A DNA stretch of 64,000 nt from Bacteroidota bacterium (lineage in GTDB: Bacteria; Bacteroidota; Bacteroidia; Sphingobacteriales; Sphingobacteriaceae), in contig JAFDZM010000017.1 in NCBI GenBank assembly GCA_018266915.1, positions 52,639-116,638 on the forward strand. The letters run 5' to 3'. The position numbers were made by a program, and so were the translations under genes. How positions within the stretch are numbered: the first letter of the stretch is position 1; the number at the start of each line of letters is the position of its first letter. The notes below the pieces were generated by a model. The model searched no databases, was not told the DNA's origin, and saw only the letters and a list, made by a program, of their open reading frames with translations. Below are positions 1 through 64,000 of this stretch, piece after piece.

Positions 1-1621
1 CTTCCGTCTTGACCCGGTTAGAAGGCAAGCCCATTTTTAGCTGATCGTAAAGGTCTTTCACTGGATCGTTCGTGTTTATTTTATAACGCTCATAACTTTC
101 AACCAGTTGATACCAAGATGCCCAGGCGGCAACTGGCTCAGGCTCTAATCCGGTATAATGCATGTGATGACGCCCGATAACAAAATATTGAACTTTACTA
201 ATTTCTTGATGTACAGGGTCAAATTTGAGCTTCTTTAATACACCGGTTTGGGGTGTTATCGCTACCCACTCCTGCATTTTTTTAAGCCAGGTCTCTGAAG
301 CGTTGTAGGCTTCGGAAATCCTGTTGCGCCGCTCTTTCAATGATGTGAAAAACATGTCTTGCCATTTGAGCTGAAACAAACCCAAAGTCTTTGTTTTAGT
401 ATCGTAGATTGCTGCATCAATATCTGTATGCAACCCAGGAAGTTTGATTTCTATTTCGCCCTTTGCTGTTAAAAAGCGCTCACCCTTAAAGTATTGATAC
501 AAATCTGTCCGGAACCGTGCTTCACGCCGGGTTACAGCTTTGTCATAATCTGGACGGTATCTTCTTTTTAACTCCCTTTTAAGAAAATCGACACCCCCTC
601 CGAGAGCACCATAGGTAATCCTGGTCAATTGATCATCCGCTATGCTGATATAAGGCGGTAAATCACTCCCTTTCATGGAAGTATAGTCGTCTACATTGTC
701 TTTATCTAGCGTTAAGCAAGCAAAGATCTGTTTAACATTCGCCAAAGGGAGGCGTGTAATAGCGGCGAAATCTTCTAATGTCCGGTCTTTGTGCCAGGTA
801 TAAACGGAGATATCACGGAGATCAACTTTCGGAAACCGTTCTAAAGCCACGAGACAATAGCCCAAATGTTTAAGAGCAACACCGGTGACTGCTTTTAGGA
901 CGTCTAAATATTGTTGATATGGAATTTCTCCAAATTTGTCGTCAGCTCCAAAATCTTCGAAAGCTTTTTGTTTAATAAAATGATAATAACCAAGATCTGA
1001 AAAGTACTTGTCGACATCTGGCGTGGTTTGATAGGCGATAAATTTACCGGCTATGATACTCAAGCCAGAATTCGCGATCATTTGCTTTCGAATAGCTTTG
1101 AATTTTGCAGTTACCCGTTGACGACCGCCTTGATTTTGCCGTTCAATCATATTTTGGACGTAGTTATAACTAGCCCGGTCGTAACCTTCCTTGTCGGGAA
1201 TGTCGTGTGAAAACTTTAGGCTAAAAATATTTGGCGCAGTTTCTTCAATACTTAGTAAATTTAAGTAGGCGGCAAAATTAAAACGGTTCACACGCTCCAG
1301 ATCTCCAGTCCAGCCAAGCAGATGTGCTGCCCATGTTCTTTGCTCTTCGGTGGAAGAGTAAGTAAGCTGTGCCTGAAGAGCGTCGATATGTTTCAAATAA
1401 TACGATGCAAGGCTCACCCATGCAAAACGAATGCTTTCAAAATAAACAGCTTCCTGGATAGTTCCAGTTTTACCTAAAAAGCCTTTGATGAACGCACTGT
1501 CCAAATGACGCAAAATTTCTATCAAATCAAGATAAGCCTGATCACGTGAAACCAGTTCTTCCCGTGCCCTTTTCAATTCCTTCTCGACCAGTGTGTTAAG
1601 CTTCTCAAGCGTCTTGTCCAT
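1..1621 (-). CDS. Large hypothetical protein (>540 aa, runs off window edge) with C-terminal PD-(D/E)xK-like nuclease motif
   Basis: Not in the ORF track. Manually translated from ATG at 1621 (MDKTLEKLNTLVEKELKRAREEL...) with no in-frame stop to position 1. Contains ...REARFR...HTDIDAAIYD...LFQLKWQD. Overlaps the vsr 3' end by 17 nt. Confidence 0.8.
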   Translation of the reverse strand, partial: MDKTLEKLNTLVEKELKRAREELVSRDQAYLDLIEILRHLDSAFIKGFLGKTGTIQEAVYFESIRFAWVSLASYYLKHIDALQAQLTYSSTEEQRTWAAHLLGWTGDLERVNRFNFAAYLNLLSIEETAPNIFSLKFSHDIPDKEGYDRASYNYVQNMIERQNQGGRQRVTAKFKAIRKQMIANSGLSIIAGKFIAYQTTPDVDKYFSDLGYYHFIKQKAFEDFGADDKFGEIPYQQYLDVLKAVTGVALKHLGYCLVALERFPKVDLRDISVYTWHKDRTLEDFAAITRLPLANVKQIFACLTLDKDNVDDYTSMKGSDLPPYISIADDQLTRITYGALGGGVDFLKRELKRRYRPDYDKAVTRREARFRTDLYQYFKGERFLTAKGEIEIKLPGLHTDIDAAIYDTKTKTLGLFQLKWQDMFFTSLKERRNRISEAYNASETWLKKMQEWVAITPQTGVLKKLKFDPVHQEISKVQYFVIGRHHMHYTGLEPEPVAAWASWYQLVESYERYKINTNDPVKDLYDQLKMGLPSNRVKTE

Positions 1622-2036
1622 AGGATTTAATTTTATCGATTAATGATCGAAGCGTCTGTTCCAATCGCTGTTTGCCTTCTAATTCACACTCCCAAATAAT
1701 AATAACTTGCCATCCTGCCGCTGTCAATGCAGCTTGATGACTCAAATCCCTCTCGATGGTTTTAGAAAGTTTGGTTTGCCAAAATTTACTGTTGCTACTG
1801 GGAATACGCCCCTCGTTGCAATCAGCATGATAATGCCAAAAACAGCCATGTACGAATATTACCGTCTTATATTTAGGTAATACAATGTCTGGTTTTCCAG
1901 GTAAATCCTTACGGTGGATACGAAACCTGAAGCCAGCCGCGTGCAAATAAGATCTTAAATCAATTTCCGGTTTTGTGTTCTTAGACCGGATCCGGGACAT
2001 GACGTCACTTCGCTTGTCTTTTGACCAGATATCCAT
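1605..2036 (-). CDS. vsr: Very short patch repair endonuclease
   Basis: MDIWSKDKRSDVMSRIRSKNTKPE, DLPGKPDIV, FVHGCFWHYH, WECE motifs. Directly follows a C5 MTase. Confidence 0.95.
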   Translation of the reverse strand: MDIWSKDKRSDVMSRIRSKNTKPEIDLRSYLHAAGFRFRIHRKDLPGKPDIVLPKYKTVIFVHGCFWHYHADCNEGRIPSSNSKFWQTKLSKTIERDLSHQAALTAAGWQVIIIWECELEGKQRLEQTLRSLIDKIKSYGQDA

Positions 2037-3191
2037 TTAAAGGAGGGCATAGTAATTTTCTAAGGTACGCTTAATCTCATGGGCAATTAATTCTGCTTTC
2101 CGGGTTGGCACACCATTGCTGATCAACTTAAATTTATGCGACAGCGGAACACTTGCGGGCAACACGTATTCATCTGGCACCGATTGTATTTTCAACGCTT
2201 CTCTCACGGTTAGCCGCCGGGCCTCGGTTGGATGCAGGTGCACCTCGTTATTGCCGTAGGCAACGGTTGGACTGTAACGGTACCGGTGCAGCCTTTTAAA
2301 CGATTTTCGATTGGTATCGCCCTCATCGATCCTTAAAAATTTGTCGGATTTTGGATTAAAGCATTCCCCTTGGTTCGGAGAGTCACTGGTGATCGTGTTG
2401 AATGCATTAATGACTTGTAATACACTCAATTCTTTCGGAATCCGGTCCACATCTGTCTGAATAATATCGGAGCCGAAAAGCCATTTCCCTGGCCAAGGGT
2501 TCTGTTTGGGCTTGTCATATATTTTCCCAGGCCAGTTAAAAACTAGTTCGTCAGGGTTTTCCACCCACATAGTTTGCTTGCCTTTGTAGCCAGCAGCTTC
2601 TAAGCGGTTAACAATTTCCCTTTTAAAACCCACTAATGTCAATCTCGACCGGTCTTGCGGCACTCCATATTCTAGCGCGTTCAAAATATCATACCATACT
2701 ACATAATCTTCCGCACCTAACATTTTTACCAGATCCATGAACGCCTTATTATGCTCTCGGGTATTAAATAAGCCTGGTACGTTTTCAAAGAAGATGAACG
2801 CTGGATCTACTTTTTTTACAATTTCGAAATAGCTGTATATCAACTTACCTCTGGCGCCGTTATGTCCTGCGTTTGCTCCACCCACAGAGTAATCCTGGCA
2901 GGGGGGGCCACCAATAATTCCGGCTACTCCCTGGTTTTTTTGCTTAAGGGTGTCGAGGATTTCCTTCTTTGATGCGTCCAAAGCGCCTTCCATTACATGA
3001 TAGGTGCCATGTTTTTTCTCATCAAAAACTTTACTGTAGTAACTGCGCAGCCCTTCGTTATATGCTTCTATGAAAAATGGATTGATTTCCACTGCCTGGT
3101 TGATGGAAAAGCCCTGGTTTAAGAAACCAAGATCCAAAAACCCGCCACCGGAAAATAAGGATAATAAATTAAAATTTTTAGGGTTGCTCAT
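2037..3191 (-). CDS. DNA (cytosine-5)-methyltransferase
   Basis: Motif I LFSGGG, catalytic GGPPCQ, ENV, QDRSR, RRLTVRE, GNGVP-like motif X (SNGVP). Confidence 0.95.
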   Translation of the reverse strand: MSNPKNFNLLSLFSGGGFLDLGFLNQGFSINQAVEINPFFIEAYNEGLRSYYSKVFDEKKHGTYHVMEGALDASKKEILDTLKQKNQGVAGIIGGPPCQDYSVGGANAGHNGARGKLIYSYFEIVKKVDPAFIFFENVPGLFNTREHNKAFMDLVKMLGAEDYVVWYDILNALEYGVPQDRSRLTLVGFKREIVNRLEAAGYKGKQTMWVENPDELVFNWPGKIYDKPKQNPWPGKWLFGSDIIQTDVDRIPKELSVLQVINAFNTITSDSPNQGECFNPKSDKFLRIDEGDTNRKSFKRLHRYRYSPTVAYGNNEVHLHPTEARRLTVREALKIQSVPDEYVLPASVPLSHKFKLISNGVPTRKAELIAHEIKRTLENYYALL

Positions 3192-5559
3192 TAATAGTAT
3201 TTTCTAATGGTTGGACATAGTCCAGTATTCCGGTATCCCGGTCAAGTTTAATATGCCAGTCTTTTGCATCGATAACGATACCGTGTTCAAAATGCTCCAA
3301 GGGTATTTTGGCATATTTGGCTCCTTTAAAAAGATCAAACATGTCCTCTTGGTCCGAAAGGTGGTATTGGCTTCCCGCGGGCAATTCGCCTGGCTGCAAC
3401 GTCAATAGCTCAGCGAGCGATAACTCATCTTTGCCTTTGAAAAACTTCTTGGTTATCTCATTATAAAATGGGAAACAGATGTCTACCGTGGGAACACCCT
3501 CCAACCATCGCTTTTTAAACATGATGGTCGAATGTTCTATTTCCGGTTTGTTCAGAATAATTTCATCTATTTTGATTCGTTGAAAAAGGTTCTGGAATTT
3601 TTCTGGAATGATCGGCCTTAGGGTAGATACCGGTAAGACAAGCGGTAATTTTTCTATTGTCCGGTTCTTTTCACGGTTGCCCGTCAACTGCACCCATGCA
3701 TTGTAGTCTGACGAAATCTCGTTAAGCGCGTCGTGAAACCCACAGCATACCTGGCCGGTGATAGGTTTTCTATTGTATAATGAAATGGTATTCAGTCCCT
3801 TACGGGTTTTGTGCTCCCAATAACGTTGCAGGAAATAATCTTTAAATTGCCCCTTAAGGCGGCTCAGACGCTTGACCGGGAACGTGGTGGTACCATCTGT
3901 TTGTTGTAACTCCAGCCGGTAACTTAAGTCAGCCGCCAAGATTTCCTCACCAATGCTTTCATCTACCAGGAACTTCATGATTTTTACCTTCCCATCAAGT
4001 TCTTCAATTAGTTTTGGATAATACCGGCCCCACATCACAGGCAATGATCTTGTCGCTGTGCTGCTCAACGTGCTGCCGCTTTTATATTGTGCAACTCCGT
4101 CCGGGTTGAGGGTGCATAAATCCAAAACACGGAAATCAATAGTGCTTCGTTTGTTAAACGCGATCTCCAGCTTACCATATTGTTCCTCATGGTGAAAATA
4201 ATTCAACGCCAGACCAAATTCCGTGTCATGCTTTTTGTCATCTAAAGGCTTTGCAACAAAGTGGCACTGCACCAACTCCGCTAGCTTCTCCTTGCGTGAA
4301 ATACTTCGTCCATCTTCCCTCACGATCAAATCGCAATCCTGTCCTGTAAGTATAAAAATCCCTTTATCTCCGATTTGGTAAATGTCACCAGGGGCAGGGG
4401 GGTAATATAATTTGTTAACGGCATTATTAAACAATTCGAAATTGCTTAACTCTTGCAGCTCTTTTCTGAAATCCTCTGCAAGTATAGGTCCGTCCACTGG
4501 TAAATATGTTTCGTTGATCAAACTTGTCAATCCACTAATAAACTGGTAGTCCAGGGTATTTCCGGCAGGTGTAGTCAGCTTATCATAAATTTTCTTTTGT
4601 ACCAGCAAGTCAAACCATTGCTCCACCGTCCTGAATACCGTAGTACCCTCAGCATGGGCCATTTCGGCTAGATATAAAATGTTGCTTTGCCCGGAATCTA
4701 CAACCAACTGTTTTGCTGTTTTCAGTCCTTCTTTTTTAACTTTAAATATCTGATCAAAAAAGCTGGCATACGCGCAAATAGCCAAGCCGCCGGCAACGAG
4801 TTCGACCGCACTGGAACCATCATTCGGGGCAGGTTTCTGTATTTCAAAATGTAAATACTCTTGTACTCTTATATTGGGGTTGTTGCCAGCATCAGCACGG
4901 GATGTAAACAGTATGCTAAAAAAAGTATCAATGCCGTTAGCACGGTCGCGTAAACTAGTGATCAAATCACGGCCATTATTGCTACCCAATATCTTGTCCA
5001 CAATAAATAAAAAATACTTATGTGGCAACCGGTCTAACGTAAAACGCAGGTCTTCTTCAAATTCATTGAAGGCATCACCATGAAGCTGGCGATAGATCTT
5101 AACTGATTTCCGTGGATTATATTGATTAAGTATGTCAATGAACGGCTGATAGATTACAGCGCCTGAAAACTCTGCAAGTCCCGTATTCATAGCCAACGCA
5201 CTAATTGCTTCTTTATGCGGTCCTATTAAGGAAACAAATGTTTCAGCAAATACGGCAAGGGCTTCATGTCCTCCGTCACGCAAACGCTTTACGATTTCGC
5301 CAGCCTTAAACCAATCTATGTCTTCGGTTTGAAATGTAATGGCTAAAAAACCAGACCGGAGTCCGGTCAAGGCTGTAACCAATGCGCCGTCTAGCCTGAT
5401 TAGTTTGGTCAAGACCAGATCAAAATCGATATCATTGATGCACAAAAAGTGATAAATGATTTCTCCTGGATTTTCAATTGGTAGAAAATCATCATCCACG
5501 AACGCAACAAGGTCTGTTCGTAATTCATTAATTACGTTGGTAAAGTCAGGCTTGCTCAT
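3178..5559 (-). CDS. Receiver-domain protein associated with MORC/R-M clusters (receiver interrupted by insertion; long C-terminal extension)
   Basis: VAFVDDD (res 18-24), FIVD188, LFT219, EIQK242. Later PGDIY...LTGQDCDL motif. Overlaps both neighbours. Confidence 0.7.
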   Translation of the reverse strand: MSKPDFTNVINELRTDLVAFVDDDFLPIENPGEIIYHFLCINDIDFDLVLTKLIRLDGALVTALTGLRSGFLAITFQTEDIDWFKAGEIVKRLRDGGHEALAVFAETFVSLIGPHKEAISALAMNTGLAEFSGAVIYQPFIDILNQYNPRKSVKIYRQLHGDAFNEFEEDLRFTLDRLPHKYFLFIVDKILGSNNGRDLITSLRDRANGIDTFFSILFTSRADAGNNPNIRVQEYLHFEIQKPAPNDGSSAVELVAGGLAICAYASFFDQIFKVKKEGLKTAKQLVVDSGQSNILYLAEMAHAEGTTVFRTVEQWFDLLVQKKIYDKLTTPAGNTLDYQFISGLTSLINETYLPVDGPILAEDFRKELQELSNFELFNNAVNKLYYPPAPGDIYQIGDKGIFILTGQDCDLIVREDGRSISRKEKLAELVQCHFVAKPLDDKKHDTEFGLALNYFHHEEQYGKLEIAFNKRSTIDFRVLDLCTLNPDGVAQYKSGSTLSSTATRSLPVMWGRYYPKLIEELDGKVKIMKFLVDESIGEEILAADLSYRLELQQTDGTTTFPVKRLSRLKGQFKDYFLQRYWEHKTRKGLNTISLYNRKPITGQVCCGFHDALNEISSDYNAWVQLTGNREKNRTIEKLPLVLPVSTLRPIIPEKFQNLFQRIKIDEIILNKPEIEHSTIMFKKRWLEGVPTVDICFPFYNEITKKFFKGKDELSLAELLTLQPGELPAGSQYHLSDQEDMFDLFKGAKYAKIPLEHFEHGIVIDAKDWHIKLDRDTGILDYVQPLENTINEQP

Positions 5560-8125
5560 CGTTCTGTATACTGATCGAAAATATATAGCGGTTGCCCTGG
5601 CTGTTCAAGTCGGGTAGCAGGTTAATGCTTCCACCGAATGATTCTAATAAGTTTTTGACGATGTACAAGCCCATGCCACGCCCGTTCTCTTTACCGGATT
5701 TAAAGGGATGGAACAAGGTATATTGCAAATCGTCCTGGACGCCAGTGCCAGAATCGTAATAATTCACCGTGTAATCGTCCACTTTTTCTATCCGGATGAA
5801 GTCCCGCCCATCCAGCTTGTAAGATTGATCGTAGGCGCTGCGCTTTTGCCGCTCACCAATCCAATGCAATGAATTGTCAATCAGATTATAAAATACATGA
5901 GTGAGCGTGCCTTTCGGAACGTACCATGTATAATCTTTCAAACCGTCATAGACAATCATGGTCTTGGAATCTTTTAAACGGGTATCGAGCCGCTTTTTAA
6001 ATCCTTCGAGCAAGGCGCCAAAATCTTCGTGTTCAAAGTCATCGCTGGTGCCTTGACGGATGAATGTACTCTCCAGGAAATTATAAAATACATCCAGTTC
6101 GGTTATGCGGGTATGTAAAAAATCCAGTTGGGCTGCCACCGGTTTAAGTTCTTCATTATAGCGCTTAACTTGGTTTTGATCAAATAGGTAATTCTTGAGA
6201 GAAGCGATATGTGCCTGGTAACCTTCACCAGATTTAGTGTTTAATAATATGGAATGTAACTCGTGGGTCATGACCTCAGTGATCAGACCGTTAGCCATCA
6301 GCTTATAATTATTATACGAATCTCTTTGCCGTTCTTCAATAACAGTAAGGGTTTCCTTCGCATTTTTTAACGTGGAAATACTGTTATTGATGCTGTCAGA
6401 TAACGAACTGTCTTGCCCTTCCAGCTCCAACAGAATCTTCCGTACCTTTTGGATACTATCGTCGCTGTTAAGATGGATGTTGTCTTTGATGTCTTTAAAA
6501 GCCGCTTGGAATACAGCGAGGCTTTTCAAGGTCTCTTGCAGTAGCGCTTCTGACTCGTCAACCTGTTGTTTAAGCTCTTTTGGTGTGTTATTACGCACCA
6601 ATCCTTCTTCTATTAATATGTCGCGCACCAGGTAGTAGGCAGAGGTGCTTAATTGATAAAAGTCATCATTGAAAATGGCTTGAACAATTCTTTTAAGCGC
6701 AATAGCATTTAGTGACTCAACCAGTTCCTGCCGGGAACTAATCTCTTTGATGAAGTTTTGGTAGAAATCATTAATCTTGATGTAACCAACTACGTTGCCA
6801 AGCTCAAATCTGAAGAATTGCTGGCCACGGGTACGCGCTTGCTGCAAACTTAACCAGTCACTCTCTTTATCGCCAAGATTGGCAATCCGGAACTTGTCCC
6901 TGTATAACTTGATCCCATTATGATAGTTCAAGAAATCACGGATCGCAGCCATATTGCCAGTTTTTTCAATTGCTCCTGTGGCTTTAGCTGAATTGATGGC
7001 CAGGTTTAGCCGGAAAGCCTCCCGGTGAAAGGCATAAACTTTCCCCTCAACTGGCATGATTTGTTCTATGGCTTGGCGCGCTTGAGACAGGCCCTGCTTT
7101 GATTCTAAATAATCCTCCAGTTTCATTTTTCTGGACAGGTTACTTTGCAAGCGGTCCTGGTATTTTTCTAGCAATGATTCATAAAATGCTGCGTCACGCT
7201 GCCGTTCTTTAAACAGGTTTTTTCCCAACAAACGTAAATGGATCATCTCAACATACCAGGGTTTAAGTTGTAATTCTAACTCCAGATATGATTTTCCGCC
7301 TTTGCGATTCAAACTAAAGGAATGTATCGTTTCGGCGACCTTAATGCTGTCATTATGAAACGAAGACTGAACATGCAAACCATTTAAAAAGAAATTGATT
7401 TTGAAATCGTCCTCTTCTTGTTCGAACGGCGAATACAAAAAGCTCACTGACGATTGCAGCTTTTCCTGCAAGTAAATTTCAGGCTCGCCAGGTTCTTCAA
7501 ACATACTTATTTGCTCCGGCCGTCTGTCGTCAATAAACTTACTGAAGTTTACGCCCCCGGTAAACCAAAGCCTGGTATAGGGCAGGGAGGTCAATTTTTT
7601 GATTCGTAACTCCGGCGCATCTTCGTCGAGATCTTTAGCGAATTTGCTCCAATTAACCGTAACCAGATTTAATAAATCTTTTTCTCCCTTGCTACTTGTT
7701 TCCACAAGCAACGTAGCTGCGAGTCGCTGGGATGATAAACGGCCCAAGCCTTTGTCGCCAAGGATCATTTTTTCAGTGCTGCCGTCATTTTCATCTTTTC
7801 GTTTCTGCTGTTCTTTTAAATCCGAACCTACCTTGAAAAATCCATTTTGCAACTCATTATAGTCCATTCCCTTTCCGTTATCCTCGATAATAATAACTGG
7901 AGCCTTGTTGGAAGCTGCTTTAACAGCAGCAAGTACGTCATCAGGCAGTGGGGTTAACAATTTTGCAACGTCTAACTTGTCGATAGATTCCAAAAAATGA
8001 ACATTTACTACAGTTGCTTTTGCATCATAGGCATTTTTGAGCAACTCAGTAAAAGCCACCTCATCTGATGTGATCAATTCGGTGCCTAATTGTGCTAAGA
8101 TCCGTGGACTATACTCAAACTTCAT
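5546..8125 (-). CDS. MORC-like GHKL ATPase fused to C-terminal histidine kinase
   Basis: N-terminal ELLKNAYDA, EDNGKGM, GDKGLGR. C-terminal VMTHEL (H-box), NLIDNS (N), DSGTGV (G1), GRGMGL (G2). Confidence 0.85.
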   Translation of the reverse strand: MKFEYSPRILAQLGTELITSDEVAFTELLKNAYDAKATVVNVHFLESIDKLDVAKLLTPLPDDVLAAVKAASNKAPVIIIEDNGKGMDYNELQNGFFKVGSDLKEQQKRKDENDGSTEKMILGDKGLGRLSSQRLAATLLVETSSKGEKDLLNLVTVNWSKFAKDLDEDAPELRIKKLTSLPYTRLWFTGGVNFSKFIDDRRPEQISMFEEPGEPEIYLQEKLQSSVSFLYSPFEQEEDDFKINFFLNGLHVQSSFHNDSIKVAETIHSFSLNRKGGKSYLELELQLKPWYVEMIHLRLLGKNLFKERQRDAAFYESLLEKYQDRLQSNLSRKMKLEDYLESKQGLSQARQAIEQIMPVEGKVYAFHREAFRLNLAINSAKATGAIEKTGNMAAIRDFLNYHNGIKLYRDKFRIANLGDKESDWLSLQQARTRGQQFFRFELGNVVGYIKINDFYQNFIKEISSRQELVESLNAIALKRIVQAIFNDDFYQLSTSAYYLVRDILIEEGLVRNNTPKELKQQVDESEALLQETLKSLAVFQAAFKDIKDNIHLNSDDSIQKVRKILLELEGQDSSLSDSINNSISTLKNAKETLTVIEERQRDSYNNYKLMANGLITEVMTHELHSILLNTKSGEGYQAHIASLKNYLFDQNQVKRYNEELKPVAAQLDFLHTRITELDVFYNFLESTFIRQGTSDDFEHEDFGALLEGFKKRLDTRLKDSKTMIVYDGLKDYTWYVPKGTLTHVFYNLIDNSLHWIGERQKRSAYDQSYKLDGRDFIRIEKVDDYTVNYYDSGTGVQDDLQYTLFHPFKSGKENGRGMGLYIVKNLLESFGGSINLLPDLNSQGNRYIFSISIQNDEQA

Positions 8126-8331
8126 TTATAAAAATATCTAAACAGGAAAAATTTTCTCCCGGTCAAAAACTGCCAATAAAATTATCAATTATTGCCTTTT
8201 CAGACGAATTGTAACGATCAGGCTTTTCGATAAGCTTAAGGCAAATATATTATTTTTTGTGAGGGAGCAGCCATCGTCGATTGCTATTTGAGCAATTGAT
8301 AAGCATGCTTTCCAGGCTAGTTCGTTTATAG

Positions 8332-9444
8332 TTATGATTTTGATGGAATTATTAAGAGGTTCTTATCCACGTCCTTCAATAATTGGTCATTTTTGTTAAT
8401 TAATGGGTCATACCAATCTGCCTTGTCATTGGCCCATAGCAACCATTCTTCATCATCCTTGTAATTGCTAACCGCGACCAGGTAATCACGGATCATTTGT
8501 GCATCTCGCCAGCGCCGGGCATCACCTAACAAATTCTTAAATGCACAGAGCTCCTGGGCTTTTCGTTCTGCTTCGTTTCGTATGGCTTGCTCTTCAGCTT
8601 CCCTCGCTTCCTGGGCTTTCCTGTTTTGATCCCAACAGTCATGTAATTCCTTAACTACCAACTCAAGTTTGGTGACAATCTTTAATAATTGATCTTCTAG
8701 CCTAAACTTCTTATTGTCTTTCCAATCAGCGCGATGATAACCATCGAAATGAAATGCGAGTATTCCAGTAGGTACAAAATCATATTCCGGCCAGGTTTTT
8801 CCGGTGGAGACTTTCTTCGTTATCTCACGCAGATTAATTCGAAGTTCAACCTTACGGATTGTTACATAAGTGAATCTGCCACGGAATTGTACATTGTAAC
8901 CTTTGAATTTAAAATATTTCAATAAAGTGTCCATGATCCGCAACGCCCTTGAAATATTACCTTGAGTTACTTTAATATCTAAGTTCGTATCCCAGGTAGA
9001 CTTCATAATACCCTGGTTCCGGTATTCATCTTGTTGATTGAGTGAGCGCTCTGCAGCAATAATTAATGGTTCTGGTTGTGTTAAATGCGCCGGCACACGT
9101 AATGAAATTCCTGGCGTTTCACTAATTTCTTTGGCAAGCTTTTGTTCGTCACTGTCTTCTGTTCTACTCTGGATTTCTTCTTCCTTTGGTAATATTAGAT
9201 TATCTCCATCTCGACGTTCAGGCAGTGGCGTTCGAGGTTCCGCCTTGCCAAAACGAAGTTTCATCCAATATCCAGTGCGGGGTAGCGGAATAGTATTGTC
9301 ATTACATATTTGTTTTAGCTGGTAAATTGTGATGGAATGTGTTTCAGCCACGGTGGAAAGAGGTGAAGTCCAGACCAAATTGTACAATTGAGTCCGGCTG
9401 AATTTGGCGATAATATTAAGCGATTTTGGCGAAGCAATTGACAT
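8332..9444 (-). CDS. Hypothetical mobile-element protein with N-terminal HTH-like region
   Basis: FSRTQLYNLVWTSPLSTVA...QICNDNTIPLPRTGYWMK, a signature I recognise from genes on integrative elements. Start moved to ATG 9444 (ORF track 9540). Confidence 0.55.
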   Translation of the reverse strand: MSIASPKSLNIIAKFSRTQLYNLVWTSPLSTVAETHSITIYQLKQICNDNTIPLPRTGYWMKLRFGKAEPRTPLPERRDGDNLILPKEEEIQSRTEDSDEQKLAKEISETPGISLRVPAHLTQPEPLIIAAERSLNQQDEYRNQGIMKSTWDTNLDIKVTQGNISRALRIMDTLLKYFKFKGYNVQFRGRFTYVTIRKVELRINLREITKKVSTGKTWPEYDFVPTGILAFHFDGYHRADWKDNKKFRLEDQLLKIVTKLELVVKELHDCWDQNRKAQEAREAEEQAIRNEAERKAQELCAFKNLLGDARRWRDAQMIRDYLVAVSNYKDDEEWLLWANDKADWYDPLINKNDQLLKDVDKNLLIIPSKS

Positions 9445-9556
9445 TTTTTTTAGCTTAAAGATGCGGTTATGACGCAAACTTACTTGTTTTATGCTATAGA
9501 ATAGTTGCAGCCCTTTCTGAATAAAATAATAGGTCATCACGTATTGGTTTATTAGC

Positions 9557-9564
9557 TAACTTTG
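9557..9564 (+). promoter_or_regulatory. Bacteroidota -7 promoter element
   Basis: TAACTTTG matches TAnnTTTG, upstream of the 9664 gene. Confidence 0.5.
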
Positions 9565-9663
9565 TAAAGCGGCCATTTTTACTTTACTGAATGCGGTTGT
9601 CACTTTAACCTTTCGAATCACCATTATTACGTTGCCTTCCTTACCCACAATATCTGACTACAA

Positions 9664-12141
9664 ATGGACTTTATCATTGAAGAACTAAAAGACGCCAAAG
9701 AGATACAGCGTCTTTCCATCCCAGCAAAAAGACTAAAAGAGAAACTTGCTCCCATTCCCAGCACTTTTGAAGCGTTGCGTCGCCGATGGTTCTGGGAGTT
9801 ATTGCAAAATGCGAGCGACTATAACGATCAGGTTAGTGTCCGGTTGGACCTTCATGAGGATAAAATTGTTTTTTCCCATAATGGCGCGCCATTCAAACCT
9901 ATCGATACCGAAAATCTGATTTCACCGGATTCCGGAAAGGATGACGAGGATATCAAGGCAAAAGACCCAATTGGTCAATTTGGAACTGGTTTTATATCGA
10001 CGCATGTGTTGTCTTCCGAAATAACGGTGTCAGGGGTAGTGGCTTCTCAAAAATATGCCGGTCAATACACGGGTATCCGGTTTACTCTCGACCGTAGCCA
10101 ATTTGAAAGTAAAGACGAGTTAATCAAATCTATCAACACGGCAGAGTCTCAACTTGAGAAAAACATTTATGCCGCCTCTTATATTCCCGGCTCCTATAAC
10201 ACTCAATTCAGCTATAACCTCACTAGGCCGTTTCCTAAGGTGGATGCTATGAATACTGTTGAAGAGGGTCTTAAAAATATCGATGAACTGCTGCCTTACA
10301 CAATGATATTCATGGCAAAGGTGCAAACCGTTGAAATTGTCAATCATGCCTACCCTAAATTTAATTATGCCCGGCAAGCAATATTCAAACGCGGAGAAAC
10401 CTCATTATCCGATTATCACATCATTCACAGCCCCTTTGATGAAAATAATAAACCCTTAGACAATATCAATTATCACTTTAAGGTTCAAAAAGAAAATGAC
10501 GCGACAGTTGTCGTTAGAGTCGGGGATAAGTTCGTTTTGCCATACCCGGCTTTCATAACTAAATTGTTCTGCTCGTTGCCAATGATAGGCTCAGAAAAAT
10601 TTTGCCTGCCATATGTTCTTAATTCGGCAAAATTTATTCCGGCAACTGAGCGACATAAAGTTGAACTTTCGGACAATGATACGGCAAATCGCAAAATATT
10701 AACCGATTCCGTTCTCGCTTTTAAATCTTTGATCGACACACTTGTATCTGATGGCTACGAAAACTTTTATCATCTATGCCATTTCGGCGAGCCGGGTGAT
10801 ACAAATCAAACTGTAAATAACTGGCTTAAGGATCAGGTGCTAAAGCCTATTCAAGCCAATCTTCTAGATCAGGCCATTATAACGAGTAAAGAAACGACCG
10901 GGGCGCTCAAACTCTCAGTTGCTACAATATCGTTCATCCCACGTGATGAATTTCAAGAAGAAAAATATACGAAATTGACTGACATTGTTGATGCCCTTAA
11001 AAGTGCGACCGTGCCACGCTTTGCCGACGTAATTTCCTGGTATAACAGTTTAGACTTTGTCAGATTTGCAGGCTTGAAGTTTACCATTGAAATGGTCCTC
11101 AAGCAAATCCATGAATGTGGCTCATTGGCTGCGCTTCAGGCGGTCCTGGGTGAAAGCCCGACGGCATGGCTTGTTAAAGTACATGCTTATTTAATATTAT
11201 ATAATGAGGTGCTTTTAGACCAGTATAAAATTATTCCTGACCAGGAAGGAAATCTCCACTTAAGAAGCGACGATATCAACTGGGATAATGATATTCCCGA
11301 TGATCTTAAAGAAATCTATCTGAAAATTACTGGTAAGTCATTCGGTAATATTTTATTGGATAAAGACTATGAAATTAATATGACTTTGCTTCCAGAAACG
11401 AAGCAAAAGGGCCCGGATGACATTGGACAAGAAATTGATAACGCATTTAAAAATTATACCGGGGATACCGGCAGTAAAAACTATCTGGATGCACTCCGAA
11501 AGCTTTTCAAATGGTTCAAAGATCACCATGCAGATGGCGGCGAAAACCTTAAAAAAACATTTGAATGGTTCTCACGGAAAAAACCGCAGTTATTCATGGA
11601 CACATTCAATGAAGAGGAAAAAGACAAGGCCTTTATTATTGTTCAAAGCGGAAAGCTGCAAAGTCTTGCAAAGCTTGCTGAGTCTGGAATCAGCGATGAA
11701 GAGATAAATTTATTGACAAATAATCTCGATAATGTTAAAAGCATTTTGGAATGGCTGTTGCAAAAAACTGATGATAAAACCCACGCCAACGCAGCCACTG
11801 GAGATACAGGTGAAGAAATCGTATTTGAGGAACTCAATAGAAAATTCGGAGGATTTAACAACACCCAGGTTATTTGGGCCAGCAGGGATAGAAATGAGCC
11901 CCGCTATGATTTTGAAATTATTAAGGATGGGAAAATTATAATTTACGTTGACGCAAAAACAACCAATCAAGGGACTGCCAATGCTGATTCCATTCCTTTT
12001 TTTGTTCGAAGGGCACAATGGGAGTTTTTGAAGGATGAGCGGGTTAGAAATAAGTATTTAGCTGCCCGTGTGACTATTTCGAATGAGGGAATAGGTATAG
12101 AATGGCTCGCATTAAACTTATTAAATATCGGGTTAATATAA
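9664..12141 (+). CDS. Sacsin/NOV-type GHKL ATPase with C-terminal DUF3883-like (PD-(D/E)xK) nuclease domain
   Basis: RWFWELLQNASD, FSHNGAPF, GQFGTGF. C-terminal GDTGEEIVFEEL...RYDFEI...YVDAKTT. Confidence 0.8.
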   Translation: MDFIIEELKDAKEIQRLSIPAKRLKEKLAPIPSTFEALRRRWFWELLQNASDYNDQVSVRLDLHEDKIVFSHNGAPFKPIDTENLISPDSGKDDEDIKAKDPIGQFGTGFISTHVLSSEITVSGVVASQKYAGQYTGIRFTLDRSQFESKDELIKSINTAESQLEKNIYAASYIPGSYNTQFSYNLTRPFPKVDAMNTVEEGLKNIDELLPYTMIFMAKVQTVEIVNHAYPKFNYARQAIFKRGETSLSDYHIIHSPFDENNKPLDNINYHFKVQKENDATVVVRVGDKFVLPYPAFITKLFCSLPMIGSEKFCLPYVLNSAKFIPATERHKVELSDNDTANRKILTDSVLAFKSLIDTLVSDGYENFYHLCHFGEPGDTNQTVNNWLKDQVLKPIQANLLDQAIITSKETTGALKLSVATISFIPRDEFQEEKYTKLTDIVDALKSATVPRFADVISWYNSLDFVRFAGLKFTIEMVLKQIHECGSLAALQAVLGESPTAWLVKVHAYLILYNEVLLDQYKIIPDQEGNLHLRSDDINWDNDIPDDLKEIYLKITGKSFGNILLDKDYEINMTLLPETKQKGPDDIGQEIDNAFKNYTGDTGSKNYLDALRKLFKWFKDHHADGGENLKKTFEWFSRKKPQLFMDTFNEEEKDKAFIIVQSGKLQSLAKLAESGISDEEINLLTNNLDNVKSILEWLLQKTDDKTHANAATGDTGEEIVFEELNRKFGGFNNTQVIWASRDRNEPRYDFEIIKDGKIIIYVDAKTTNQGTANADSIPFFVRRAQWEFLKDERVRNKYLAARVTISNEGIGIEWLALNLLNIGLI

Positions 12142-12467
12142 CAAGCATTATTAAAAACCGATAAAGCAGGGAGGTCAAATGTTATTTTTATGTCAAGGAG
12201 TGACAGGTGCAGCGTTATAAAAAAGCAAGTGGTCGAAGTGTTCTAGTAACTGAAGAGGAAGCCGGAATTATCCTTGACTTTTTATCAGGCACTAGAAGGC
12301 TCAAGCTCGAACCGATCATCATTAAAACAAAAGGGAATTTCCGGTAGGATTTTCTATATTTTTAGCGAAATTTGTACCTTTACGCCGTCAAATGTTCCCG
12401 CGAACAAAAAGGTGAACAGCTTGGAATAGATTTTATAATTTACTGATAGTAAGACATATACAGAGTT

Positions 12468-12491
12468 GGGTTAGCGTCCCGCCATCCCGAC
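12468..12491 (+). repeat. Degenerate tRNA-Pro 3' end, putative att site of the island
   Basis: GGGTTAGCGTCCCGCCATCCCGAC. CATCCCG-A is the tRNA-Pro acceptor 3' strand plus discriminator, and the T-loop is degenerate. No 5' half of a tRNA upstream. Confidence 0.6.
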
Positions 12492-12502
12492 GAAGAAGAA
12501 TT

Positions 12503-12538
12503 AAGCCTCTCAATACTAAAACTGAGGGGCTTTGTTTT
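12503..12538 (+). terminator. Rho-independent terminator
   Basis: AAGCCTCTCA-10 nt-TGAGGGGCTT stem followed by TGTTTTT. Confidence 0.65.
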
Positions 12539-12755
12539 TGTTAAAGATTTGGCCTCCGGAGCAACGCGAACTACTCAGTTTATATACTAAAAAAACTATA
12601 AAAACCTCAAAATTTTTTGGTTAGTATGTTGCTTTTTATATTTTTATAAAATGCTCATATCTATCTTGTTGACTAAAGATCACCTTTCGGTTTCTTTTGG
12701 CGTCAGACCGTCGTCTACCATTAGCACTTCATTAGCGTAACGCCAAAATAATAGT

Positions 12756-13886
12756 ATGAAAACATCTTACAAAAATGATTACTTAACTACTACGGAACTC
12801 AGAAAAAGAGCGAAATCTAAAATTCCAAAATTTATCTTTCAGTACCTGGATGGGGGTTGCAATGACAACATCAACCTGGCAAAAAACATAAAGGAATTAG
12901 GTGACATTGAATTAAAACCAATTTACATTACAGAACATAAAGAGGCTGATTTAAAAACAGAGCTATTCGGCCACACCTACGATGCGCCATTTGGCATTGC
13001 GCCGATGGGTTTGCAGGGCTTTATGTGGCCAAATGCGCCCGAGATATTGGCTAAGTCTGCAGGAGAATATAATATCCCTTTTTTGATTAGCACTTTAACA
13101 ACTTGTACGATTGAGCGAATGAATGAACTGGCCGGTGGCCGGGCGTGGTTTCAATTATATCATCCAAAAGAACCCGAACTACGCGACAAACTTCTAAAAA
13201 AGGTCGAAGGCGCAGGATGCCCCGTCTTAGTGCTGATAGTGGATATGCCAACTAAAGGCTACCGGCCCTGGGATGTTCGTAATGGCTTTGATATGCCACC
13301 CGAAATTTCAATCAGGAATATTCTCCAAATGATGGCTAAACCCGAGTGGGTGCTTAAAACCATATATCATGGTCGGCCAACTTTTGCTATTATGAAATCT
13401 TTTAAAGATGCAGCAGACGGGCATTTTTATTTTGATCATAAACTGGATGAAAAAAAAATAGCCGAGATAAGGAATAAGTGGAAAGGTAAATTGGTGATAA
13501 AAGGGGTGTCTTCTGAGGAAGATACAGAAACAGCTATCAAATTAGGCGCAGATGGTATAATCGTTTCCAATCATGGCGGAAGACAATTGGATGTAGGGCA
13601 ATCATCTATTGCAACGCTTGGCCCGATTGTGAAAAAATACGAGGGCAAAATCAAGATTATGATGGATAGCGGTATGCGGACCGGTCCGGATATTGCAAGA
13701 AGTTTGGCTTCGGGTGCTGAGTTTACCTTTTTAGGCAGGAATTTTATGTATGCCGTAGCGGCCCTTGGCACCCATGGCGGAGAGCATATGATCCGGAGCC
13801 TTAAGACGCAATTGAAACAAGTAATGGAACAAATTTCGTGCGTACAAGTGAGTGATTTGAAAAATCATCTTGTGAAAAGGGATTGA
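12756..13886 (+). CDS. FMN-dependent alpha-hydroxy acid dehydrogenase/oxidase (LldD-like)
   Basis: YLDGG, PFGIAPMG, WFQLY, VIKG, SNHGGRQLD, DSGMRTGPD. Confidence 0.92.
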   Translation: MKTSYKNDYLTTTELRKRAKSKIPKFIFQYLDGGCNDNINLAKNIKELGDIELKPIYITEHKEADLKTELFGHTYDAPFGIAPMGLQGFMWPNAPEILAKSAGEYNIPFLISTLTTCTIERMNELAGGRAWFQLYHPKEPELRDKLLKKVEGAGCPVLVLIVDMPTKGYRPWDVRNGFDMPPEISIRNILQMMAKPEWVLKTIYHGRPTFAIMKSFKDAADGHFYFDHKLDEKKIAEIRNKWKGKLVIKGVSSEEDTETAIKLGADGIIVSNHGGRQLDVGQSSIATLGPIVKKYEGKIKIMMDSGMRTGPDIARSLASGAEFTFLGRNFMYAVAALGTHGGEHMIRSLKTQLKQVMEQISCVQVSDLKNHLVKRD

Positions 13887-14795
13887 TTAGTTGCTTCGTA
13901 CCGTAAAAGCAACCCCATTGTCAAAACCCGAAAAGTCCGTCTTCAACCTGCGGGATACTACTTGCAGGCTGTCATTAAACCGACGGATAACCAGGTAATG
14001 AAATGCCGGTTTATAATTGGCGGCAAGATCGTGGCTGACTTCTTTTGCATAAAGAGGCTGGTGAAGCCCACCACCGCCGCCAATAACCAGGAAGTGTTTG
14101 CCATTCTCAACAAAGTGCTCGAAATTATGCGAGTGCCCCGAAAGGAAAAGGACACATTTTTTGGAGTTAATAAAAGCAGGCAGAAAATTCTGCCTTGCAG
14201 CCATAGATGGCTTCACGATCTTGCTATTAGTGTATGGCGAATGGTGGCAACCGACAATGATAAACTTAACCGAATCGTCTTTATCCAGATTTTTAATCAT
14301 TTTATTATACCAATTGTCCTGGGCTAATATCTCTGCGGCTGTCATTTTGTTGAAGTTGGAATTCAGCAGAATGACTGCTATCGAGTCAATAATCTCAGTA
14401 TATCCCGAAGCTTTATACATCGGGAACCTGGTTTGAAAATTTTTTACACCTCTTTTTGGCCTAAATAGCACTTCATGATTGCCAAGTGTAGCATAAACGG
14501 GTATTGAGTCGTGCGAAAATTGCTTTAGGTATTCATCAATAGTCGTCCATTTGCTAACCCTGTAGCCTACAGAAACTACATCCCCCAAAATAAAAAAGCC
14601 GGAAGGATGCAAACTCAGCACGTCCTTAAAGATCATTTTAGTGGCTTGCTGATTGTGATTTGATTTCAGCATAATCTTTTCCACCCACATGGGTTCCTGT
14701 GTGTCGCTGGTAAAGGCAATTACCGGGCGTTTTTCCTGTGAGAAGGCGGAGAAAGCAATTAAACTAAGAATGAAGGTGCAAACGGCTTTGCTCAT
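13887..14795 (-). CDS. Secreted calcineurin-like metallophosphoesterase
   Basis: Signal peptide, SDTQ, LGDVV, GNHE, HH, SGHSH motifs. Confidence 0.85.
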   Translation of the reverse strand: MSKAVCTFILSLIAFSAFSQEKRPVIAFTSDTQEPMWVEKIMLKSNHNQQATKMIFKDVLSLHPSGFFILGDVVSVGYRVSKWTTIDEYLKQFSHDSIPVYATLGNHEVLFRPKRGVKNFQTRFPMYKASGYTEIIDSIAVILLNSNFNKMTAAEILAQDNWYNKMIKNLDKDDSVKFIIVGCHHSPYTNSKIVKPSMAARQNFLPAFINSKKCVLFLSGHSHNFEHFVENGKHFLVIGGGGGLHQPLYAKEVSHDLAANYKPAFHYLVIRRFNDSLQVVSRRLKTDFSGFDNGVAFTVRSN

Positions 14796-14839
14796 AATTA
14801 ATTAACACAGGTATGGCTTATTATGTTCATGTTAGGCTT

Positions 14840-15370
14840 TTACTTCCCAAACAGCTTCTCATCAATCCTTCTCTTCTGTCTCAAATGATGCCGAAGATGC
14901 ATTTCAGCAAATTGCAGCCAATCCAGTGTATTAAAGTAAAGCAAGCCTGGATGACGGGTTTTTCCGATTGCTTTTGATGAATCGAATGAAGTATACAGGT
15001 TATTTACATCGTTTTTTATAGCTAATAATTTCTGCCGGACCTCATCCTTACTTTCGGGTTGTTTGATGTAGATCCCCGTCGCTGGTCCCTGGATCGTTAT
15101 GTCAGGAAATCTGTTATTCTGAAGCATCATATGTGCATTTTCATGCATTTCTTTTTCGCTATCCGCGTTAGTTTGCATGGCTGCAGCCATTTGCTCCGCA
15201 AACCACTCGGTGTCGTTGGTAATATGGGTATAAACCTGTCCAAGCGACCAGGAACTATCATCAGGCTTTTGGCAAAGCATTTCTAACGTGTAATCGTCCA
15301 GGAAATCGATCCATTTTTGGATGGTTTCGTTGAATGAATTGAGCAGTATTGTTTCCCTCTGAGTTTCCAT
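14840..15370 (-). CDS. DinB family protein
   Basis: WSLGQVYTHI and EMHLRHH metal-ligand motifs. Start moved to METQRE at 15370. Confidence 0.8.
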   Translation of the reverse strand: METQRETILLNSFNETIQKWIDFLDDYTLEMLCQKPDDSSWSLGQVYTHITNDTEWFAEQMAAAMQTNADSEKEMHENAHMMLQNNRFPDITIQGPATGIYIKQPESKDEVRQKLLAIKNDVNNLYTSFDSSKAIGKTRHPGLLYFNTLDWLQFAEMHLRHHLRQKRRIDEKLFGK

Positions 15371-15583
15371 GGTGCAGGACCGAAGATAGCTAAAAATGGC
15401 ACAGTGTTCATGAGCGTTCACGGCGTTGTGAACGAACACTTTCTTTAAAAGATAACCGTTGTATACAGTTGTGAAGATTTACTTTCTCAACTTTCTGGTT
15501 AGTCATTCCGTTTAATTACGTAATTTTGCAATGTCTTACCAGATCAGAACAATGCTAGCATTAAATAGTAAGCAACTCCCTGT

Positions 15584-17068
15584 ATGACTGCCACTTACAA
15601 TAAAGACTTAGGAACAAAACAAAAGGCCCTGGCCATCAACCTGGACCCCAAAATATACGGCTCATTTGCCGAAATAGGCGCCGGCCAAGACGTTGCGGCG
15701 AATTTTTTTAAAGCCGGGGGATCTTCCGGAACCATAGCGAAAACCATGTCGGCCTATGATATGACCTTTTCTGACGCCATTTATGGCGTTCAGCAGGTGA
15801 AGCGTTACGTGAGTGAGGCCCGCCTGATATCTATGTTGGAGCACGAATATGGCTTGCTGATTGAACGTTTGGCCGCACAGCGTGGCGATACGACTACCTT
15901 CTTTGCGTTTTCGGATACCATGTCGGCCCTGAACTTTCATAAAACCAATGAAGGCCATGGATGGATGGGCGTACGGTTCCAGTTGGAACCAAACGGCGCT
16001 TATAATGATGTGATCATTCACGCCAAACTGCTGGATAACGATAACAACCTGCAACAGCAGGCAGTAGGGGTATTGGGTGTAAACCTGATGTATGCCTGCT
16101 TTTATTATCACGAAGTTGCCCCGGTTTTCCTGCTTTCGTTAATGGACGATCTGTCAAAAGACCGTATCCAGATCGATATGATCCGTTTTGAAGGGCCAAG
16201 TTTTACCAATGTAGACAACAGGCTGATGAGTCTGCTACTGGTGAAATATGGTTTTTCGGATGCCGCTGTGTTTGGTCCGGATGGCAAGAACCAGCAACCA
16301 TCAGAAGTATTATACAAAAAGCATATAGTAGTAGTAAGGGGCCGTTTCCGCCCGGTGATCAATGTGCACATAGATATGCTGCATACCGGTGTGAAGCAAT
16401 TTCTGCAGGAGCCGGATGTGGATCATTCACAGGTGGTGGTAATTACTGAGCTTACCCTGCAGGCGTTGAAGGAAAGAAATGCTGATGACAGCACAGATAT
16501 CGATGAAAAAGATTTCCTTGACCGGGTAGACATACTTTGTTCGCTCGGGCAAACGGTATTGATATCTAATTTCCACGAATATTATAAGCTGGTATCCTAC
16601 CTGTCCAAGATCACCAAATTGAAAATGGGCGTGGTGTTAGGTTACCCTAACCTGGAGTATATTTTCTCCGAAGAGCATTATAAAGACCTTCCTGGTGGTA
16701 TACTCGAGTCGTTTGCGGCATTGTTCAGCAGAAAGGTAAAATTATTTATTTATCCAACCCAGCGTGATGGCATGATTATGAATTGCCTGCGCTTTTATCC
16801 GCCTCCGCACCTTATCGACTTGTACCGTTACCTGATAGCCAACAACAAAATAGAAGATATCAGAAATTATAACGAAGCCAACCTGAACGTACAAACAGAT
16901 AATGTTTTGGAGTTAATCAAATCAGGCGCTGATGGCTGGGAAGAGCTTGTACCACCCGAAGTAGCCGCAATTATTAAAGATCGTTGTCTTTTCGGTTATC
17001 CATGTAAAGCTGAAATTGTTAAGGAAGAGATAAAGGCTGACGAGGCATCGGAACATACAGGCGCATAA
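15584..17068 (+). CDS. Bacteroidota nucleotidyltransferase-like (NMN/NaMN adenylyltransferase-like) protein
   Basis: GRFRPVINVH (GxFxPxxxxH) motif. No signal peptide or beta-barrel features. TAATTTTG promoter at 15521-15528. Confidence 0.65.
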   Translation: MTATYNKDLGTKQKALAINLDPKIYGSFAEIGAGQDVAANFFKAGGSSGTIAKTMSAYDMTFSDAIYGVQQVKRYVSEARLISMLEHEYGLLIERLAAQRGDTTTFFAFSDTMSALNFHKTNEGHGWMGVRFQLEPNGAYNDVIIHAKLLDNDNNLQQQAVGVLGVNLMYACFYYHEVAPVFLLSLMDDLSKDRIQIDMIRFEGPSFTNVDNRLMSLLLVKYGFSDAAVFGPDGKNQQPSEVLYKKHIVVVRGRFRPVINVHIDMLHTGVKQFLQEPDVDHSQVVVITELTLQALKERNADDSTDIDEKDFLDRVDILCSLGQTVLISNFHEYYKLVSYLSKITKLKMGVVLGYPNLEYIFSEEHYKDLPGGILESFAALFSRKVKLFIYPTQRDGMIMNCLRFYPPPHLIDLYRYLIANNKIEDIRNYNEANLNVQTDNVLELIKSGADGWEELVPPEVAAIIKDRCLFGYPCKAEIVKEEIKADEASEHTGA

Positions 17069-17163
17069 TAATCTTCACCTTTGATTCCGTAGTTAGCATT
17101 GTGTCAGAGATTTTACAGTCATGCTGATACATAATTCATAACTTAGCTATAAGCCAAAGAATT

Positions 17164-18012
17164 ATGAAACTTGTAAAATTCAGCATGATATTATTGCTTT
17201 TTGCAGTTGCCGTCGCATTTACTCCCTTTTCATCCAAAGAACGTTGGAAATCTTTATTTAACGGGAAAGACCTTTCCGGATGGGATACATATATCGGACC
17301 GGATCTGGACGATAATGGCAAACCAATAACAACAATGCCTATCGGTTTAAATAACGATCCACGTCATGTTTTTACTGTTGTGCAGAACAACGGTGAAAAT
17401 GTAATCCGCGTATCGGGTCAGAACTGGGGTGCGATCATCACAAAAAATGAGTTCGAAAATTATCATCTGCAGCTCCAATTCAAATGGGGTGAACTTTCCT
17501 GGGGGCAAAAGAAGGGGAAGAAAAAAGACAGCGGCTTGCTATATCACTCTGTTGGCAAATACGGGGCAGATTACGGCGCATGGATGCGTGCACAGGAATT
17601 CCAGATAGAAGAGGGGAATACAGGCGACTACTGGGGTTGCGCAGGTGGCGAGGCAGATATACCTGCAGACAAGGAATCAGAAACTGACTATGTATATGAT
17701 CCACGTGGAACATTGCTCCGCTTCAGTCAACAAAGCAAACAAAGCCGGCACTGCATCAAGCAAGGCGATGCGGAAAATCCTTCAGGTCAATGGAATACAC
17801 TTGATTTGTATTGCCACGGCGATACCAGCATTCATGTGGTGAACGGCAAAGTGATGATGGTGCTGTATCATAATCAACAATCAGAAAATGGTCAGGATTT
17901 GCCACTGACTAAAGGTCGGATCCAATTGCAATCGGAAGGGGCGGAGTTATTTTATAGAAATATAAGGATACAGTCCATCAATAGCCTGCCCCAAGAGTTG
18001 ATTAAGCAATAA
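17164..18012 (+). CDS. DUF1080 (3-keto-disaccharide hydrolase family) secreted protein
   Basis: Signal peptide, LFNGKDLSGW, DSG, EFQI, GRIQLQSEG. Confidence 0.88.
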   Translation: MKLVKFSMILLLFAVAVAFTPFSSKERWKSLFNGKDLSGWDTYIGPDLDDNGKPITTMPIGLNNDPRHVFTVVQNNGENVIRVSGQNWGAIITKNEFENYHLQLQFKWGELSWGQKKGKKKDSGLLYHSVGKYGADYGAWMRAQEFQIEEGNTGDYWGCAGGEADIPADKESETDYVYDPRGTLLRFSQQSKQSRHCIKQGDAENPSGQWNTLDLYCHGDTSIHVVNGKVMMVLYHNQQSENGQDLPLTKGRIQLQSEGAELFYRNIRIQSINSLPQELIKQ

Positions 18013-18029
18013 TGAATGTGACATAAACT

Positions 18030-18054
18030 AAAAAGGCCCAAACGGAGCCTTTTT
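18030..18054. terminator. Bidirectional terminator
   Basis: AAAAAGGC...GCCTTTTT between convergent genes. Confidence 0.65.
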
Positions 18055-18079
18055 AATACATTATAGTAAGATTTTTCTA

Positions 18080-18466
18080 TTAATTCATGCGATAAGGCGC
18101 GATCAAATAAAACTCAGGGATCTGTACGTTAAAGGTTCCATTATCCACCATGCGTACCATCTGGTATTCGCCTTTCATGCTGCCCATGTCTGTTTTCAGG
18201 TTACATCCTGATACGTACTCATGGGTGCTGCCTGGCTCTATAATAGGCTGCTGGCCAACCACGCCTTCGCCTTCCACTTCACGTTTTGCCCCATTTGAGT
18301 CGAAAATTTCCCAATGCCTGCGTAATAATTGCACAGAACTGTGCCCTACGTTTTCGATGCTTATCTTGTAAGCAAACATATAATGATCATTTGCCGGATT
18401 AGAATATTCTGGCTGGTAAATAGTTTCTACTGAAACTTTAACACCGTCGGTAATGGTTGTGATCAT
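18080..18466 (-). CDS. apaG: ApaG protein
   Basis: YMFAYKISIEN, QLLRRHW, VEGEGVVGQQP. Start moved to MITTIT at 18466. Confidence 0.95.
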   Translation of the reverse strand: MITTITDGVKVSVETIYQPEYSNPANDHYMFAYKISIENVGHSSVQLLRRHWEIFDSNGAKREVEGEGVVGQQPIIEPGSTHEYVSGCNLKTDMGSMKGEYQMVRMVDNGTFNVQIPEFYLIAPYRMN

Positions 18467-18513
18467 GATCTTATCGTGAATGAATTTCAAATATATGTTT
18501 ATCAAAACAAATA

Positions 18514-19506
18514 TTACGCCATTTCTTCAGAGTAACGTTCGGCCACCTCAAATAATATTTCGAGCACCTCTTCCACGCTGGCAGCAGTGACTAATTTCAT
18601 GCGGAACTCTTTAAAATGGTCAACTCCTTTAAAATAGTTGGAATAGTGTCTGCGCATCTCAAAAAGGCCTGTTTTAGGTCCTTTCCATTCAATCGATTTC
18701 TCTAAATGAGTCTTGCAAACCGCTATGCGTTCGGCAATTATGGGTTTGTCAAGATATTGTCCTGTTTTAAAAAAATGTTTTATTTCGCGGAAGACCCAGG
18801 GGTATCCAATGGCCGCACGACCGATCATCATGCCATCAACTTCGTATTCTAAACGCCAGTCAGCAGCTTTTTGCGGCGAGTCGATATCGCCATTTCCGAA
18901 AATGGGGATTTTTATCCTCGGATTCTTCTTTATATCGCGGATCAACGCCCAGTCGGCCTCACCTTTATACATCTGTGAGCGGGTACGGCCATGAATGGTT
19001 AGAGCTTGTATGCCCACATCCTGCAAACGCTCGGCAACTTCATACACATTTTTGGTATTGTCGTCCCAACCCAGGCGGGTTTTCACAGTTACCGGCAAGT
19101 GCGTAGCCTCTACAACTGCCTTGGTCATGGCTACCATTTTAGGGATATCCTGTAGCAAGCTTGCACCAGCGCCACGGCAGGCCACTTGTTTTACGGGGCA
19201 GCCATAGTTAATGTCCATCAGATCGGGATTTACCTCGGTTGCGATCTCAGTCGCCTCGCGCATATGGTCGATATCGCTACCAAATATTTGTATCCCTATC
19301 GGGCGTTCATATTCAAAAATGTCGAGTTTTTGCCTGCTTTTTGCTGCATCACGTATCAGGCCCTCCGACGAAATGAACTCGGTATACATCATATCCGCAC
19401 CGTTCTGTTTGCACACATAACGGAAAGGCGGATCGCTCACATCTTCCATCGGCGCCAGCAGCAGCGGAAATTCCCCGAGATCAATATTTCCAATTTTTAC
19501 AGACAT
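18514..19506 (-). CDS. dusB: tRNA-dihydrouridine synthase B
   Basis: LAPMEDVSD, DINYGCP, IHGRTR, GNGDI, MIGRA. Start at 19506, promoter TATTTTTG at 19525-19532. Confidence 0.95.
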   Translation of the reverse strand: MSVKIGNIDLGEFPLLLAPMEDVSDPPFRYVCKQNGADMMYTEFISSEGLIRDAAKSRQKLDIFEYERPIGIQIFGSDIDHMREATEIATEVNPDLMDINYGCPVKQVACRGAGASLLQDIPKMVAMTKAVVEATHLPVTVKTRLGWDDNTKNVYEVAERLQDVGIQALTIHGRTRSQMYKGEADWALIRDIKKNPRIKIPIFGNGDIDSPQKAADWRLEYEVDGMMIGRAAIGYPWVFREIKHFFKTGQYLDKPIIAERIAVCKTHLEKSIEWKGPKTGLFEMRRHYSNYFKGVDHFKEFRMKLVTAASVEEVLEILFEVAERYSEEMA

Positions 19507-19550
19507 CTTTATCTTTATCCGCCGCAAAAATACGAATTTAGCGCCAAAAT

Positions 19551-20504
19551 ATGTCAGACGTTCCTCATAACCCCATCCCGCATAGGCACATACACCCAGG
19601 TTACCAGTTCCTGATCGTTGTTGGTTTGTTATTATTGTCGCTTATTGTCGGTAGTTTCACTGGGATGATTTTTATAGCTATGAAGTATGGGTCTCAAACA
19701 TTGACGGATATTTTACAGGCAAATCTTTCGGCTCCGAATGTATCAGTATCACTTTGGATATTGCAGTTTTCAGGGACAACCTTGCCAATATTAGCAACTC
19801 CGATTATCTTTTCCTATTTCATTATCCAGGAACCAGATGAATACCTGAAAACTAACTTCCATTTTCCGTGGCTGCTTATTGCTATCGTTTTTGTGACGAT
19901 GATGCTTTCCAATCCGCTCATTGAATTCCTGAGCAACCTGAACGAGAAAATGGCGCTGCCAAAGTTCCTGAAAGGTGTGCAAGATTGGATGCGTGAAAGC
20001 GAGGACCAGACCAAAAAGCTCTCTGACGCAATGATGGCAATGAATTCATTCTCTGCAATGATATTCAACTTACTGTTTATAGGCTTGCTGACGGCGATCG
20101 TTGAGGAGGTATTATTCCGCGGATGTCTGCAAACTATATTCGTCCGTTGGACAAAGAGCAAACACGCTGCCGTATGGATCGTAGCTATTTTATTCAGCGC
20201 TTTCCATATGGAGTTTTTTGGCTTTTTACCAAGGCTGTTTTTAGGTGTTCTTTTCGGATATTTTACCGCCTGGAGCGGTAGTGTGTGGCCATCCATTTGG
20301 GCACATTTTCTGAACAACGGAACTATTGTGGTGATCACCTATCTGGCTGGTCAAAAACTGATCAATATAGATGTGAACGATGAGCATATGTTTAGTAATG
20401 TAGTTTATGTTGTAAGCTTCTTGATAACGGTAGCATTGCTGTATTTTTATCATTATATTGCAGTAAAAAGGCAGATTTCAGACCATGGAGAAGAACTGGG
20501 TTAG
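19551..20504 (+). CDS. CPBP (CAAX/Abi) intramembrane glutamic endopeptidase
   Basis: EEVLFRG, FSAFH, AHFLNN motifs. Multi-TM. Confidence 0.9.
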   Translation: MSDVPHNPIPHRHIHPGYQFLIVVGLLLLSLIVGSFTGMIFIAMKYGSQTLTDILQANLSAPNVSVSLWILQFSGTTLPILATPIIFSYFIIQEPDEYLKTNFHFPWLLIAIVFVTMMLSNPLIEFLSNLNEKMALPKFLKGVQDWMRESEDQTKKLSDAMMAMNSFSAMIFNLLFIGLLTAIVEEVLFRGCLQTIFVRWTKSKHAAVWIVAILFSAFHMEFFGFLPRLFLGVLFGYFTAWSGSVWPSIWAHFLNNGTIVVITYLAGQKLINIDVNDEHMFSNVVYVVSFLITVALLYFYHYIAVKRQISDHGEELG

Positions 20505-20697
20505 AATTTTTACCACATTTAATTATTACCAGGCCGAGATCGTAAAGCAGGTGCTTACCGAAAATGAAATCGATACCGTTTTATTAAACAAACAAGACTC
20601 TTCTCACCGTACCTTTGGCGACATTGAAGTATATATTCATCAGCAGGATTTTAGTAATGCCATCGAAATTATGATCCTGAACCAAATCAATTTATGA
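20485..20697 (+). CDS. DUF2007 small putative signal-transducing protein
   Basis: AEIVKQVLTENEI...NKQDS...IEVYI pattern. Confidence 0.75.
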   Translation: MEKNWVRIFTTFNYYQAEIVKQVLTENEIDTVLLNKQDSSHRTFGDIEVYIHQQDFSNAIEIMILNQINL

Positions 20698-21503
20698 AAA
20701 CACGCGCCATAACCGGCTTTTTCTTTGTTATTATAATGCTTGCCTCCATGTTATTGGGGCAATATGTGTTCGGCGTATTTTATTTGTTGCTGAGCGCTTT
20801 TGCTTTGTATGAGTTTTATGGATTAGTAAAACAAAGCGGCATTCAACCTAATATTATAAGCGGGATATTAAATGGGGTATTGATTTATGCAGCATTTTCG
20901 CTCGTTCATACGTTGCTGCCTGACGCGTTTAAGTATGTATTTGTACTTGCGCTTACCTTGAGTTTGATCTTCTTCCAGGAATTATATAAAAAGTCAGAAA
21001 CGCCTTTTACCAATATTGCCTATACCATAATGGGTATTGTTTACGCCATCATCCCTTTCACATTTTTCCATGCTTTAGGATTTTTGGGAACCTCGTTCAA
21101 TTTCCATGTTCCGCTGGCATTTCTGGTTATGCTTTGGTCCAACGATACCGGCGCTTACCTGAGCGGTTATTTTTTCGGGCGCACAAAGCTGTTCGAGCGT
21201 CATTCGCCTAAAAAAACATGGGAAGGATTTATTGGAGGTGTAATAATCGCTGCTGTTGCAGGATATATCCTGAGTAACTTTTATCACGAGTTATCGTGGG
21301 ATAAATGGGTGATCATGGCTATCCTGATCGGTTGTTTTGGTACCTTAGGCGATTTGGTAGAATCCATGTTCAAACGCAGCATCAATATCAAAGATTCAGG
21401 AGGCATATTGCCAGGGCATGGCGGACTACTTGATAGGTTCGACGGCCTTTTACTTTCCGCGCCAATTGTTTATGCGTACCTCTACTTAATTACAAATTCT
21501 TAA
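20694..21503 (+). CDS. cdsA: Phosphatidate cytidylyltransferase
   Basis: NDTGAY, SPKKTWEG, KDSGGILPGHGGLLDRFD. Confidence 0.95.
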   Translation: MKTRAITGFFFVIIMLASMLLGQYVFGVFYLLLSAFALYEFYGLVKQSGIQPNIISGILNGVLIYAAFSLVHTLLPDAFKYVFVLALTLSLIFFQELYKKSETPFTNIAYTIMGIVYAIIPFTFFHALGFLGTSFNFHVPLAFLVMLWSNDTGAYLSGYFFGRTKLFERHSPKKTWEGFIGGVIIAAVAGYILSNFYHELSWDKWVIMAILIGCFGTLGDLVESMFKRSINIKDSGGILPGHGGLLDRFDGLLLSAPIVYAYLYLITNS

Positions 21504-21524
21504 TTTTGCAGAAAATCTTATAAA

Positions 21525-22265
21525 ATGACTATCCACAAAGAAGGTTATACCTCCATTGCGCTGTGTGTGCTGTTTATATTCGTAGTAAACGCCATTATAC
21601 AGTTTTACTACCCTGATGCTCATACGCTAAGATGGATTGTATATATATTATCATTCGCGCTGTTTATCATCATCCTGCAGTTTTTTCGCAGTCCGCATTT
21701 TCACATCAATACCGATGAAACACAGGTACTTTGCCCTGCCGATGGTAAAGTGGTGGTAATTGAAGAAACTGATGAGCCGGAATTTTTAAAAGATCGCCGC
21801 ATACAGCTATCGGTATTTATGTCGCCTATCAATGTGCACGTGAACCGTAACCCTATAGCCGGCGTGGTAAAATACTTTCGGTATCACCCAGGTAAATACT
21901 TAGTAGCGTGGCATCCGAAATCATCCACTGAAAACGAGCGCACTACTATTGTGATCGAAAACAGCAAAGGCGTGTCTGTGCTGTTCAGGCAGATAGCAGG
22001 TGCAATGGCCCGCCGTATTGTATGGTATGTGAAAGAAGGTGACAAGGTAGACCAGGGCGCACAGTTCGGATTTATCAAATTCGGCTCAAGGGTGGATGTT
22101 TTCTTGCCTTTAGGAACCAAGATCAATGTAGGACTTGGCGAGGTAGTAAAAGGCGGACGTACGGTGCTGGCGACATTAGCTGAGCCGGTTAAGGTAAAAG
22201 CGGAACCGGCGGTTGTTGAAGAGGCTGTGGTATCTAAAGCTAAGACCGCTAAAAAGAAAGCATAA
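21525..22265 (+). CDS. psd: Phosphatidylserine decarboxylase proenzyme
   Basis: PADGKV, FMSPINVHVNR, FGSRVD self-cleavage motif. Confidence 0.95.
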   Translation: MTIHKEGYTSIALCVLFIFVVNAIIQFYYPDAHTLRWIVYILSFALFIIILQFFRSPHFHINTDETQVLCPADGKVVVIEETDEPEFLKDRRIQLSVFMSPINVHVNRNPIAGVVKYFRYHPGKYLVAWHPKSSTENERTTIVIENSKGVSVLFRQIAGAMARRIVWYVKEGDKVDQGAQFGFIKFGSRVDVFLPLGTKINVGLGEVVKGGRTVLATLAEPVKVKAEPAVVEEAVVSKAKTAKKKA

Positions 22266-22276
22266 AATATCCTGCG

Positions 22277-22407
22277 CGTCATTGAGGAACGAAGCAATCC
22301 CTACATAGGACTTCAATGGAACGCGATTCTGTTACTGAACATTCTTTAACAAATTCTTGTTCCCTGATCTGCATAGCATAGAGATTGCTTCGTTCCTCGC
22401 AAAGACG
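22277..22407. repeat. CGTC-tagged REP-like inverted repeat
   Basis: CGTCATTGAGGAACGAAGCAATC ... GATTGCTTCGTTCCTCGCAAAGACG; 16-bp perfect inverted core. Confidence 0.75.
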
Positions 22408-22427
22408 TTAGGAAATAACCAACAAAA

Positions 22428-22457
22428 AAAGCCGATCTGAATTTTCAGATCGGCTTT
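22428..22457. terminator. Bidirectional terminator psd/rplS
   Basis: AAAGCCGATCTGAA-TT-TTCAGATCGGCTTT perfect hairpin. Confidence 0.8.
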
Positions 22458-22478
22458 AATATTTTCATACACTTAAGA

Positions 22479-22826
22479 TTAAACTCTTTTTGATTTGATA
22501 CGGGCTGCTTTACCGGTCAGATCGCGCAGGTAGAACAATTTAGCACGACGAACTTTACCGTAGCTGTTAACCTCAACCTTGTCAATGTTAGGAGAGTTGA
22601 TAGGAAAAATACGTTCAACACCGATACCGTTTGAAACTTTACGTACAGTAAAAGTTTCGTTGTTACCTACGCTATTGCGCTGGATAACCACACCCTGGTA
22701 AACCTGAATACGTTCTTTGTTACCTTCTCTGATTTTATAGTGTACGCTAACAGTATCACCTGCTTTGAACGCAGGAAGTTGCTTTTTTTCTACTGATTGC
22801 TCTTCAACAAATTTTACTAAATCCAT
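22479..22826 (-). CDS. rplS: 50S ribosomal protein L19
   Basis: [34 protein letters not shown]. Confidence 0.98.
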
Positions 22827-22828
22827 GA

Positions 22829-22868
22829 TTTTAAGCTCTTAAAAGCGATTTTTAGCCCGTAAAAATCG
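22829..22868 (-). promoter_or_regulatory. Two tandem hairpins in the rplS 5' leader (candidate r-protein leader)
   Basis: CGATTTTTA-GCCCG-TAAAAATCG and TTTTAAG-CT-CTTAAAA immediately before the start codon. Confidence 0.45.
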
Positions 22869-22963
22869 GATTGCAATAATAGGGATTTTATTTCTAAATA
22901 AAAAGTAGAATTAAAAAATTTCCACATTTGGTTTTTCTATCCACAATTTGCCCGATATAGAAG

Positions 22964-23638
22964 TTACTTTAACAAATCAGGTCTTCTTGTCTTGGTCCGC
23001 TCTACAGCCTGCTCAAAACGCCATTTTTCAATTTCAGGTGTGTTCCCGCTTAACAGGATATCGGGCACCTTATGACCATTCCAATCAGCAGGGCGGGTAT
23101 AGACCGGTGCGTCTAATAAATCATCCTGGAAAGAATCAGAGAGGGCAGAGGTCTCATCAGACAATACACCTGGTATTAGTCTAACCACCGCATCCACCAA
23201 AACAGCTGCAGGCAATTCACCGCCTGATAGCACATAATCGCCTATGGAAATTTCACGGTTCACAAAAATATCGCGTATGCGCTGGTCGATACCCTTGTAA
23301 TGCCCGCAAAGGATAATGACATTTTTTTTGATGGACAATTGGTTGGCAATCTGCTGATTCAACGTTTCACCATCCGGCGACATGAAAATGATCTCGTCGT
23401 ATTCTCTTTCAGACTTAAGCAGTTCGATGCAACGCGCAAAAGGCTCGATGGTCATTACCATGCCGCTTCCGCCGCCGTAGGGGTAATCGTCTACACTTTT
23501 TTGCTTATTGGTGGCGTAATCGCGCAGGTTGTGAACATGTATTTCGGCGATGCCTTTTTTCTGCGCCCGCTGCAAAATAGAGTGAGCAAAAGGACTTTCC
23601 AGCAACGAAGGCAATACCGTGATCAAATCAAAGCGCAT
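22964..23638 (-). CDS. trmD: tRNA (guanine37-N1)-methyltransferase
   Basis: [32 protein letters not shown]. Confidence 0.98.
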
Positions 23639-23657
23639 GGCGCAAAGATAGTTTGTT

Positions 23658-23732
23658 AAAGCGGAAAGCTAAAAGCAGAAAGTCCAAAGCTTTTTTATTG
23701 CTTTCAGCTTTGGTCTTTTAGCTTTCAGCTTG
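23658..23732. repeat. Palindrome of AAAGCnn heptamers
   Basis: AAAGCGG AAAGCTA AAAGCAG AAAGTCC AAAGC / GCTTT CAGCTTT GGTCTTT TAGCTTT CAGCTT. Confidence 0.7.
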
Positions 23733-24929
23733 AGACGGTTCCTGATACAATCCAAACACATTCCCAAATGGATCGCTGAAACGGGCTGTAATCTCCGGTG
23801 CATCCATACCAATAGGCTGAACTATTTTGCCGCCGTTGGCAATTACTGCATCGATGGTTTCCTCGACACTGTCCATCATTATATAAACCATCAAGCCAGG
23901 TTCTGTAGAAGGTTTATACTGATTGGTCCACATACCGCTGACCACGCCTACGCCGTCATCAAAGGCAGCATTACCGTGGTTATCACTGCGAATTGGCCAG
24001 CCGAAAACTGCTTCATAAAAATTAGCAGACTTAGGAATATCATCAGCGGGAATCTCCACATAACATATTTTGCCATTTCCGCCACCCGGATGCTGGTATA
24101 GTCCGAGCAGGTTTCCGAAAGGATCATTAAACCAGGCGATGATCTCGTGATCACTTAGCTTCATTTGTTTGATGATGGGGCAACCACGCTCGGTAATCTT
24201 TTTTATGGTTTCGGCAACGCTGTCGACCATAATTGAAACAATAAACCCGGCTTCGCTGTGCTTTTTGCGACCGGTTACCCAAGTGCCGCTTACTTCATTA
24301 ATTCCATCATCGAATGCCAGGTGACCGTCTCCGCGTTTCCTCGTCTTCCAGCCAAAGACTTCACTATAAAATGCAGCCGATTTTGCAATATCATCAGCCG
24401 GAATTTCTACATAGCATATTTTGCCATTGCCCAATGTCGGGCCGTTTCCGTTTTCCATATTTTCAGATTGAATTTCAGCAGCAAGATCAACAATATTAAC
24501 ACCTTGTACCAGTTCAATGCAATGCTCAGCCGCTAATCCTCGAGCGAGTTCAGACGTTTGCGGTGGATATAGCCAAATTGCTTTTGCATTTAAAGGTAGA
24601 ACATGCTTTTCTACTATGCCGGGAAATTCCGCTTCAGGTCGATATATGTGGACTATATCTACATTTCCGGGAGAGCCATCCAGGTTTTCAAATGAAACGT
24701 AAGCTTCAGTGCCGACATCCGTAACCGGGAAAATGCTTAATCCTTCAGGATTATGTGGCTTCTCTGTCAGCAATTTTGCCTCCGAATATTTATCCGGGCT
24801 GTAGCTAAACACAATAAACCCAGCTTTAAGCAAAGCATAGGGTAGATCGATATTTGGCCAATCGACCAGGAGAATGCTTTTAGCTTCCCTGAGCAATTGT
24901 TGTGCTTTGGTGTTTTGTGATTCTGCCAT
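23718..24929 (-). CDS. Fusion: CoA-binding-like domain plus two tandem VOC/glyoxalase domains
   Basis: N-terminal VDIVHIYRP...AKAIWL. Two copies of GNGKICYVEIPADDI.KSA.FY..VFGW...DPFGN. Confidence 0.75.
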   Translation of the reverse strand: MAESQNTKAQQLLREAKSILLVDWPNIDLPYALLKAGFIVFSYSPDKYSEAKLLTEKPHNPEGLSIFPVTDVGTEAYVSFENLDGSPGNVDIVHIYRPEAEFPGIVEKHVLPLNAKAIWLYPPQTSELARGLAAEHCIELVQGVNIVDLAAEIQSENMENGNGPTLGNGKICYVEIPADDIAKSAAFYSEVFGWKTRKRGDGHLAFDDGINEVSGTWVTGRKKHSEAGFIVSIMVDSVAETIKKITERGCPIIKQMKLSDHEIIAWFNDPFGNLLGLYQHPGGGNGKICYVEIPADDIPKSANFYEAVFGWPIRSDNHGNAAFDDGVGVVSGMWTNQYKPSTEPGLMVYIMMDSVEETIDAVIANGGKIVQPIGMDAPEITARFSDPFGNVFGLYQEPSQAES

Positions 24930-24969
24930 ATAATAAACTTATAACGTCAGGAATAACATGGTTTTTAAA

Positions 24970-25170
24970 TTAGTCAGTATCTTCTAAAATAAAGATTTCT
25001 TCCAGCGGTTTGTTGAACACTTTTGCAATTTTTAATGCCAGTACCGTTGAGGGCACGTATTTATTACTCTCGATGGTATTAATGGTTTGCCGCGATACGC
25101 TCACCGCCTCGGCAAGATCGGCCTGCGTCATGTCTTTGATGGCGCGCTCTATACGTATGGTGTTTTTCAT
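24970..25170 (-). CDS. XRE-family helix-turn-helix regulator
   Basis: MTQADLAEAVSVSRQTINTIE...PSTVLALKIA. Confidence 0.92.
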   Translation of the reverse strand: MKNTIRIERAIKDMTQADLAEAVSVSRQTINTIESNKYVPSTVLALKIAKVFNKPLEEIFILEDTD

Positions 25171-25173
25171 AGC

Positions 25174-25608
25174 TTAACCCTCGCTGCTTAATGAACGGTT
25201 GAGCCGCCAGATCATCCACCGGAACCGTATTATGAAAAATAACAAAGGCACCCAAAAATCGAGCTCAAGGATATGTCCTATATCTTCAATAAATACCAGG
25301 CTGGCAATCAGTATGATATAATTAATGAAGATGGCCCAACGCAACGAGTCGAGCCGGATATGCCATATTTGTTCGTCCTCGATCTTCTCTTTCGCAAAAG
25401 CTACCAAAAACAAACCTGAAGACATTATTAGGGTAGTACAAATAAAAAACAGGTGTTCGCCAGAGAAAGGGCCACCGTTAGTCGGCTGCGCATCCATAAT
25501 GTTGACCATGCCATGCGTCTTCCCAAGCATGCTAAGCGGAACATGCAGTACAACAAGTCCCCAGCCTAAGTAGCGGCACCAGTAAGGGAATAGGAATTTT
25601 GACTTCAT
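25174..25608 (-). CDS. Small membrane protein co-transcribed with XRE regulator
   Basis: About 4 TM segments, FAKEKIEDE motif, 3-nt gap to the XRE gene. Confidence 0.75.
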   Translation of the reverse strand: MKSKFLFPYWCRYLGWGLVVLHVPLSMLGKTHGMVNIMDAQPTNGGPFSGEHLFFICTTLIMSSGLFLVAFAKEKIEDEQIWHIRLDSLRWAIFINYIILIASLVFIEDIGHILELDFWVPLLFFIIRFRWMIWRLNRSLSSEG

Positions 25609-25821
25609 GTAGTAAAGTTTATCTTACCAAATGTAAAACAAATTTTTATTAATGTCAAGTATATTGTACATTAAAATTTTTTGCAATTGTTAATGTTGTC
25701 AAGACCAATAAAGGCGTGGAATGGCAATAATTCTTCCGAGAATAATTCTTGGGATAGTTTTCATGTTTCTGAAAGAGAATAAGAAATAAAGTCTTTCAGT
25801 GGCCAAATAGTTACTTGCCTC

Positions 25822-26337
25822 TTACCCCAAATAAATATCCAGCAAACCCTCCGGCAGATCAACATAAACCTCGCCGCCTTCGAGGTCGATGCCTTTAATA
25901 ATGGTTTCATTTAGCGGGAACAACACTTCTTTGTTTTGATAATGAACAGTAGCAATATATTGATGCGGCAGTTCCTGTACCTCAAGTATTTCACCCAGCT
26001 CGCCTTCACTTTCATCAATAGCTATAAAGCCTTTGAGGGCCTTAAGAGTAAATTCGTTTTTTTTCTTTTTGGGCTTGAGTTTGTTGGACAGGTAAACGTC
26101 CTTTTTCACCAGTTTAGATGCTTTCTCAATGGTGTCCACATCTTCCAGGAAAAGCCAGGCGGTATTTTTCTGGTATTTAACCGATTGTACAAAATAAGGC
26201 ACCAGTTTACCGGCAATGTCAAAAAACACAGCGGTAAAGTTAATATCCTGCAGGTGCTCAAAATCGACAAATAGTTGCAGCTCGCCTTTTAAGCCCCGGG
26301 TTTTAATGATGGTCCCTATTTTGAAATGGTCTTTCAT
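25822..26337 (-). CDS. rimM: 16S rRNA processing protein RimM
   Basis: IGTIIKTRGLKGEL, C-terminal PRC-barrel ...DLPEGLLDIY. Start moved to MKDHF at 26337. Confidence 0.93.
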   Translation of the reverse strand: MKDHFKIGTIIKTRGLKGELQLFVDFEHLQDINFTAVFFDIAGKLVPYFVQSVKYQKNTAWLFLEDVDTIEKASKLVKKDVYLSNKLKPKKKKNEFTLKALKGFIAIDESEGELGEILEVQELPHQYIATVHYQNKEVLFPLNETIIKGIDLEGGEVYVDLPEGLLDIYLG

Positions 26338-26349
26338 GTAATGATCTTT

Positions 26350-26439
26350 CTCTGTGCTCTTTGTGAAATTCTTTGCGTCCCCCGTGGTAAAACTTTTAAC
26401 CACTGAGTTCACAGAGAGTTTTCACTGAGGTACACGGAG
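26350..26439. repeat. Palindrome of CACnGAG-type units with about 9-nt period
   Basis: CTCTGTG CT CTTTGTG...CTTTGCG TC CCCCGTGGT / ACCACTGAG TT CACAGAG...CACTGAG GTA CACGGAG. Confidence 0.65.
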
Positions 26440-26503
26440 TAATAAAACAAAAATAGCGAAGCGTTTTTTAACCACTTCGCTATTCGTTAAGCTTTTTATA
26501 AGA

Positions 26504-27061
26504 TTACTCTGCGCTTTCAGCTTCTGCTGATGCATCAGCTTCGGTTTCAGCAGCTGGTGCTTCAACTTCTTCTTCTGCAGATGCTTCAACTTCCTCAACC
26601 GGAGGAGCGTTTTTGGCAGCAATTGCAGCAGCTTTTTCTTCTTTCTTTTTAGCTTCAGCAGCAAGGGCAGCTTTACGAGCGTCTTGTTTTGCTGTAGACA
26701 GGCTTTCTTTTTTACCGGTGATCTTGCCTTCTTTCTGATCAAGCCATGCCTGGAATTTAGACTCAACTTGTTCTTCGGTCAAAGCACCTTTTTTAAGGCC
26801 GCCCTGTAAGTGTTTTTTGTACAAAACGCCTTTGTATGAAAGGATAGCACGGCAGGTGTCGGTAGGTTGAGCACCATTGTTTACCCAATCAAGGGTTTTG
26901 TCAAAATTAATGTCAATTGTAGCAGGGTTGGTGTTTGGGTTGTATGAACCCAAACGCTCAATGAAGCGGCCATCTCTTGGAGCACGCGCATCTGCCACTA
27001 CGATATAGTAAAAAGGTTTTCCTTTTTTACCATGTCTTTGCAGTCTGATTTTAGTTGCCAT
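26504..27061 (-). CDS. rpsP: 30S ribosomal protein S16 (with Bacteroidota Ala/Glu-rich tail)
   Basis: [39 protein letters not shown]. Confidence 0.98.
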
Positions 27062-27086
27062 TTTAAAGTTTTATGTATTCAACACT

Positions 27087-27113
27087 ATCCCCGGAGTCTC
27101 CTTCTGCGGGGAT
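27087..27113 (-). promoter_or_regulatory. Hairpin in rpsP 5' leader just after the -7 promoter element
   Basis: ATCCCCG...CGGGGAT 7-bp stem. TACCTTTG promoter at 27115-27122 (minus strand). Confidence 0.45.
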
Positions 27114-27210
27114 GCAAAGGTAGAAAAATTTATTTTAATTCCTAAATCTTATAATCAATTAAATAATAGGCACTTTTTAAAAAATTTTATCAACTTGTGG
27201 GCATATAATT

Positions 27211-27741
27211 ATGACAAACAAAATACGCATCGCCATAGATATGGACGAGGTGATAGCCGATACCATCGACAAGTTCATTGAGTTGTATAAACTTCGGCAC
27301 GATACGGTTATCCGGCTCGATGAGATGGATGGTAAAGAGTTTAACGAAGTACTGCCCGAAGACATAAAGGCGACCCTGAAAGCCTACATCCATGAGCCGG
27401 GTTTCTTCCGCGATTTGAAAGTGATGCCCGGTGCCCGTGAGGTGGTCAAAGAATTGTGCGATAAGTATGATGTTTATATCGTTTCAGCGGCTATGGAGTT
27501 TCCTAACTCACTGATCGATAAATATAACTGGCTGGCTGAGCATTTCCCTTTTATCAGCTGGAAGAATATTATTTTCTGCGGAAATAAGATCGTTGATACA
27601 CAGATCATGATCGATGACCGTATCCGCAATTTTGTTGGATTTAAAGGTCGCACACTATTGTTTTCATCACCGCATAACCATTTTATCACAGAGTACGAAA
27701 GAGTAAATAACTGGAAAGAGGTAGCTGATAAATTATTATGA
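27211..27741 (+). CDS. 5'(3')-deoxyribonucleotidase (NT5C, HAD family)
   Basis: IAIDMDEVIAD, SAAMEFP, MIDDR. Confidence 0.88.
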   Translation: MTNKIRIAIDMDEVIADTIDKFIELYKLRHDTVIRLDEMDGKEFNEVLPEDIKATLKAYIHEPGFFRDLKVMPGAREVVKELCDKYDVYIVSAAMEFPNSLIDKYNWLAEHFPFISWKNIIFCGNKIVDTQIMIDDRIRNFVGFKGRTLLFSSPHNHFITEYERVNNWKEVADKLL

Positions 27742-27799
27742 GATTGTTAGTCAGAATAGATAACTTTATAAAGCTGCCAAAACATTGTAACACTACTTT

Positions 27800-29911
27800 A
27801 TGCTGAATAGTCTTCTTGCGGCGTTGAACGATTGCGTTTGGGCTTTTGATGCAGACACACAGAAATACCTGTTCATCAGTCCAAGTATATATGCTGTTAC
27901 AGGATACCAGGCGAAAGATTTTCAGAAAAACATTCAGTTATGGGACGAGATCATCGATCCACGTGATCAAGACGACCTATCGGCCCCAAGCCGGAAAATG
28001 GACAGTAAAGAGTTGACGGAGCGTACTTACCGCATTATTGCCAAAGACGGGAAAGTAAAATGGGTGCAGCAAAGAAAGCAGCATGTTGCTGATGAGCAAA
28101 CCAATCATCAGGTTATTCTAAGTGTAATAGTCGATGTTTCCTATCAAAAGCAGGTCAGTTTTAACCTGAAGGAATCATTGGGTGATTTTAGCATGTTGTT
28201 TCATAACAATCCCACCCCAATGTGGATATATGAGTTGCCCACACTTCGGATTATGAAGGTGAATGATGCAGCACTGAAACATTATGGTTACAGCGAGGAC
28301 GAGTTTCTGTCAATGACCATACGTGACATTCGCCCGAGATTTGACCTGGCTAAGTTTAATAATTACCTATATCAAAAGGCGATCCCTGAAAGCAGCCTGC
28401 ATGGATTTAACAATGCGGGTGTGTGGAGGCACATGAATAAAAAGGGCGAAATTGTTTATGCAGAAATAACTGGTCACGAAATAAAGTACGATAACCATAG
28501 TTGCCGTGTCATTATCGCTACGGATGTGACAGAAAAGGTATTACAACAGGAAGCGTTAAAGCGCCGTGAGCAGTTCCTTACTTCGCTGGTCGATTCGCAA
28601 ACCAATTTTTTGGTGAGAATTGATGCTGACTATAACTTCACTTTTGCCAACCGGTGGTTTTACAAGACGCTGGGTTATAAAGAAAAAGAAATTATTGGCG
28701 GTCCTTTTTCAAAAACAGTTTTGCCAGATGAGTATGAACAGTGTGAACAGGCGTTTAAAAACTGTGTCAAACATCCGGGCAAAGTGATCAGCTTGAAGCA
28801 TAGAAAGATCGATACTGAAGGCAATAGTCACTGGATAAAATGGGAGTTTATTGCGGTTCTGGATGAGAATGGTGAGGTATCCGAGCTGCAAGGTGTGGGG
28901 CAAGATGTGACACAAAATGTCGAGATTGAGAAAGAGGTTAAAAAGGCTTCGGAAAGACTCAACAGCTTTGTCGAGAGCATTACCGATGCTTTTTTTATAG
29001 TTAATAACGACTGGATGTTTATCCGCGTAAATACAGCTTTTGAAAAGATAACCGGCAAATCACGCCAGAAAATATTGGGTTCGGTTATATGGGATATTTT
29101 CCCGGGCATTATTGCTACTGAATTTGAAGAGGCTTACCGCAAAGCCATGCACGAAGAGATAAGCGTGCAGTTTACAGAGTACTTTAAACCACTGAGTAAA
29201 TGGCTGAATACAACTGTTTACCCGGCAAGTGAAGGCCTCACTGTATTTATGCGCGACATTACTTATGAAATGCATGTGCAGGAAGAAATCCTCTGGACAA
29301 AAAATAACCTCGAGGCGCTGATCAACAATACCGAGGATCTGACCTGGTCCATAGATCGCGACGGGAAGTATGTTTATATGAACAGCGCTTATCGTAAACG
29401 TATTGCTGACACTTCCGGCGTGTTACCTCAGGAAGGCGACAATGCATACCTGCATTCAGGTCCAACAAATGAAATCAATTCCGAATGGCGGTCATATTAC
29501 CAGCGGGCTTTTGATGGCGAAAGATATGTGATCAGGCACGAAAGCATCAACCCTAAAACCCAGGAAACCGAGCATTTCGAAGTAAGCTTTAACCCGATCT
29601 ATAAGGGTACAAAAGATAAGATAATTGGTGTTGGATGTTTTGCACGTAATATTACCGAAAGGTTGAAAACCGAAGAAGCCCTAATAGATCAGAACGAACG
29701 CTTAAAAAATATTGCCTCGTTAAGCTCTCATGAACTGCGCAGACCGGTGGCTAGCATGATAGGCTTGCTTAATATTTTGGATAGGGAAAATTTTAGTAAC
29801 CCGGAGAATAAGCAAATCATGGATCATCTACATACAGTAACGCAGGAGATTGATGAAGTGATCAGGGTGATCGTCAATAAAACCTTTATTGATTCGCGCT
29901 TTAATTTATAA
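27800..29911 (+). CDS. Multi-PAS sensor protein ending in a HisKA helix pair (no HATPase domain)
   Basis: Repeated PAS/PAC units (YLFISPS, NPTPMWIY, FTFAN, ITDAFF, DLTWSID). SHELRRPVASMIGL about 50 aa before the stop. Confidence 0.85.
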   Translation: MLNSLLAALNDCVWAFDADTQKYLFISPSIYAVTGYQAKDFQKNIQLWDEIIDPRDQDDLSAPSRKMDSKELTERTYRIIAKDGKVKWVQQRKQHVADEQTNHQVILSVIVDVSYQKQVSFNLKESLGDFSMLFHNNPTPMWIYELPTLRIMKVNDAALKHYGYSEDEFLSMTIRDIRPRFDLAKFNNYLYQKAIPESSLHGFNNAGVWRHMNKKGEIVYAEITGHEIKYDNHSCRVIIATDVTEKVLQQEALKRREQFLTSLVDSQTNFLVRIDADYNFTFANRWFYKTLGYKEKEIIGGPFSKTVLPDEYEQCEQAFKNCVKHPGKVISLKHRKIDTEGNSHWIKWEFIAVLDENGEVSELQGVGQDVTQNVEIEKEVKKASERLNSFVESITDAFFIVNNDWMFIRVNTAFEKITGKSRQKILGSVIWDIFPGIIATEFEEAYRKAMHEEISVQFTEYFKPLSKWLNTTVYPASEGLTVFMRDITYEMHVQEEILWTKNNLEALINNTEDLTWSIDRDGKYVYMNSAYRKRIADTSGVLPQEGDNAYLHSGPTNEINSEWRSYYQRAFDGERYVIRHESINPKTQETEHFEVSFNPIYKGTKDKIIGVGCFARNITERLKTEEALIDQNERLKNIASLSSHELRRPVASMIGLLNILDRENFSNPENKQIMDHLHTVTQEIDEVIRVIVNKTFIDSRFNL

Positions 29912-30886
29912 GGATAGCATTTCTACTATTCTTATCACGTTGGGGTCGATATCTGTGTGGTGTTTTATGGCGTGTTCAAACGGTGTGAACATGATCTCGT
30001 TATTGATCAGTCCAACCATTTCGCCGCGGTAACCCATTTTTAGGGCTTCAACAGCAGCTACGCCGGTACGGCTGGCTAATACCCTATCCATACAGGTAGG
30101 TTTTCCGCCGCGTTGAATGTGGCCAAGAATGGAAACACGTGTATCTAAATGTGGGAATCTCTCTTTTACTTTACGACCGATCTCGAAAGCGCCGCCTTCT
30201 TCATTTTCACCTTCGGCCACGATTACTATACGTGAAGTTTTGTCCTTACGGCCATTTTCCAGCCTGTCGAACAAACTTGCAAGACCCGCTTTTCTTTCCG
30301 GGATCAATATATGTTCAGCACCAGATGCAATACCAGTACGCAGTGCGATCATCCCGGAGTCACGGCCCATTACTTCAACTATAAACAGGCGGTCGTGTGA
30401 TTCGGCAGTGTCACGGATCTTGTCTACAGCATTGATTACCGTATTGATGGCCGTATCATAACCGATAGTAAAATCGGTGCCGGTCATGTCGTTATCGATG
30501 GTACCTGGTAAACCTATAACAGGAATATCAAACTCTTCACCAAATACAGTAGCGCCTCTGAAGGTACCATCACCACCAATGCCGATCAATGCATCAACAC
30601 CTGCTTTTTTTAGATTGTCATAAGCAAGCTGACGGCCTTCTTTGGTGCGGAATTGCTCACTGCGGGCAGTCTTGAGTATAGTGCCGCCTTTTTGAATAAT
30701 ATTTGAAACCGATCTTCGGTCCATGGGGAACAGATCGCCCGTGATCATTCCCTCATATCCCCTGCGGATGCCGGTAACTTTGATATTGTAATATAAAGCT
30801 GTACGTACAACTGCCCGTATGGCAGCATTCATGCCCGGTGCATCACCGCCCGAAGTATAAAGCCCGATATTTGTTATGTCAGCCAT
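29906..30886 (-). CDS. pfkA: 6-phosphofructokinase
   Basis: TSGGDAPGMNAAIR, IGGDGT, PGTIDND, EVMGR, LGHIQRGG. Confidence 0.97.
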   Translation of the reverse strand: MADITNIGLYTSGGDAPGMNAAIRAVVRTALYYNIKVTGIRRGYEGMITGDLFPMDRRSVSNIIQKGGTILKTARSEQFRTKEGRQLAYDNLKKAGVDALIGIGGDGTFRGATVFGEEFDIPVIGLPGTIDNDMTGTDFTIGYDTAINTVINAVDKIRDTAESHDRLFIVEVMGRDSGMIALRTGIASGAEHILIPERKAGLASLFDRLENGRKDKTSRIVIVAEGENEEGGAFEIGRKVKERFPHLDTRVSILGHIQRGGKPTCMDRVLASRTGVAAVEALKMGYRGEMVGLINNEIMFTPFEHAIKHHTDIDPNVIRIVEMLSL

Positions 30887-31016
30887 TTTTGGTAGTACGG
30901 CGGATTACAGTCCGCCCTGCAAATAGTAAACGCAAAAAATCTAATTGAAATATGATTTGTGTTATAATAACACTATCATTTTTCAGCGCGAATTTACATT
31001 TATTTTTGGCTCTGCA

Positions 31017-32753
31017 CTATTTTTTGTAAGCATTGATGCCGCTTTCGAGGAATTTTGTGTAGCTGGCAATGTTATAATCTGCTGGTGAGGGTTGTATTTC
31101 TTTACCATCTTTATCCTTCAAAAGGTCACCGTCACCATCCAGCATTACATAAAGCGGCTGTGAGTTAGAATTAAATCTTGATGCTTCCACGTCGCTCCAT
31201 TTACCGCCTAGAGTCGTGATTTTTTTACCGCTATAGGTCGATACGAATTGCTCGTTTGCGGGTAATTCTGCTTTATCGTCAACAACCAGTTGAAGCAGTA
31301 CAAAATCATCGCGCAGATGTTTGAAAACCACCGGATCAGACCAAACATTGGTTTCCATCTTGCGGCAATTCACGCAATTGAAACCTGTAAAATCAATAAT
31401 GATGGGTTTATGCAACTCTTTCGATACCTGCAAGGCCTGATCGTAATCGTACCAGGCATCAAGCCCCCGTGTTTTTATACGGACATAATTATTCGCATAC
31501 TTATGTTCCTTTATCGAAGTCTGCTGAACAGGCGCTAATACTGATCCGTCCGGAGTGCGTGACAGGTCAAAATCCTGTGTAGCCGGTGGAGGTAAAAATG
31601 CACTAATCGATTTCAAAGGTGCTCCCCATAAGCCGGGTATCATGTAAATGACAAAAGCAAATACGATAACAGAGATAAAGAATCTTGGTACAGATATATG
31701 AGTTACTTCACTATCATGCGAAAATTTGATCTTGCCTATAAGGTATAACCCCAGTAAAAGTCCTAAAGCTATCCATAATGACAAGAATATTTCGCGGTCA
31801 AACCAGTTCCAGTGATAAGCCAGGTCGACATTCGATAGGAATTTTAAGGCAAATGCCAACTCAAGGAACCCCAAAACCACTTTCACACTATTAAGCCAGC
31901 CACCTGATTTTGGCAGGCTTTTTAGCATAGATGGAAACATGGCAAATATGGTAAACGGAATAGCTAATGCTGCTGAAAATCCAAGCATACCCATAGCAGG
32001 GCCCAAACGTTCTCCTTTTGATGCGGCGTCAACAAGCAATGTTCCTATAATTGGTCCCGTACACGAAAACGACACCACAACCAGCGTTGAGGCCATAAAA
32101 AATATGCCGATCATTCCACCCCTGTCCGAGTTCTGATCTAATTTGTTGGCCAGTGAGCTTGGTAAAACAATTTCGAAAGCACCGAGAAAGGAAATGCCAA
32201 AAACAACCAGCAATAAGAAGAAGAATATATTGAAAATGCCATTTGTCGATAATGCATTTAATGCATCTGAGCCAAATGCAATAGTGATAATCAGACCTAA
32301 TGTCACATATATGATAATAATCGACAAGCCATAGATAATTGACTTAAATATCCCACCGGACCGGGTTCCGCTTTGTTTGGTAAAGAAACTTACAGTAAGA
32401 GGAAGCAAGGGATAGATACATGGCAGTAACAAGGCTGTAAATCCGCCCAATAAACCTTCGATGAAAATTTGCCATAACGTTTTTGGTGCTTCTGGTTTAG
32501 ATACTGTGGTCTTTTGGGTAGTAGTTTTTGCTTTGGCAGCCTCTGCTGCCGCCGCCTTTTTCCGCATAGCTATACTATCAGCAGCAGTAGGAATATCTGT
32601 AAACTGCACATCGCTGGTAGAAACGGTGTCAGCTTGCTTTTTTTGGAAGGCATGGGCCTGGTTGGTTGCCGAAAACGATAGCATAATTACCGCAGCAATG
32701 GCTAACCATATGATTTTTATATAGCTTTTTGAAATCGAAGATGTCATTTTCAC
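31017..32753 (-). CDS. dsbD: Thiol:disulfide interchange protein DsbD (TM plus thioredoxin domains)
   Basis: LLPCIYPLLP, SFSCTGPIIG, DFTGFNCVNC. Confidence 0.9.
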   Translation of the reverse strand: MKMTSSISKSYIKIIWLAIAAVIMLSFSATNQAHAFQKKQADTVSTSDVQFTDIPTAADSIAMRKKAAAAEAAKAKTTTQKTTVSKPEAPKTLWQIFIEGLLGGFTALLLPCIYPLLPLTVSFFTKQSGTRSGGIFKSIIYGLSIIIIYVTLGLIITIAFGSDALNALSTNGIFNIFFFLLLVVFGISFLGAFEIVLPSSLANKLDQNSDRGGMIGIFFMASTLVVVSFSCTGPIIGTLLVDAASKGERLGPAMGMLGFSAALAIPFTIFAMFPSMLKSLPKSGGWLNSVKVVLGFLELAFALKFLSNVDLAYHWNWFDREIFLSLWIALGLLLGLYLIGKIKFSHDSEVTHISVPRFFISVIVFAFVIYMIPGLWGAPLKSISAFLPPPATQDFDLSRTPDGSVLAPVQQTSIKEHKYANNYVRIKTRGLDAWYDYDQALQVSKELHKPIIIDFTGFNCVNCRKMETNVWSDPVVFKHLRDDFVLLQLVVDDKAELPANEQFVSTYSGKKITTLGGKWSDVEASRFNSNSQPLYVMLDGDGDLLKDKDGKEIQPSPADYNIASYTKFLESGINAYKK

Positions 32754-32761
32754 CAGGGTTT

Positions 32762-33211
32762 TTATTTACCTAATGGAATTGAAAAATCAACATCTTCCGG
32801 TGGAAGGCATTTTTTGTCGTTGCAGGTCATGTATTCCAGCTGACCTTTTATTGCTGACACATTGCCTTTTAGTTTTACTTTTTGCTGGAAAGTAACTGTT
32901 TTTTCAAAATAGGTCACGTTCATTTTGAAGGCCTCTTCGTATTTTTTTATTGGAGCAGGTTCAGACACATTACCCACTAAAGCGTATTCTTTTGAGGGAG
33001 TAAATTTAAATGAGGTTTTTATCGGACCGCCATCACCTACATTTAATGAATAAATGTGCCAGCCGTCCTGTATAGTGGCTCGTAAAAACACTACAGCCTC
33101 GTTGTTACTTAATTTTTTTGCCGCGTATGACCATTTAACTGGCGACTCTATTTGTGCATATGAGGCCGCACTGATCAGCAGCACAGTCATCAAAAGCAAT
33201 ATTTTTTTCAT
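32762..33211 (-). CDS. DsbD N-terminal (DsbD-alpha) domain protein
   Basis: Signal peptide, GWHIYS, YMTCNDKKCLPP. Confidence 0.85.
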   Translation of the reverse strand: MKKILLLMTVLLISAASYAQIESPVKWSYAAKKLSNNEAVVFLRATIQDGWHIYSLNVGDGGPIKTSFKFTPSKEYALVGNVSEPAPIKKYEEAFKMNVTYFEKTVTFQQKVKLKGNVSAIKGQLEYMTCNDKKCLPPEDVDFSIPLGK

Positions 33212-33259
33212 TTTTATATAGTTTATTAGTTCAGTTGTTCATTAGTTATCGAACTACAT

Positions 33260-34030
33260 TTATTTGTTCAAAAATTCAATTTCTTTCTGCGTATATTCTG
33301 AAGTTCCCAATCCTTTGTTAAGTATCAGAACACCATCGTCGCGCACATTTTCAATTACCCCTTCAAATATCTGCCCATTGGCTTTAAACATTTTATGCTC
33401 GTTCAGCCAATATAGCCGGGAAAAATAATCCTTCCTTACAACATCAAAATGGCCTGCCTTAAGTTTAAGGTAGACTGCTTCAATATTTTTGCAAATGTCT
33501 GATAATATTAGTTTCAAATCGTAATCCCTCGGTAAGATTTGTTTTAAAGACACTGCATTAGGTACTTCTAACGGAAATTTCTCCTGATTAATATTCAGGC
33601 CTATGCCAATCACTGAATTTTTAATTTTTCCGCCCTGAACCATATTTTCTATCAGTATGCCGCCGAGCTTGCCATCGGCATAGTAAATATCATTTGGCCA
33701 TTTAATTTTTAGCTGATCGCCCAAAAGAGGTGATAATGCATTGATGATACCTAAGCTCACAGCACGGGTCAAATCAAATTGCTGGCTTAGGGGTAGAAAA
33801 ACCGGATTAAGCAATATGCTAAAAGTCAGGTTTTTACCATCTTCACTATGCCACCGGTTCTGCTGTTGGCCTCTTCCTGCATACTGGCTTTCTGCCATAA
33901 TGACCGTTCCCTCCGTAAATGGCTTGGAATTTGACAGTGAATTTTTAAGGAAATTGTTGGTAGAATCAATTTGTTTAATTGTGATTAAATTTTGTCCAAC
34001 AAATAATCCTGAAAATATGTTATTTTGCAA
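33260..34030 (-). CDS. birA: Biotin--[acetyl-CoA-carboxylase] ligase (no HTH)
   Basis: DSTN, QYAGRGQ, KWPND, KLGGILIEN, GIGLN. Confidence 0.9.
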   Translation of the reverse strand: MQNNIFSGLFVGQNLITIKQIDSTNNFLKNSLSNSKPFTEGTVIMAESQYAGRGQQQNRWHSEDGKNLTFSILLNPVFLPLSQQFDLTRAVSLGIINALSPLLGDQLKIKWPNDIYYADGKLGGILIENMVQGGKIKNSVIGIGLNINQEKFPLEVPNAVSLKQILPRDYDLKLILSDICKNIEAVYLKLKAGHFDVVRKDYFSRLYWLNEHKMFKANGQIFEGVIENVRDDGVLILNKGLGTSEYTQKEIEFLNK

Positions 34031-34074
34031 TGTATTATAATATAAACTAGATTGTTCAAAACTAATTCTTTTTG

Positions 34075-34449
34075 ATGGTAAAAAACAAAGTGCTAAGTGA
34101 GTCCGCTTATCTTTCTGAACTGGCTATATACGGTATACAGGAAAAAAAGGGAAATGATATTGTTAGGTTAGACCTTCGAAATATATTTAGTTCGGTATCT
34201 GATTACTTTGTGATTTGCCATGCCGATTCGTCCACACAAGTAAAAGCTATAGCAAACAGCGTAGAAGAAGAAATTTTTAAAGCAACACAACAGGAACCTT
34301 GGCGTAAAGAAGGCCTTGAATACGGAGAGTGGATACTGCTGGATTATATAGATGTAGTAGTACACATTTTCAGGACTGACAAGCGCGAATTTTATGGTGT
34401 AGAAGACCTATGGGGTGATGCTGAGATCAAATTTTATAAAAGCGCTTAA
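34075..34449 (+). CDS. rsfS: Ribosome silencing factor
   Basis: EKKGNDIVRLDL, DYFVICH, WILLDYIDVVVHIF, FYGVEDLWGDA. Confidence 0.95.
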   Translation: MVKNKVLSESAYLSELAIYGIQEKKGNDIVRLDLRNIFSSVSDYFVICHADSSTQVKAIANSVEEEIFKATQQEPWRKEGLEYGEWILLDYIDVVVHIFRTDKREFYGVEDLWGDAEIKFYKSA

Positions 34450-34541
34450 AAAAAGTCAGTCACAGAACGGTAAAGACATGCGTCTTGTACCCGGTTCCCC
34501 TAACAAATTTTAAATTAATGATCGTAAGTTTGATCTAATAA

Positions 34542-36662
34542 ATGGAGATGAAAGATAATAAATCAGAGAGTCCGAAACCTATTCGGAAGATACCTAATAA
34601 AAAAATGGCCCCTAAACCACCAAAATTTAACATTATGTGGCTTTATGCCATTGTTATTTTGGTGCTATTGGGCGTTGGATACCTGTCAAGCAATCCTGTT
34701 ATAAAAACTATAAGCTATCAGCAGTTTGAATCACAGATACTAAAAAACCATGATGCTGAAAAACTGGTTGCCTATAAAAACGGCGACCTGGTTGTTGTAG
34801 AAGTTTATATTAAGAAAGAGGCCCTTAACAAACCCCAATATAATGAGGTGCGCGACCAAAAGTCGTTTACAGGCAGTCCAAGCAACGGTCCGCAGTACCA
34901 GTTTACAGATGCTTCTTACGAAAGCTTAAAGCAAACAGTAGCTACTGCTGAAAAAGACCTTCCTGATTCACAAAAAACGCCAATCGAGTTTACTCAGCAC
35001 GAAAGCCTTTTAGGAAATTGGCTGGTACAGGGTATTATTATGGTTGTATTATTTGCAGCTGTATGGATATTTATCATGCGCCGCATGTCTGGTGGCAGCG
35101 GTGGCGGTCCGGGTGGCCAGATATTTAATATCGGTAAATCAAAAGCTACCCTGTTTGATAAAGAAGCTCAGGTATCAGTTACATTTAACGATGTAGCCGG
35201 CCTGGAAGAAGCCAAGCAGGAAGTAATGGAAATTGTGGATTTTCTTAAAAATCCTAAAAAATACACCAACCTGGGTGGTAAGATACCTAAGGGTGCACTG
35301 TTGATCGGTTCACCTGGTACAGGTAAAACATTGTTGGCAAAAGCAGTGGCCGGCGAAGCACAGGTGCCGTTCTTCTCACTATCAGGTTCCGATTTCGTGG
35401 AAATGTTTGTGGGTGTGGGTGCATCACGTGTGCGCGACTTGTTCCGCCAGGCAAAAGACAAGGCGCCTTGTATCATATTCATAGACGAGATTGATGCTAT
35501 TGGCCGTGCCCGCGGTAAAAACAATATCGTAGGCGGGAATGACGAACGCGAAAATACCCTGAACCAGTTGCTGGTTGAAATGGATGGTTTCGGTACGGAT
35601 TCAGGTATCATTATCCTGGCGGCAACCAATCGTCCTGATGTATTGGATTCGGCTTTATTACGTCCTGGTCGTTTTGATAGACAGGTGTCTATTGATAAGC
35701 CCGACTTGCTTGGTCGCGAACAAATATTTAAAGTGCACCTGAAGCCTGTTAAATTGGCCGAAGGTGTTGATGCCAAAAAACTATCAGCACAGACACCGGG
35801 TTTTGCAGGCGCTGAGATTGCGAACGTTTGTAACGAGGCTGCCCTGATAGCTGCCCGTAAAAACAAAGAGGCAGTTGACATGCAGGATTTTCAGGATGCA
35901 ATTGATCGTGTAATTGGCGGTTTGGAGAAAAAGAATAAGATCATATCCCCAGAAGAAAAACGCATCGTTGCTTATCACGAGGCTGGTCACGCTATCGCGG
36001 GCTGGTTTTTAGAACATGCTGATCCGCTGGTTAAAGTTTCTATTGTTCCGCGTGGGGTTGCTGCTTTGGGTTATGCGCAGTATCTGCCTAAAGAACAATT
36101 CTTATATACTACCGAGCAATTAGAAGACGGTATGTGTATGACATTGGGCGGAAGAGTGGCCGAAGATATTACATTTGGCAAGATCTCAACCGGTGCTCAG
36201 AATGACCTGGAGAGAATTACCAAATTGGCTTATGCCATGGTGACCATTTATGGTATGAACGATAAGGTGGGAAATATATCCTTTAACGATACGCAGGGAG
36301 AATACCAGTTTAACAAGCCATATTCGGAAAAAACTTCCGAGCTGATTGATGCCGAAGTGCGTAACCAGATTACCCTAATGTACGATCGTACTAAAAAGTT
36401 ACTTACCGATAAGCACGAAGGCTTGGAAAAACTGGCAAACAAGCTGTTGGAGAAAGAAATATTGTTCCAATCAGACTTGGAAGAAATATTAGGCAAACGT
36501 CCATTCGACCACCGTACAACTTATGATGAGTTTGTAAATGGTCCGGAAGGTGGTAACCAGGATGCCGCTGCCGGAAACCTGGTACACGAAGGCGTCGCCG
36601 ATCATTCAGGAACATTCAACAGAAACCCTGAAGAAAAAGACGCGAAAAGCGATAAAGCATAA
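34542..36662 (+). CDS. ftsH: ATP-dependent zinc metalloprotease FtsH
   Basis: 2 [28 protein letters not shown]. Confidence 0.98.
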
Positions 36663-36671
36663 TTTTAGCAA

Positions 36672-36733
36672 AAAGTGGAAAGCAGAAAGACCAAAGCAAT
36701 AATCTTTCTGCTTTTCGCTTTTTTGCTTTAAGC
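36672..36733. repeat. Second palindrome of AAAGCnn heptamers
   Basis: AAAGTGG AAAGCAG AAAGACC AAAGC / CTTTCTG CTTTTCG CTTTTTT GCTTTAAGCT; same family as 23658-23732. Confidence 0.7.
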
Positions 36734-36740
36734 TATAAAC

Positions 36741-37379
36741 ATGAGGGACATCACATCATCAAAAGAAAAGCTGCTGAAAAAGATCCGCAAAGCTTTGCTG
36801 GAGAAACGGGATAACCCTTACCCTAACCTTGAAGACCTTCCCCATTATCCCCCTACAGACGAGTTACTTGAAGTAGTTTTTGCAAAGGAATTTGCTGCCG
36901 TATCTGGTCAGTTTGTTTTTTGTGAAGACGAAATGCAGCTGATCGAAAACCTGCTCAACCTGGCCGATCAACATAAATGGCATAAAATATATTGCTGGGA
37001 ACCTGCTTTGCAGGATATACTAACCCGTTTCGACTTTCCATATTTTGAAACAGATAAAGATTTTGAGCAGGCCGAAGTTGGTATTACTTTATGCGAGGCG
37101 TTAGTGGCACGAAATGGCAGCATTATCTTATCAAACTCAGGGATGGCCGGCCGCAGGTTAAGCATTTATCCTCCCGTGCACATTGTACTGGCATACTCAT
37201 CGCAGTTGGTTACTGATTTGAAAGATGGCTTTAAGCTGATCAAAGAGAAATATAAAAATCAATTACCTTCTATGATCACGACCGTTACAGGCCCAAGCCG
37301 TACTGCCGATATCGAAAAGACTTTGGTATTGGGCGCCCATGGGCCTAAAGAACTTTTCGCCTTCTTGCTTGATGGTTAA
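36741..37379 (+). CDS. LUD-domain protein (LutC/YkgG-like)
   Basis: GITLCEALVARNGS, PPVHIV, TGPSRTADIEKTLVLGAHGP. Confidence 0.9.
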   Translation: MRDITSSKEKLLKKIRKALLEKRDNPYPNLEDLPHYPPTDELLEVVFAKEFAAVSGQFVFCEDEMQLIENLLNLADQHKWHKIYCWEPALQDILTRFDFPYFETDKDFEQAEVGITLCEALVARNGSIILSNSGMAGRRLSIYPPVHIVLAYSSQLVTDLKDGFKLIKEKYKNQLPSMITTVTGPSRTADIEKTLVLGAHGPKELFAFLLDG

Positions 37380-37449
37380 GCAGTTAACCAATAATTAGTC
37401 ATTTTTGGTCGGTTTTTCCACATGGTTTTTCTTGGTTTTCAACAAAAAA

Positions 37450-37467
37450 TACCGTGAAAACACGGTG
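37450..37467. promoter_or_regulatory. Palindromic operator upstream of the signalling cassette
   Basis: TACCGTG-AAAA-CACGGTG (ACCGTG/CACGGT perfect), about 63 nt upstream of the 37531 ATG. Confidence 0.5.
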
Positions 37468-37530
37468 TATCTTTTTATTGCATTGCTCGTATATTGTGGC
37501 AGGTAATAATTAACCCTAACTTAAAAAACT

Positions 37531-37860
37531 ATGGCGACATCAACTGACCCTAAAAGCCTTATTGCGGAATACCAGCAACAAAACTCCGCAGCCGGAGGGC
37601 CCGGACTAAAAACTCCTGATGGATATTTCCTTAACGGTTTTTACATCGACCGCAAAACTATCGAGGACATTCTTAACAGTAACCCTGATATCTCAGGTAT
37701 CAGTGTTCAATTAGCTAAAGATCCTTCAGCTACTGGAAAACCAGACAACATTTTTACTATTTTCTTAACTGGTGCTATAGGCACTACGCCTCCGTTTACA
37801 GCCAGCGGTGACCCTACAGGTACGCCACCTCCTCCGTGCCCGCCATGGTGCACTAAATAA
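37531..37860 (+). CDS. Small hypothetical protein with C-terminal PPPPCPPWC motif
   Basis: 109 aa, no signal peptide, Pro/Gly-rich C-terminus ending CPPWCTK. First gene of the cassette. Confidence 0.8.
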   Translation: MATSTDPKSLIAEYQQQNSAAGGPGLKTPDGYFLNGFYIDRKTIEDILNSNPDISGISVQLAKDPSATGKPDNIFTIFLTGAIGTTPPFTASGDPTGTPPPPCPPWCTK

Positions 37861-37875
37861 GTCTTACATTTATAA

Positions 37876-38529
37876 ATGAATATCCAGGAAATAATAAGTT
37901 TCTTATTACTATTTATAGTTCTAGTTATCGGAGTGGTTTGCTATTCAAAGCTGACCACTCCTTTTAGACTTTTGGCCCTTTCTATTCCAGCAACTTTAAT
38001 ACTGGATTTGATATCAAAAGTGTCATCTCATCTATACAAAACAAACGCCTGGGTTTTACACCTGGAATGTTTGGTTTTGTATGTGTTTTACTCATCTGTA
38101 TATTATCATCTTTTTCAGCGTCGGACAACGAAGAAGGTCGTTTTGGTATTAACACTTGCTGTCGTTGTTTTTGCTGTTATAAATGCGCTATTTTTACAGC
38201 CAGTGGTAAAAAAGACGTTCCCATCGTACTTGTACCTGGTTACTAATACCATGCTGGTTATATATTCATTGCTTTTATTTAAGCAAATGCTGCTTTACCC
38301 GGTCAGTATAAGAATCACCAGCCAGGGCGTTTTTTGGTTTAATACCTCTATGCTGTTCTTTTCAACAACAATGTTCCTAAATTTGGGGCTTATTAACTAT
38401 TACGCCAAACTTACAAAAGGCGACGACGCTATTTATTATTTTTGGTACGGAAGTTATTATATACTATATATTTTAACAGGGGTTGCGCTCCTGTGCAATT
38501 ACAAAGAAAAAGAATCAAAGTATGCCTGA
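37876..38529 (+). CDS. Stand-alone 7-TM membrane protein (receptor-like)
   Basis: Seven hydrophobic segments by eye with short loops, no soluble domain. Overlaps the kinase start. Confidence 0.75.
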   Translation: MNIQEIISFLLLFIVLVIGVVCYSKLTTPFRLLALSIPATLILDLISKVSSHLYKTNAWVLHLECLVLYVFYSSVYYHLFQRRTTKKVVLVLTLAVVVFAVINALFLQPVVKKTFPSYLYLVTNTMLVIYSLLLFKQMLLYPVSIRITSQGVFWFNTSMLFFSTTMFLNLGLINYYAKLTKGDDAIYYFWYGSYYILYILTGVALLCNYKEKESKYA

Positions 38530-39316
38530 TGAAAACGTGCGAATAGTTGTATTTTCAAGTGCAGCCTTGTTCGCGTTTATCGCTTTTTTCATTATATACT
38601 TTGTGATATTATACCGGAACAGGCAGTTAAAAAATAAAAAAGAGCAGGAAAGACTGCAGGCTGCTTTTAAACAGGAGTTGCTTAAAACGCAATTGGAAGT
38701 TCAGGAGCAAACGTTAAATTATGTAAGTACCGAAATACATGATAATATAACGCAGGTACTTTCATTCGTTAAACTGACCCTTGGAAATATAGCTGGAGGC
38801 ATTGAAGAGGAAAAAAAAGGCAAGGTGCTTGAAACGCGCGAGTTGGTGGCGCAAAGTATTACCGACTTGCGCGATCTTTCTAAAAGCTTAAGTTTTGAGC
38901 ATATCGCCTCTCAAGGGCTGATTAGAACAATTGAAAAAGAAGTTGAACGTATAAATAAAAGCGATCTTATTGAAGTCGCCCTGGAACAGGAGGGTAACTC
39001 TTATTCTCTGGGCGAACAACGGGAACTGGTACTTTTCAGAATATTCCAGGAATCGTTGAATAATACGCTTAAGTATGCGGAAGCGAAGCATTTGAAAATC
39101 ATGTTGCAATACGATACCGATTTGTTTACTTTAATGCTCGAAGACGATGGTTCTGGTTTCTCAACTGAATCTATTGAGAATAAAAATGGTTCGGGATTGA
39201 GAAACATTGAAAACAGGGCGGCTATGATAGGCGGCGCTGCCACTATAAATAGTTCGCCAGGTAAAGGTTGTAAAATAAAAGTTATCCTAAATCCTTTAAA
39301 ACAACAACTATATTGA
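38522..39316 (+). CDS. Sensor histidine kinase (single N-terminal TM, HisKA_3 plus HATPase_c, no sensor domain)
   Basis: EIHDNITQVL, FRIFQESLNN, EDDGSGF, GSGLRNI. ATG 38522 used. Confidence 0.92.
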   Translation: MPDENVRIVVFSSAALFAFIAFFIIYFVILYRNRQLKNKKEQERLQAAFKQELLKTQLEVQEQTLNYVSTEIHDNITQVLSFVKLTLGNIAGGIEEEKKGKVLETRELVAQSITDLRDLSKSLSFEHIASQGLIRTIEKEVERINKSDLIEVALEQEGNSYSLGEQRELVLFRIFQESLNNTLKYAEAKHLKIMLQYDTDLFTLMLEDDGSGFSTESIENKNGSGLRNIENRAAMIGGAATINSSPGKGCKIKVILNPLKQQLY

Positions 39317-39954
39317 TGGCAGACCCCATCCAGATAGCACTCGTAGATGATCACCGCTTATTCAGAAGCGGCATCGCCTCCCTTATCGGGGATTTTGATC
39401 GGTATAACATCATATTCGAAGCCGGCGATGGTGAAGAAATGATACGTAAGATCAATCCTAAAAAAAAGCCGCATATAATCCTGCTGGATATCAGTATGCC
39501 CAAAATGAACGGTATAGTTACCGCTAAATGGCTTAGGGATAATCACCCTGATATCAACATCATCGTTTTATCTATGTTTGAAGATGCCGAAAAGGTGTTG
39601 ACGATGGTAAGGATGGGCGTTAAAGGGTATTTGCTAAAAGATTCCGAGCCGCATGAATTTGAAGATGCACTCACCAGGGTTGCGCGCAGTGAGGTTTATT
39701 ACCCTGAGTTTGTAACCCGTCACTTGGTAGACAGCATCAATATCGATTATAATCTGATCAAGCTAAACAGTCGCGAAGTGGAGTTTTTAAAACTTGCCGC
39801 TACCGAACTTACCTACAAAGAAATTGCCGACCATATGTGTATCAGCTCACGCACTGTGGACGGTTACCGTGACCAGCTTTTTGAAAAACTGCAGATAAAA
39901 AGCCGCATAGGCCTCGTACTTTATGCTATAAAACATAAATTGATAGACTTGTAA
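39316..39954 (+). CDS. NarL/LuxR-family response regulator
   Basis: VDDH, LLDISMP, LSMF, GYLLK, C-terminal LNSRE...TYKEIAD...SRTVDGYR HTH. Confidence 0.95.
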   Translation: MADPIQIALVDDHRLFRSGIASLIGDFDRYNIIFEAGDGEEMIRKINPKKKPHIILLDISMPKMNGIVTAKWLRDNHPDINIIVLSMFEDAEKVLTMVRMGVKGYLLKDSEPHEFEDALTRVARSEVYYPEFVTRHLVDSINIDYNLIKLNSREVEFLKLAATELTYKEIADHMCISSRTVDGYRDQLFEKLQIKSRIGLVLYAIKHKLIDL

Positions 39955-39983
39955 TTTGCTAATATTTTTAGCAAATTTGCTCT

Positions 39984-41054
39984 ATGTCACACGAGGAGAA
40001 TGAAGAGTTTTTTAAGGGCAGGGGCGCACAGGTTAATACCCACAATAAGTTTCTAAAAAACAAATATGTGCTGGAGCATATCGAGGGATTGGATGAGCAG
40101 TTCCTCGAAAACACAGCTACACAAATATTTGAGGAGACACCCAAAAAGATTGTAAGCGAATCAAACAGCCCCGATCTGAGCCATATGTTTTCCATCAATC
40201 CTTACCAGGGTTGTGAACATGGTTGCATCTACTGTTATGCCCGAAATACGCATGAGTATTTTGGCTTTAGCGCCGGATTAGATTTTGAGCGTAAGATCAT
40301 CGTCAAACGTAACGCAGCGGAATTGTTAGAGCAATACTTTAATAAGAAGAACTACCAGCCGGTGTGTATCCTTCTGTCCGGCAATACGGACTGTTACCAG
40401 CCTTTGGAGCGCAAGTTAAAGATCACCCGATCGCTGCTGCAAATATTTCTTCAATATCGAAACCCGGTCAGTATTATCACCAAAAATAACGTCATTCTTC
40501 GCGACCTGGATATCCTGGGCGAACTAGGTAAAATGAACTTGGTACATGTAAATGTATCCATCACCTCACTGAATGAACAGCTTCGCCAAAAGCTGGAGCC
40601 CCGGACTGTTACCGCGAGCGGCAGGCTAGGAGTTATTCAAAAACTAACCGAAACAGGCGTACCAGTTCGAGTAATGGCTGCCCCAATAATTCCAGGATTA
40701 AATAGCAGCGAGATACCCAGCATCATCAAAGCGGCAGCAGATCGTGGTGCATTGGCTGCTGGCTTTACTATTGTAAGATTAAACGGCAGCATCGCCGAAA
40801 TATTTACCGATTGGATACACAAGGCATTTCCGGACAGTGCTGAAAAGGTACTGAATATGATAAAGGCCTGCCACGACGGTAAGCTAAACGACAGTGATTT
40901 TGGACGAAGAATGAGCGGTGATGGCAATATTGCGCAATCTATTCACCAAATGTTCCGCATGTCGGTAACCCGTTTTATGGGCGACAGGATTATGCCGGAG
41001 TTTGATTATAGTTTATTTGTACCTAAAGGAGGGAAGCAGACGAGTTTATTTTGA
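39984..41054 (+). CDS. PA0069-family radical SAM protein
   Basis: GRGAQ, NPYQGCEHGCIYCYAR, TDCYQPLE, LEPRT. Confidence 0.9.
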   Translation: MSHEENEEFFKGRGAQVNTHNKFLKNKYVLEHIEGLDEQFLENTATQIFEETPKKIVSESNSPDLSHMFSINPYQGCEHGCIYCYARNTHEYFGFSAGLDFERKIIVKRNAAELLEQYFNKKNYQPVCILLSGNTDCYQPLERKLKITRSLLQIFLQYRNPVSIITKNNVILRDLDILGELGKMNLVHVNVSITSLNEQLRQKLEPRTVTASGRLGVIQKLTETGVPVRVMAAPIIPGLNSSEIPSIIKAAADRGALAAGFTIVRLNGSIAEIFTDWIHKAFPDSAEKVLNMIKACHDGKLNDSDFGRRMSGDGNIAQSIHQMFRMSVTRFMGDRIMPEFDYSLFVPKGGKQTSLF

Positions 41055-41099
41055 GTGCTGTGAATTAGTTAGTTAAATTTGTTACAGGAACTTTTCGGT

Positions 41100-41573
41100 A
41101 TGAGAGACTATATACTTGAAAAGACGGTATGGACACATGAAGACTTTATATTAGGCATGCCTTTGAATGACTGCCTGGTGTATGCATTTGCCTTGTACGA
41201 ACCAAGGGAGCTTGTGCTTGACGTCGATTTCATTTTTGACCGGGTAGATCGGCATACAGATAGCGCAAGGTTTTGGGTTGCGCCATGCTCACTTGTTTTT
41301 GAGGATGTTCGCCTGTCTAGCATTGACATAAGATGTGTTAGACCGCATGTAAGAGAATTTACAAGATACTTGCCAAGATCAATAAAGAAGCCAACTCTTA
41401 CGAACAGGGAGGTTGACTGGCTGTATAACATTTCATTGAATAAAGGCGAAATTATTTTCAGGTCGTCTGATTACCACCTATATGTGCGCAGAAGCCCGGT
41501 ATTGATAGACCGTATGTCGCTCACAGATGAAGAGCGGGGTGGCGTTTTGTTTAGCAGGGTATTCGAGGGCTAG
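41100..41573 (+). CDS. Hypothetical protein, paralog 1 of tandem pair
   Basis: Aligns by eye with 41625-42104 (EK..WT..DF, FW.APC.LVFE, LYVRR.P, EERG). Confidence 0.75.
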   Translation: MRDYILEKTVWTHEDFILGMPLNDCLVYAFALYEPRELVLDVDFIFDRVDRHTDSARFWVAPCSLVFEDVRLSSIDIRCVRPHVREFTRYLPRSIKKPTLTNREVDWLYNISLNKGEIIFRSSDYHLYVRRSPVLIDRMSLTDEERGGVLFSRVFEG

Positions 41574-41624
41574 CTGACGGCTATTGAAAGCTATAAGATA
41601 TTAAATCATTCAAAAGTGCAGCAA

Positions 41625-42104
41625 ATGAGCAATTATAATCCAGAAAAGATTATTTGGACGGAAGATGACTTTATAGGAATGAACTGGGAAGGCGCCCGCA
41701 TCCGTGCTTGTTGCTTTAACAAAAAGTTAGAAATAGCTTTTGACATAGATTACGTATTTGAGCGGGTGAAATCCAAGAAATCAGATAAGTATAGTAAATT
41801 TTGGATTGCACCCTGTACCCTTGTTTTCGAAAATGTCTATGAAATCTATTCAGATTTTAACCACCTGCATCCAACTATGACGTATATATCCAGAAATCGC
41901 CCAAGATCACCTGAAAATTTAAAAAGTCTTGACAGAGGACCCGAATACGATTGGTATATTCATTATGATGGCGGATTATTTACTTTCACTTCGGTTGGCT
42001 ATAAACTCTATGTTCGCCGCGATCCAGTAGCAACAAGCAGGAAATTTCTTAAAATGGAGGAACGGGGAGATGTTTCCTTTAATAGAGCTTACGAGGCCTA
42101 TTAA
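41625..42104 (+). CDS. Hypothetical protein, paralog 2 of tandem pair
   Basis: Same shared motifs as paralog 1. Confidence 0.75.
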   Translation: MSNYNPEKIIWTEDDFIGMNWEGARIRACCFNKKLEIAFDIDYVFERVKSKKSDKYSKFWIAPCTLVFENVYEIYSDFNHLHPTMTYISRNRPRSPENLKSLDRGPEYDWYIHYDGGLFTFTSVGYKLYVRRDPVATSRKFLKMEERGDVSFNRAYEAY

Positions 42105-42472
42105 GTATTATTTGTTGACTTAATTAATTTGTCAACTACAACTCCAATAAGTATTCCAACCAGATAGGACAAAAGACCACCCCAAAGAAATGTGTCACCC
42201 AGCACTAATCTGCCAAAAAGTGTATGCCGCAAACTATCTATCCAAGGGGCCTTATAAAGCTGGCTAAACTCTATGCAAAAGCAAAACAGCAGACTAATCA
42301 GCACGACGAATTTTGTCTTCTTATCAATAAACAGGAAACGGCAAATAAAGTAAACCATAGTCCCCCATAAAATATCTCCGATAAATAGAGGGATAAAAGT
42401 GAAATGGCGTGAAATCAGGCCGATGATAATGGTGGTGATGATCAGGATAAAGTAGGTTACTCGTTTTTGCAT
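42101..42472 (-). CDS. DUF2809 family membrane protein
   Basis: GDILW, IEFSQLY, RLVLG..F.W pattern. Confidence 0.8.
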   Translation of the reverse strand: MQKRVTYFILIITTIIIGLISRHFTFIPLFIGDILWGTMVYFICRFLFIDKKTKFVVLISLLFCFCIEFSQLYKAPWIDSLRHTLFGRLVLGDTFLWGGLLSYLVGILIGVVVDKLIKSTNNT

Positions 42473-42523
42473 TCGTTGTGTCTCATCAAAGTATTTCCAT
42501 CAAAAAATTAACCGTCCATAAAA

Positions 42524-42544
42524 AAAGCGCCATTAAGGCGCTTT
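42524..42544 (-). terminator. Rho-independent terminator
   Basis: AAAGCGCC-ATTAA-GGCGCTTT with A-tract (U-tract on minus strand). Confidence 0.65.
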
Positions 42545-42567
42545 CCCATTCGTATATCGTATTGCAA

Positions 42568-43311
42568 TTAGGCAGTTTCTGCTTCCAGTGCCATTTGCTC
42601 GTCAACCAAAATACGGCCGCAGTGTTCGCAAACGATGATCTTTTTGCGCTGGCGGATGTCCGACTGGCGTTGAGGCGGGATCTGATTAAAACAACCTGAA
42701 CATGAATCGCGCTGGATGGTTACTACAGCCAAACCATTCTTAGCGTTTCCGCGAAGACGGCTGTAAGCAATCAGTAAACGCTCTTCGATATTTTTTGAAG
42801 CTTTATCAGCTTCAGCGTTCAGTTCGTTTTCTTCTTTTTCAGTTTCAGCAGTAATAGTGCCTAATTCTGCTTTTTTAGCATCCAGATCAGCGCGACGGCC
42901 TTCCAGGTCAGCTAATGCTTTTTCGTAGATCTGGGTTTTGGTAGTGATCTCGTAACCATATTCCTTGATCTTCTTTTCGCTCACTTGTATGTCTAAGCCC
43001 TGTATTTCAACCTCTTTAGAGATGGCTTCATACTCGCGGTTGTTTTTTACTTCGTTAAGCTGCCCTTCGTATTTTTTGATATTGGCCTGTGCTTCCTTGA
43101 TCAGGTTTTTGCGGGTTACAATATCATCTTCCAGGTCGTCCAGCTCGTTTTTTATTTTCTGAATACGGGTTTCCAATCCTTCAACATCATCTTCCAGATC
43201 AGCAACTTCCATAGGCAGTTCACCTCTTACCTGGCGTATCTTATCAATCTTGGTGTGGATGGTTTGTAGTTCGTATAAAGCTTTCAGCTTTTGTTCTACG
43301 GTTTGTTCCAT
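42568..43311 (-). CDS. Coiled-coil protein with C4 zinc ribbon (CT398/HP0958-like)
   Basis: Long coiled coil, CSGC...CEHCGRIL. Coupled to nif3. Confidence 0.88.
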   Translation of the reverse strand: MEQTVEQKLKALYELQTIHTKIDKIRQVRGELPMEVADLEDDVEGLETRIQKIKNELDDLEDDIVTRKNLIKEAQANIKKYEGQLNEVKNNREYEAISKEVEIQGLDIQVSEKKIKEYGYEITTKTQIYEKALADLEGRRADLDAKKAELGTITAETEKEENELNAEADKASKNIEERLLIAYSRLRGNAKNGLAVVTIQRDSCSGCFNQIPPQRQSDIRQRKKIIVCEHCGRILVDEQMALEAETA

Positions 43312-44408
43312 TAAATAAAATATTTGACGGGGTTTGTATTAATTTCTGTTAAACGGACGGCAAAGTTAGCAAATTTTTTTCTAATTATTTCATACAATAA
43401 TTGTTGCGTAAATTGCTCACTCTCAAAATGTCCGATATCTGCAATTACCAGCTTCCCTTCGGCATCAAAAAACTCGTGATATTTGTAGTCGGCGGTCACA
43501 AAAAAATCTGCTCCGGCGGCAATGGCATGTTTCAATAAAAAGCTTCCTGAGCCACCGCAAACAGCTACTGTTTTAACGCCTTTTCCGGTCAATGTAGTAT
43601 GCCGGATCACATGGGCATGCATTTTTTCCTTTAATTCGAACAGGAATTCTTCTTCATCCAGCGGTTCGTCGAACTCCCCTATCATACCTGAACCTACTTC
43701 CTGGTGCTGATTCGTTAGATGGTATAGATCATAAGCCACCTCCTCGTAAGGATGTGCGAGGAACAGCGCCATCAACAATTTACTTTCCAGCGTAGCCGGA
43801 TAAATAGTTTCTATCCGAACTTCATTTTCATGATGACGAACGCCTGGTTCGCCAACATAAGGATTGGTGTCATCTCCGCCTTTGAATGTACCGGTACCTT
43901 CTGCATTAAAGCTGCACTCGCTATAATTACCAATGTTACCTGCCCCGGCATGGAATAAAGCATTTCGGACCTGTTCAGCTTTATCTTCCGGAACATAAGT
44001 CACCAGCTTTTTAAGCAGGCCATTTTTAGGAGATAATATCCTTAGATTTTTTAATCCCAATGTTTCACATATCCGCTCATTCACACCGTTCATCACATTA
44101 TCCAGGTTGGTATGAATGGCATAAATGGCAATGTGATTCCGGATTGCTTTTTCTACTACCCGCTCCACGTAGGTTTTGCCATTCAGTTTCTTTAATCCAC
44201 GAAAAACGATAGGGTGATGAGAAATAATAACCTGGCAACCTGTTGCGATGGCTTCATCTACGATAGCCTCGGTACAATCCAATGAGATCAACGCCTGCGA
44301 CACCTCCTGGTCAGGGTGACCGACAATTAAACCCGAATTATCATAATCTTCCTGGTAAGCCAGCGGGGCAAGACTTTCGAGGTAAGCGGTAAGGATGGAC
44401 AATTTCAT
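43311..44408 (-). CDS. Nif3-like dinuclear metal centre protein
   Basis: EDYDNSGL, SHHPIVF, HTNLD, HPYEE, DIGHFESE. Confidence 0.93.
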   Translation of the reverse strand: MKLSILTAYLESLAPLAYQEDYDNSGLIVGHPDQEVSQALISLDCTEAIVDEAIATGCQVIISHHPIVFRGLKKLNGKTYVERVVEKAIRNHIAIYAIHTNLDNVMNGVNERICETLGLKNLRILSPKNGLLKKLVTYVPEDKAEQVRNALFHAGAGNIGNYSECSFNAEGTGTFKGGDDTNPYVGEPGVRHHENEVRIETIYPATLESKLLMALFLAHPYEEVAYDLYHLTNQHQEVGSGMIGEFDEPLDEEEFLFELKEKMHAHVIRHTTLTGKGVKTVAVCGGSGSFLLKHAIAAGADFFVTADYKYHEFFDAEGKLVIADIGHFESEQFTQQLLYEIIRKKFANFAVRLTEINTNPVKYFI

Positions 44409-44417
44409 AATAATAAA

Positions 44418-44507
44418 CACTAATTACACGAATTGGAACGAATTTCACTAATTATAGACCAAATAAAATTCGTGTAATTCGTGCTCATTCAATTCGTGAA
44501 ATTAGTG
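44418..44507. repeat. Palindrome of CACnAATT-type units with about 9-nt period
   Basis: CACTAATTA CACGAATTG GAACGAATTT CACTAATT / AATTCGTGT AATTCGTG...AATTCGTGA AATTAGTG. Confidence 0.75.
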
Positions 44508-44513
44508 AATACT

Positions 44514-45458
44514 TTATTTCATCCAAACCACTTTCTGCTCCGATTTGTGCGGTTGTGATATAATGTCACCATACAAATTAGGCTTTCTTGCCTTTATGTA
44601 ACGGTACCCTCCGGCATCAGTCAGTTTATCAGGTGTTATTGTTGCTATCACGATCTCGTTATCAAAACTGCGGCACTCGGCAATGATGTCACCAAATGGA
44701 TCAAGGATCATAGAACAGCCGTTCTTCAACTGGTCATCATCCATGCCGATAGGGTTAGAGAATATGGCATAGATAGCATTATCATAAGCGCGGGCAGGCA
44801 GCCATTTCATTAGCCAGGCACGGCCTTTTAGCCCATCAAACTCTTGCCTTAATGTCGTCGGATCTGCTTCCCTATTCTCCCATAATTTCGGGTCGACAAC
44901 GCCTGCCCCCGGCCGTGTGGATGGCGTACACATAGTAACATGCGGCATAAACACAATATCGGCCCCAAGAAGTTTCACTGCTCTTACGTTCTCGATGATA
45001 TTATTATCATAGCAGATCAGGATGCTGCATTTCCAGCCGAACAGGTCGAAGATCACATATTGATCGCCGGGTGTAACGTGTGGGTTAATGAACGGATGTA
45101 GTTTATGATACTTTGCGATCAACCCGTTTTTATCAACGCACACTTGTGTTTTATAAATCTTTTCTTCATTATCCTTTTCAAAAAGCCCCGCTAGTATCAC
45201 CATATCAAACTCTTTGGCAATGGCTATCAGTTGCGTTACGCTTGGGCCATCTGGAACAAATTCAGCTACCTCCAGCATTTGCTCTTTTGAAAAAGGAATA
45301 GCAAAGCCATACCCGGTAACCGAACACTCGTGAAAGGCAACAACATCCGCACCCTTATGTGCAGCCTGCGCAGTAAGCTTCCGTATCATCTCCAGGTTAT
45401 AGGATTTATCTCCACTGCGGTTTTCAAACTGTGCGGTAGCAATTTTTATGTTTTTCAT
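44514..45458 (-). CDS. Nitrilase/carbon-nitrogen hydrolase family protein
   Basis: FHEC (E), YHKLH (K), ICYD (C) triad. Start moved to MKNIKIA at 45458; TAACTTTG promoter at 45473-45480 (minus strand). Confidence 0.9.
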   Translation of the reverse strand: MKNIKIATAQFENRSGDKSYNLEMIRKLTAQAAHKGADVVAFHECSVTGYGFAIPFSKEQMLEVAEFVPDGPSVTQLIAIAKEFDMVILAGLFEKDNEEKIYKTQVCVDKNGLIAKYHKLHPFINPHVTPGDQYVIFDLFGWKCSILICYDNNIIENVRAVKLLGADIVFMPHVTMCTPSTRPGAGVVDPKLWENREADPTTLRQEFDGLKGRAWLMKWLPARAYDNAIYAIFSNPIGMDDDQLKNGCSMILDPFGDIIAECRSFDNEIVIATITPDKLTDAGGYRYIKARKPNLYGDIISQPHKSEQKVVWMK

Positions 45459-45519
45459 TTTGATTTTTTTCTCAAAGTTAGCTTGATGACAGGCATTTGA
45501 ATTGTATAATCCCGACAAA

Positions 45520-46320
45520 TCATCTAACCGCCAATAGATTTACTGCGAGTGGATTAGCCGATAATAAATATTGTGTAGGCGTTAGTCCGGTGGTCTGTTT
45601 GAAATGATGTATCAAGTGTGCCTGGTCATAATAACCGGATTCTAATCCAGCCATAGTTAGTGACTCAGGTTTTTGTTTTGAACGTACAAGTGATAAGAAA
45701 TGATGCAATCTAACAATTTGAAGGTACTTGCCGGGGGATATGCCAATGGTCGCCTCAAACAGGCGCTCGAGCTTACGCTCAGAGTGTCCCGTTAAGCTAG
45801 TCAGTTCTTTTATGGTTGTTTGTCCTTTGATTTGTATGATCGATCGTACTACTTGGCCGAATTTGTCTGAATTATTGGCCGAAATTTTAAATAATGCGGC
45901 AAAATAGGCTTCTATGGCTAAAATGGACTGAGTGTAAGATATAGCCGCCTTCAAATTATCAGCTAATGAATTAATTTGATGTCCATACATTAACTGTGCG
46001 TCAATTATTTGTCCCCTCACCTCGTCTGCCGGTAAACCGGATAATCTATAGAATCCAAAAGGATGGAATACGACGATGAGTATTTCTGTGTCGGCTAAGC
46101 ATTTAATATCCTGGTAGCTCTCCAATTGGCCGTAGACAAAAGCATAGGGCAAAACACGATCAATACCTTCTTCATTCCTGATTTTGAGTTGACCCTTAAT
46201 AATGAAAACCAACCCTGTATTCCCGTCAGAAAAAAGCCGCAAGGTTCTATCACTCGCACACTTTAGAAACAGGTAATGTTTGATACAGAATGACCAGGCT
46301 GGTGAGGATGGGAGCTGCAT
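45520..46320 (-). CDS. AraC-family transcriptional regulator
   Basis: N-terminal DUF6597-like region. SERKLERLF...GISP and GYYDQAHLIHHFK HTHs. Confidence 0.9.
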   Translation of the reverse strand: MQLPSSPAWSFCIKHYLFLKCASDRTLRLFSDGNTGLVFIIKGQLKIRNEEGIDRVLPYAFVYGQLESYQDIKCLADTEILIVVFHPFGFYRLSGLPADEVRGQIIDAQLMYGHQINSLADNLKAAISYTQSILAIEAYFAALFKISANNSDKFGQVVRSIIQIKGQTTIKELTSLTGHSERKLERLFEATIGISPGKYLQIVRLHHFLSLVRSKQKPESLTMAGLESGYYDQAHLIHHFKQTTGLTPTQYLLSANPLAVNLLAVR

Positions 46321-46384
46321 AGCCTAAATAATTAATCAAATATACCATAATTAGATTGCGCAGTTTCCGCCAAAGAAATAAATA

Positions 46385-46430
46385 AAATACCTGATACTAA
46401 TATGGCTGCGTCTATCAATATCAGGTATTT
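46385..46430. terminator. 12-bp inverted repeat downstream of TM2 gene (terminator or operator)
   Basis: AAATACCTGATA-22 nt-TATCAGGTATTT. Confidence 0.45.
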
Positions 46431-46449
46431 ACCCGGCGGGTAGTCATTG

Positions 46450-46815
46450 TTATTGTGCGCTCATTTTAGCCAGTTGATGGCTTTCAAAAGCAATTTTACG
46501 GTTGTACTCCATTGCCAGGTCTTTGTGATTTACCAGGTCGACAATCGATCCGATAAAACACAGACCCACGGTAAACAGGTATAAAATTCCCATGCCTATC
46601 TGGCCGACAATAAAGCGTTGTAAACCTGGCACTACGCATAAACCAACGATACAAAAGATCAGCATGTCCTGCGGACTTTTACGCTTGTTGGTATAGTTCA
46701 TGTAAAAATATTTGTGCTGGTTTTCACTCAGCTCAGCTGTGGCTTGCTGTATAACGGCAAGCTCTTCTGGTGTAATTCCTGATAGCCCCATATATGGGCT
46801 TTGATTCATATCCAT
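46450..46815 (-). CDS. TM2-domain protein
   Basis: GLQRFIVGQIGMGILYLFTVGLCFIGSIVDL. Confidence 0.88.
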   Translation of the reverse strand: MDMNQSPYMGLSGITPEELAVIQQATAELSENQHKYFYMNYTNKRKSPQDMLIFCIVGLCVVPGLQRFIVGQIGMGILYLFTVGLCFIGSIVDLVNHKDLAMEYNRKIAFESHQLAKMSAQ

Positions 46816-46915
46816 GGTGACGTGTTTTTAAGTTGATTCAAAACTAATATAGAACTAAAAGTTTTGAAACGCAAAATTGGCGGGCAGAGTGGCCTTGTCG
46901 GTAAATAGCGGGATC

Positions 46916-47224
46916 TTATCGGTATACCGGGAATGATCTGTAGTGAATAATTCTTTGATTAAATAGGGTGAATATCCTGTAAAGTATGATACACAAAGCA
47001 GGTATACCAAGCCAGTGAGCATGCCATGAGTTGCTGATATTACCACGAAATAGCCATGATATAGAGTGCCCCAAACCGCAGCCAGGGCACCAGGTAAACC
47101 CCATAGCTTTTAACGGGCAAAGGCTAAAATGTGCCGGTCCGGAAGGATCAGTGAATGCTAAAGCTGTGAGCGCAGCAATCCAGAATATGAGTTCGAAATA
47201 TCTTGAAAAAAGGCGTTTAATCAA
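46916..47224 (-). CDS. DUF2752 membrane protein
   Basis: CPLK..GFTWCPGCGLGHS motif. TTG start. Confidence 0.85.
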   Translation of the reverse strand: MIKRLFSRYFELIFWIAALTALAFTDPSGPAHFSLCPLKAMGFTWCPGCGLGHSISWLFRGNISNSWHAHWLGIPALCIILYRIFTLFNQRIIHYRSFPVYR

Positions 47225-47630
47225 CTTTCTTTGATTTGCTTATCAGCAGTAAAGTTACTGCAAGCGAGGATAAAACACCTATAAGCAGGGCTGCAAAAAT
47301 ACGCCCGGAAAAATCACTCCAGTTTGCCTTTTCAGTGGTAGATATCCAGTTGATATAAACAATGCCTATAAAGACAACGAATATACCCGATACGATCAAT
47401 ATCTTAAAAGCCTGTATCAATCCCTCCAAAAAATTCATCTTGCCTCCCAGGTCATTATCGCGGTACCGCTTTACGCCGATATACAAACCAACAATAGGGA
47501 TCAATACAGAGACAAATTCGATGGGGTTCACTTTATCGTTCGAGAAACGAAGACCCATACTAAGCATAATAAACAACCAAACTCCACTTAATACTCCAAT
47601 AACTAATCCGGGAACTAAAGCATTTTTCAT
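47217..47630 (-). CDS. DUF4199 membrane protein
   Basis: 4 TM, YRDNDLGGKMNFLEG pattern. Start moved to MKNALV. Confidence 0.75.
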   Translation of the reverse strand: MKNALVPGLVIGVLSGVWLFIMLSMGLRFSNDKVNPIEFVSVLIPIVGLYIGVKRYRDNDLGGKMNFLEGLIQAFKILIVSGIFVVFIGIVYINWISTTEKANWSDFSGRIFAALLIGVLSSLAVTLLLISKSKKVD

Positions 47631-47856
47631 AATAGTTGTGTTTAAAAGGTCATGGCATCGGGTTAACAAGATTATTAAAGCGGTGCGATTGATTAGGTGA
47701 TTTAATGGTTATATAAATATACGTGATATTTAAAGTATTTTCAATTTACTTAAAAAGTAATTTTCGCGTCACTTTGTTTTTAATAGCTACCTGTTTTCCA
47801 CATAAAAAGTTGTCTGTGTGCAACAAAAAATACCTTTTTGTTATATTTGCGCCAGT

Positions 47857-50800
47857 TTGAACATCCGTGATATTTTAGAGCTTTATAAGGCTGATGAGCG
47901 GGTTGAAGCGTTGGCGAAAGCATTGAACGCTGGCAAAGATACCCGGATTCAGTTGCGTGGTTTGGTCGGATCAGGAGATGCGACCGTGGCGGTAGCTTTG
48001 TATTTTTTGCAGCACCCGAATATGATATTTGTGCTGCCTGACCGCGAGGAGGCTGCTTATTTCCAGGCTGATCTTGAAAATCTGACCAGCAAGGACGTTC
48101 TGCTTTTCCCATCATCCTACCGCAAAGCATTTGAATTTACCCAACCGGACAGCAGCAATGTGCTTGCCCGTGCTGAAGTATTGAATGAGCTGAATCACTC
48201 ATCAGAGTTCGGACGCCTGATAGTTACTTACCCCGAAGCTCTGGCTGAAAAGGTGATTGACCGCGATTCGCTGGCTAAAAATACGCTCGAGATCGCAGTA
48301 AGCAATAAGTTAAGCATCGACTTTATTAACGAGTTCCTGATCGAATACGATTTTGAACGCGTTGATTTTGTATATGAGCCGGGACAGTTTTCCATTCGCG
48401 GTGGCATCGTCGACATATTTTCTTTCTCGCACGACCTGCCTTACCGTGTAGAGTTCTTTGGTGATTTTATAGAGTCGATACGCACTTTCGAGGTGGAGAG
48501 CCAGCTATCTGTTGAGCAGGTAAAAACCATCACTATCGTTCCGAATGTGCAATCCAAATTCCTGACGGAGCACAATATTTCTTTGCTGGAATATGTCGAT
48601 AAAGGGTCGCAAATATGGATAAAGGATGTTCAGCTGACGCTGGATGTAATCAAATCAGGCTATAAGAAAGCGACTGAGCTTTGGAAGGCCCTATCATCTG
48701 ACGAGAAGGAAAAGAACCCGGAATGGATCGATCCGAAGTTTGGATTTACGGATGAAAAGCTGATCGGCGATCAACTGCATGATTTCCCGGTGGTAGAATT
48801 TGGTAAACAATTCTTTTACCAGGATGCACAGGCAATTAATTTTGATATGCGCCCGCAGCCATCTTTTAACAAGGATTTCAGCCTGCTGATCCATAATTTT
48901 AAGAATAACGAGGCTGAGCGTATCCAAAACTATATATTGACTGATTCTGCACGACAGGTAGAACGTTTGTATGCCATATTAGAAGACCTGGATAAAACCG
49001 TAAAGTTTATACCGATCAATATATCGATACGAGAGGGGTTTGTTGACCGTGAACAAAAACTGGCCTGCTACACCGATCACCAGATATTTGACCGTTACTA
49101 TAAATACAAGCTTCGGAAAGGATACCAGCGCACACAGGCCATCACGCTAAAAGAGTTGCGTGAGTTAAAGCCAGGTGATTTTGTAACGCACATTGACCAC
49201 GGTATAGGTAAATATGCCGGGCTGGAAAAAGTGGAAGTGAACGGCAAAATGCAGGAGATGATCCGGCTGATCTATGCGGATAATGATTTGCTGTATGTCA
49301 ATATCAACTCGCTGAACCGTATCTCTAAATATAGTGGCAAGGAGGGGACCGTTCCCAAAATGAACAAACTGGGTACCGATACCTGGGAGCGCCTAAAAAA
49401 AACCACAAAAAAAAAAGTTAAGGACATAGCCCGCGACCTTATTAAGCTCTACGCTTTACGCAAGGCTAAAGAGGGGAAGGCCTTTTCTCCGGATACTTAC
49501 CTTCAAACGGAACTCGAAGCATCCTTTATTTACGAGGATACCCCCGACCAGGAAAAAGCTACTGCTGATCTGAAAAAAGATATGGAATCTCCGCATCCAA
49601 TGGACAGGCTCATTTGCGGTGACGTGGGGTTTGGCAAAACCGAAGTGGCTATTCGTGCGGCATTTAAAGCCGTTGCAGATAGTAAACAGGTGGCTATACT
49701 TGTGCCTACTACTATTCTCGCAGCACAGCATTACAAGACGTTTTCTGATCGTTTGAAAGGTTTCCCTTGCAATATTGATTACGTAAATCGCTTTAAATCG
49801 ACCCGGCAGATCAAGGAAACTTTGGAGAAGCTGAAAGAAGGAAAAATTGACATTATCATCGGTACGCACCGCCTGGTAAGCAAGGATGTAAAATTTAAAG
49901 ATCTTGGGCTGATGATCATTGACGAGGAGCAAAAGTTCGGGGTATCAACCAAGGAAAAGTTAAAACAAATGCGCGCCAATGTGGACACGCTCACGCTGAC
50001 TGCAACGCCGATACCGCGTACACTCCATTTCTCCTTAATGGGCGCACGCGACCTTTCGATCATATCCACCCCGCCGCCAAACCGCCAGCCGGTGGTGACG
50101 GAATTACATGTATTTAATGATAAACTGATAAAAGAAGCGGTTGAATATGAGATTGGTCGAGGTGGACAAGTATTCTTTATCCATAATCGCGTAGCAGACC
50201 TGATGCAATTGGGTGGATTGATCCATAAACTTGTTCCCAAAGCACGTATAGGTATTGCGCACGGACAATTGGAAGGTGACGACCTGGAAGATGTAATGCT
50301 CAAATTCGTTAGCGGAGGATACGATGTGCTGGTAGCGACTACTATTATTGAAGCCGGTCTGGATATTCCTAACGCCAATACCATCATCATAAACCATGCG
50401 CACATGTTTGGCTTGAGCGACTTGCACCAGATGCGTGGGCGTGTGGGACGAAGCAATAAAAAGGCATTTTGTTATTTGCTGAGTCCTCCCTTATCAACGC
50501 TTACATCTGAGGCCCGTAAACGCTTAAGTGCGATAGAAGAGTTCTCAGATCTTGGTAGCGGTTTTAATGTGGCTATGCGCGATCTGGACATCCGCGGCAG
50601 CGGCAACCTGTTGGGCGCAGAACAAAGCGGTTTTATAGCGGAGATCGGGTTCGAGATGTATCATAAGATTTTGGATGAGGCTATCCAGGAGTTGAAGGAG
50701 GATGAGTTTAAAGGCTTGTTCCAGGACGAAAAGCCAAAGCCATATATTTCATTTACGCAGATCGATACGGACATGGAAATACTCATTCCCGATGAGTATG

Positions 50801-51210
50801 TGACAAATATAGCCGAACGATATAACCTGTACACCGAACTCTCCAAGCTCGAAAATGAAGTCGAATTGCAGGCATTTGAAAAGCAACTGAACGACCGCTT
50901 TGGTCCGGTGCCGCCGCAGGTAAGCGATATGCTGAACACCATGCGCCTGCAGTGGCTTGGTAAGGCCATTGGGTTTGAAAAGATATCTTTGAAAAAGAAT
51001 GTGCTTCGCGGATATTTCATTGCCAACCAGCAGTCGCCTTACTTTGAAAGCAGCATGTTCAGACAGGTATTAATGTTTGTGCAATCCAACCCTCGCCGGA
51101 CTAACCTGAAAGAGGTGAAAAACTCGCTCCGGCTTAGTATTGATGGGGTGAATAGTATTGATGAGGCGGTGCAACTGCTGGAGGATATTGCTGAACCGGT
51201 AGGGGTTTAA
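47857..51210 (+). CDS. mfd: Transcription-repair coupling factor
   Basis: UvrB-like N-terminus, CarD/RID (VTHIDHGIG), GDVGFGKT, DEEQ, QMRGRVGR, TRCF domain. TTG start at 47857 follows TATATTTG (47842-47849). Confidence 0.97.
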   Translation: MNIRDILELYKADERVEALAKALNAGKDTRIQLRGLVGSGDATVAVALYFLQHPNMIFVLPDREEAAYFQADLENLTSKDVLLFPSSYRKAFEFTQPDSSNVLARAEVLNELNHSSEFGRLIVTYPEALAEKVIDRDSLAKNTLEIAVSNKLSIDFINEFLIEYDFERVDFVYEPGQFSIRGGIVDIFSFSHDLPYRVEFFGDFIESIRTFEVESQLSVEQVKTITIVPNVQSKFLTEHNISLLEYVDKGSQIWIKDVQLTLDVIKSGYKKATELWKALSSDEKEKNPEWIDPKFGFTDEKLIGDQLHDFPVVEFGKQFFYQDAQAINFDMRPQPSFNKDFSLLIHNFKNNEAERIQNYILTDSARQVERLYAILEDLDKTVKFIPINISIREGFVDREQKLACYTDHQIFDRYYKYKLRKGYQRTQAITLKELRELKPGDFVTHIDHGIGKYAGLEKVEVNGKMQEMIRLIYADNDLLYVNINSLNRISKYSGKEGTVPKMNKLGTDTWERLKKTTKKKVKDIARDLIKLYALRKAKEGKAFSPDTYLQTELEASFIYEDTPDQEKATADLKKDMESPHPMDRLICGDVGFGKTEVAIRAAFKAVADSKQVAILVPTTILAAQHYKTFSDRLKGFPCNIDYVNRFKSTRQIKETLEKLKEGKIDIIIGTHRLVSKDVKFKDLGLMIIDEEQKFGVSTKEKLKQMRANVDTLTLTATPIPRTLHFSLMGARDLSIISTPPPNRQPVVTELHVFNDKLIKEAVEYEIGRGGQVFFIHNRVADLMQLGGLIHKLVPKARIGIAHGQLEGDDLEDVMLKFVSGGYDVLVATTIIEAGLDIPNANTIIINHAHMFGLSDLHQMRGRVGRSNKKAFCYLLSPPLSTLTSEARKRLSAIEEFSDLGSGFNVAMRDLDIRGSGNLLGAEQSGFIAEIGFEMYHKILDEAIQELKEDEFKGLFQDEKPKPYISFTQIDTDMEILIPDEYVTNIAERYNLYTELSKLENEVELQAFEKQLNDRFGPVPPQVSDMLNTMRLQWLGKAIGFEKISLKKNVLRGYFIANQQSPYFESSMFRQVLMFVQSNPRRTNLKEVKNSLRLSIDGVNSIDEAVQLLEDIAEPVGV

Positions 51211-51236
51211 TTTGTCTGAACAATGGTTTTCCTGAT

Positions 51237-52394
51237 TCAGGGATTGTCATGATTAAATCTTAGTTCTCCAGAGACTATCAAATCACCTAAACCTTGTGCC
51301 GTTTCTATCAGATTCTTTTCTGTATTGGCTATTGCCGTTGGCATATCTATAAAGTCCCGGTTGATCGATAACAACGCATCAAAGTACTTTTGCAATGTTG
51401 CGTCCGGTTTGTTAGGTACACGGCCTGCTAATCCCACAACAGGAAGATGTTTTTTCTTTGCTTCAACTGCAACACCATAAGGTCCCTTCCCCTGTAAAGT
51501 TTGCGTATCAATACTACCTTCGCCGGTAATAACCAGGTCGGCGTTTTTTAAGGCCTGATCAAATCCTGTCAGCGATAAAAAATATTCAATGCCATTTACC
51601 AGTTTCGCATTGAGCCAGGTATGCAATCCGGCTGTGGCTCCGCCTGCTGCTCCGCCATGTTTTATAACGGTCATGTCTGTGCCAAGCTGTGCTTTTGAGA
51701 CCGTGGCAAAGTTGGCTAGAAAACTATCCAGTAACTTAACATCAGATGGAGAAGCGCCCTTTTGCGGACCGAAAACAGCGGCTGCTCCTTCAGGCCCTAA
51801 AAGTTTGTTATTGACATCGCAAAGTATAATGATCTCCGTATCATGTATGCGGCGATCAAGTCCTGAATCGTCGATCTTAACCATTTTTGCCAACTCGTCA
51901 GGGACGGCTTTTGAGCGTTTTCCATCCTTATCCAAAAAGTCTATCCCTAAGGCCTTTAATATGCCACATCCACCGTCAACTGTAGCAGAGCCACCCATAG
52001 CAATGACGATTTTGCTTACACCTTTATCCAACGCAGCATTAATGAGCTCGCCTGTGCCATAAGAAGATGTTTGCATAGGATTTAACCCCTCCCTTTTTAG
52101 CAAACGCAGACCAGAAGCATCAGCCATTTCAATAACAGCAGTTTTGCCATTATCGATAAGACCGAAACGGGAATCGATCTTTCGCCCAAGCGGATCATGT
52201 ACCTGTTGTGATACGATAACACCTTTGCAACGTTCTATAATTAAGCTGCCGGTACCGTCCCCACCATCGGCAATGGGAAAACATTCGGTAGTACAATCCA
52301 ATTGGCTTTGCTGCAATCCCTGCTCAATTGCCTTTGCCACCTGCATGGCATCAAGACTATTTTTAAAAGCATTCGGAGCGATGAGGATATGCAT
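51237..52394 (-). CDS. Glycerate kinase
   Basis: APNAFKNSL, PIADGGDG, EMADASG, GGSATVDGG, GAAGG, TGEG. Confidence 0.93.
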   Translation of the reverse strand: MHILIAPNAFKNSLDAMQVAKAIEQGLQQSQLDCTTECFPIADGGDGTGSLIIERCKGVIVSQQVHDPLGRKIDSRFGLIDNGKTAVIEMADASGLRLLKREGLNPMQTSSYGTGELINAALDKGVSKIVIAMGGSATVDGGCGILKALGIDFLDKDGKRSKAVPDELAKMVKIDDSGLDRRIHDTEIIILCDVNNKLLGPEGAAAVFGPQKGASPSDVKLLDSFLANFATVSKAQLGTDMTVIKHGGAAGGATAGLHTWLNAKLVNGIEYFLSLTGFDQALKNADLVITGEGSIDTQTLQGKGPYGVAVEAKKKHLPVVGLAGRVPNKPDATLQKYFDALLSINRDFIDMPTAIANTEKNLIETAQGLGDLIVSGELRFNHDNP

Positions 52395-52395
52395 A

Positions 52396-53721
52396 TCACC
52401 AGATTTTAGATAAAATATAAACGGTCGCCAGTGTGATTATCCCCATAAACAAGGTCGACACTGTATAAACCTTCAGCATAGTTTTCATGCTGATTCCTGA
52501 AAACCGCGAGATCACCCAAAAATAAGCGTCGTTGGCATGAGAGACCGTCATCGATCCTGCACCCATGGCCAATACGCAGAACAATTTGCCATTTTCGGTA
52601 TCCAAACCTAAGGCAGGTAGCAGAGGTAGAACTAACGATGAGGCTGTAATAATAGCGACCGTCGATGACCCTTGTGCCGTTTTTAAAACTGCAGTAAGCA
52701 GGAATGGGAAAAAGAGGCCCATCGTTCCCAAAGCCATTGATTGACTGAGGTGATCGCCTAGTTTGGTAGCTGTTAAAATAGCACCGAAGGCACCTCCCAT
52801 ACCTATCACGACTAATATACCGCCGGCTTTTTCAACGGAATCCTGAAGGATTTTACTTAACTCGCTTTTATGCCAGCCGCGCTTGCAATTGAGGGCTAAT
52901 AAGACGCCAATTAATAATGCAATCACCGGGTCACCCAATGCAAATAGAACTTTTACCCAAGCAGGATCATTTGCGATTCCTTTAGTTAAAAATGAACGGA
53001 TTGCTATAAGTATGATCGGCACAAACACCGGGAGGCAAGCTTTGAATAATGATGGTCCATGACCGGATTCGTCTTCGTCAATATCTTCCACGATCTTGTC
53101 ACACGCATTTCGCCCGGCATAATTGGCCCACCAATTGCCGATGAGCATGGCAGGGATAGAGGCTATGGCGCCGATCAAAATTAGTTTGCCAAAGTTAACC
53201 CCAATAGTTGCCGCAGCAGCAGAAGCCCCGGGATGTGGTGGCACCATGCAATGAACAGAAAGCAAACCTGTCGCCAGTGAAACTGACATGGTAGCGATGG
53301 ATATGCCTGTGCGTTTGGCCATAGAACGGTTTAGACCAATAAGAACAATATAACCCGAATCACAAAATATAGGCAAGCCGACAAAGAATCCAGTGATGCT
53401 CATGGCCAACGGAGCAAAGCGTTTGCCCATTCGTTTCAAAAGGAAATTCGCCATTACAGTAGTACTGCCGGTATACTCCAGCAACAAGCCCAAAGTGGTG
53501 CCCAAAACGATGATGAGCCCTAAGTTTTTCAGGATATTACCGAAACCATCTTTAACAGTGCCAAGCACATCAGCAACAGGCATTCCAACACCCAAGCCAA
53601 CCAGCACACAAGCCAGGAACAAAGAAAAGAAAGCAGGGATTTTATAACGGGTGGAGAGGATAACAATGAGCGCAATTCCGGCTACTAATAAAGTAAGGAT
53701 GTAGGCCAGTGAGTGGGTCAT
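52396..53721 (-). CDS. GntP-family permease
   Basis: PIFCDSG, PPHPG, QGSSTVA, SHANDAYFWV. Confidence 0.92.
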   Translation of the reverse strand: MTHSLAYILTLLVAGIALIVILSTRYKIPAFFSLFLACVLVGLGVGMPVADVLGTVKDGFGNILKNLGLIIVLGTTLGLLLEYTGSTTVMANFLLKRMGKRFAPLAMSITGFFVGLPIFCDSGYIVLIGLNRSMAKRTGISIATMSVSLATGLLSVHCMVPPHPGASAAAATIGVNFGKLILIGAIASIPAMLIGNWWANYAGRNACDKIVEDIDEDESGHGPSLFKACLPVFVPIILIAIRSFLTKGIANDPAWVKVLFALGDPVIALLIGVLLALNCKRGWHKSELSKILQDSVEKAGGILVVIGMGGAFGAILTATKLGDHLSQSMALGTMGLFFPFLLTAVLKTAQGSSTVAIITASSLVLPLLPALGLDTENGKLFCVLAMGAGSMTVSHANDAYFWVISRFSGISMKTMLKVYTVSTLFMGIITLATVYILSKIW

Positions 53722-53781
53722 TGGTTAATTGGTGTTATTGCAAATTACAAAACTTAATCCAACCCAATCAAATAATCTAAC

Positions 53782-54321
53782 TTATTCAACTTTCTTAAAT
53801 ATCCCCTTCAGATTTCGACCCAATTCCTTGTAATCCAAACCATAACCTACTACAAATTCATTGGCTATTTCGAAGCCGGTGTATTTTAGTTCGGGGATGG
53901 TTCTTTCTAATGCGTCGGGTTTTAGCAACAGGGAACAAACGGTAATGGAAGCCGGCTCGCGGACTTTGAGCTTTTCGATCAGGTAATGCATGGTGTTGCC
54001 GGTATCCACAATATCTTCCACCAATATAATGTCACGGCCCTTGATGTCGATGGTCAAATCGAAATCGTCCCTGATCTTTCGGGTGGTTGAGGTTCCACCG
54101 TAATAAGAAGCTAATTTGGCAAAGGTGACCTCGATAGGTGTTTCGATCTGCTTTACCAGGTCGGCCACAAACAGGAAGCTGCCGCTCAGGATACCTACCA
54201 TTACAGGAATACGTCCTGAATAGTCGCTGCTGATCTGCCCGGCAATTTCGCCAACCCGTTTTTCGATCGATGCATAAGGAATAGATAATTCGAAAGTGAG
54301 ATCGGCTACCTGGGTTTTCAT
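53782..54321 (-). CDS. hpt: Hypoxanthine phosphoribosyltransferase
   Basis: GILSGSFLF, ILVEDIVDTGNT, FVVGYGLD. Start moved to MKTQ at 54321. Confidence 0.93.
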   Translation of the reverse strand: MKTQVADLTFELSIPYASIEKRVGEIAGQISSDYSGRIPVMVGILSGSFLFVADLVKQIETPIEVTFAKLASYYGGTSTTRKIRDDFDLTIDIKGRDIILVEDIVDTGNTMHYLIEKLKVREPASITVCSLLLKPDALERTIPELKYTGFEIANEFVVGYGLDYKELGRNLKGIFKKVE

Positions 54322-54422
54322 GCGGTTAAATGTAGAGATTATAGTTAAGAATATGCAAAGAGTATCCCTAACCAAAATGACTTTGAAAGTAGATTAAGTA
54401 CGAGGCGATGAAAATTTAGTTA

Positions 54423-55085
54423 CTAATTGGTCAATTCGAGTTTAAGTTGAGGGTCGAATAAAGGTTTGCTGTATTCTTTGTCAGACATGTACCGCCAAAT
54501 GCTGTAATCTATGCAAGACCTAGATATTTGAAGAAAATCGGCAGCATATTCTACTATTTTTTTGGTATGATAATATTCTTTAGTTTCGATATTCGCTAAC
54601 TGAACAAAGGAATAAATATGACGGTCTACTGCAACAGTATCAAAATTTAATAGCTTTAATAAGTAGTCTAAAGTTTTTGGTCCAATACCGTTTATTTCCA
54701 AAATCCTTTTTCGGTTTTCATTTTTTAAAAGAAATAATTTCAAGTCAGAACATGTATTTATTCGATTATCCAACAGGAATGAAATTATGTTATTTAACCG
54801 GTTTATTTTTACGGGATGCCTCCAATTGATTATATTTTCCAATCCATAACACTTTATGGTTTCGTTGAAAAAATTAACAGTATAGGCCCCGGGATAATTC
54901 AGAAGTAATTTTTGGACTCTAGGTCTCACAATTTTATTATAATTCAACCCGGCCTGTAATGTAATATCAGTTAATAAAGCACCCATATGATCATATATAG
55001 TCTCCCTTTCAACATAAATAGTTTTAAAGGATTCAAGGCCTATAATAAAATTTGCTAGCTTTCTAGCTTCAGCGACACAAGTCAT
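54423..55085 (-). CDS. HhH-GPD superfamily DNA glycosylase-like protein
   Basis: HhH ILEINGIGPKTLDY followed by AVDRH, and C-terminal IDYSIW. Confidence 0.75.
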   Translation of the reverse strand: MTCVAEARKLANFIIGLESFKTIYVERETIYDHMGALLTDITLQAGLNYNKIVRPRVQKLLLNYPGAYTVNFFNETIKCYGLENIINWRHPVKINRLNNIISFLLDNRINTCSDLKLFLLKNENRKRILEINGIGPKTLDYLLKLLNFDTVAVDRHIYSFVQLANIETKEYYHTKKIVEYAADFLQISRSCIDYSIWRYMSDKEYSKPLFDPQLKLELTN

Positions 55086-55087
55086 AT

Positions 55088-55723
55088 TTAGATTTCAGTT
55101 GTTGCTATTCTTTTTAAAGCATCTAATCTGTCTACACAGTTCGGGCAAGCCCCGCATGGAATTGTGGGAGAAGCTTGACATGAAAAAGTATTCCCAATGG
55201 ACGCTCCTAAATTTATTCCCAATTTCGCGACATCAAATTTTGAATAGTATCTAAAAGGCATATTAATTTTTACAGATCCATATTCGGATAGCATTCCTTC
55301 CATTTTTTCAAAAAACTCATTGGAACAATCAATTTCTTTAGCATGGTTGCTATTAATGAAAGCTGAATACACATTTGATAATCCAATAGTCTGCGCAAAA
55401 GTAGCACCAATTGTTAATAATAATACATTTCGGTACGGAATATAGAGATCATCAGCTTTAATATCGTCTTCCCATAAATTGGCTGGTTTTATGAACTTAG
55501 ATGTTGACCTTTTGTAAACAGACTGTATATCAATTATTTCAATTTTATTGATATGAGTTTTAGGCAAAACCTCCTTAAGGGTTTCAAATTCTGTTTGGGC
55601 GCAATGCTGACCATAATTAATAAAAAGAGGAACAAAATCAATCCCTTGATCTATTAACCAAAACGCCATAGTGGTGGAATCAAGTCCCCCTGAGGCTAAT
55701 AAAACGCCGTCTCTATTTGTCAT
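55088..55723 (-). CDS. QueC-family PP-loop ATPase (7-cyano-7-deazaguanine synthase-like)
   Basis: SGGLDS, NYGQ, YIPYRN, FSC-x7-CGACPNC zinc site. Confidence 0.92.
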   Translation of the reverse strand: MTNRDGVLLASGGLDSTTMAFWLIDQGIDFVPLFINYGQHCAQTEFETLKEVLPKTHINKIEIIDIQSVYKRSTSKFIKPANLWEDDIKADDLYIPYRNVLLLTIGATFAQTIGLSNVYSAFINSNHAKEIDCSNEFFEKMEGMLSEYGSVKINMPFRYYSKFDVAKLGINLGASIGNTFSCQASPTIPCGACPNCVDRLDALKRIATTEI

Positions 55724-57038
55724 AACTATTTATAATAAATACTTGGGAAATGATTTCATCCAAGTCACTTGAAACTAAAATTGGCAATTCTGTCAACATA
55801 CAATTCTCAGCTATTTTATACGGATCGTATACCATCACAGGTTTAGATCGTGCAGCGGCAAATCCAATTTCAATTAATGTACCTGGATCGTTATATAGTA
55901 AAACTGCGATAAGCATTTTGCATTGATCTAATAGTCTAATATCATTAGTAAACAGCTCACGTTTGCGTGTGCTGGACGCATCTTTTTCCATTTGTCCGTT
56001 CTCTTTAATCGGTCGTCTTGGACTAAAATTGTGATATTTCAAGCTCTCAACCAATAATTCAATTGGTGCAGTGTTTATGAAATCGAAATCAGGAGCTGCT
56101 ATGTAAATGTTTATTTGTTTACGGGATTCCCATGGAAGGTTTACACCACCCATACAAACCAATTCATCTATGTTTGATTTTAATATTCTTTTTACTCCAG
56201 TTTTAAAATCATCCGGGTATGTAGTTGTTGCATATTCCATTGCTACCCAAGATGATATATTTAATGCACTTTCGTAGGTTAGCATGGGATAGTGACATAT
56301 ATAGGAAGCATTATACACATCGCCCACCCCGACAGAATGCACAATTGGCCTAGTTTGAGCAGGCACTGAAACTAATTCATTCGTTTCAAAATCAAATGCT
56401 CGACTTCCGCCTCTATTCTCCTTTAATATTAATCGTTCAGTAATGTCTGTAAAATGATCTTTGAAACCCATGAAATCATTCTTGTATAGATTTCTAAACA
56501 ATTCTGATGATGTTGAAATAAATAATGTACTTAGTTTATTTGTTAAATCCTTAAATAGCGACAGGTCTGTTAAATTGTTTGCAACGTCGATATGAATTCT
56601 GCTTTTTGTCGTTTTGGATTTAATAATGTCAAACTCGTAATTACCCGAAATAAACAATAAGTCATCGTAGTTATTACTACCTAGCTTATCAATAGCAGAT
56701 GAATAATATTCCAATTTAATATCGTCTCGAAGTATAAATTCGTATCCTTGATCGCCAACTTCTTTGGCCTCATTTATTAAAAATACATAAGGTGCGCCAT
56801 TAACAGTCCCAAGCTTAAGAATCTCGTTACATCCAAGAGATTTGAGATATTTTTCAATTGATTCGTCTAAATAAGAAGGAGCAAAATAACCAACATCAAA
56901 TTCAATATTTAATGCCCATAAGCATCTAGCTGCATGAATTATGCCTCCAAGTCTTAATTTGATACCTTCTTCTGAAGTTTTTAAGGTAATATCTACAACA
57001 ACGTCGCCGATTAGACAAATTTTTGATTTAGATATCAT
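55713..57038 (-). CDS. PfkB/ribokinase-family kinase fused to nucleoside 2-deoxyribosyltransferase (NDT)-like domain
   Basis: IGDVVVD, LGG, LILKENRGGS, SVGVGD. C-terminal IYIAAPDF...NDIRLLD...DPGTLIEIGFA...KPV. Confidence 0.82.
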   Translation of the reverse strand: MISKSKICLIGDVVVDITLKTSEEGIKLRLGGIIHAARCLWALNIEFDVGYFAPSYLDESIEKYLKSLGCNEILKLGTVNGAPYVFLINEAKEVGDQGYEFILRDDIKLEYYSSAIDKLGSNNYDDLLFISGNYEFDIIKSKTTKSRIHIDVANNLTDLSLFKDLTNKLSTLFISTSSELFRNLYKNDFMGFKDHFTDITERLILKENRGGSRAFDFETNELVSVPAQTRPIVHSVGVGDVYNASYICHYPMLTYESALNISSWVAMEYATTTYPDDFKTGVKRILKSNIDELVCMGGVNLPWESRKQINIYIAAPDFDFINTAPIELLVESLKYHNFSPRRPIKENGQMEKDASSTRKRELFTNDIRLLDQCKMLIAVLLYNDPGTLIEIGFAAARSKPVMVYDPYKIAENCMLTELPILVSSDLDEIISQVFIINSYDK

Positions 57039-57409
57039 AATGGCGCAATATCAACCTTCACGTATGGCATTGGCTTAATAGATGAGGCGGTAACAACACC
57101 AGCATAATTAAAACCGTTGTCTATACAAACTTTAATATAGTTAAATTTAGTAGGTAAATATCCTACCCCAGTTCCGTCGCTAGTTGTTACTAGTAAACGA
57201 ATGTTGTTGAAAATAACTTTGACATTAGTTCCGACAGGTGGTACATCATTGTTCATCTTGTAGTAGTCACATCTAGAAACATCTTCAAGTACCGCTTCAA
57301 AAGCTTGCCCACAATTATCTTGCCCACTTGATCCACCAGAAGATGGATTTGAGCTAGTTGGTTTATTATTAGAGTAATCGGTTAAAGAACCAGAGCCTGA
57401 GCTTCCCAT
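57035..57409 (-). CDS. Small protein with N-terminal Gly/Ser tail (MGSSGSG...) and HIRAN-like core
   Basis: About 30-aa G/S-rich N-terminus. VGTNVKV...LLVTTSDGTGVGYLP...IDNGFNYAGVV resembles the HIRAN pattern. Confidence 0.65.
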   Translation of the reverse strand: MGSSGSGSLTDYSNNKPTSSNPSSGGSSGQDNCGQAFEAVLEDVSRCDYYKMNNDVPPVGTNVKVIFNNIRLLVTTSDGTGVGYLPTKFNYIKVCIDNGFNYAGVVTASSIKPMPYVKVDIAPL

Positions 57410-57568
57410 AATTTATTTTTTAGGTTAATAAAAGGTTTATTGATTTCGAAGGTATTGATCATAAGAAATACTCGCAACCCGTGAAAACACCCATTTTTAT
57501 CCCAATTTTGTTTTTATAACCAAAATCTTTCCAACTTCCGGTCTTCCCCACTTTCATAGATAAAATCC

Positions 57569-57576
57569 TATCTTTG
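57569..57576 (+). promoter_or_regulatory. -7 promoter element for M16 peptidase
   Basis: TATCTTTG, 7 nt before the ATG. Confidence 0.6.
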
Positions 57577-57583
57577 CTCCCTC

Positions 57584-58813
57584 ATGATTGACTACCAGGT
57601 TCATACCTTAACCAACGGTATCCGTATTTTACTAAAGCACTCGCCTTCAACTATTACGCATTGCTGTTTTGTGGTGAATGCCGGGTCGCGCGATGAGCCG
57701 GATGATAAGGCCGGGCTGGCTCACTTTATAGAGCACCTGCTGTTTAAAGAAACCGAGACCCGCAATACCAACCAGATATTAAACCGCCTGGAACTGGTAG
57801 GGGCTGATCTGAACGCTTATACCACCAAAGAATACACTTGTATACATGCCTCGCTGCTGAAACAGCACCTGGAGCGCACGGTCGACTTGTTTCAGGATAT
57901 TTTGTTTCATTCTACTTTTCCGCAGGATGAACTGGAAAAGGAACGCGGTGTGATTTTGGATGAGATAGCCTCTTACCTCGATCAGCCGGAAGAAGCCATC
58001 CAGGATGATTTTGAAGAGTTACTGTTTAAAGATCATGTTTTAGGCAAGAATATCCTCGGCACAACGGAAACGGTTTCTTCAATGGATAAGAAGGATATCC
58101 AGCGCTTCATCGCGGCCAATTATAATACTGAAGAAATGGTCTTTGCCATCTTTGGAGATCACGATCTAAAAAAAGTAATCAAACTGGCTGAGAAATATTT
58201 TGGTGACATCAAGCCAAATCATAATAAGAAGCACCGTCATAAACCTGCCGAAAGTATTGGTCAAAAGCTGAATGTTTTTCGCCCTATTGCCCAAACACAT
58301 TGCATCATTGGTAACCAGGCCTATCCATCGGCGCATCAGCATAAAACAGGCTTATTATTGCTGAACAACCTGCTTGGCGGAATGGGTATGAGTAACCGTC
58401 TGAACTTGGAGATCCGCGAGAAATATGGAATTGCTTATACTATAGAATCGAACTACACGCCCCTTTCGGACACGGGTATATTTTCCATTTACTTTGGTAC
58501 TGACGTTGAAAAAGCCGATAAAGCATCACGATTGGTCCATAAAGAACTAAAAAAACTTCGCGATCAAAAGCTGGGCACGCTGCAACTGCACCAGGCTAAA
58601 CAGAAGTTCATTGGACAGATCGCATTGGCAGAGGAGAACCGTATCGGACTGATTATATCCATGGCTAAAAGTCTATTGGATTTCGGTTATGTGGATACAT
58701 TAGACCAGGTATTCGCTAAAATAAATGCCTGTACAGCAGAGCAATTACTGGAGATAAGCAACGAAATTTTTGATAATAGGCTGACCACATTGTTGTTTGT
58801 GCCAAAAGAGTAA
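57584..58813 (+). CDS. M16 family (pitrilysin-like) zinc peptidase
   Basis: AHFIEHLLFK (HxxEH), NAYTTKE, LNLEIREKYGIAY. Confidence 0.93.
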   Translation: MIDYQVHTLTNGIRILLKHSPSTITHCCFVVNAGSRDEPDDKAGLAHFIEHLLFKETETRNTNQILNRLELVGADLNAYTTKEYTCIHASLLKQHLERTVDLFQDILFHSTFPQDELEKERGVILDEIASYLDQPEEAIQDDFEELLFKDHVLGKNILGTTETVSSMDKKDIQRFIAANYNTEEMVFAIFGDHDLKKVIKLAEKYFGDIKPNHNKKHRHKPAESIGQKLNVFRPIAQTHCIIGNQAYPSAHQHKTGLLLLNNLLGGMGMSNRLNLEIREKYGIAYTIESNYTPLSDTGIFSIYFGTDVEKADKASRLVHKELKKLRDQKLGTLQLHQAKQKFIGQIALAEENRIGLIISMAKSLLDFGYVDTLDQVFAKINACTAEQLLEISNEIFDNRLTTLLFVPKE

Positions 58814-58818
58814 AGGTG

Positions 58819-58826
58819 TATCTTTG
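58819..58826 (+). promoter_or_regulatory. -7 promoter element for def
   Basis: TATCTTTG, 4 nt before the ATG at 58831. Confidence 0.6.
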
Positions 58827-58830
58827 TGGG

Positions 58831-59403
58831 ATGAAGATGCCTATTATTGCCTATGGAGATCCGGTTTTAAGGAAAAAAGCTGTTGCTGTTGAACCGGATG
58901 AATACCCCAACATTAAACAACTGGTTGAAGATATGTTCGAAACCATGTATGGTGCGCGCGGGGTGGGGCTGGCTGCTCCACAGATAGGTATCTCTATGCG
59001 CTTGTTTGTTGTTGACGCTACGCCATTTGATGATGATGAACCCGAACTGGCTAACTTCAAAAAAGTATTCCTGAATGCACAAATACTGGATGAAAACGGC
59101 GATGAATGGTCGTTTAACGAGGGTTGTTTGAGTATCCCTGATATTCGTGAGGATGTATCGCGCAAACCGGTTATCCGTATTTCTTATTATGATGAGGACT
59201 GGAAACATCATGAAGAAACCTACAAAGGCATGGCGGCCCGCATCATTCAGCATGAATATGACCACATAGAAGGTAAGCTCTTTACCGATAAATTAAGCCC
59301 GCTGCGCAAGCGCCTGATCGAAAAGAAACTTAATGATATTTCTAAAGGGATTGTTGATGTGGATTATAAGATGAAATTTCCTGCTGCTAAGAAAGGACGA
59401 TAG
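58831..59403 (+). CDS. def: Peptide deformylase
   Basis: GVGLAAPQIG, EGCLS, QHEYDH. Confidence 0.97.
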   Translation: MKMPIIAYGDPVLRKKAVAVEPDEYPNIKQLVEDMFETMYGARGVGLAAPQIGISMRLFVVDATPFDDDEPELANFKKVFLNAQILDENGDEWSFNEGCLSIPDIREDVSRKPVIRISYYDEDWKHHEETYKGMAARIIQHEYDHIEGKLFTDKLSPLRKRLIEKKLNDISKGIVDVDYKMKFPAAKKGR

Positions 59404-59407
59404 TTTT

Positions 59408-59537
59408 TAGAGCCAGGAGTCAAGAACCAAGAGTCAAGAAAAAATTAAAATTATATTGAACCAGCCTTGATATAAGATAGCAGTAACTAGTCTTAGCAAA
59501 AAATCCTGATTCTTGAATCTTGGCTATTGATTCTAAA
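59408..59537. repeat. Palindrome of AGnCAAG heptamers
   Basis: AGCCAGG AGTCAAG AACCAAG AGTCAAG ... CCTGATT CTTGAAT CTTGGCT ATTGATT. Confidence 0.7.
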
Positions 59538-59540
59538 TCT

Positions 59541-60179
59541 CTAATTACCCGAAGCACGGGCTTTATCCCCCGCTGCAATCTGGTTCATTAAGGCACCCCA
59601 TGCTACAGGGTTCAGCAATGGATTGGGTTGAAGCGAATGCTGGTTGAGGATAGCATTATGTTCGTTTTGTGCCCATGAGGACGATATTTCCTGCCCGTCG
59701 CGTGGCAGATTGTTACCTGCAGCGCGGTTAACAGCACGCTCAAGGTTTTTTCGGGCAATTTCGAGATCGTCATCGGCCAGTTTCATAGCCAGAAAATCTT
59801 TCCTGAATTCGTCTGTAGTAGCCCATGGAAATACCCGGAAAGTAGGCAGATTGATTATACGTGGTTTGATATAAACCTGAGTAGTGTAGCTTTTACTTGG
59901 AACATTGGCAGGTATAACTACCTGGGTATTGCCATAACCAATGCTAGTAAATACTAAGGTATCCTGTTCATGTGCCACGAAGGAGAAATAGCCTTCGTAG
60001 TTGCTCATATAAACCTGGTTATGATTGCTGATGTTAGTGATAGTTACGTAAGGCACGATCACTTTTACGCTGTCGGCATTATGGATAACACCCGAGAACT
60101 GAACCAACGGCTTCTCCTTTTGCTGCGCAAAAGCTGCGGCAGCTATAAAGAATAAAAATATGCCTGATATATACTTCAC
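59541..60179 (-). CDS. Secreted carboxypeptidase-regulatory-like domain protein
   Basis: Signal peptide, SGVIHNA...VPYVTI...SNYEGYFS...DTLVFTSIGY. Confidence 0.75.
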   Translation of the reverse strand: MKYISGIFLFFIAAAAFAQQKEKPLVQFSGVIHNADSVKVIVPYVTITNISNHNQVYMSNYEGYFSFVAHEQDTLVFTSIGYGNTQVVIPANVPSKSYTTQVYIKPRIINLPTFRVFPWATTDEFRKDFLAMKLADDDLEIARKNLERAVNRAAGNNLPRDGQEISSSWAQNEHNAILNQHSLQPNPLLNPVAWGALMNQIAAGDKARASGN

Positions 60180-60291
60180 TGGTTAGGTTCTCTTTGTTTT
60201 ATACCTGACTTTTACGAAATAGTTTCAAAAAATGTCAGACAAAAATAGTGCATTGCATTAAACCCCAATGCAATTTAACAATACTTAACAA

Positions 60292-60570
60292 TTATCTCAA
60301 ATTTGCCGGGAGCACCGCATTCGGATCATCAATGTCGGTTAAATTGATGGCTTCTACGCCTTTTACCTCTGGAACGGCCTTTTTTATTGCTTCTTCAATA
60401 CCAGCTTTGAGGGTCATGATACTCATCGGGCACGAGCCGCAGGCACCAAGTAACTTTAATTTTACAATATGGTCAGGAGTTATTTCCTCCACCGAGACAT
60501 TCCCGCCGTCAGTCTCCAAATACGGACGAATCGTATTTAAAGCCTCTTCCACCTGATCTAATAAACTCAT
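60292..60570 (-). CDS. NifU/NfuA C-terminal domain Fe-S carrier
   Basis: IRPYLETDGGNV, LGACGSCPMS. Confidence 0.93.
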   Translation of the reverse strand: MSLLDQVEEALNTIRPYLETDGGNVSVEEITPDHIVKLKLLGACGSCPMSIMTLKAGIEEAIKKAVPEVKGVEAINLTDIDDPNAVLPANLR

Positions 60571-60600
60571 TTTAACTTATTTATATTAAATGTAAAGTTA

Positions 60601-61686
60601 TTAATTATTTACCAAATTTCTATTATTAGCTTCGGCATTATATATAGCAACCTGCTGGGCTACTTTTTGTGCCATTTCAGTAAATGCCTTGCTCATCGGA
60701 CTCTTTTCATCCAAAATAACCGGCTTACCAGCATCACCTGAATCGCTGATACCTTTCACCAATGGTATTTCACCCAAAAATGGCACTTCTAATTGCCCCG
60801 CTAATTTCTGACCACCGCCCTGGCCGAAGATATAATATTTGTTCTCCGGCAGCTCGGCAGGGGTAAAGTACGACATGTTTTCTACAATGCCAAGCAACGG
60901 CACGTTGATGGCACTCATCAGGAACATGCCTATACCCTTTTTGGCATCGGCTAAAGCCACATTCTGTGGAGTAGTAACAATAACCGCACCAGTAACTGGG
61001 AAGGTTTGCGCTACGGTAATGTGTACATCGCCTGTTCCTGGTGGCAGGTCGACAACCAAGTAATCCAGTTCGCCCCAATCGGCATCATTGAATAATTGTT
61101 TTACAGCTGTCGATACCATTGGCCCGCGCCATGGCACGGGTTGGTTTGGATCTGTAAAGAAACCGATAGACAATAGCTTGATGCCATATTTCTCAATCGG
61201 CTCAATGCGCGTCTTTCCATCCGCCTGGCTGGCTTTTGGTCGAGCTCCTTCCAAACCAAACATGATCGGGATAGATGGGCCGTAAATATCAGCATCGATC
61301 AAACCTACTTTGGCACCAGCCTGAGCAAGGCCCAATGCCAGGTTTACCGCAACAGTTGACTTGCCCACGCCACCTTTACCTGATGCTACCGCGATAATAT
61401 TTTTCACGCCGGGTACACCGGTATTTTTTTGCGTGGTAACACGCGAGGTCATATTAATGCTTACCTCGATATCCTTGCTGATAAAATGTGCTATTGCATT
61501 GCGGCAGGCATTTTCTATCAATCCTTTTAATGGGCAAGCCGGAGTAGTAAGGATAACCGAAAAGCTGAGATGGCTGCCTTCTATCTTGATGTCCTGGATC
61601 ATGTTAAGTGTTACCAGGTCTTTTTTCAGATCGGGTTCTTCCACATGGCCGAGGGCGTATAAAACTTGTTCCTGAGTTATATTCAT
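60601..61686 (-). CDS. mrp: Mrp/NBP35 (ApbC) Fe-S cluster carrier ATPase
   Basis: N-terminal LTTPACP, SGKGGVGKST, DADIYGPS, WRGPM, DLPPGTGD, ENMS. Confidence 0.95.
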   Translation of the reverse strand: MNITQEQVLYALGHVEEPDLKKDLVTLNMIQDIKIEGSHLSFSVILTTPACPLKGLIENACRNAIAHFISKDIEVSINMTSRVTTQKNTGVPGVKNIIAVASGKGGVGKSTVAVNLALGLAQAGAKVGLIDADIYGPSIPIMFGLEGARPKASQADGKTRIEPIEKYGIKLLSIGFFTDPNQPVPWRGPMVSTAVKQLFNDADWGELDYLVVDLPPGTGDVHITVAQTFPVTGAVIVTTPQNVALADAKKGIGMFLMSAINVPLLGIVENMSYFTPAELPENKYYIFGQGGGQKLAGQLEVPFLGEIPLVKGISDSGDAGKPVILDEKSPMSKAFTEMAQKVAQQVAIYNAEANNRNLVNN

Positions 61687-61862
61687 TGCAACTACAAAGC
61701 TAATAAACCGGGCTTAAAGCTATGTCATGTTAATGATAAAAAGCGGTTATCAAGAGCCGTTAAAAAAATCTTTTTGCAGAGTTAACTATACTGAGAAACA
61801 TTTTGTTGATGCTTGCGTTTGTATCGCATAAGAATTAGATTAGTTTTGGATAAATTTTTTTG

Positions 61863-64000
61863 ATGCATCGTCCTACCTCCAAATATATCCGCATAGCCGG
61901 AATAGTAGCTATTTCCCTGATTATCCTTTTATTAATAGGCGGTTATACTGCATATGGCAAGCGTGAAGCTATACTTCAAAAGGAGATCGCGAAAGCAAAA
62001 GAAAAGGCAAAAAAGGATTACAACTTAAATGTGAATATCGGTTCAGCCCATTTTACTGGGCTTACTACCGTTTCTCTTTCTGATATCACTGTAGTGCCTG
62101 ACCAGCGCGACAGTTTATTGAGTATTAAAAAGTTTGATGTCAGCATTAAGATCATTCCGCTCATATTCGGGAATGTAAAATTAGCTGATGTAGTACTGGA
62201 TAATGGGCACCTGAACCTGACCGATATTAAAGGCGTAAAGAACTTTGACTTCCTGTTCAAAAAGAAAAAAGATACCACAGAAAAGAAAGAACGCGCTGAT
62301 CTTTCGGTGTTGGCAAACAACTTGGTAAAGCAGGTTTTATATAAAATTCCGGATGATCTTGACCTGAGAAATTTCCTGATAACTTTTAAGAAGGACAGCG
62401 CCGGTATAAAGCTGCTTGCTCAAAGCGCCGTGATAAAAGACGGTAAGCTTAGTTCGACTATTAAGGTAAATGATACACTGGCTACCTGGCATTTTGCAGG
62501 TAAAATGCATCCGTCTGATAAAGACATCGATGTGCACTTATATGCCGATGGCAAAAAAGTGGAGATTCCGTACATACAGGACCGCTACCACTTGAAAGTG
62601 AATTTTGACACCGTCTCGACCAGGTTGGAAAAAGTGGAGAATAGTGACGGTGTTACCAAAATATACGGTTCGTGGTCGGTGAAAAACCTGCTGATCAATC
62701 ACCCGGCGTTATCCTCATCGGATATTATTGTTCCTGATGGCTCTATTGACGCTAATGTGTTTGTGGGGAAGAATTATGTTTCGTTGGACAGCTCGTCGGT
62801 GATCAAACTCAAAAAGATTGCCGTAAAAACCTATCTCAAATACCAGCTTTATCCTGTCAAGACGTACACGATAAAAGTGAACAGCGACTGGATGAACGCG
62901 CAGGATGTATTTGATTCATTCCCGCAAGGTATGTTCGATTCATTTGACGGCATTCAGGTTACCGGTAAAGTAAAATATCATCTGCATGTGTTCCTGGATT
63001 CATCTAATCCAGACCAGGTACAGTTTGAATCGGCTCTGGCGAAGGATAATCTTAATATAGTTAAATATGGTAAAACGGATTTAGGCAGACTAAACAGGCC
63101 ATTTACCTATACACCTTACGAAAAAGGGAAACCAATGCCGTCACGGATCATTGGTCCACAAAACCCGGATTATACGCCATTGCAGGATATTTCTCCCAAT
63201 GTGAAATATGCTGTAATGACTTCTGAAGATCCGTCTTTTTATACTAACCACGGCTTTGTAGAAGAATCGATCAGGCGCTCCATCGCTACCGATATTAAGC
63301 AAAAGAAATTTAAGCGGGGTGGTAGTACGATATCCATGCAGCTGATCAAAAATGCTTTCCTGAGCCGGGAGAAAACATTGTCGAGGAAGATTGAAGAGAT
63401 ATTGATCGTTTGGATGATCGAAAATAATAATGTCATGTCTAAAGACCGCATGCTGGAGGTTTACTTTAACATTGTAGAATGGGGCCGGGGAATTTATGGG
63501 ATCGGCGAGGCATCGCGTTATTATTTTGGTAAGTCACCATCCACCCTTACGCTGGGCGAGGGGATCTATTTGGCAAGTATTCTTCCGCACCCTAAAACCG
63601 GTTTGTATTCATTTCAACCGGATGGTTCGTTGCGACCGAGCCTGATCAACTATTATAATCTGATAGGCAAAATGATGGCCGCCAGAAAATGGACGGATCC
63701 TGATAGTTCAGGTTATGGTTATTATTCGGTGCGGTTAAAGGAAAGCCTTCGTCAGAATATCGCGCCGGTATCAACAGCAGTTGCTGACAGCCTAATGAAG
63801 CAGAACAACGACGACGACGATGTTGATGTTCAGCCTGTATTGAATACGCCAACTGTGCCTGAAAAGAAACCTAATTTCTTCCAGCGTTTATTTGGTAAAA
63901 AGGATACTACCGTACATAAGCAAATCGAAAAAGAATTCCCGATTGACACGGTGGGTAAAACCAAAAAACAAATCCGCCAGGAAAAGCGTGCCCAACGAAA
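61863..64000 (+). CDS. Large membrane-anchored protein with C-terminal peptidoglycan transglycosylase (GT51) domain (runs off window)
   Basis: Not in the ORF track. MHRPTSKYIR + TM at the start; same frame gives SEDPSFY, GGSTISMQLIKN, RKIEE, EVYFNIVEWG, IYGIGEASRYYFGK. Frame spot-checked, not read end to end. Confidence 0.88.
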   Translation, partial: MHRPTSKYIRIAGIVAISLIILLLIGGYTAYGKREAILQKEIAKAKEKAKKDYNLNVNIGSAHFTGLTTVSLSDITVVPDQRDSLLSIKKFDVSIKIIPLIFGNVKLADVVLDNGHLNLTDIKGVKNFDFLFKKKKDTTEKKERADLSVLANNLVKQVLYKIPDDLDLRNFLITFKKDSAGIKLLAQSAVIKDGKLSSTIKVNDTLATWHFAGKMHPSDKDIDVHLYADGKKVEIPYIQDRYHLKVNFDTVSTRLEKVENSDGVTKIYGSWSVKNLLINHPALSSSDIIVPDGSIDANVFVGKNYVSLDSSSVIKLKKIAVKTYLKYQLYPVKTYTIKVNSDWMNAQDVFDSFPQGMFDSFDGIQVTGKVKYHLHVFLDSSNPDQVQFESALAKDNLNIVKYGKTDLGRLNRPFTYTPYEKGKPMPSRIIGPQNPDYTPLQDISPNVKYAVMTSEDPSFYTNHGFVEESIRRSIATDIKQKKFKRGGSTISMQLIKNAFLSREKTLSRKIEEILIVWMIENNNVMSKDRMLEVYFNIVEWGRGIYGIGEASRYYFGKSPSTLTLGEGIYLASILPHPKTGLYSFQPDGSLRPSLINYYNLIGKMMAARKWTDPDSSGYGYYSVRLKESLRQNIAPVSTAVADSLMKQNNDDDDVDVQPVLNTPTVPEKKPNFFQRLFGKKDTTVHKQIEKEFPIDTVGKTKKQIRQEKRAQR

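Follow-up and report, generated by a model that had tools for sequence, protein, structure and literature searches.

The 64,000-nucleotide stretch of Bacteroidota DNA analysed here, hereafter the window, contains a cassette of four overlapping or abutting minus-strand genes, A-B-C-D, encoding proteins of 124, 441, 211 and 220 amino acids. Open reading frame calls place gene A at 57409..57035, gene B at 57038..55713, gene C at 55723..55088 and gene D at 55085..54423, all on the minus strand. A and B overlap by 4 nucleotides (ATGA), B and C by 11 nucleotides, and C and D are separated by a gap of 2 nucleotides. The open reading frames agree in full with the description in an earlier sequence-only reading of the locus, and the flanking gene calls, a Pribosyltran (hpt) gene and a Peptidase_M16 gene, agree with the position it had described. 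The AT-richness that it had reported is also apparent, the GC content being 0.339 in the cassette versus 0.434 in the flanks; a low-GC island spans 54380..57500 (0.30-0.36 inside versus 0.43-0.47 outside). Gene calls within 10 kb on either side of the cassette include no que or tgt gene, in line with the claimed absence of queD, queE, queF and tgt nearby. The M16 peptidase gene is divergent from A, and the intergenic region between the two (57410..57583), the sole non-coding gap upstream of A, is the presumed promoter region of the operon. Sigma-70-like matches in this region are no more numerous than expected from shuffled sequence, and no Rfam element or riboswitch was found for the cassette. 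All domain calls of the earlier reading hold, QueC and NDT by Pfam, PfkB and HIRAN-like by Foldseek and the helix-hairpin-helix/Ogg-type glycosylase by profile comparison, and the motifs it quoted (SGGLDS, GVGD, GTLIE and AVDRH) are all present where it had placed them.

Protein A is composed of two parts. Residues 1-29 (57323..57409, minus strand) form an N-terminal tail, MGSSGSGSLTDYSNNKPTSSNPSSGGSSG, which is disordered in the AlphaFold2 model (pLDDT <50), while residues 30-124, with the stop codon (57035..57322, minus strand), form a HIRAN-like β domain predicted with pLDDT >90. Foldseek aligns A with the HIRAN domain of HLTF (4s0n, 6kcs and 4xzg; probability 1.0, E 2e-3 to 9e-3, TM 0.47-0.57) and with lp_0118 (3k2y; E 5e-4), and the Pfam HIRAN model (PF08797) matches the family weakly, in 3 of 24 members, at a best E of 0.018. 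The predicted fold is like that of HLTF/Rad5 HIRAN (TM about 0.55), but A is bacterial, stands alone, carries a conserved tail with a Gly start and shows marginal sequence similarity. It belongs to a small family that accounts for 313 of the clusters formed at 50% identity from 1.84 billion representatives; nearly all members are standalone proteins of 110-140 amino acids. Across the genome loci, the first Cys lies at position 30-42.

Based on conservation and on the AlphaFold2 model, we propose that the tail is an acceptor arm, the Gly2 of which is exposed once Met1 is removed. The start of A was called invariant as MGS[ST]G[ST]G; in an alignment of 24 homologues, M1, G2, S3, G5, D11 and Y12 are invariant. 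An MG[ST] start is found in essentially all A genes of the 80 genome loci described below and in 103 of 127 full-length representatives, about 11% of representatives, a minority clade, starting with ME or MD. The tail is similar to the N-terminus of CdnD, GGSGGSFGSGFD, and to the MGTS motif of QatB (PMC13279940). The sequence features of substrates for N-terminal 7-deazaguanine (NDG) conjugation have been listed (PMC13279940), and A has every one of them: an MG[ST] start, a long disordered tail and a QueC-family partner.

Protein B is a fusion of a ribokinase/PfkB-fold domain (residues 1-300; 56139..57038, minus strand; AlphaFold2 and Foldseek) and a nucleoside 2-deoxyribosyltransferase (NDT) domain (residues 308-441 with the stop codon; 55713..56117, minus strand; Pfam PF05014). 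The AlphaFold2 model behind the kinase assignment has a pLDDT of 93 and a pTM of 0.92. In Foldseek searches, the kinase domain matches ketohexokinase (E 2e-14), ribokinase, the M. jannaschii nucleoside kinase and the M. tuberculosis adenosine kinase, and many ribokinase-family kinases align at E 2e-14 to 1e-11. Pfam does not detect PfkB in B itself, and the Pfam PfkB model is matched only weakly, below threshold, by 2 of 18 family members at 0.014. PfkB motifs are present at residues 31-32 (GG) and 237-240 (GVGD; codons 56319-56330), with no variation at G31, G32, G237, G239 or D240; no NxxE motif is evident in the alignment. The NDT domain scores 54.7 bits against PF05014 (cut-off 28.8; E 1e-14), with motifs YIAAPDF at 312-318 and DPGTLIEIG at 384-392, the latter containing the nucleophile Glu390. 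Y312, D317, D384 and E390 are all invariant, and the profile search matches NDT structure 6evs, whose catalytic Glu region is aligned with E390, as well as the CMP N-glycosidase MilB. On Bacillus megaplasmids, B and C are fused into a single protein of 658 amino acids.

Gene C (55088..55723, minus strand) encodes a predicted QueC-family ATP-dependent ligase, as indicated by Pfam (QueC, E 1e-35), PADLOC and PDB matches. The PADLOC type IV CBASS QueC model (PDLC00911) is matched at 7e-27 and the PADLOC QatC model at only 0.019; the PDB matches are QueC (3bl5) and Cap9 (9nto, 3e-10). Its motifs (SGGLDS at 11-16, YGQH..E at 37-47, YIPYRN at 94-99, INSNHAKEIDC at 123-133 and a Cys cluster at 181-199) are kept across 88 homologues, the SGGLDS pyrophosphate loop being invariant. 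The catalytic set of Cap9 and QueC is retained, i.e. SGGxDS, the adenine-contacting Ile of FINYGQ, the RN motif, the Asp-Cys of YxDC and the zinc cysteines. In contrast, the stacking Tyr of Cap9 (Y115) is Glu130 in C, and the entire base-pocket motif is unlike those of QueC and Cap9; the molecule loaded by C may therefore not be 7-carboxy-7-deazaguanine. Two assignments were rejected. A canonical QueC, i.e. a preQ0 synthase, is at odds with scores below the equivalog cut-offs (101.2 bits versus 150.3 for TIGR00364, and 38 versus 378 for PRK11106), with the replacement of ETDFSGYPDC by NSNHAKEIDC and with the lack of que genes within 10 kb. A QatC is at odds with the length of C (211 versus about 400 amino acids), with its lack of N- and C-terminal extensions and with QatC models being barely matched (13.9 bits versus a cut-off of 280 for the NCBIfam model). 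Judged by its sequence, C falls outside canonical QueC and lies nearest to Cap9 of CBASS.

Gene D (54423..55085, minus strand) encodes a predicted Ogg2/Cap11-like helix-hairpin-helix DNA glycosylase/AP lyase, an assignment based on profile matches and catalytic residues. A profile built from 38 homologues matches Ogg2-type 8-oxoG glycosylase/AP lyases (9o00 and 3fhg) at E 5e-6, with only the C-terminal half aligned, and also MagIII and EndoIII. Lys137 (in GIGPKTLDY) and Asp154 (in AVDRH) do not vary among the homologues and correspond in the alignment to the catalytic residues of Ogg2 enzymes, a Lys in the helix-hairpin-helix motif and an Asp about 17-18 residues further on. The PADLOC type IV CBASS OGG model (PDLC00910) is matched by 26 of the 38 homologues, at best at 7e-10, and by the D of the window at 4e-4. 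Neither A nor D reaches a Pfam threshold. D is missing in Bacillus and in one further locus (L022).

Loci were retrieved from 80 genomes using B as the sole seed. The intact A-B-C-D cassette is found in the same order in 77 of these 80 B-seeded genomes, spread over more than eight phyla, and order and strand are both the same in 78 of the 80 loci, A being intact in 77 of those. Such recurrence of one four-gene arrangement is far beyond chance. Carriers belong to the Bacteroidota, the Alpha-, Beta- and Gammaproteobacteria, deltaproteobacterial lineages, the Acidobacteriota, Planctomycetota, Verrucomicrobiota, TM6 and Ignavibacteriota, and the cassette also occurs in IMG/VR contigs, on plasmids and in Proteus. 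It is rare, with 157 relatives in 185,579 species genomes (~0.08%). Of 76 other loci, 69 have a cassette that is poorer in GC than its flanks (Wilcoxon p 8e-13). The flanks are not conserved among loci, and hpt adjoins the cassette at the window locus only. A dGTPase gene adjoins it in 13 of the 80 loci (a raw count) and again at locus L122; other neighbours include Septu, Shedu, a ThsB-like TIR protein, RES-Xre, MazE-PIN, integrases and a retron-type HNH protein. At many loci, the window included, the neighbours are purely housekeeping genes. Among 136 immediate neighbours, no CD-NTase is found in the top families and a KAP NTPase occurs once; no queD, queE or folE lies alongside the cassette in the neighbourhoods examined. 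The cassette is a genuine four-gene operon that is both rare and horizontally mobile. The conserved QueC-centred four-gene module postulated by the sequence-only reading stands, as does the gene-order conservation that it proposed to score on collected homologous cassettes; the defence-island co-location that it suggested examining is seen as variable, low-GC and often defence-rich contexts (dGTPase, Septu, Shedu and TIR), in raw counts.

Indirect evidence for a possible complex, with the N-terminus of A in the active site of C, comes from co-variation: residue 2 of A, which is G or E, changes together with the C motif at residues 123-133 (127-130) in that site. In every cassette with an MG-start A (about 112 checked), C carries NSNHAxE[IL]DC or a near variant of it, and E130 is always kept. 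In the C clade with FI[QED]S[ND][LV]A..G.DC, A starts with MES in all four cassettes examined. The pattern search left 3 of 115 C sequences outside the pattern. Since the variant C proteins form one clade, the co-variation counts as a single evolutionary event.

Taken together, we consider that the cassette most likely attaches a base to the N-terminus of a protein, which would place it beside type IV CBASS and QatABCD as a third, unnamed QueC-family system of this kind. To the full reading, a self-contained, mobile defence system built on nucleobase conjugation to a protein N-terminus, we assign a probability of about 0.4. Its parts differ in strength: modification of the N-terminus of A by C is probable on sequence grounds, and for a role in defence against phages or other mobile elements the odds are slightly lower, if still favourable. 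Counted for this reading were the conserved module, the NDG-substrate features of A, the catalytic set of C, the co-variation and the B-C fusion, together with the intact NDT nucleophile, the GG/GxGD motifs of PfkB, the Lys and Asp of D, the variable defence-bearing context, the low GC content and the rarity. Counted against it were the PfkB NxxE motif that is not evident, the lack of an encoded classical toxic effector, the absence of D in Bacillus and L022, the Y115 to Glu130 change, the co-variation being one event and the housekeeping neighbours at many loci. The ME/MD-start minority of A also counts against it, because an acidic residue 2 would block Met removal and the G2D change inactivated CdnD.

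The following mechanism can be envisaged. Met1 of A would be removed and C would adenylate a carboxylated base using ATP, as suggested by homology, anatomy and co-variation; the base, most likely 7-carboxy-7-deazaguanine supplied by the host queuosine pathway, would then be ligated by C to the Gly2 α-amine on the tail, as Cap9 does on CdnD; an NDG adduct on Gly2 would add 176 Da. In the second step, the NDT domain of B would take the role of Cap10 and swap the base of a donor 2'-deoxynucleoside, plausibly deoxyguanosine, for the tethered base via its free N9, which from the chemistry of the domain would yield a protein-tethered deoxynucleoside. In the third, the PfkB domain would phosphorylate the sugar to give a protein-tethered nucleotide. 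As written, the second and third steps are doubtful. More speculatively, the HIRAN-like domain of A might carry the tail to DNA 3'-OH ends, or sense them, so that phage replication is blocked. Finally, D may cleave the glycosidic bond and thereby reset or limit the reaction, much as has been proposed for Cap11. Nothing specifically supports the suggestion of the sequence-only reading that modified bases from phage DNA are sensed or recycled; what the evidence favours is base conjugation onto the N-terminus of A, in the manner of Cap9/CdnD and QatC/QatB.

We also weighed other explanations. The tagged tail of A might plug or regulate B as a gated effector, infection, sensed through binding of DNA ends by the HIRAN-like domain, freeing B to destroy or divert deoxynucleosides or deoxynucleotides and starve the phage; the NDT domain would be a hydrolase and PfkB would trap the sugar, together with adjacent dGTPases. 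We regard this as unlikely. The tagged N-terminus that holds the CD-NTase of type IV CBASS inactive from within the Cap10 active site offers a precedent, NDT-fold hydrolases such as MilB, matched by the B profile, exist, and dGTPase genes adjoin some cassettes (13 of 80 loci, plus L122). However, sequence cannot tell an NDT hydrolase from a transferase, the Bacillus B-C fusion suits an assembly line more than an inhibitor-effector pair, and most loci, including that in the window, have no dGTPase. Slightly less likely still is a small-molecule pathway. Its product, made or remodelled by C, B and D, would be a free deoxynucleoside or deoxynucleotide of a 7-deazapurine, such as an antiviral analogue of a nucleotide or a DNA-modification precursor, and A would serve only as a DNA-binding regulator or scaffold. 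QueC homologues of the queuosine pathway do make free preQ0, a base could logically be turned into a deoxynucleotide by an NDT enzyme together with a nucleoside-type kinase, and most QueC catalytic motifs are kept in C. Yet such a pathway leaves unexplained the MGS[ST]G[ST]G start of A, its disordered tail, its co-variation with C and the failure of C at the QueC equivalog cut-offs, and the cassette is not accompanied by queD, queE or folE.

That the cassette is a housekeeping operon for purine or deazapurine salvage, as in the published annotation of the PF06508 network 'Cluster 4' (PMC13329287), is improbable. All three enzymes do act on nucleobases or nucleosides and hpt adjoins the cassette in the window, but that adjacency is confined to this locus, and sporadic occurrence in about 0.08% of species genomes, a GC content below that of the host in 69 of 76 loci, non-conserved flanks often holding defence genes or mobile elements, occurrence on plasmids and IMG/VR contigs and the lack of a riboswitch all argue against salvage, which also provides no role for a strictly co-conserved, non-enzymatic HIRAN protein or for a DNA glycosylase/lyase. 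Dpd-type modification of self DNA, whereby D would excise guanine, B and C would install a 7-deazaguanine derivative in host DNA and A would bind DNA, is very improbable: the cassette does encode a QueC homologue, a DNA glycosylase and a protein with a HIRAN-like DNA-binding fold, but neither it nor its recurrent neighbours include a DpdA/TGT-type DNA transglycosylase, a restriction partner or preQ0 genes. Moreover, NDT enzymes act on nucleosides, and to our knowledge none acts on DNA.

How does the proposed base conjugation to the N-terminus of A compare with known systems? The sequence-only reading had not recognised the cassette as a named system. This holds insofar as no PADLOC v2 system matches the whole cassette and our literature search found no name for it; that this QueC clade pairs with PfkB-NDT, however, has already been published in the sole paper that touches the cassette (Libby, de Crecy-Lagard, Hutinet et al., Biochem J 2026, PMC13329287). 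There, 'Cluster 4' is a QueC clade with PfkB-NDT (PF00294-PF05014) in about 89% of neighbourhoods, assigned to purine salvage and described as mainly proteobacterial. C almost certainly belongs to the same clade: like 'Cluster 4', it is slightly shorter than QueC, with SGGxDS, a YGQ...E variant, a variant Cys signature and a PfkB-NDT partner, and SGGLDS, YGQHCAQTEFE and CQ(x)6CxxCxxC are present in C with spacings slightly off the printed ones. In contrast to that description, the clade is equally common in Bacteroidota here, and the paper reports neither the Gly-start HIRAN-like A nor the Ogg-like D nor a defence-island context.

In QatABCD, the QueC-family enzyme QatC has QatB as its substrate (PMC13279940, PMC13376578, PMC13639016), a small protein that lacks a catalytic motif and whose long N-terminal tail is disordered and opens with an essential MG(T/S)S (PMC13279940). 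Both are four-gene operons, of putative defence type in the case of the cassette, and pair a QueC-family enzyme with a tailed small protein, but C (211 amino acids) lacks the QatC extensions, A is β-rich and HIRAN-like whereas QatB is helical, and Pfam, PADLOC and NCBIfam detect neither the KAP ATPase QatA nor the TatD nuclease QatD in the cassette. In type IV CBASS, the QueC-like Cap9, TGT-like Cap10 and OGG-like Cap11 act on the N-terminus of CdnD (bioRxiv 10.1101/2025.04.06.647259), which carries an M(G/S)G(G/S)GG motif in which the G2D change inactivated CdnD (Wassarman et al. 2025, bioRxiv 10.1101/2025.04.06.647259); the tagged N-terminus occupies the Cap10 active site and keeps the CD-NTase inactive (bioRxiv 10.1101/2025.04.06.647259). 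As the sequence-only reading had noted, the cassette shares with this module a Cap9-like QueC and a Cap11-like OGG and has no CD-NTase, TGT, TatD or QatA-like ATPase: the CBASS QueC model is the nearest to C, which also aligns with Cap9, the Cap11/OGG model is the nearest to D, and the partner A, like CdnD, carries an M-G-S/G-rich N-terminus at the end of a flexible tail. Unlike type IV CBASS, the cassette lacks a TGT-like Cap10 and a cyclic-nucleotide effector; Pfam, PADLOC and NCBIfam find no CD-NTase domain in A-D and no TGT domain in the cassette. Tyr115 of Cap9 is replaced in C, the candidate substrate is the 124-residue HIRAN-like A, and PfkB-NDT B occupies the place of the base-transfer enzyme. 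By analogy, the best reading is that the NDT-kinase B stands in for the TGT-like Cap10 and the HIRAN protein A for the CD-NTase.

The cassette in the window consists of four minus-strand ORFs: A (57409..57035, 124 aa), B (57038..55713, 441 aa), C (55723..55088, 211 aa) and D (55085..54423, 220 aa). A and B share an ATGA, B runs 11 nt into C, and 2 nt lie between C and D; the ORF check thus reproduced the coordinates, strand and coupling described in the sequence-only reading. GC content is 0.30-0.36 within the cassette versus 0.43-0.47 beyond it (0.339 versus 0.434 overall). According to the gene calls on a 203-kb JGI metagenome contig, the cassette is flanked on one side by a phosphoribosyltransferase gene (hpt) and on the other by genes for an M16 peptidase and then a peptide deformylase. 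No que or tgt gene was called within 10 kb of the cassette in the window, as had been noted from the sequence. No flanking direct or inverted repeats pointing to an insertion mechanism were found at the window cassette, promoter and terminator scans did not exceed shuffle expectation, and no Rfam RNA or riboswitch was found within or beside it. An exact look-up of the hpt protein returned the same contig and one near-identical assembly only; since both carry the cassette, they provide no before/after evidence of insertion. The mechanical ORF for hpt spans 53782-54375 with a TTG start at 54375 (197 aa), and the JGI call begins at an ATG at 54321 (179 aa). With the JGI start, the D-hpt spacing is about 100 nt and no terminator-like hairpin was detected there, so that transcription of the cassette could continue into hpt.

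Protein A has no family match in Pfam, PADLOC or NCBIfam, and a sequence-profile search against the PDB returned nothing meaningful. Its family is small: a word search retrieved 30 proteins, and among 1.84 billion representatives the family makes up 313 clusters at 50% identity, the closest homologue of A being from a Mucilaginibacter MAG. Nearly all members are standalone proteins of 110-140 aa which align from residue 1, and the best-conserved region is the N-terminus, MGS[ST]G[ST]Gx[FL][ST]DY. A was resolved through structure prediction: in the AlphaFold2 model, residues 1-29 form a disordered tail (pLDDT <50) and the remaining domain is confidently predicted (pLDDT >90). Foldseek matched this domain to the HIRAN domains of HLTF (probability 1.0, TM about 0.55) and also to lp_0118. 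Thus, the earlier description of A as HIRAN-like holds at the level of the fold, with marginal sequence support.

In B, Pfam detects an NDT domain at residues 311-405, whose catalytic Glu, E390 in the motif DPGTLIEIG, never varies and lies opposite the nucleophile region of the NDT 6evs in the alignment. Pfam and NCBIfam missed the PfkB domain formed by the N-terminal 300 residues, and this domain, too, was resolved through structure prediction. The AlphaFold2 model of B (pLDDT 93, pTM 0.92) matches ribokinase-family kinases in Foldseek with E values of 2e-14 to 1e-11, nucleoside and adenosine kinases among them. The GG and GVGD motifs are invariant among homologues; an NxxE motif is not evident in B. 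Two Foldseek neighbours of the PfkB domain, 6c9n and 6c67, are complexes of Mycobacterium tuberculosis adenosine kinase with sangivamycin and iodotubercidin, both of which are 7-substituted 7-deazapurine nucleosides. These two structures, which are only two of many ribokinase-family matches, show that the ribokinase-type fold of this domain can accommodate such nucleosides.

C matches Pfam QueC at 1e-35 and falls under the cut-offs of the canonical QueC equivalogs (TIGR00364, 101 bits versus 150; PRK11106, 38 versus 378). Among PADLOC models, it matches the type IV CBASS QueC (Cap9) at 7e-27 and QatC at 0.019 only, and it can be aligned with both Bacillus subtilis QueC (3bl5) and the Cap9 structure (9nto). 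Across 88 homologues, the motifs SGGLDS, NYGQH..E, YIPYRN and INSNHAKEIDC and the zinc cysteines are near-invariant. When compared with the Cap9 residues described by Wassarman et al., C retains the pyrophosphate loop, the adenine-contact Ile, the stacking Arg and the base-binding Asp, whereas the stacking Tyr115 of Cap9 is Glu130 in C. Because the base pocket of C is thus unlike those of QueC and Cap9, the loaded molecule may not be 7-carboxy-7-deazaguanine. For D, single-sequence searches gave weak matches only. A profile of 38 members matched Ogg2-type 8-oxoguanine glycosylase/AP lyases at 5e-6, as well as MagIII and EndoIII. K137 and D154 do not vary and correspond in the alignment to the catalytic Lys and Asp of Ogg2. 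The model of the CBASS type IV OGG (Cap11) was matched by 26 of the 38 members and Pfam Ogg-HhH was reached by 2.

Substrates of N-terminal 7-deazaguanine conjugation (NDG) share three traits: they are partnered by a QueC-family protein, their N-terminus is long and unstructured, and it carries an essential Met-Gly motif, MGGS in CdnD and MGTS in QatB (PMC13279940). At the sequence level, A shows all three. About 14 of 127 A representatives start with MES or MDS instead of MGS, and these are still found inside complete A-B-C-D cassettes. In the ME-type cassettes, the C motif FINSNHAxE[IL]DC, invariant elsewhere, becomes FI[QED]S[ND][LV]A..G.DC, with H127 lost and E130 replaced by Gly or Ala. 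By the reverse route, starting from the variant motif of C, A has a MES start at both readable loci. In total, all four ME-type cassettes tallied have the variant C, versus about 112 MG-type cassettes, in all of which E130 is kept. The four ME-type A genes with a variant C lie at L121:6001-6420, L122:4453-4839, L124:3245-3676 and L125:1046-1477 (L numbers designate cassette loci other than that of the window). Three further ME-type A matches are on contigs too short to reach C, and a metagenome scan for more ME-type cassettes returned a single MG-type locus. In a neighbour-joining tree, the variant C proteins form a single deep clade (43-64% identity), so the co-variation of A and C represents one evolutionary event and not repeated convergence. 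We infer from this pattern that the first residues of A may occupy the active site of C; in that case, the shift of a carboxylate from position 130 of the enzyme to position 2 of the substrate would be expected. The ME clade is at the same time a caveat to N-terminal tagging of A, as a Glu at position 2 should prevent removal of the Met and a G2D change inactivates CdnD.

Conservation of the module was surveyed with B as sole query in 185,579 genomes, one per species, and the best 80 of 157 relatives were analysed. HMM searches of the six-frame ORFs placed A-B-C-D in this order on one strand in 78 of these 80 loci, bearing out a conserved four-gene order at loci found through B alone. The exceptions are L022, which is without D, and L088, which is without A; L065, counted in the 78, has an in-frame stop within A (L065:9560-9974). 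B is split by frameshifts in two IMG/VR contigs (L093:7998-9331 and L113:352-1672), and the B and C frames are merged in one MAG (L020:9980-11930); these copies and that of L065 are damaged or mis-assembled. Hosts include Bacteroidota, Alpha-, Beta- and Gammaproteobacteria, deltaproteobacterial lineages (Desulfotalea and Bdellovibrionales), Acidobacteriota, Planctomycetota, Verrucomicrobiota, TM6 and Ignavibacteriota. The cassette is also present in Stenotrophomonas, Proteus, plasmids, megaplasmids and 25 IMG/VR contigs. Proteobacterial examples are the cassettes of Proteus mirabilis H63 (L128:8596-11586), Stenotrophomonas GD03930 (L001) and Halomonas (L063). Homologues of C number at least 471 proteins. 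GenBank phage genomes contain no homologue of B, and the Proteus cassette has no DNA-level match among 5,426 complete E. coli genomes. On megaplasmids of the Bacillus cereus group, B and C are fused in a protein of 658 aa, with A and a NUDIX gene upstream and D absent. On the Bacillus mycoides plasmid p509 (L114:6109-8962), the NUDIX gene is just upstream of A and matches the PADLOC candidate PDC-S07 at 3e-16, and an AAA ATPase and a retron-type HNH endonuclease are encoded nearby.

The cassette has no conserved flanks: of 1,112 ORFs flanking it, the most frequent family, dGTPase, is represented in just 13 of the 80 loci, at most three genes from the cassette, with PADLOC dGTPase matches down to 5e-141. 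These genes (HD and HD_assoc) are found on either side and in either orientation, at L018:12678-14258, L027:12629-14083 and L078:12612-13976 as well as near the cassette at L053, L055, L070, L081, L083, L023, L037, L040 and L048, in Bacteroidota, TM6, Ignavibacteriota, Vibrionaceae and Rhizobiales; in addition to the 13, there is one at L122:8664-10007. Their proximity could reflect co-location in defence islands or a functional link, the dGTPase turning dGTP into deoxyguanosine for NDT to use as donor. In six Bacteroidota loci (L009:7790-9602, L010, L011, L012, L015 and L026), and also at L006:8196-9991, there is a gene pair composed of an NsnB/AriA-like AAA_15/AAA_21 ATPase of about 430 aa and a PIN_3 protein of about 170 aa. 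The pair is directly ahead of the cassette, on the same strand and 6-32 nt away, and could represent either an accessory module or a defence pair in its own right. Septu PtuAB, Shedu, an integrase and RES-Xre adjoin the cassette at L005, and a ThsB-like TIR protein and a Panacea-domain protein at L124; other neighbours are MazE-PIN, retron-type HNH with an AAA ATPase, resolvases, HipA, a KAP NTPase and an N6-methylase. The suggested co-location with defence islands is seen beside some loci, those with Septu, Shedu, TIR or MazE-PIN, but not at others, the window included, where the neighbours are plain housekeeping genes. The hpt gene is not adjacent to the cassette at any other locus and was for this reason not counted as evidence for salvage. 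At 69 of 76 loci, the cassette is poorer in GC than the sequence around it (median difference -3.7 points; Wilcoxon p 8e-13). The pattern is that of a mobile accessory module, often in defence islands, with neighbours counted at cassette loci alone.

The sequences and models support the architecture of four genes and their folds, with catalytic residues intact, as well as the Met-Gly tail of A, its co-variation with C, the fusion of B to C and the mobile, defence-associated context. A reaction scheme may be proposed in which C would ligate a carboxylated base, most likely 7-carboxy-7-deazaguanine, onto Gly2 of A. The NDT domain of B, as a nucleoside-level counterpart of the supposed role of the TGT-like Cap10, would add a deoxyribosyl group to the free N9 of the tethered base, and the PfkB domain would then phosphorylate the sugar. 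A neighbouring dGTPase, where present, might supply deoxyguanosine, an ordinary NDT donor, so that the NDT reaction would be a guanine-for-deazaguanine exchange such as TGT enzymes perform. D would reverse the glycosidic bond, like Cap11 in the proposal of Wassarman et al., and the HIRAN domain of A might, more speculatively, sense or target DNA 3' ends. B may instead be a hydrolase or an effector, and not a transferase acting on the tethered base, and protection against phages by the module is putative. At its fullest, the scheme makes A a carrier: a whole nucleotide would be built on its Gly from the base loaded by C, the N9 deoxyribose added by NDT and the 5'-phosphate added by PfkB, HIRAN would deliver it to DNA 3'-OH ends, replicating phage DNA would be covalently capped or jammed, and D would excise the adduct to protect or reset the host. 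We consider this carrier role a long shot, with a probability of roughly one in eight.

Type IV CBASS and QatABCD are the systems in which attachment of 7-deazaguanine to the N-terminus of a protein came to light, as recently as 2025-2026. The cassette would be a third, independent architecture, with a cargo whose fold is known to grip DNA 3' ends. Its interest lies in B, in which two enzymes whose chemistry is well understood, one transferring deoxyribosyl to the N9 of a purine and the other phosphorylating a sugar, stand in for the least understood enzyme of type IV CBASS. With chemistry this predictable, mass spectrometry could show in a simple way what becomes of the conjugated base: on Gly2 of the 124-aa A, additions of +176 Da, then about +116 Da, then +80 Da are predicted. 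The outcome could reveal how such systems act after tagging, would correct the published "purine salvage" annotation and would add an unnamed candidate defence system of soil, marine and gut bacteria of many phyla. If the carrier role were true, it would constitute a new post-translational modification, a nucleotide joined to protein via its base, and a new defence principle, and would explain the purpose of the free N9 in the conjugated base of type IV CBASS. Site-specific N-terminal protein-nucleotide conjugates might also become accessible enzymatically through the cassette.

Known systems were considered in turn. Type IV CBASS was rejected as the cassette is without CD-NTase, TGT and effector, and QatABCD as it is without QatA and QatD and C is without the QatC extensions; canonical QueC/queuosine biosynthesis and Dpd-like DNA modification were rejected on their missing defining genes. 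PADLOC v2 has no model covering A or B, and apart from Libby et al. 2026 (PMC13329287) a literature search found nothing else relevant to the gene combination. In that study, a PfkB-NDT fusion lies beside the Cluster 4 QueC clade in about 89% of its neighbourhoods, and purine salvage is proposed; A, D and the defence context are unmentioned, A and D both being below the Pfam threshold. C almost certainly belongs to this clade. The sequence-only reading of a new system therefore stands in part: the missing genes set the cassette apart from type IV CBASS and QatABCD, but the pairing of QueC with PfkB-NDT had already been published. Given the absence of the genes that define CBASS, Qat and queuosine biosynthesis, together with the Cluster 4 match, we class the cassette, on its gene content, as an unnamed candidate for QueC-family tagging of a protein N-terminus. 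It has a QueC-type ligase and an Ogg-like partner in common with type IV CBASS, which uses a TGT-like enzyme where the cassette has NDT and PfkB.

What the first reader, a model, noticed from the sequence alone, without database searches (positions are those of the whole stretch)
57035..57409. MGSSGSG N-terminal tail: likely acceptor for QueC-catalysed protein deazaguanylation
Seen: the first gene starts M-G-S-S-G-S-G with about 30 disordered G/S residues. Its folded region (VG..VKV....LLV...G..VGYLP....I..G.NY.G.V) resembles HIRAN domains, which bind DNA 3' ends. Known (recalled, should be verified): defence QueC homologues in type IV CBASS and Qat were reported to attach a 7-deazaguanine to the N-terminal Gly of their partner (the CD-NTase and QatB). 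Inference: after Met removal, Gly2 here is the conjugation site, and the modified HIRAN-like protein may be a DNA-end sensor or switch for the PfkB-NDT effector.
Basis: inference. Interest (0 to 1): 0.82.

Follow-up and report, generated by a model that had tools for sequence, protein, structure and literature searches.

The report
Gly-tailed HIRAN-like partner of defence QueC
The small gene encodes a protein with a strictly conserved Met-Gly-Ser-rich flexible tail and a HIRAN-like body. It is always encoded with a Cap9-like QueC enzyme, a kinase-fold/deoxyribosyltransferase fusion and an OGG-like glycosylase, in a mobile cassette found among phage-defence genes. It is therefore very probably the protein that receives a nucleobase tag in an undescribed relative of type IV CBASS and Qat immunity.

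Summary
The minus-strand ORF 57409..57035 starts at the first possible start codon and encodes MGSSGSGSLTDY, a disordered G/S linker, and a confidently folded domain. The only strong structural matches of that domain are HIRAN domains.

The gene heads a translationally coupled four-gene cassette:
- A: the tail protein.
- B: a PfkB-fold plus NDT fusion.
- C: a QueC paralogue closest to Cap9.
- D: an Ogg2/Cap11-like glycosylase.

The cassette keeps the same gene order in about 65 loci from at least six phyla. It sits in defence islands and at prophage ends. In this window it is a 3-kb low-GC insert.

The tail motif MGS(S/T)G(S/T)Gx(F/L)(S/T)DY is under protein-level selection. Gly2 is invariant in this clade, but about 12% of family representatives, in the same operon, carry Glu or Asp at position 2. 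Their QueC partners have a remodelled substrate segment.

The published precedents hold for CBASS and in part for Qat: Cap9 places NDG on Gly2 of CdnD, and QatB requires Gly2.

I read gene A as the acceptor of a QueC-catalysed N-terminal modification. The NDT fusion stands where the TGT-like Cap10 stands in type IV CBASS. The chemistry itself, DNA-end sensing and the effector step remain untested. I classify this as a new variant of a known kind.

The parts
57374..57409 (-). Codons 1-12 of gene A: the conserved N-terminal peptide MGSSGSGSLTDY. Family motif: M-G-S-(S/T)-G-(S/T)-G-x-(F/L)-(S/T)-D-Y. Proposed recognition peptide, with Gly2 as the acceptor.
   Evidence: Invariant in this clade, with synonymous codon variation at the invariant Gly codons.
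57320..57373 (-). Codons 13-30 of gene A: a disordered G/S/N/P-rich linker.
   Evidence: pLDDT is below 50. Linker length varies from 7 to 38 residues in the family (median 21), with 27% Gly and 14% Ser.
57035..57319 (-). Codons 31-124 plus the stop codon of gene A: the folded HIRAN-like beta domain. Invariant residues are C33, L41, P57, R71, G83, Y91 and C95.
   Evidence: pLDDT is above 90. Foldseek's strong matches are HIRAN domains and lp_0118. Pfam HIRAN appears only as a sub-threshold hit in 4 of 30 homologues.
56139..57038 (-). Gene B, residues 1 to about 300: a ribokinase/PfkB-fold domain. GG (31-32) and GVGD (D240) are invariant. The start codon overlaps the stop codon of gene A (ATGA).
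   Evidence: The model has pLDDT 90.9. Foldseek matches ketohexokinase, ribokinase, nucleoside kinase and adenosine kinase at E 1e-13 to 1e-11. Alignment.
55713..56138 (-). Gene B, residues about 301-441: a nucleoside 2-deoxyribosyltransferase (NDT) domain. Y312, D366, D384, E390 (in the motif DPGTLxExG) and N412 are invariant.
   Evidence: Pfam PF05014 scores 54.7 bits against a cut-off of 28.8. The profile matches NDT structures such as 6evs, with the catalytic-Glu motif aligned. Alignment.
55088..55723 (-). Gene C: a QueC-family ATP pyrophosphatase paralogue (211 aa). Motifs: SGGLDS, YGQHCxxxE, PYR, FINSNHAKEIDC and SCQx6CGACPNC.
   Evidence: Pfam QueC 1e-35. PADLOC CBASS QueC 7e-27. The best PDB match of the family profile is Cap9 9nto, 2.3e-17. 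It scores below the canonical QueC equivalog cut-off, 101 against 150 bits.
54423..55085 (-). Gene D: an Ogg2/AGOG-type helix-hairpin-helix glycosylase/lyase-like protein (220 aa). GxGxKT (K137) and VDRH (D154) are invariant.
   Evidence: PADLOC CBASS OGG matches 14 of 23 members, best 2.6e-8. The PDB profile matches 8-oxoG glycosylase/AP lyase 9o00 at 4e-6 and 3fhg. Alignment.

Best explanation
Gene A is the acceptor subunit of a four-gene, horizontally mobile anti-phage cassette A-B-C-D. The cassette is built on the same logic as the accessory module of type IV CBASS.

Anatomy (shown):
- A carries a 12-residue conserved N-terminal peptide beginning Met-Gly, a flexible G/S linker and a HIRAN-like globular domain.
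- C is a Cap9-like QueC paralogue with an intact PP-loop and Cys cluster.
- B fuses a PfkB-fold domain to an NDT domain with all catalytic residues.
- D is an Ogg2/Cap11-like glycosylase/lyase with its Lys and Asp.

Mechanism (inferred by analogy):
1. Met1 is removed, because Gly2 is a good methionine-aminopeptidase site.
2. C adenylates 7-carboxy-7-deazaguanine from the host queuosine pathway, or a related carboxylated base. The alpha-amine of Gly2 attacks it, giving an amide-linked nucleobase tag with N9 free.
3. The tagged flexible tail is delivered to the NDT active site of B. B stands where the TGT-like transglycosylase Cap10 stands in type IV CBASS. There, either N9 is (deoxy)ribosylated, with the PfkB-fold domain binding or phosphorylating the sugar, or the tag acts as a plug or switch controlling B's N-glycosidase activity.
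4. D reverses or edits the glycosidic product, as proposed for Cap11.
5. On infection, B acts as the nucleotide- or nucleoside-directed effector. The HIRAN-like body of A provides the sensing or targeting surface.
For: - Tail: the motif is conserved and under protein-level selection. The linker is disordered.
- Linkage: A-B-C-D occur in the same order, with overlapping or abutting reading frames. This holds in nearly all of about 46 genomic or metagenomic loci with enough DNA. It also holds in all 18 viral-contig loci, except where two contigs end before D. Both B-seeded look-ups show it too.
- Natural control: the one homologue lacking the tail (L049) also lacks B, C and D.
- C: the family profile's best solved relative is Cap9. 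It matches the PADLOC CBASS QueC model and fails the canonical QueC equivalog cut-off. SGGxDS, the Cys cluster, and the Asp aligned to Cap9 D117 are invariant.
- D: it matches the CBASS OGG/Cap11 model.
- B: the NDT catalytic motif is intact.
- Co-variation: in the two loci where A has Asp or Glu at position 2, the QueC segment aligned to the base-binding YPDC motif is remodelled. In that segment 8 of 11 invariant columns changed, against 8 of 37 elsewhere (Fisher p=0.003).
- Defence context: Septu, AriA/AbiL-like ATPases, Old, KAP NTPase, dGTPase-like HD proteins, TIR-STING, SRA-HNH and integrases lie next to the cassette. Copies sit at prophage ends. In the window the cassette is a low-GC island.
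- Published precedent: Cap9/CdnD, and the QatB tail.
Against: - No modification has been observed. Everything after the anatomy is inferred by analogy.
- The Tyr that stacks on the deazaguanine in Cap9 (Y115) and B. subtilis QueC (Y129) aligns to an invariant Glu130 here. CDG may not be the substrate, as is also suspected for QatC.
- About 12% of family representatives have Glu or Asp at position 2, whereas G2D inactivates CdnD and QatB. Ser/Thr3 and Tyr12 are more conserved than Gly2, so another residue could be the modified one.
- No TGT homologue is present. That NDT substitutes for it is my inference.
- I found no NxxE motif in the PfkB-fold domain, so kinase activity is uncertain.
- The HIRAN-like core is not basic.
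- Libby et al. (PMC13329287) read a QueC cluster with PfkB-NDT neighbours as purine salvage.
Confidence: 0.55

Rival explanations
1. The tail is modified, but by different chemistry or at a different site. C ligates something other than CDG to the tail. Alternatively, the modified atom is not the alpha-amine of Gly2. It could be the amine of a retained Met1, the hydroxyl of Ser/Thr3 or Tyr12, or an adduct made by B's kinase-fold or NDT domain.
For: The Tyr-to-Glu replacement at the base-stacking position is invariant. The Glu/Asp2 clade lies in the same operon. Ser/Thr3 (153 of 156) and Tyr12 (149 of 155) are better conserved than Gly2. QatC likewise lacks the Tyr/Asp pair and could not be reconstituted with CDG.
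Against: Asp132, the Arg of the PYR motif, the PP-loop and the Cys cluster are retained as in Cap9. The Met-Gly-Ser/Gly-rich start mirrors the CdnD and QatB acceptors. PfkB-family enzymes are small-molecule kinases (established knowledge).
Confidence: 0.2
2. The cassette is a metabolic purine or 7-deazapurine salvage operon. QueC-like C and PfkB-NDT B would process free bases and nucleosides, and A would be an unrelated or regulatory small protein.
For: Libby et al. 2026 assign their QueC 'Cluster 4', which has PfkB-NDT neighbours in about 89% of cases, to purine salvage. In the window, hpt lies directly downstream.
Against: - The hpt adjacency is not seen among the neighbours of about 40 other loci.
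- The cassette is a low-GC insert.
- It is patchily spread over distant phyla.
- It sits among known defence genes and at prophage ends.
- It always includes a Gly-tailed protein and an OGG-like glycosylase, neither of which salvage requires.
- C fails the canonical QueC cut-off.
Confidence: 0.1
3. The cassette is a DNA-modification or DNA-repair-like system. C would make a 7-deazaguanine base. B and D would insert it into, or exchange it in, DNA, in the manner of Dpd. A would be a DNA-binding accessory whose tail is only a flexible tether.
For: A has a HIRAN-like fold. D is a DNA glycosylase/lyase-like protein with catalytic Lys and Asp. NDT acts on deoxyribosyl groups.
Against: A mere tether would not keep a 12-residue invariant N-terminal peptide starting Met-Gly. 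No TGT/DpdA-like protein and no restriction component is part of the conserved cassette. C is not a canonical preQ0 synthase by score or motifs. A's core is not basic.
Confidence: 0.1

Closest known systems
Type IV CBASS accessory module: CdnD N-terminal tail with Cap9 (QueC-like), Cap10 (TGT-like) and Cap11 (OGG-like). Wassarman et al. 2025, bioRxiv 10.1101/2025.04.06.647259.
   Same: - A QueC-family enzyme of minimal size (about 190-210 aa) with a PP-loop and Cys cluster.
- A partner protein with a disordered Gly/Ser-rich N-terminus starting Met-Gly.
- An OGG-like glycosylase in the operon.
- A base-exchanging transglycosylase-type enzyme in the operon.
- Defence-island location.
   Different: - There is no CD-NTase. 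The acceptor is a 124-aa HIRAN-like protein.
- There is no TGT/Cap10. Its place is taken by a PfkB-fold plus NDT fusion.
- There is no separate Cap effector.
- The base-stacking Tyr of Cap9 is Glu here.
- The tail motif is longer, extending through Asp11-Tyr12.
QatABCD (the QatB-QatC pair). PMC13279940, PMC13376578, PMC13639016.
   Same: A QueC-family enzyme acts on the unstructured N-terminal tail of a small partner that begins Met-Gly-Thr/Ser. The base-binding Tyr is not conserved, and the chemistry is still uncertain.
   Different: There is no QatA KAP ATPase and no QatD TatD nuclease in the cassette. C lacks the roughly 20-kDa N- and C-terminal extensions of QatC. The PADLOC QatC match is negligible (E 0.019). 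A is unrelated in fold to QatB, as far as tested by sequence.
QueC superfamily 'Cluster 4' of Libby et al. 2026 (PMC13329287).
   Same: A QueC paralogue slightly shorter than canonical QueC, with SGGxDS and a YGQ...E motif. It is almost always encoded next to a PfkB-NDT fusion.
   Different: The published motifs, YGQ(x)6E and CH(x)5CxxCxGCxK, do not match exactly what I see: YGQHCxxxE and CQ(x)6CxxCxxC. The published reading is purine salvage. The text I read mentions neither the Gly-tailed upstream protein nor the OGG-like gene.
HIRAN domain (HLTF, Rad5; PF08797) and the L. plantarum protein lp_0118 (3k2y).
   Same: The fold is similar: Foldseek probability 1.0 and TM up to 0.69 on the target. 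PF08797 is the commonest weak Pfam hit among homologues.
   Different: No significant sequence match was found. I could not check the residues of the 3'-OH pocket. The core is acidic to neutral. The domain carries a conserved modification-type tail not known for HIRAN.
NDT-like effector of retron Ec86/Eco1 (bioRxiv 10.1101/2023.08.16.553469).
   Same: An NDT-family domain is used in phage defence. There it is reported to deplete adenine derivatives after activation.
   Different: There is no reverse transcriptase or msDNA. Here NDT is fused to a PfkB-fold domain and coupled to QueC, OGG and a tailed protein.

Membership tests
Protein deazaguanylation pair (Cap9-type QueC plus N-terminal Gly acceptor) | QueC-family enzyme with an intact SxGxDS pyrophosphate loop and a C-terminal Cys cluster | tested here: met
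   PF06508 at 1e-35. SGGLDS and C182/C190/C193/C196 are invariant in 25 sequences. The best PDB relative is Cap9.
Protein deazaguanylation pair (Cap9-type QueC plus N-terminal Gly acceptor) | Nucleobase-contacting Tyr and Asp (Cap9 Y115 and D117) | tested here: inconclusive
   The Asp is kept (D132, invariant). The Tyr position is an invariant Glu130.
Protein deazaguanylation pair (Cap9-type QueC plus N-terminal Gly acceptor) | Partner protein encoded in the operon, with a disordered N-terminus beginning Met-Gly | tested here: met
   Met for the window protein and its clade. Family-wide, 135 of 156 have Gly2 and 19 have Glu or Asp.
Protein deazaguanylation pair (Cap9-type QueC plus N-terminal Gly acceptor) | Covalent 7-amido-7-deazaguanine on Gly2 (+176 Da), dependent on QueC | not testable with these tools
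   This needs intact-mass and peptide MS.
Type IV CBASS | CD-NTase (PF18144) as signal synthase and acceptor | tested here: not met
   None of the four cassette proteins matches a CD-NTase in Pfam or PADLOC.
Type IV CBASS | TGT-like Cap10 | tested here: not met
   No TGT-family hit in the cassette. B is PfkB-fold plus NDT.
Type IV CBASS | OGG-like Cap11 (present in about one third of systems) | tested here: met
   The PADLOC OGG model matches 14 of 23 gene D homologues, best 2.6e-8. For the window protein, E is 4e-4.
QatABCD | QatA (KAP ATPase), QatD (TatD) and an extended QatC of about 400 aa | tested here: not met
   C is 211 aa and its PADLOC QatC match is E 0.019. No TatD or KAP gene is in the conserved cassette.
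HIRAN domain (PF08797) | Significant match to the family's sequence model | tested here: not met
   No hit for the window protein at E<=0.1. There are sub-threshold hits in 4 of 30 homologues, best E 0.018. hhalign probability is 0.3%.
HIRAN domain (PF08797) | HIRAN fold | tested here: met
   The Foldseek matches with E below 0.1 are lp_0118, HLTF HIRAN and Rad5.
HIRAN domain (PF08797) | Pocket that binds a free DNA 3'-OH end | not tested
   No residue-level structural alignment or DNA-binding assay was available. The net charge gives no support.
Canonical QueC (preQ0 synthase, TIGR00364) | Score above the equivalog cut-off, and the YxQxHxxE, VPxRN and YPDC motifs | tested here: not met
   101.2 bits against a cut-off of 150.3. 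The motifs are YGQHCxxxE, IPYRN/T and EIDC.
Nucleoside 2-deoxyribosyltransferase (PF05014) | Family match above cut-off, and the catalytic Glu motif | tested here: met
   54.7 bits against 28.8. DPGTLxExG with E390 is invariant and aligns to the NDT motif of 6evs.
PfkB/ribokinase family | Ribokinase fold with the GxGD catalytic Asp, and the NxxE motif | tested here: inconclusive
   The fold is met. GVGD is invariant. PF00294 was not hit for this protein, and I could not find an NxxE motif.

The most novel reading that the evidence does not exclude
The cassette builds a protein-linked nucleoside or nucleotide.
1. QueC puts a 7-deazaguanine on Gly2 of A.
2. The NDT domain of B then transfers a (deoxy)ribosyl group onto the free N9 of that base.
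3. The PfkB-fold domain phosphorylates the sugar.
4. The HIRAN-like body brings this protein-borne nucleotide to a DNA 3' end. Invading DNA then becomes covalently capped by, or primed on, a protein.
5. The OGG-like enzyme serves as the release or reset activity.

If so, NDT would show by analogy what Cap10 does with NDG in type IV CBASS, where the target is still unknown.
Probability: 0.12. Interest if true: 0.92.

Novelty: new variant of a known kind. Interest (0 to 1): 0.75.

Why it matters
Protein deazaguanylation was described only in 2025, and it is known in two system types (type IV CBASS and, less firmly, Qat). In both, the step after tagging is unknown.

This cassette would be a third, compact architecture:
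- The acceptor is a small HIRAN-like protein instead of a signalling enzyme.
- The TGT-like transglycosylase is replaced by a deoxyribosyltransferase fused to a sugar- or nucleoside-kinase fold.

That replacement points to glycosylation of the tag's N9 as the next step. It offers a four-gene system, with about 124 aa for the acceptor, in which to test this.

The result also corrects a published metabolic reading (purine salvage) of the QueC/PfkB-NDT gene pair. It shows that public annotations sometimes cut off the functional tail.

The natural Glu/Asp2 clade, with its co-varying QueC pocket, is a ready-made probe of acceptor specificity.

Tried and rejected
Only weak PF08797 hits appeared in 4 of 30 homologues.
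- Membership in type IV CBASS, QatABCD and canonical QueC was considered and rejected on defining features.
I used a protein search plus contig look-ups instead.
I repeated it with database homologues.
- I looked for att-like flanking repeats, promoters and terminators around the cassette and found nothing informative.
- I looked for RNA-seq runs covering the operon. Only DNA metagenome runs hold it.
- The hpt adjacency as a functional link was rejected, because it is not conserved in other loci.
- A predicted A-C or A-B complex could not be run with the tools available.
Full report
**1. The observation**

The minus-strand ORF 57409..57035 encodes 124 residues beginning MGSSGSGSLTDYSNNKPTSSNPSSGGSSGQDNC. 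Its ATG is the first possible start after the upstream in-frame stop, so the protein cannot begin earlier. An AlphaFold2 model built on 30 homologues is confident for residues 31-124 (pLDDT above 90). It is disordered for residues 5-29 (pLDDT below 50).

**2. Conservation of the tail**

- A search of 5.8 billion proteins returned 30 homologues. In these, M1, G2, S3, G5, D11 and Y12 are invariant. Three proteins that gene callers started further upstream still contain the internal MGSSG.
- A scan of one genome per species found 45 loci in many groups: Bacteroidota, Alpha- and Gammaproteobacteria, Chlorobiota, Melioribacteraceae, TM6, a Firmicute, Polyangia and Chthoniobacterales.
- Of 51 loci examined, 50 encode (M/V)GS[STAR]G[ST]Gx[FL][ST]DY.
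- An exhaustive profile search of 1.84 billion representatives found 310 family members at 50% identity.
- Over 160 aligned sequences, position 2 is Gly in 135, Glu in 16 and Asp in 3. Position 3 is Ser or Thr in 153, and position 12 is Tyr in 149.
- All four Gly codons are used at G2, G5 and G7 among 56 distinct DNA heads, so the constraint is on the protein.
- The stretch between Tyr12 and the first Cys varies from 7 to 38 residues and is 27% Gly and 14% Ser.

The tail is therefore a conserved 12-residue N-terminal peptide on a flexible tether.

**3. The folded part**

Foldseek against the PDB gives 17 matches with E below 0.1: chains of L. plantarum lp_0118 (3k2y), many HLTF HIRAN structures, and Rad5. 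Probabilities are 0.99-1.0, and TM reaches 0.69 on the target. All other matches have low probability or poor superposition.

At sequence level there is no significant match. PF08797 HIRAN is nevertheless the most frequent weak Pfam hit among homologues, in 4 of 30, best E 0.018. I accept 'HIRAN-like fold'.

I could not check the 3'-OH pocket. The domain is acidic to neutral (pI 5.1 here, family median 5.8). This gives no support to nucleic-acid binding.

**4. The surroundings: a four-gene cassette**

Gene A's stop codon overlaps the start of gene B (ATGA). B overlaps C by 11 nt, and C and D are 2 nt apart.

- **B (441 aa).** It has a Pfam NDT domain above cut-off. The NDT motifs are invariant, including DPGTLxExG with E390, which aligns to the catalytic-Glu motif of solved NDTs. 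Its first 300 residues fold as a ribokinase/PfkB domain: model pLDDT 90.9, and Foldseek E about 1e-13 to ketohexokinase, ribokinase and nucleoside kinases. GVGD is invariant, but I found no NxxE motif.
- **C (211 aa).** It is a QueC-family protein (1e-35) that matches the PADLOC CBASS QueC model (7e-27). It fails NCBI's canonical QueC equivalog cut-off, 101 against 150 bits. The family profile's best solved relative is Cap9 (9nto, 2.3e-17), ahead of the canonical QueCs. SGGLDS, the Cys cluster, the PYR motif and Asp132 (aligned to Cap9 D117) are invariant. The base-stacking Tyr (Cap9 Y115, B. subtilis Y129) is an invariant Glu130.
- **D (220 aa).** It is an Ogg2-type helix-hairpin-helix protein with invariant Lys137 and Asp154. 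Its profile matches archaeal-type 8-oxoG glycosylase/lyases at 4e-6. The CBASS OGG model matches 14 of 23 members.

**5. Linkage across loci**

The order A-B-C-D, with overlapping or abutting frames, recurs widely:
- in nearly all of about 46 genomic or metagenomic loci that hold enough DNA;
- in all 18 loci found on IMG/VR viral contigs, apart from two contigs that end early;
- in both loci reached independently through gene B.

The single homologue without the tail (L049) has none of B, C or D nearby.

**6. Ecology of the cassette**

In the window it is a 3-kb stretch of 31-35% GC between housekeeping genes of 43-47% GC.

Elsewhere its nearest neighbours include:
- Septu PtuA/PtuB, AriA/NsnB/AbiL-like ATPases, Old, KAP NTPases, HD/dGTPase-like proteins and resolvases;
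- Shedu, RES-Xre and integrases;
- TIR-STING, Abi_C, SymE, SNIPE and SRA-HNH.

On viral contigs it lies next to a tail gene and a type I restriction subunit, or next to an amidase. This is the signature of a mobile defence cassette, not of a salvage operon.

**7. What is known**

- Wassarman et al. showed that Cap9 ligates 7-amido-7-deazaguanine to Gly2 of CdnD after Met removal. The tail motif is M(G/S)G(G/S)GG and G2D abolishes defence. The tagged tail sits in the active site of the TGT-like Cap10 with N9 free. The OGG-like Cap11 was proposed to reverse a transfer whose target is unknown.
- For Qat, the QatB tail and Gly2 are essential and the tail lies in the QatC active site. An NDG peptide was detected only at low level, the reaction was not reconstituted, and QatC lacks the Tyr/Asp pair.
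- Libby et al. 2026 describe a QueC 'Cluster 4' that is almost always next to a PfkB-NDT fusion, and call it purine salvage. The motifs they give are close to, but not identical with, those seen here. The text I read mentions neither the tailed protein nor the OGG-like gene.
- Full-text searches found no paper that links HIRAN with QueC, and none that describes this cassette as a defence system. Papers outside the held library cannot be excluded.

**8. Interpretation**

The cassette reproduces the accessory logic of type IV CBASS with different parts:
- a Gly-tailed acceptor (a HIRAN-like protein instead of a CD-NTase);
- a Cap9-like ligase;
- an enzyme that exchanges bases on a sugar through a covalent carboxylate intermediate (NDT instead of TGT);
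- an OGG-like glycosylase.

I therefore propose that C tags Gly2 of A, and that the tagged tail is then a substrate or regulator of B's NDT site. Only the anatomy, linkage and context are shown here. The chemistry is inferred.

**9. Complications**

- A minority clade (19 of 156) has Glu or Asp at position 2. L054 (MDSS..., with a good Shine-Dalgarno sequence) and L055 (MESGSS...) show that these proteins sit in the same four-gene operon.
- In those two loci the QueC segment FINSNHAKEIDC, invariant in 25 Gly2-type partners and aligned to the base-binding YPDC motif, is remodelled. There, 8 of 11 invariant columns changed, against 8 of 37 elsewhere (Fisher p=0.003).
- This co-variation supports physical contact between A's N-terminus and C's pocket. 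It rests on two lineages, which are also the most divergent overall.
- It also means Gly2 is not an absolute requirement of the family. The ligated molecule or the acceptor atom may differ from the CBASS case.

**10. Verdict**

- The system is best filed as a new variant of the QueC-dependent N-terminal protein-modification defence systems. It is not a member of CBASS or Qat.

Noticed in passing
window 54400-57450: The four-gene cassette is a 3-kb island of 31-35% GC between hpt (53782-54375) and an M16-type peptidase gene (57584-58813), whose GC is 43-47%. No att-like flanking repeats were found.
   Followed up: partly
L005 6196-7991; L009-L012, L016 and L075 at equivalent positions: In many Bacteroidota loci, a gene pair lies directly upstream of gene A on the same strand: an AAA_15/AAA_21 ATPase of about 430 aa and a protein of 160-176 aa. 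PADLOC matches them as AriA/NsnB/AbiLi-like. The pair is absent from the window. It may be a frequently co-transferred second system.
   Followed up: partly
L054 3636-4022; L055 8001-8366: There is a clade of gene A homologues with Asp or Glu instead of Gly at position 2 (MDSS..., MESGSS...), in the same operon. Their QueC partners have a remodelled 122-133 segment.
   Followed up: partly
L049 1992-2336: This is a tail-less homologue of the HIRAN-like domain with no B, C or D genes. It lies next to a histidine kinase/LytTR pair and dut.
   Followed up: partly
L074 6633-7001 (Pontibacter korlensis CP009621); L001/L002; L007: Public gene calls are unreliable for this cassette. In L074, gene A is called from an internal Met, which removes the MGSTGSG tail. 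In L001/L002, gene D is under-called, and in L002 gene B is shortened. In L007, QueC is split into two ORFs, possibly by a frameshift.
   Followed up: partly
L056 1247-15841; L064 47-7796: Copies of the cassette lie on predicted viral contigs. One sits between a phage tail gene (Phage-tail_3/Rcc01698_C) and a type I restriction R subunit. Another sits next to an amidase and a 1970-aa BspA-type LRR protein.
   Followed up: partly
window 57035-57319 (gene A residues 33 and 95): Two Cys residues (C33, C95) are invariant in both the Gly2 and the Glu/Asp2 clades. This suggests a disulfide or a metal site, neither of which is a known HIRAN feature.
   Followed up: no
window 53782-54375: A hypoxanthine phosphoribosyltransferase gene lies 47 nt downstream of gene D on the same strand. 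The adjacency is not seen in other loci, so it is probably coincidental.
   Followed up: partly
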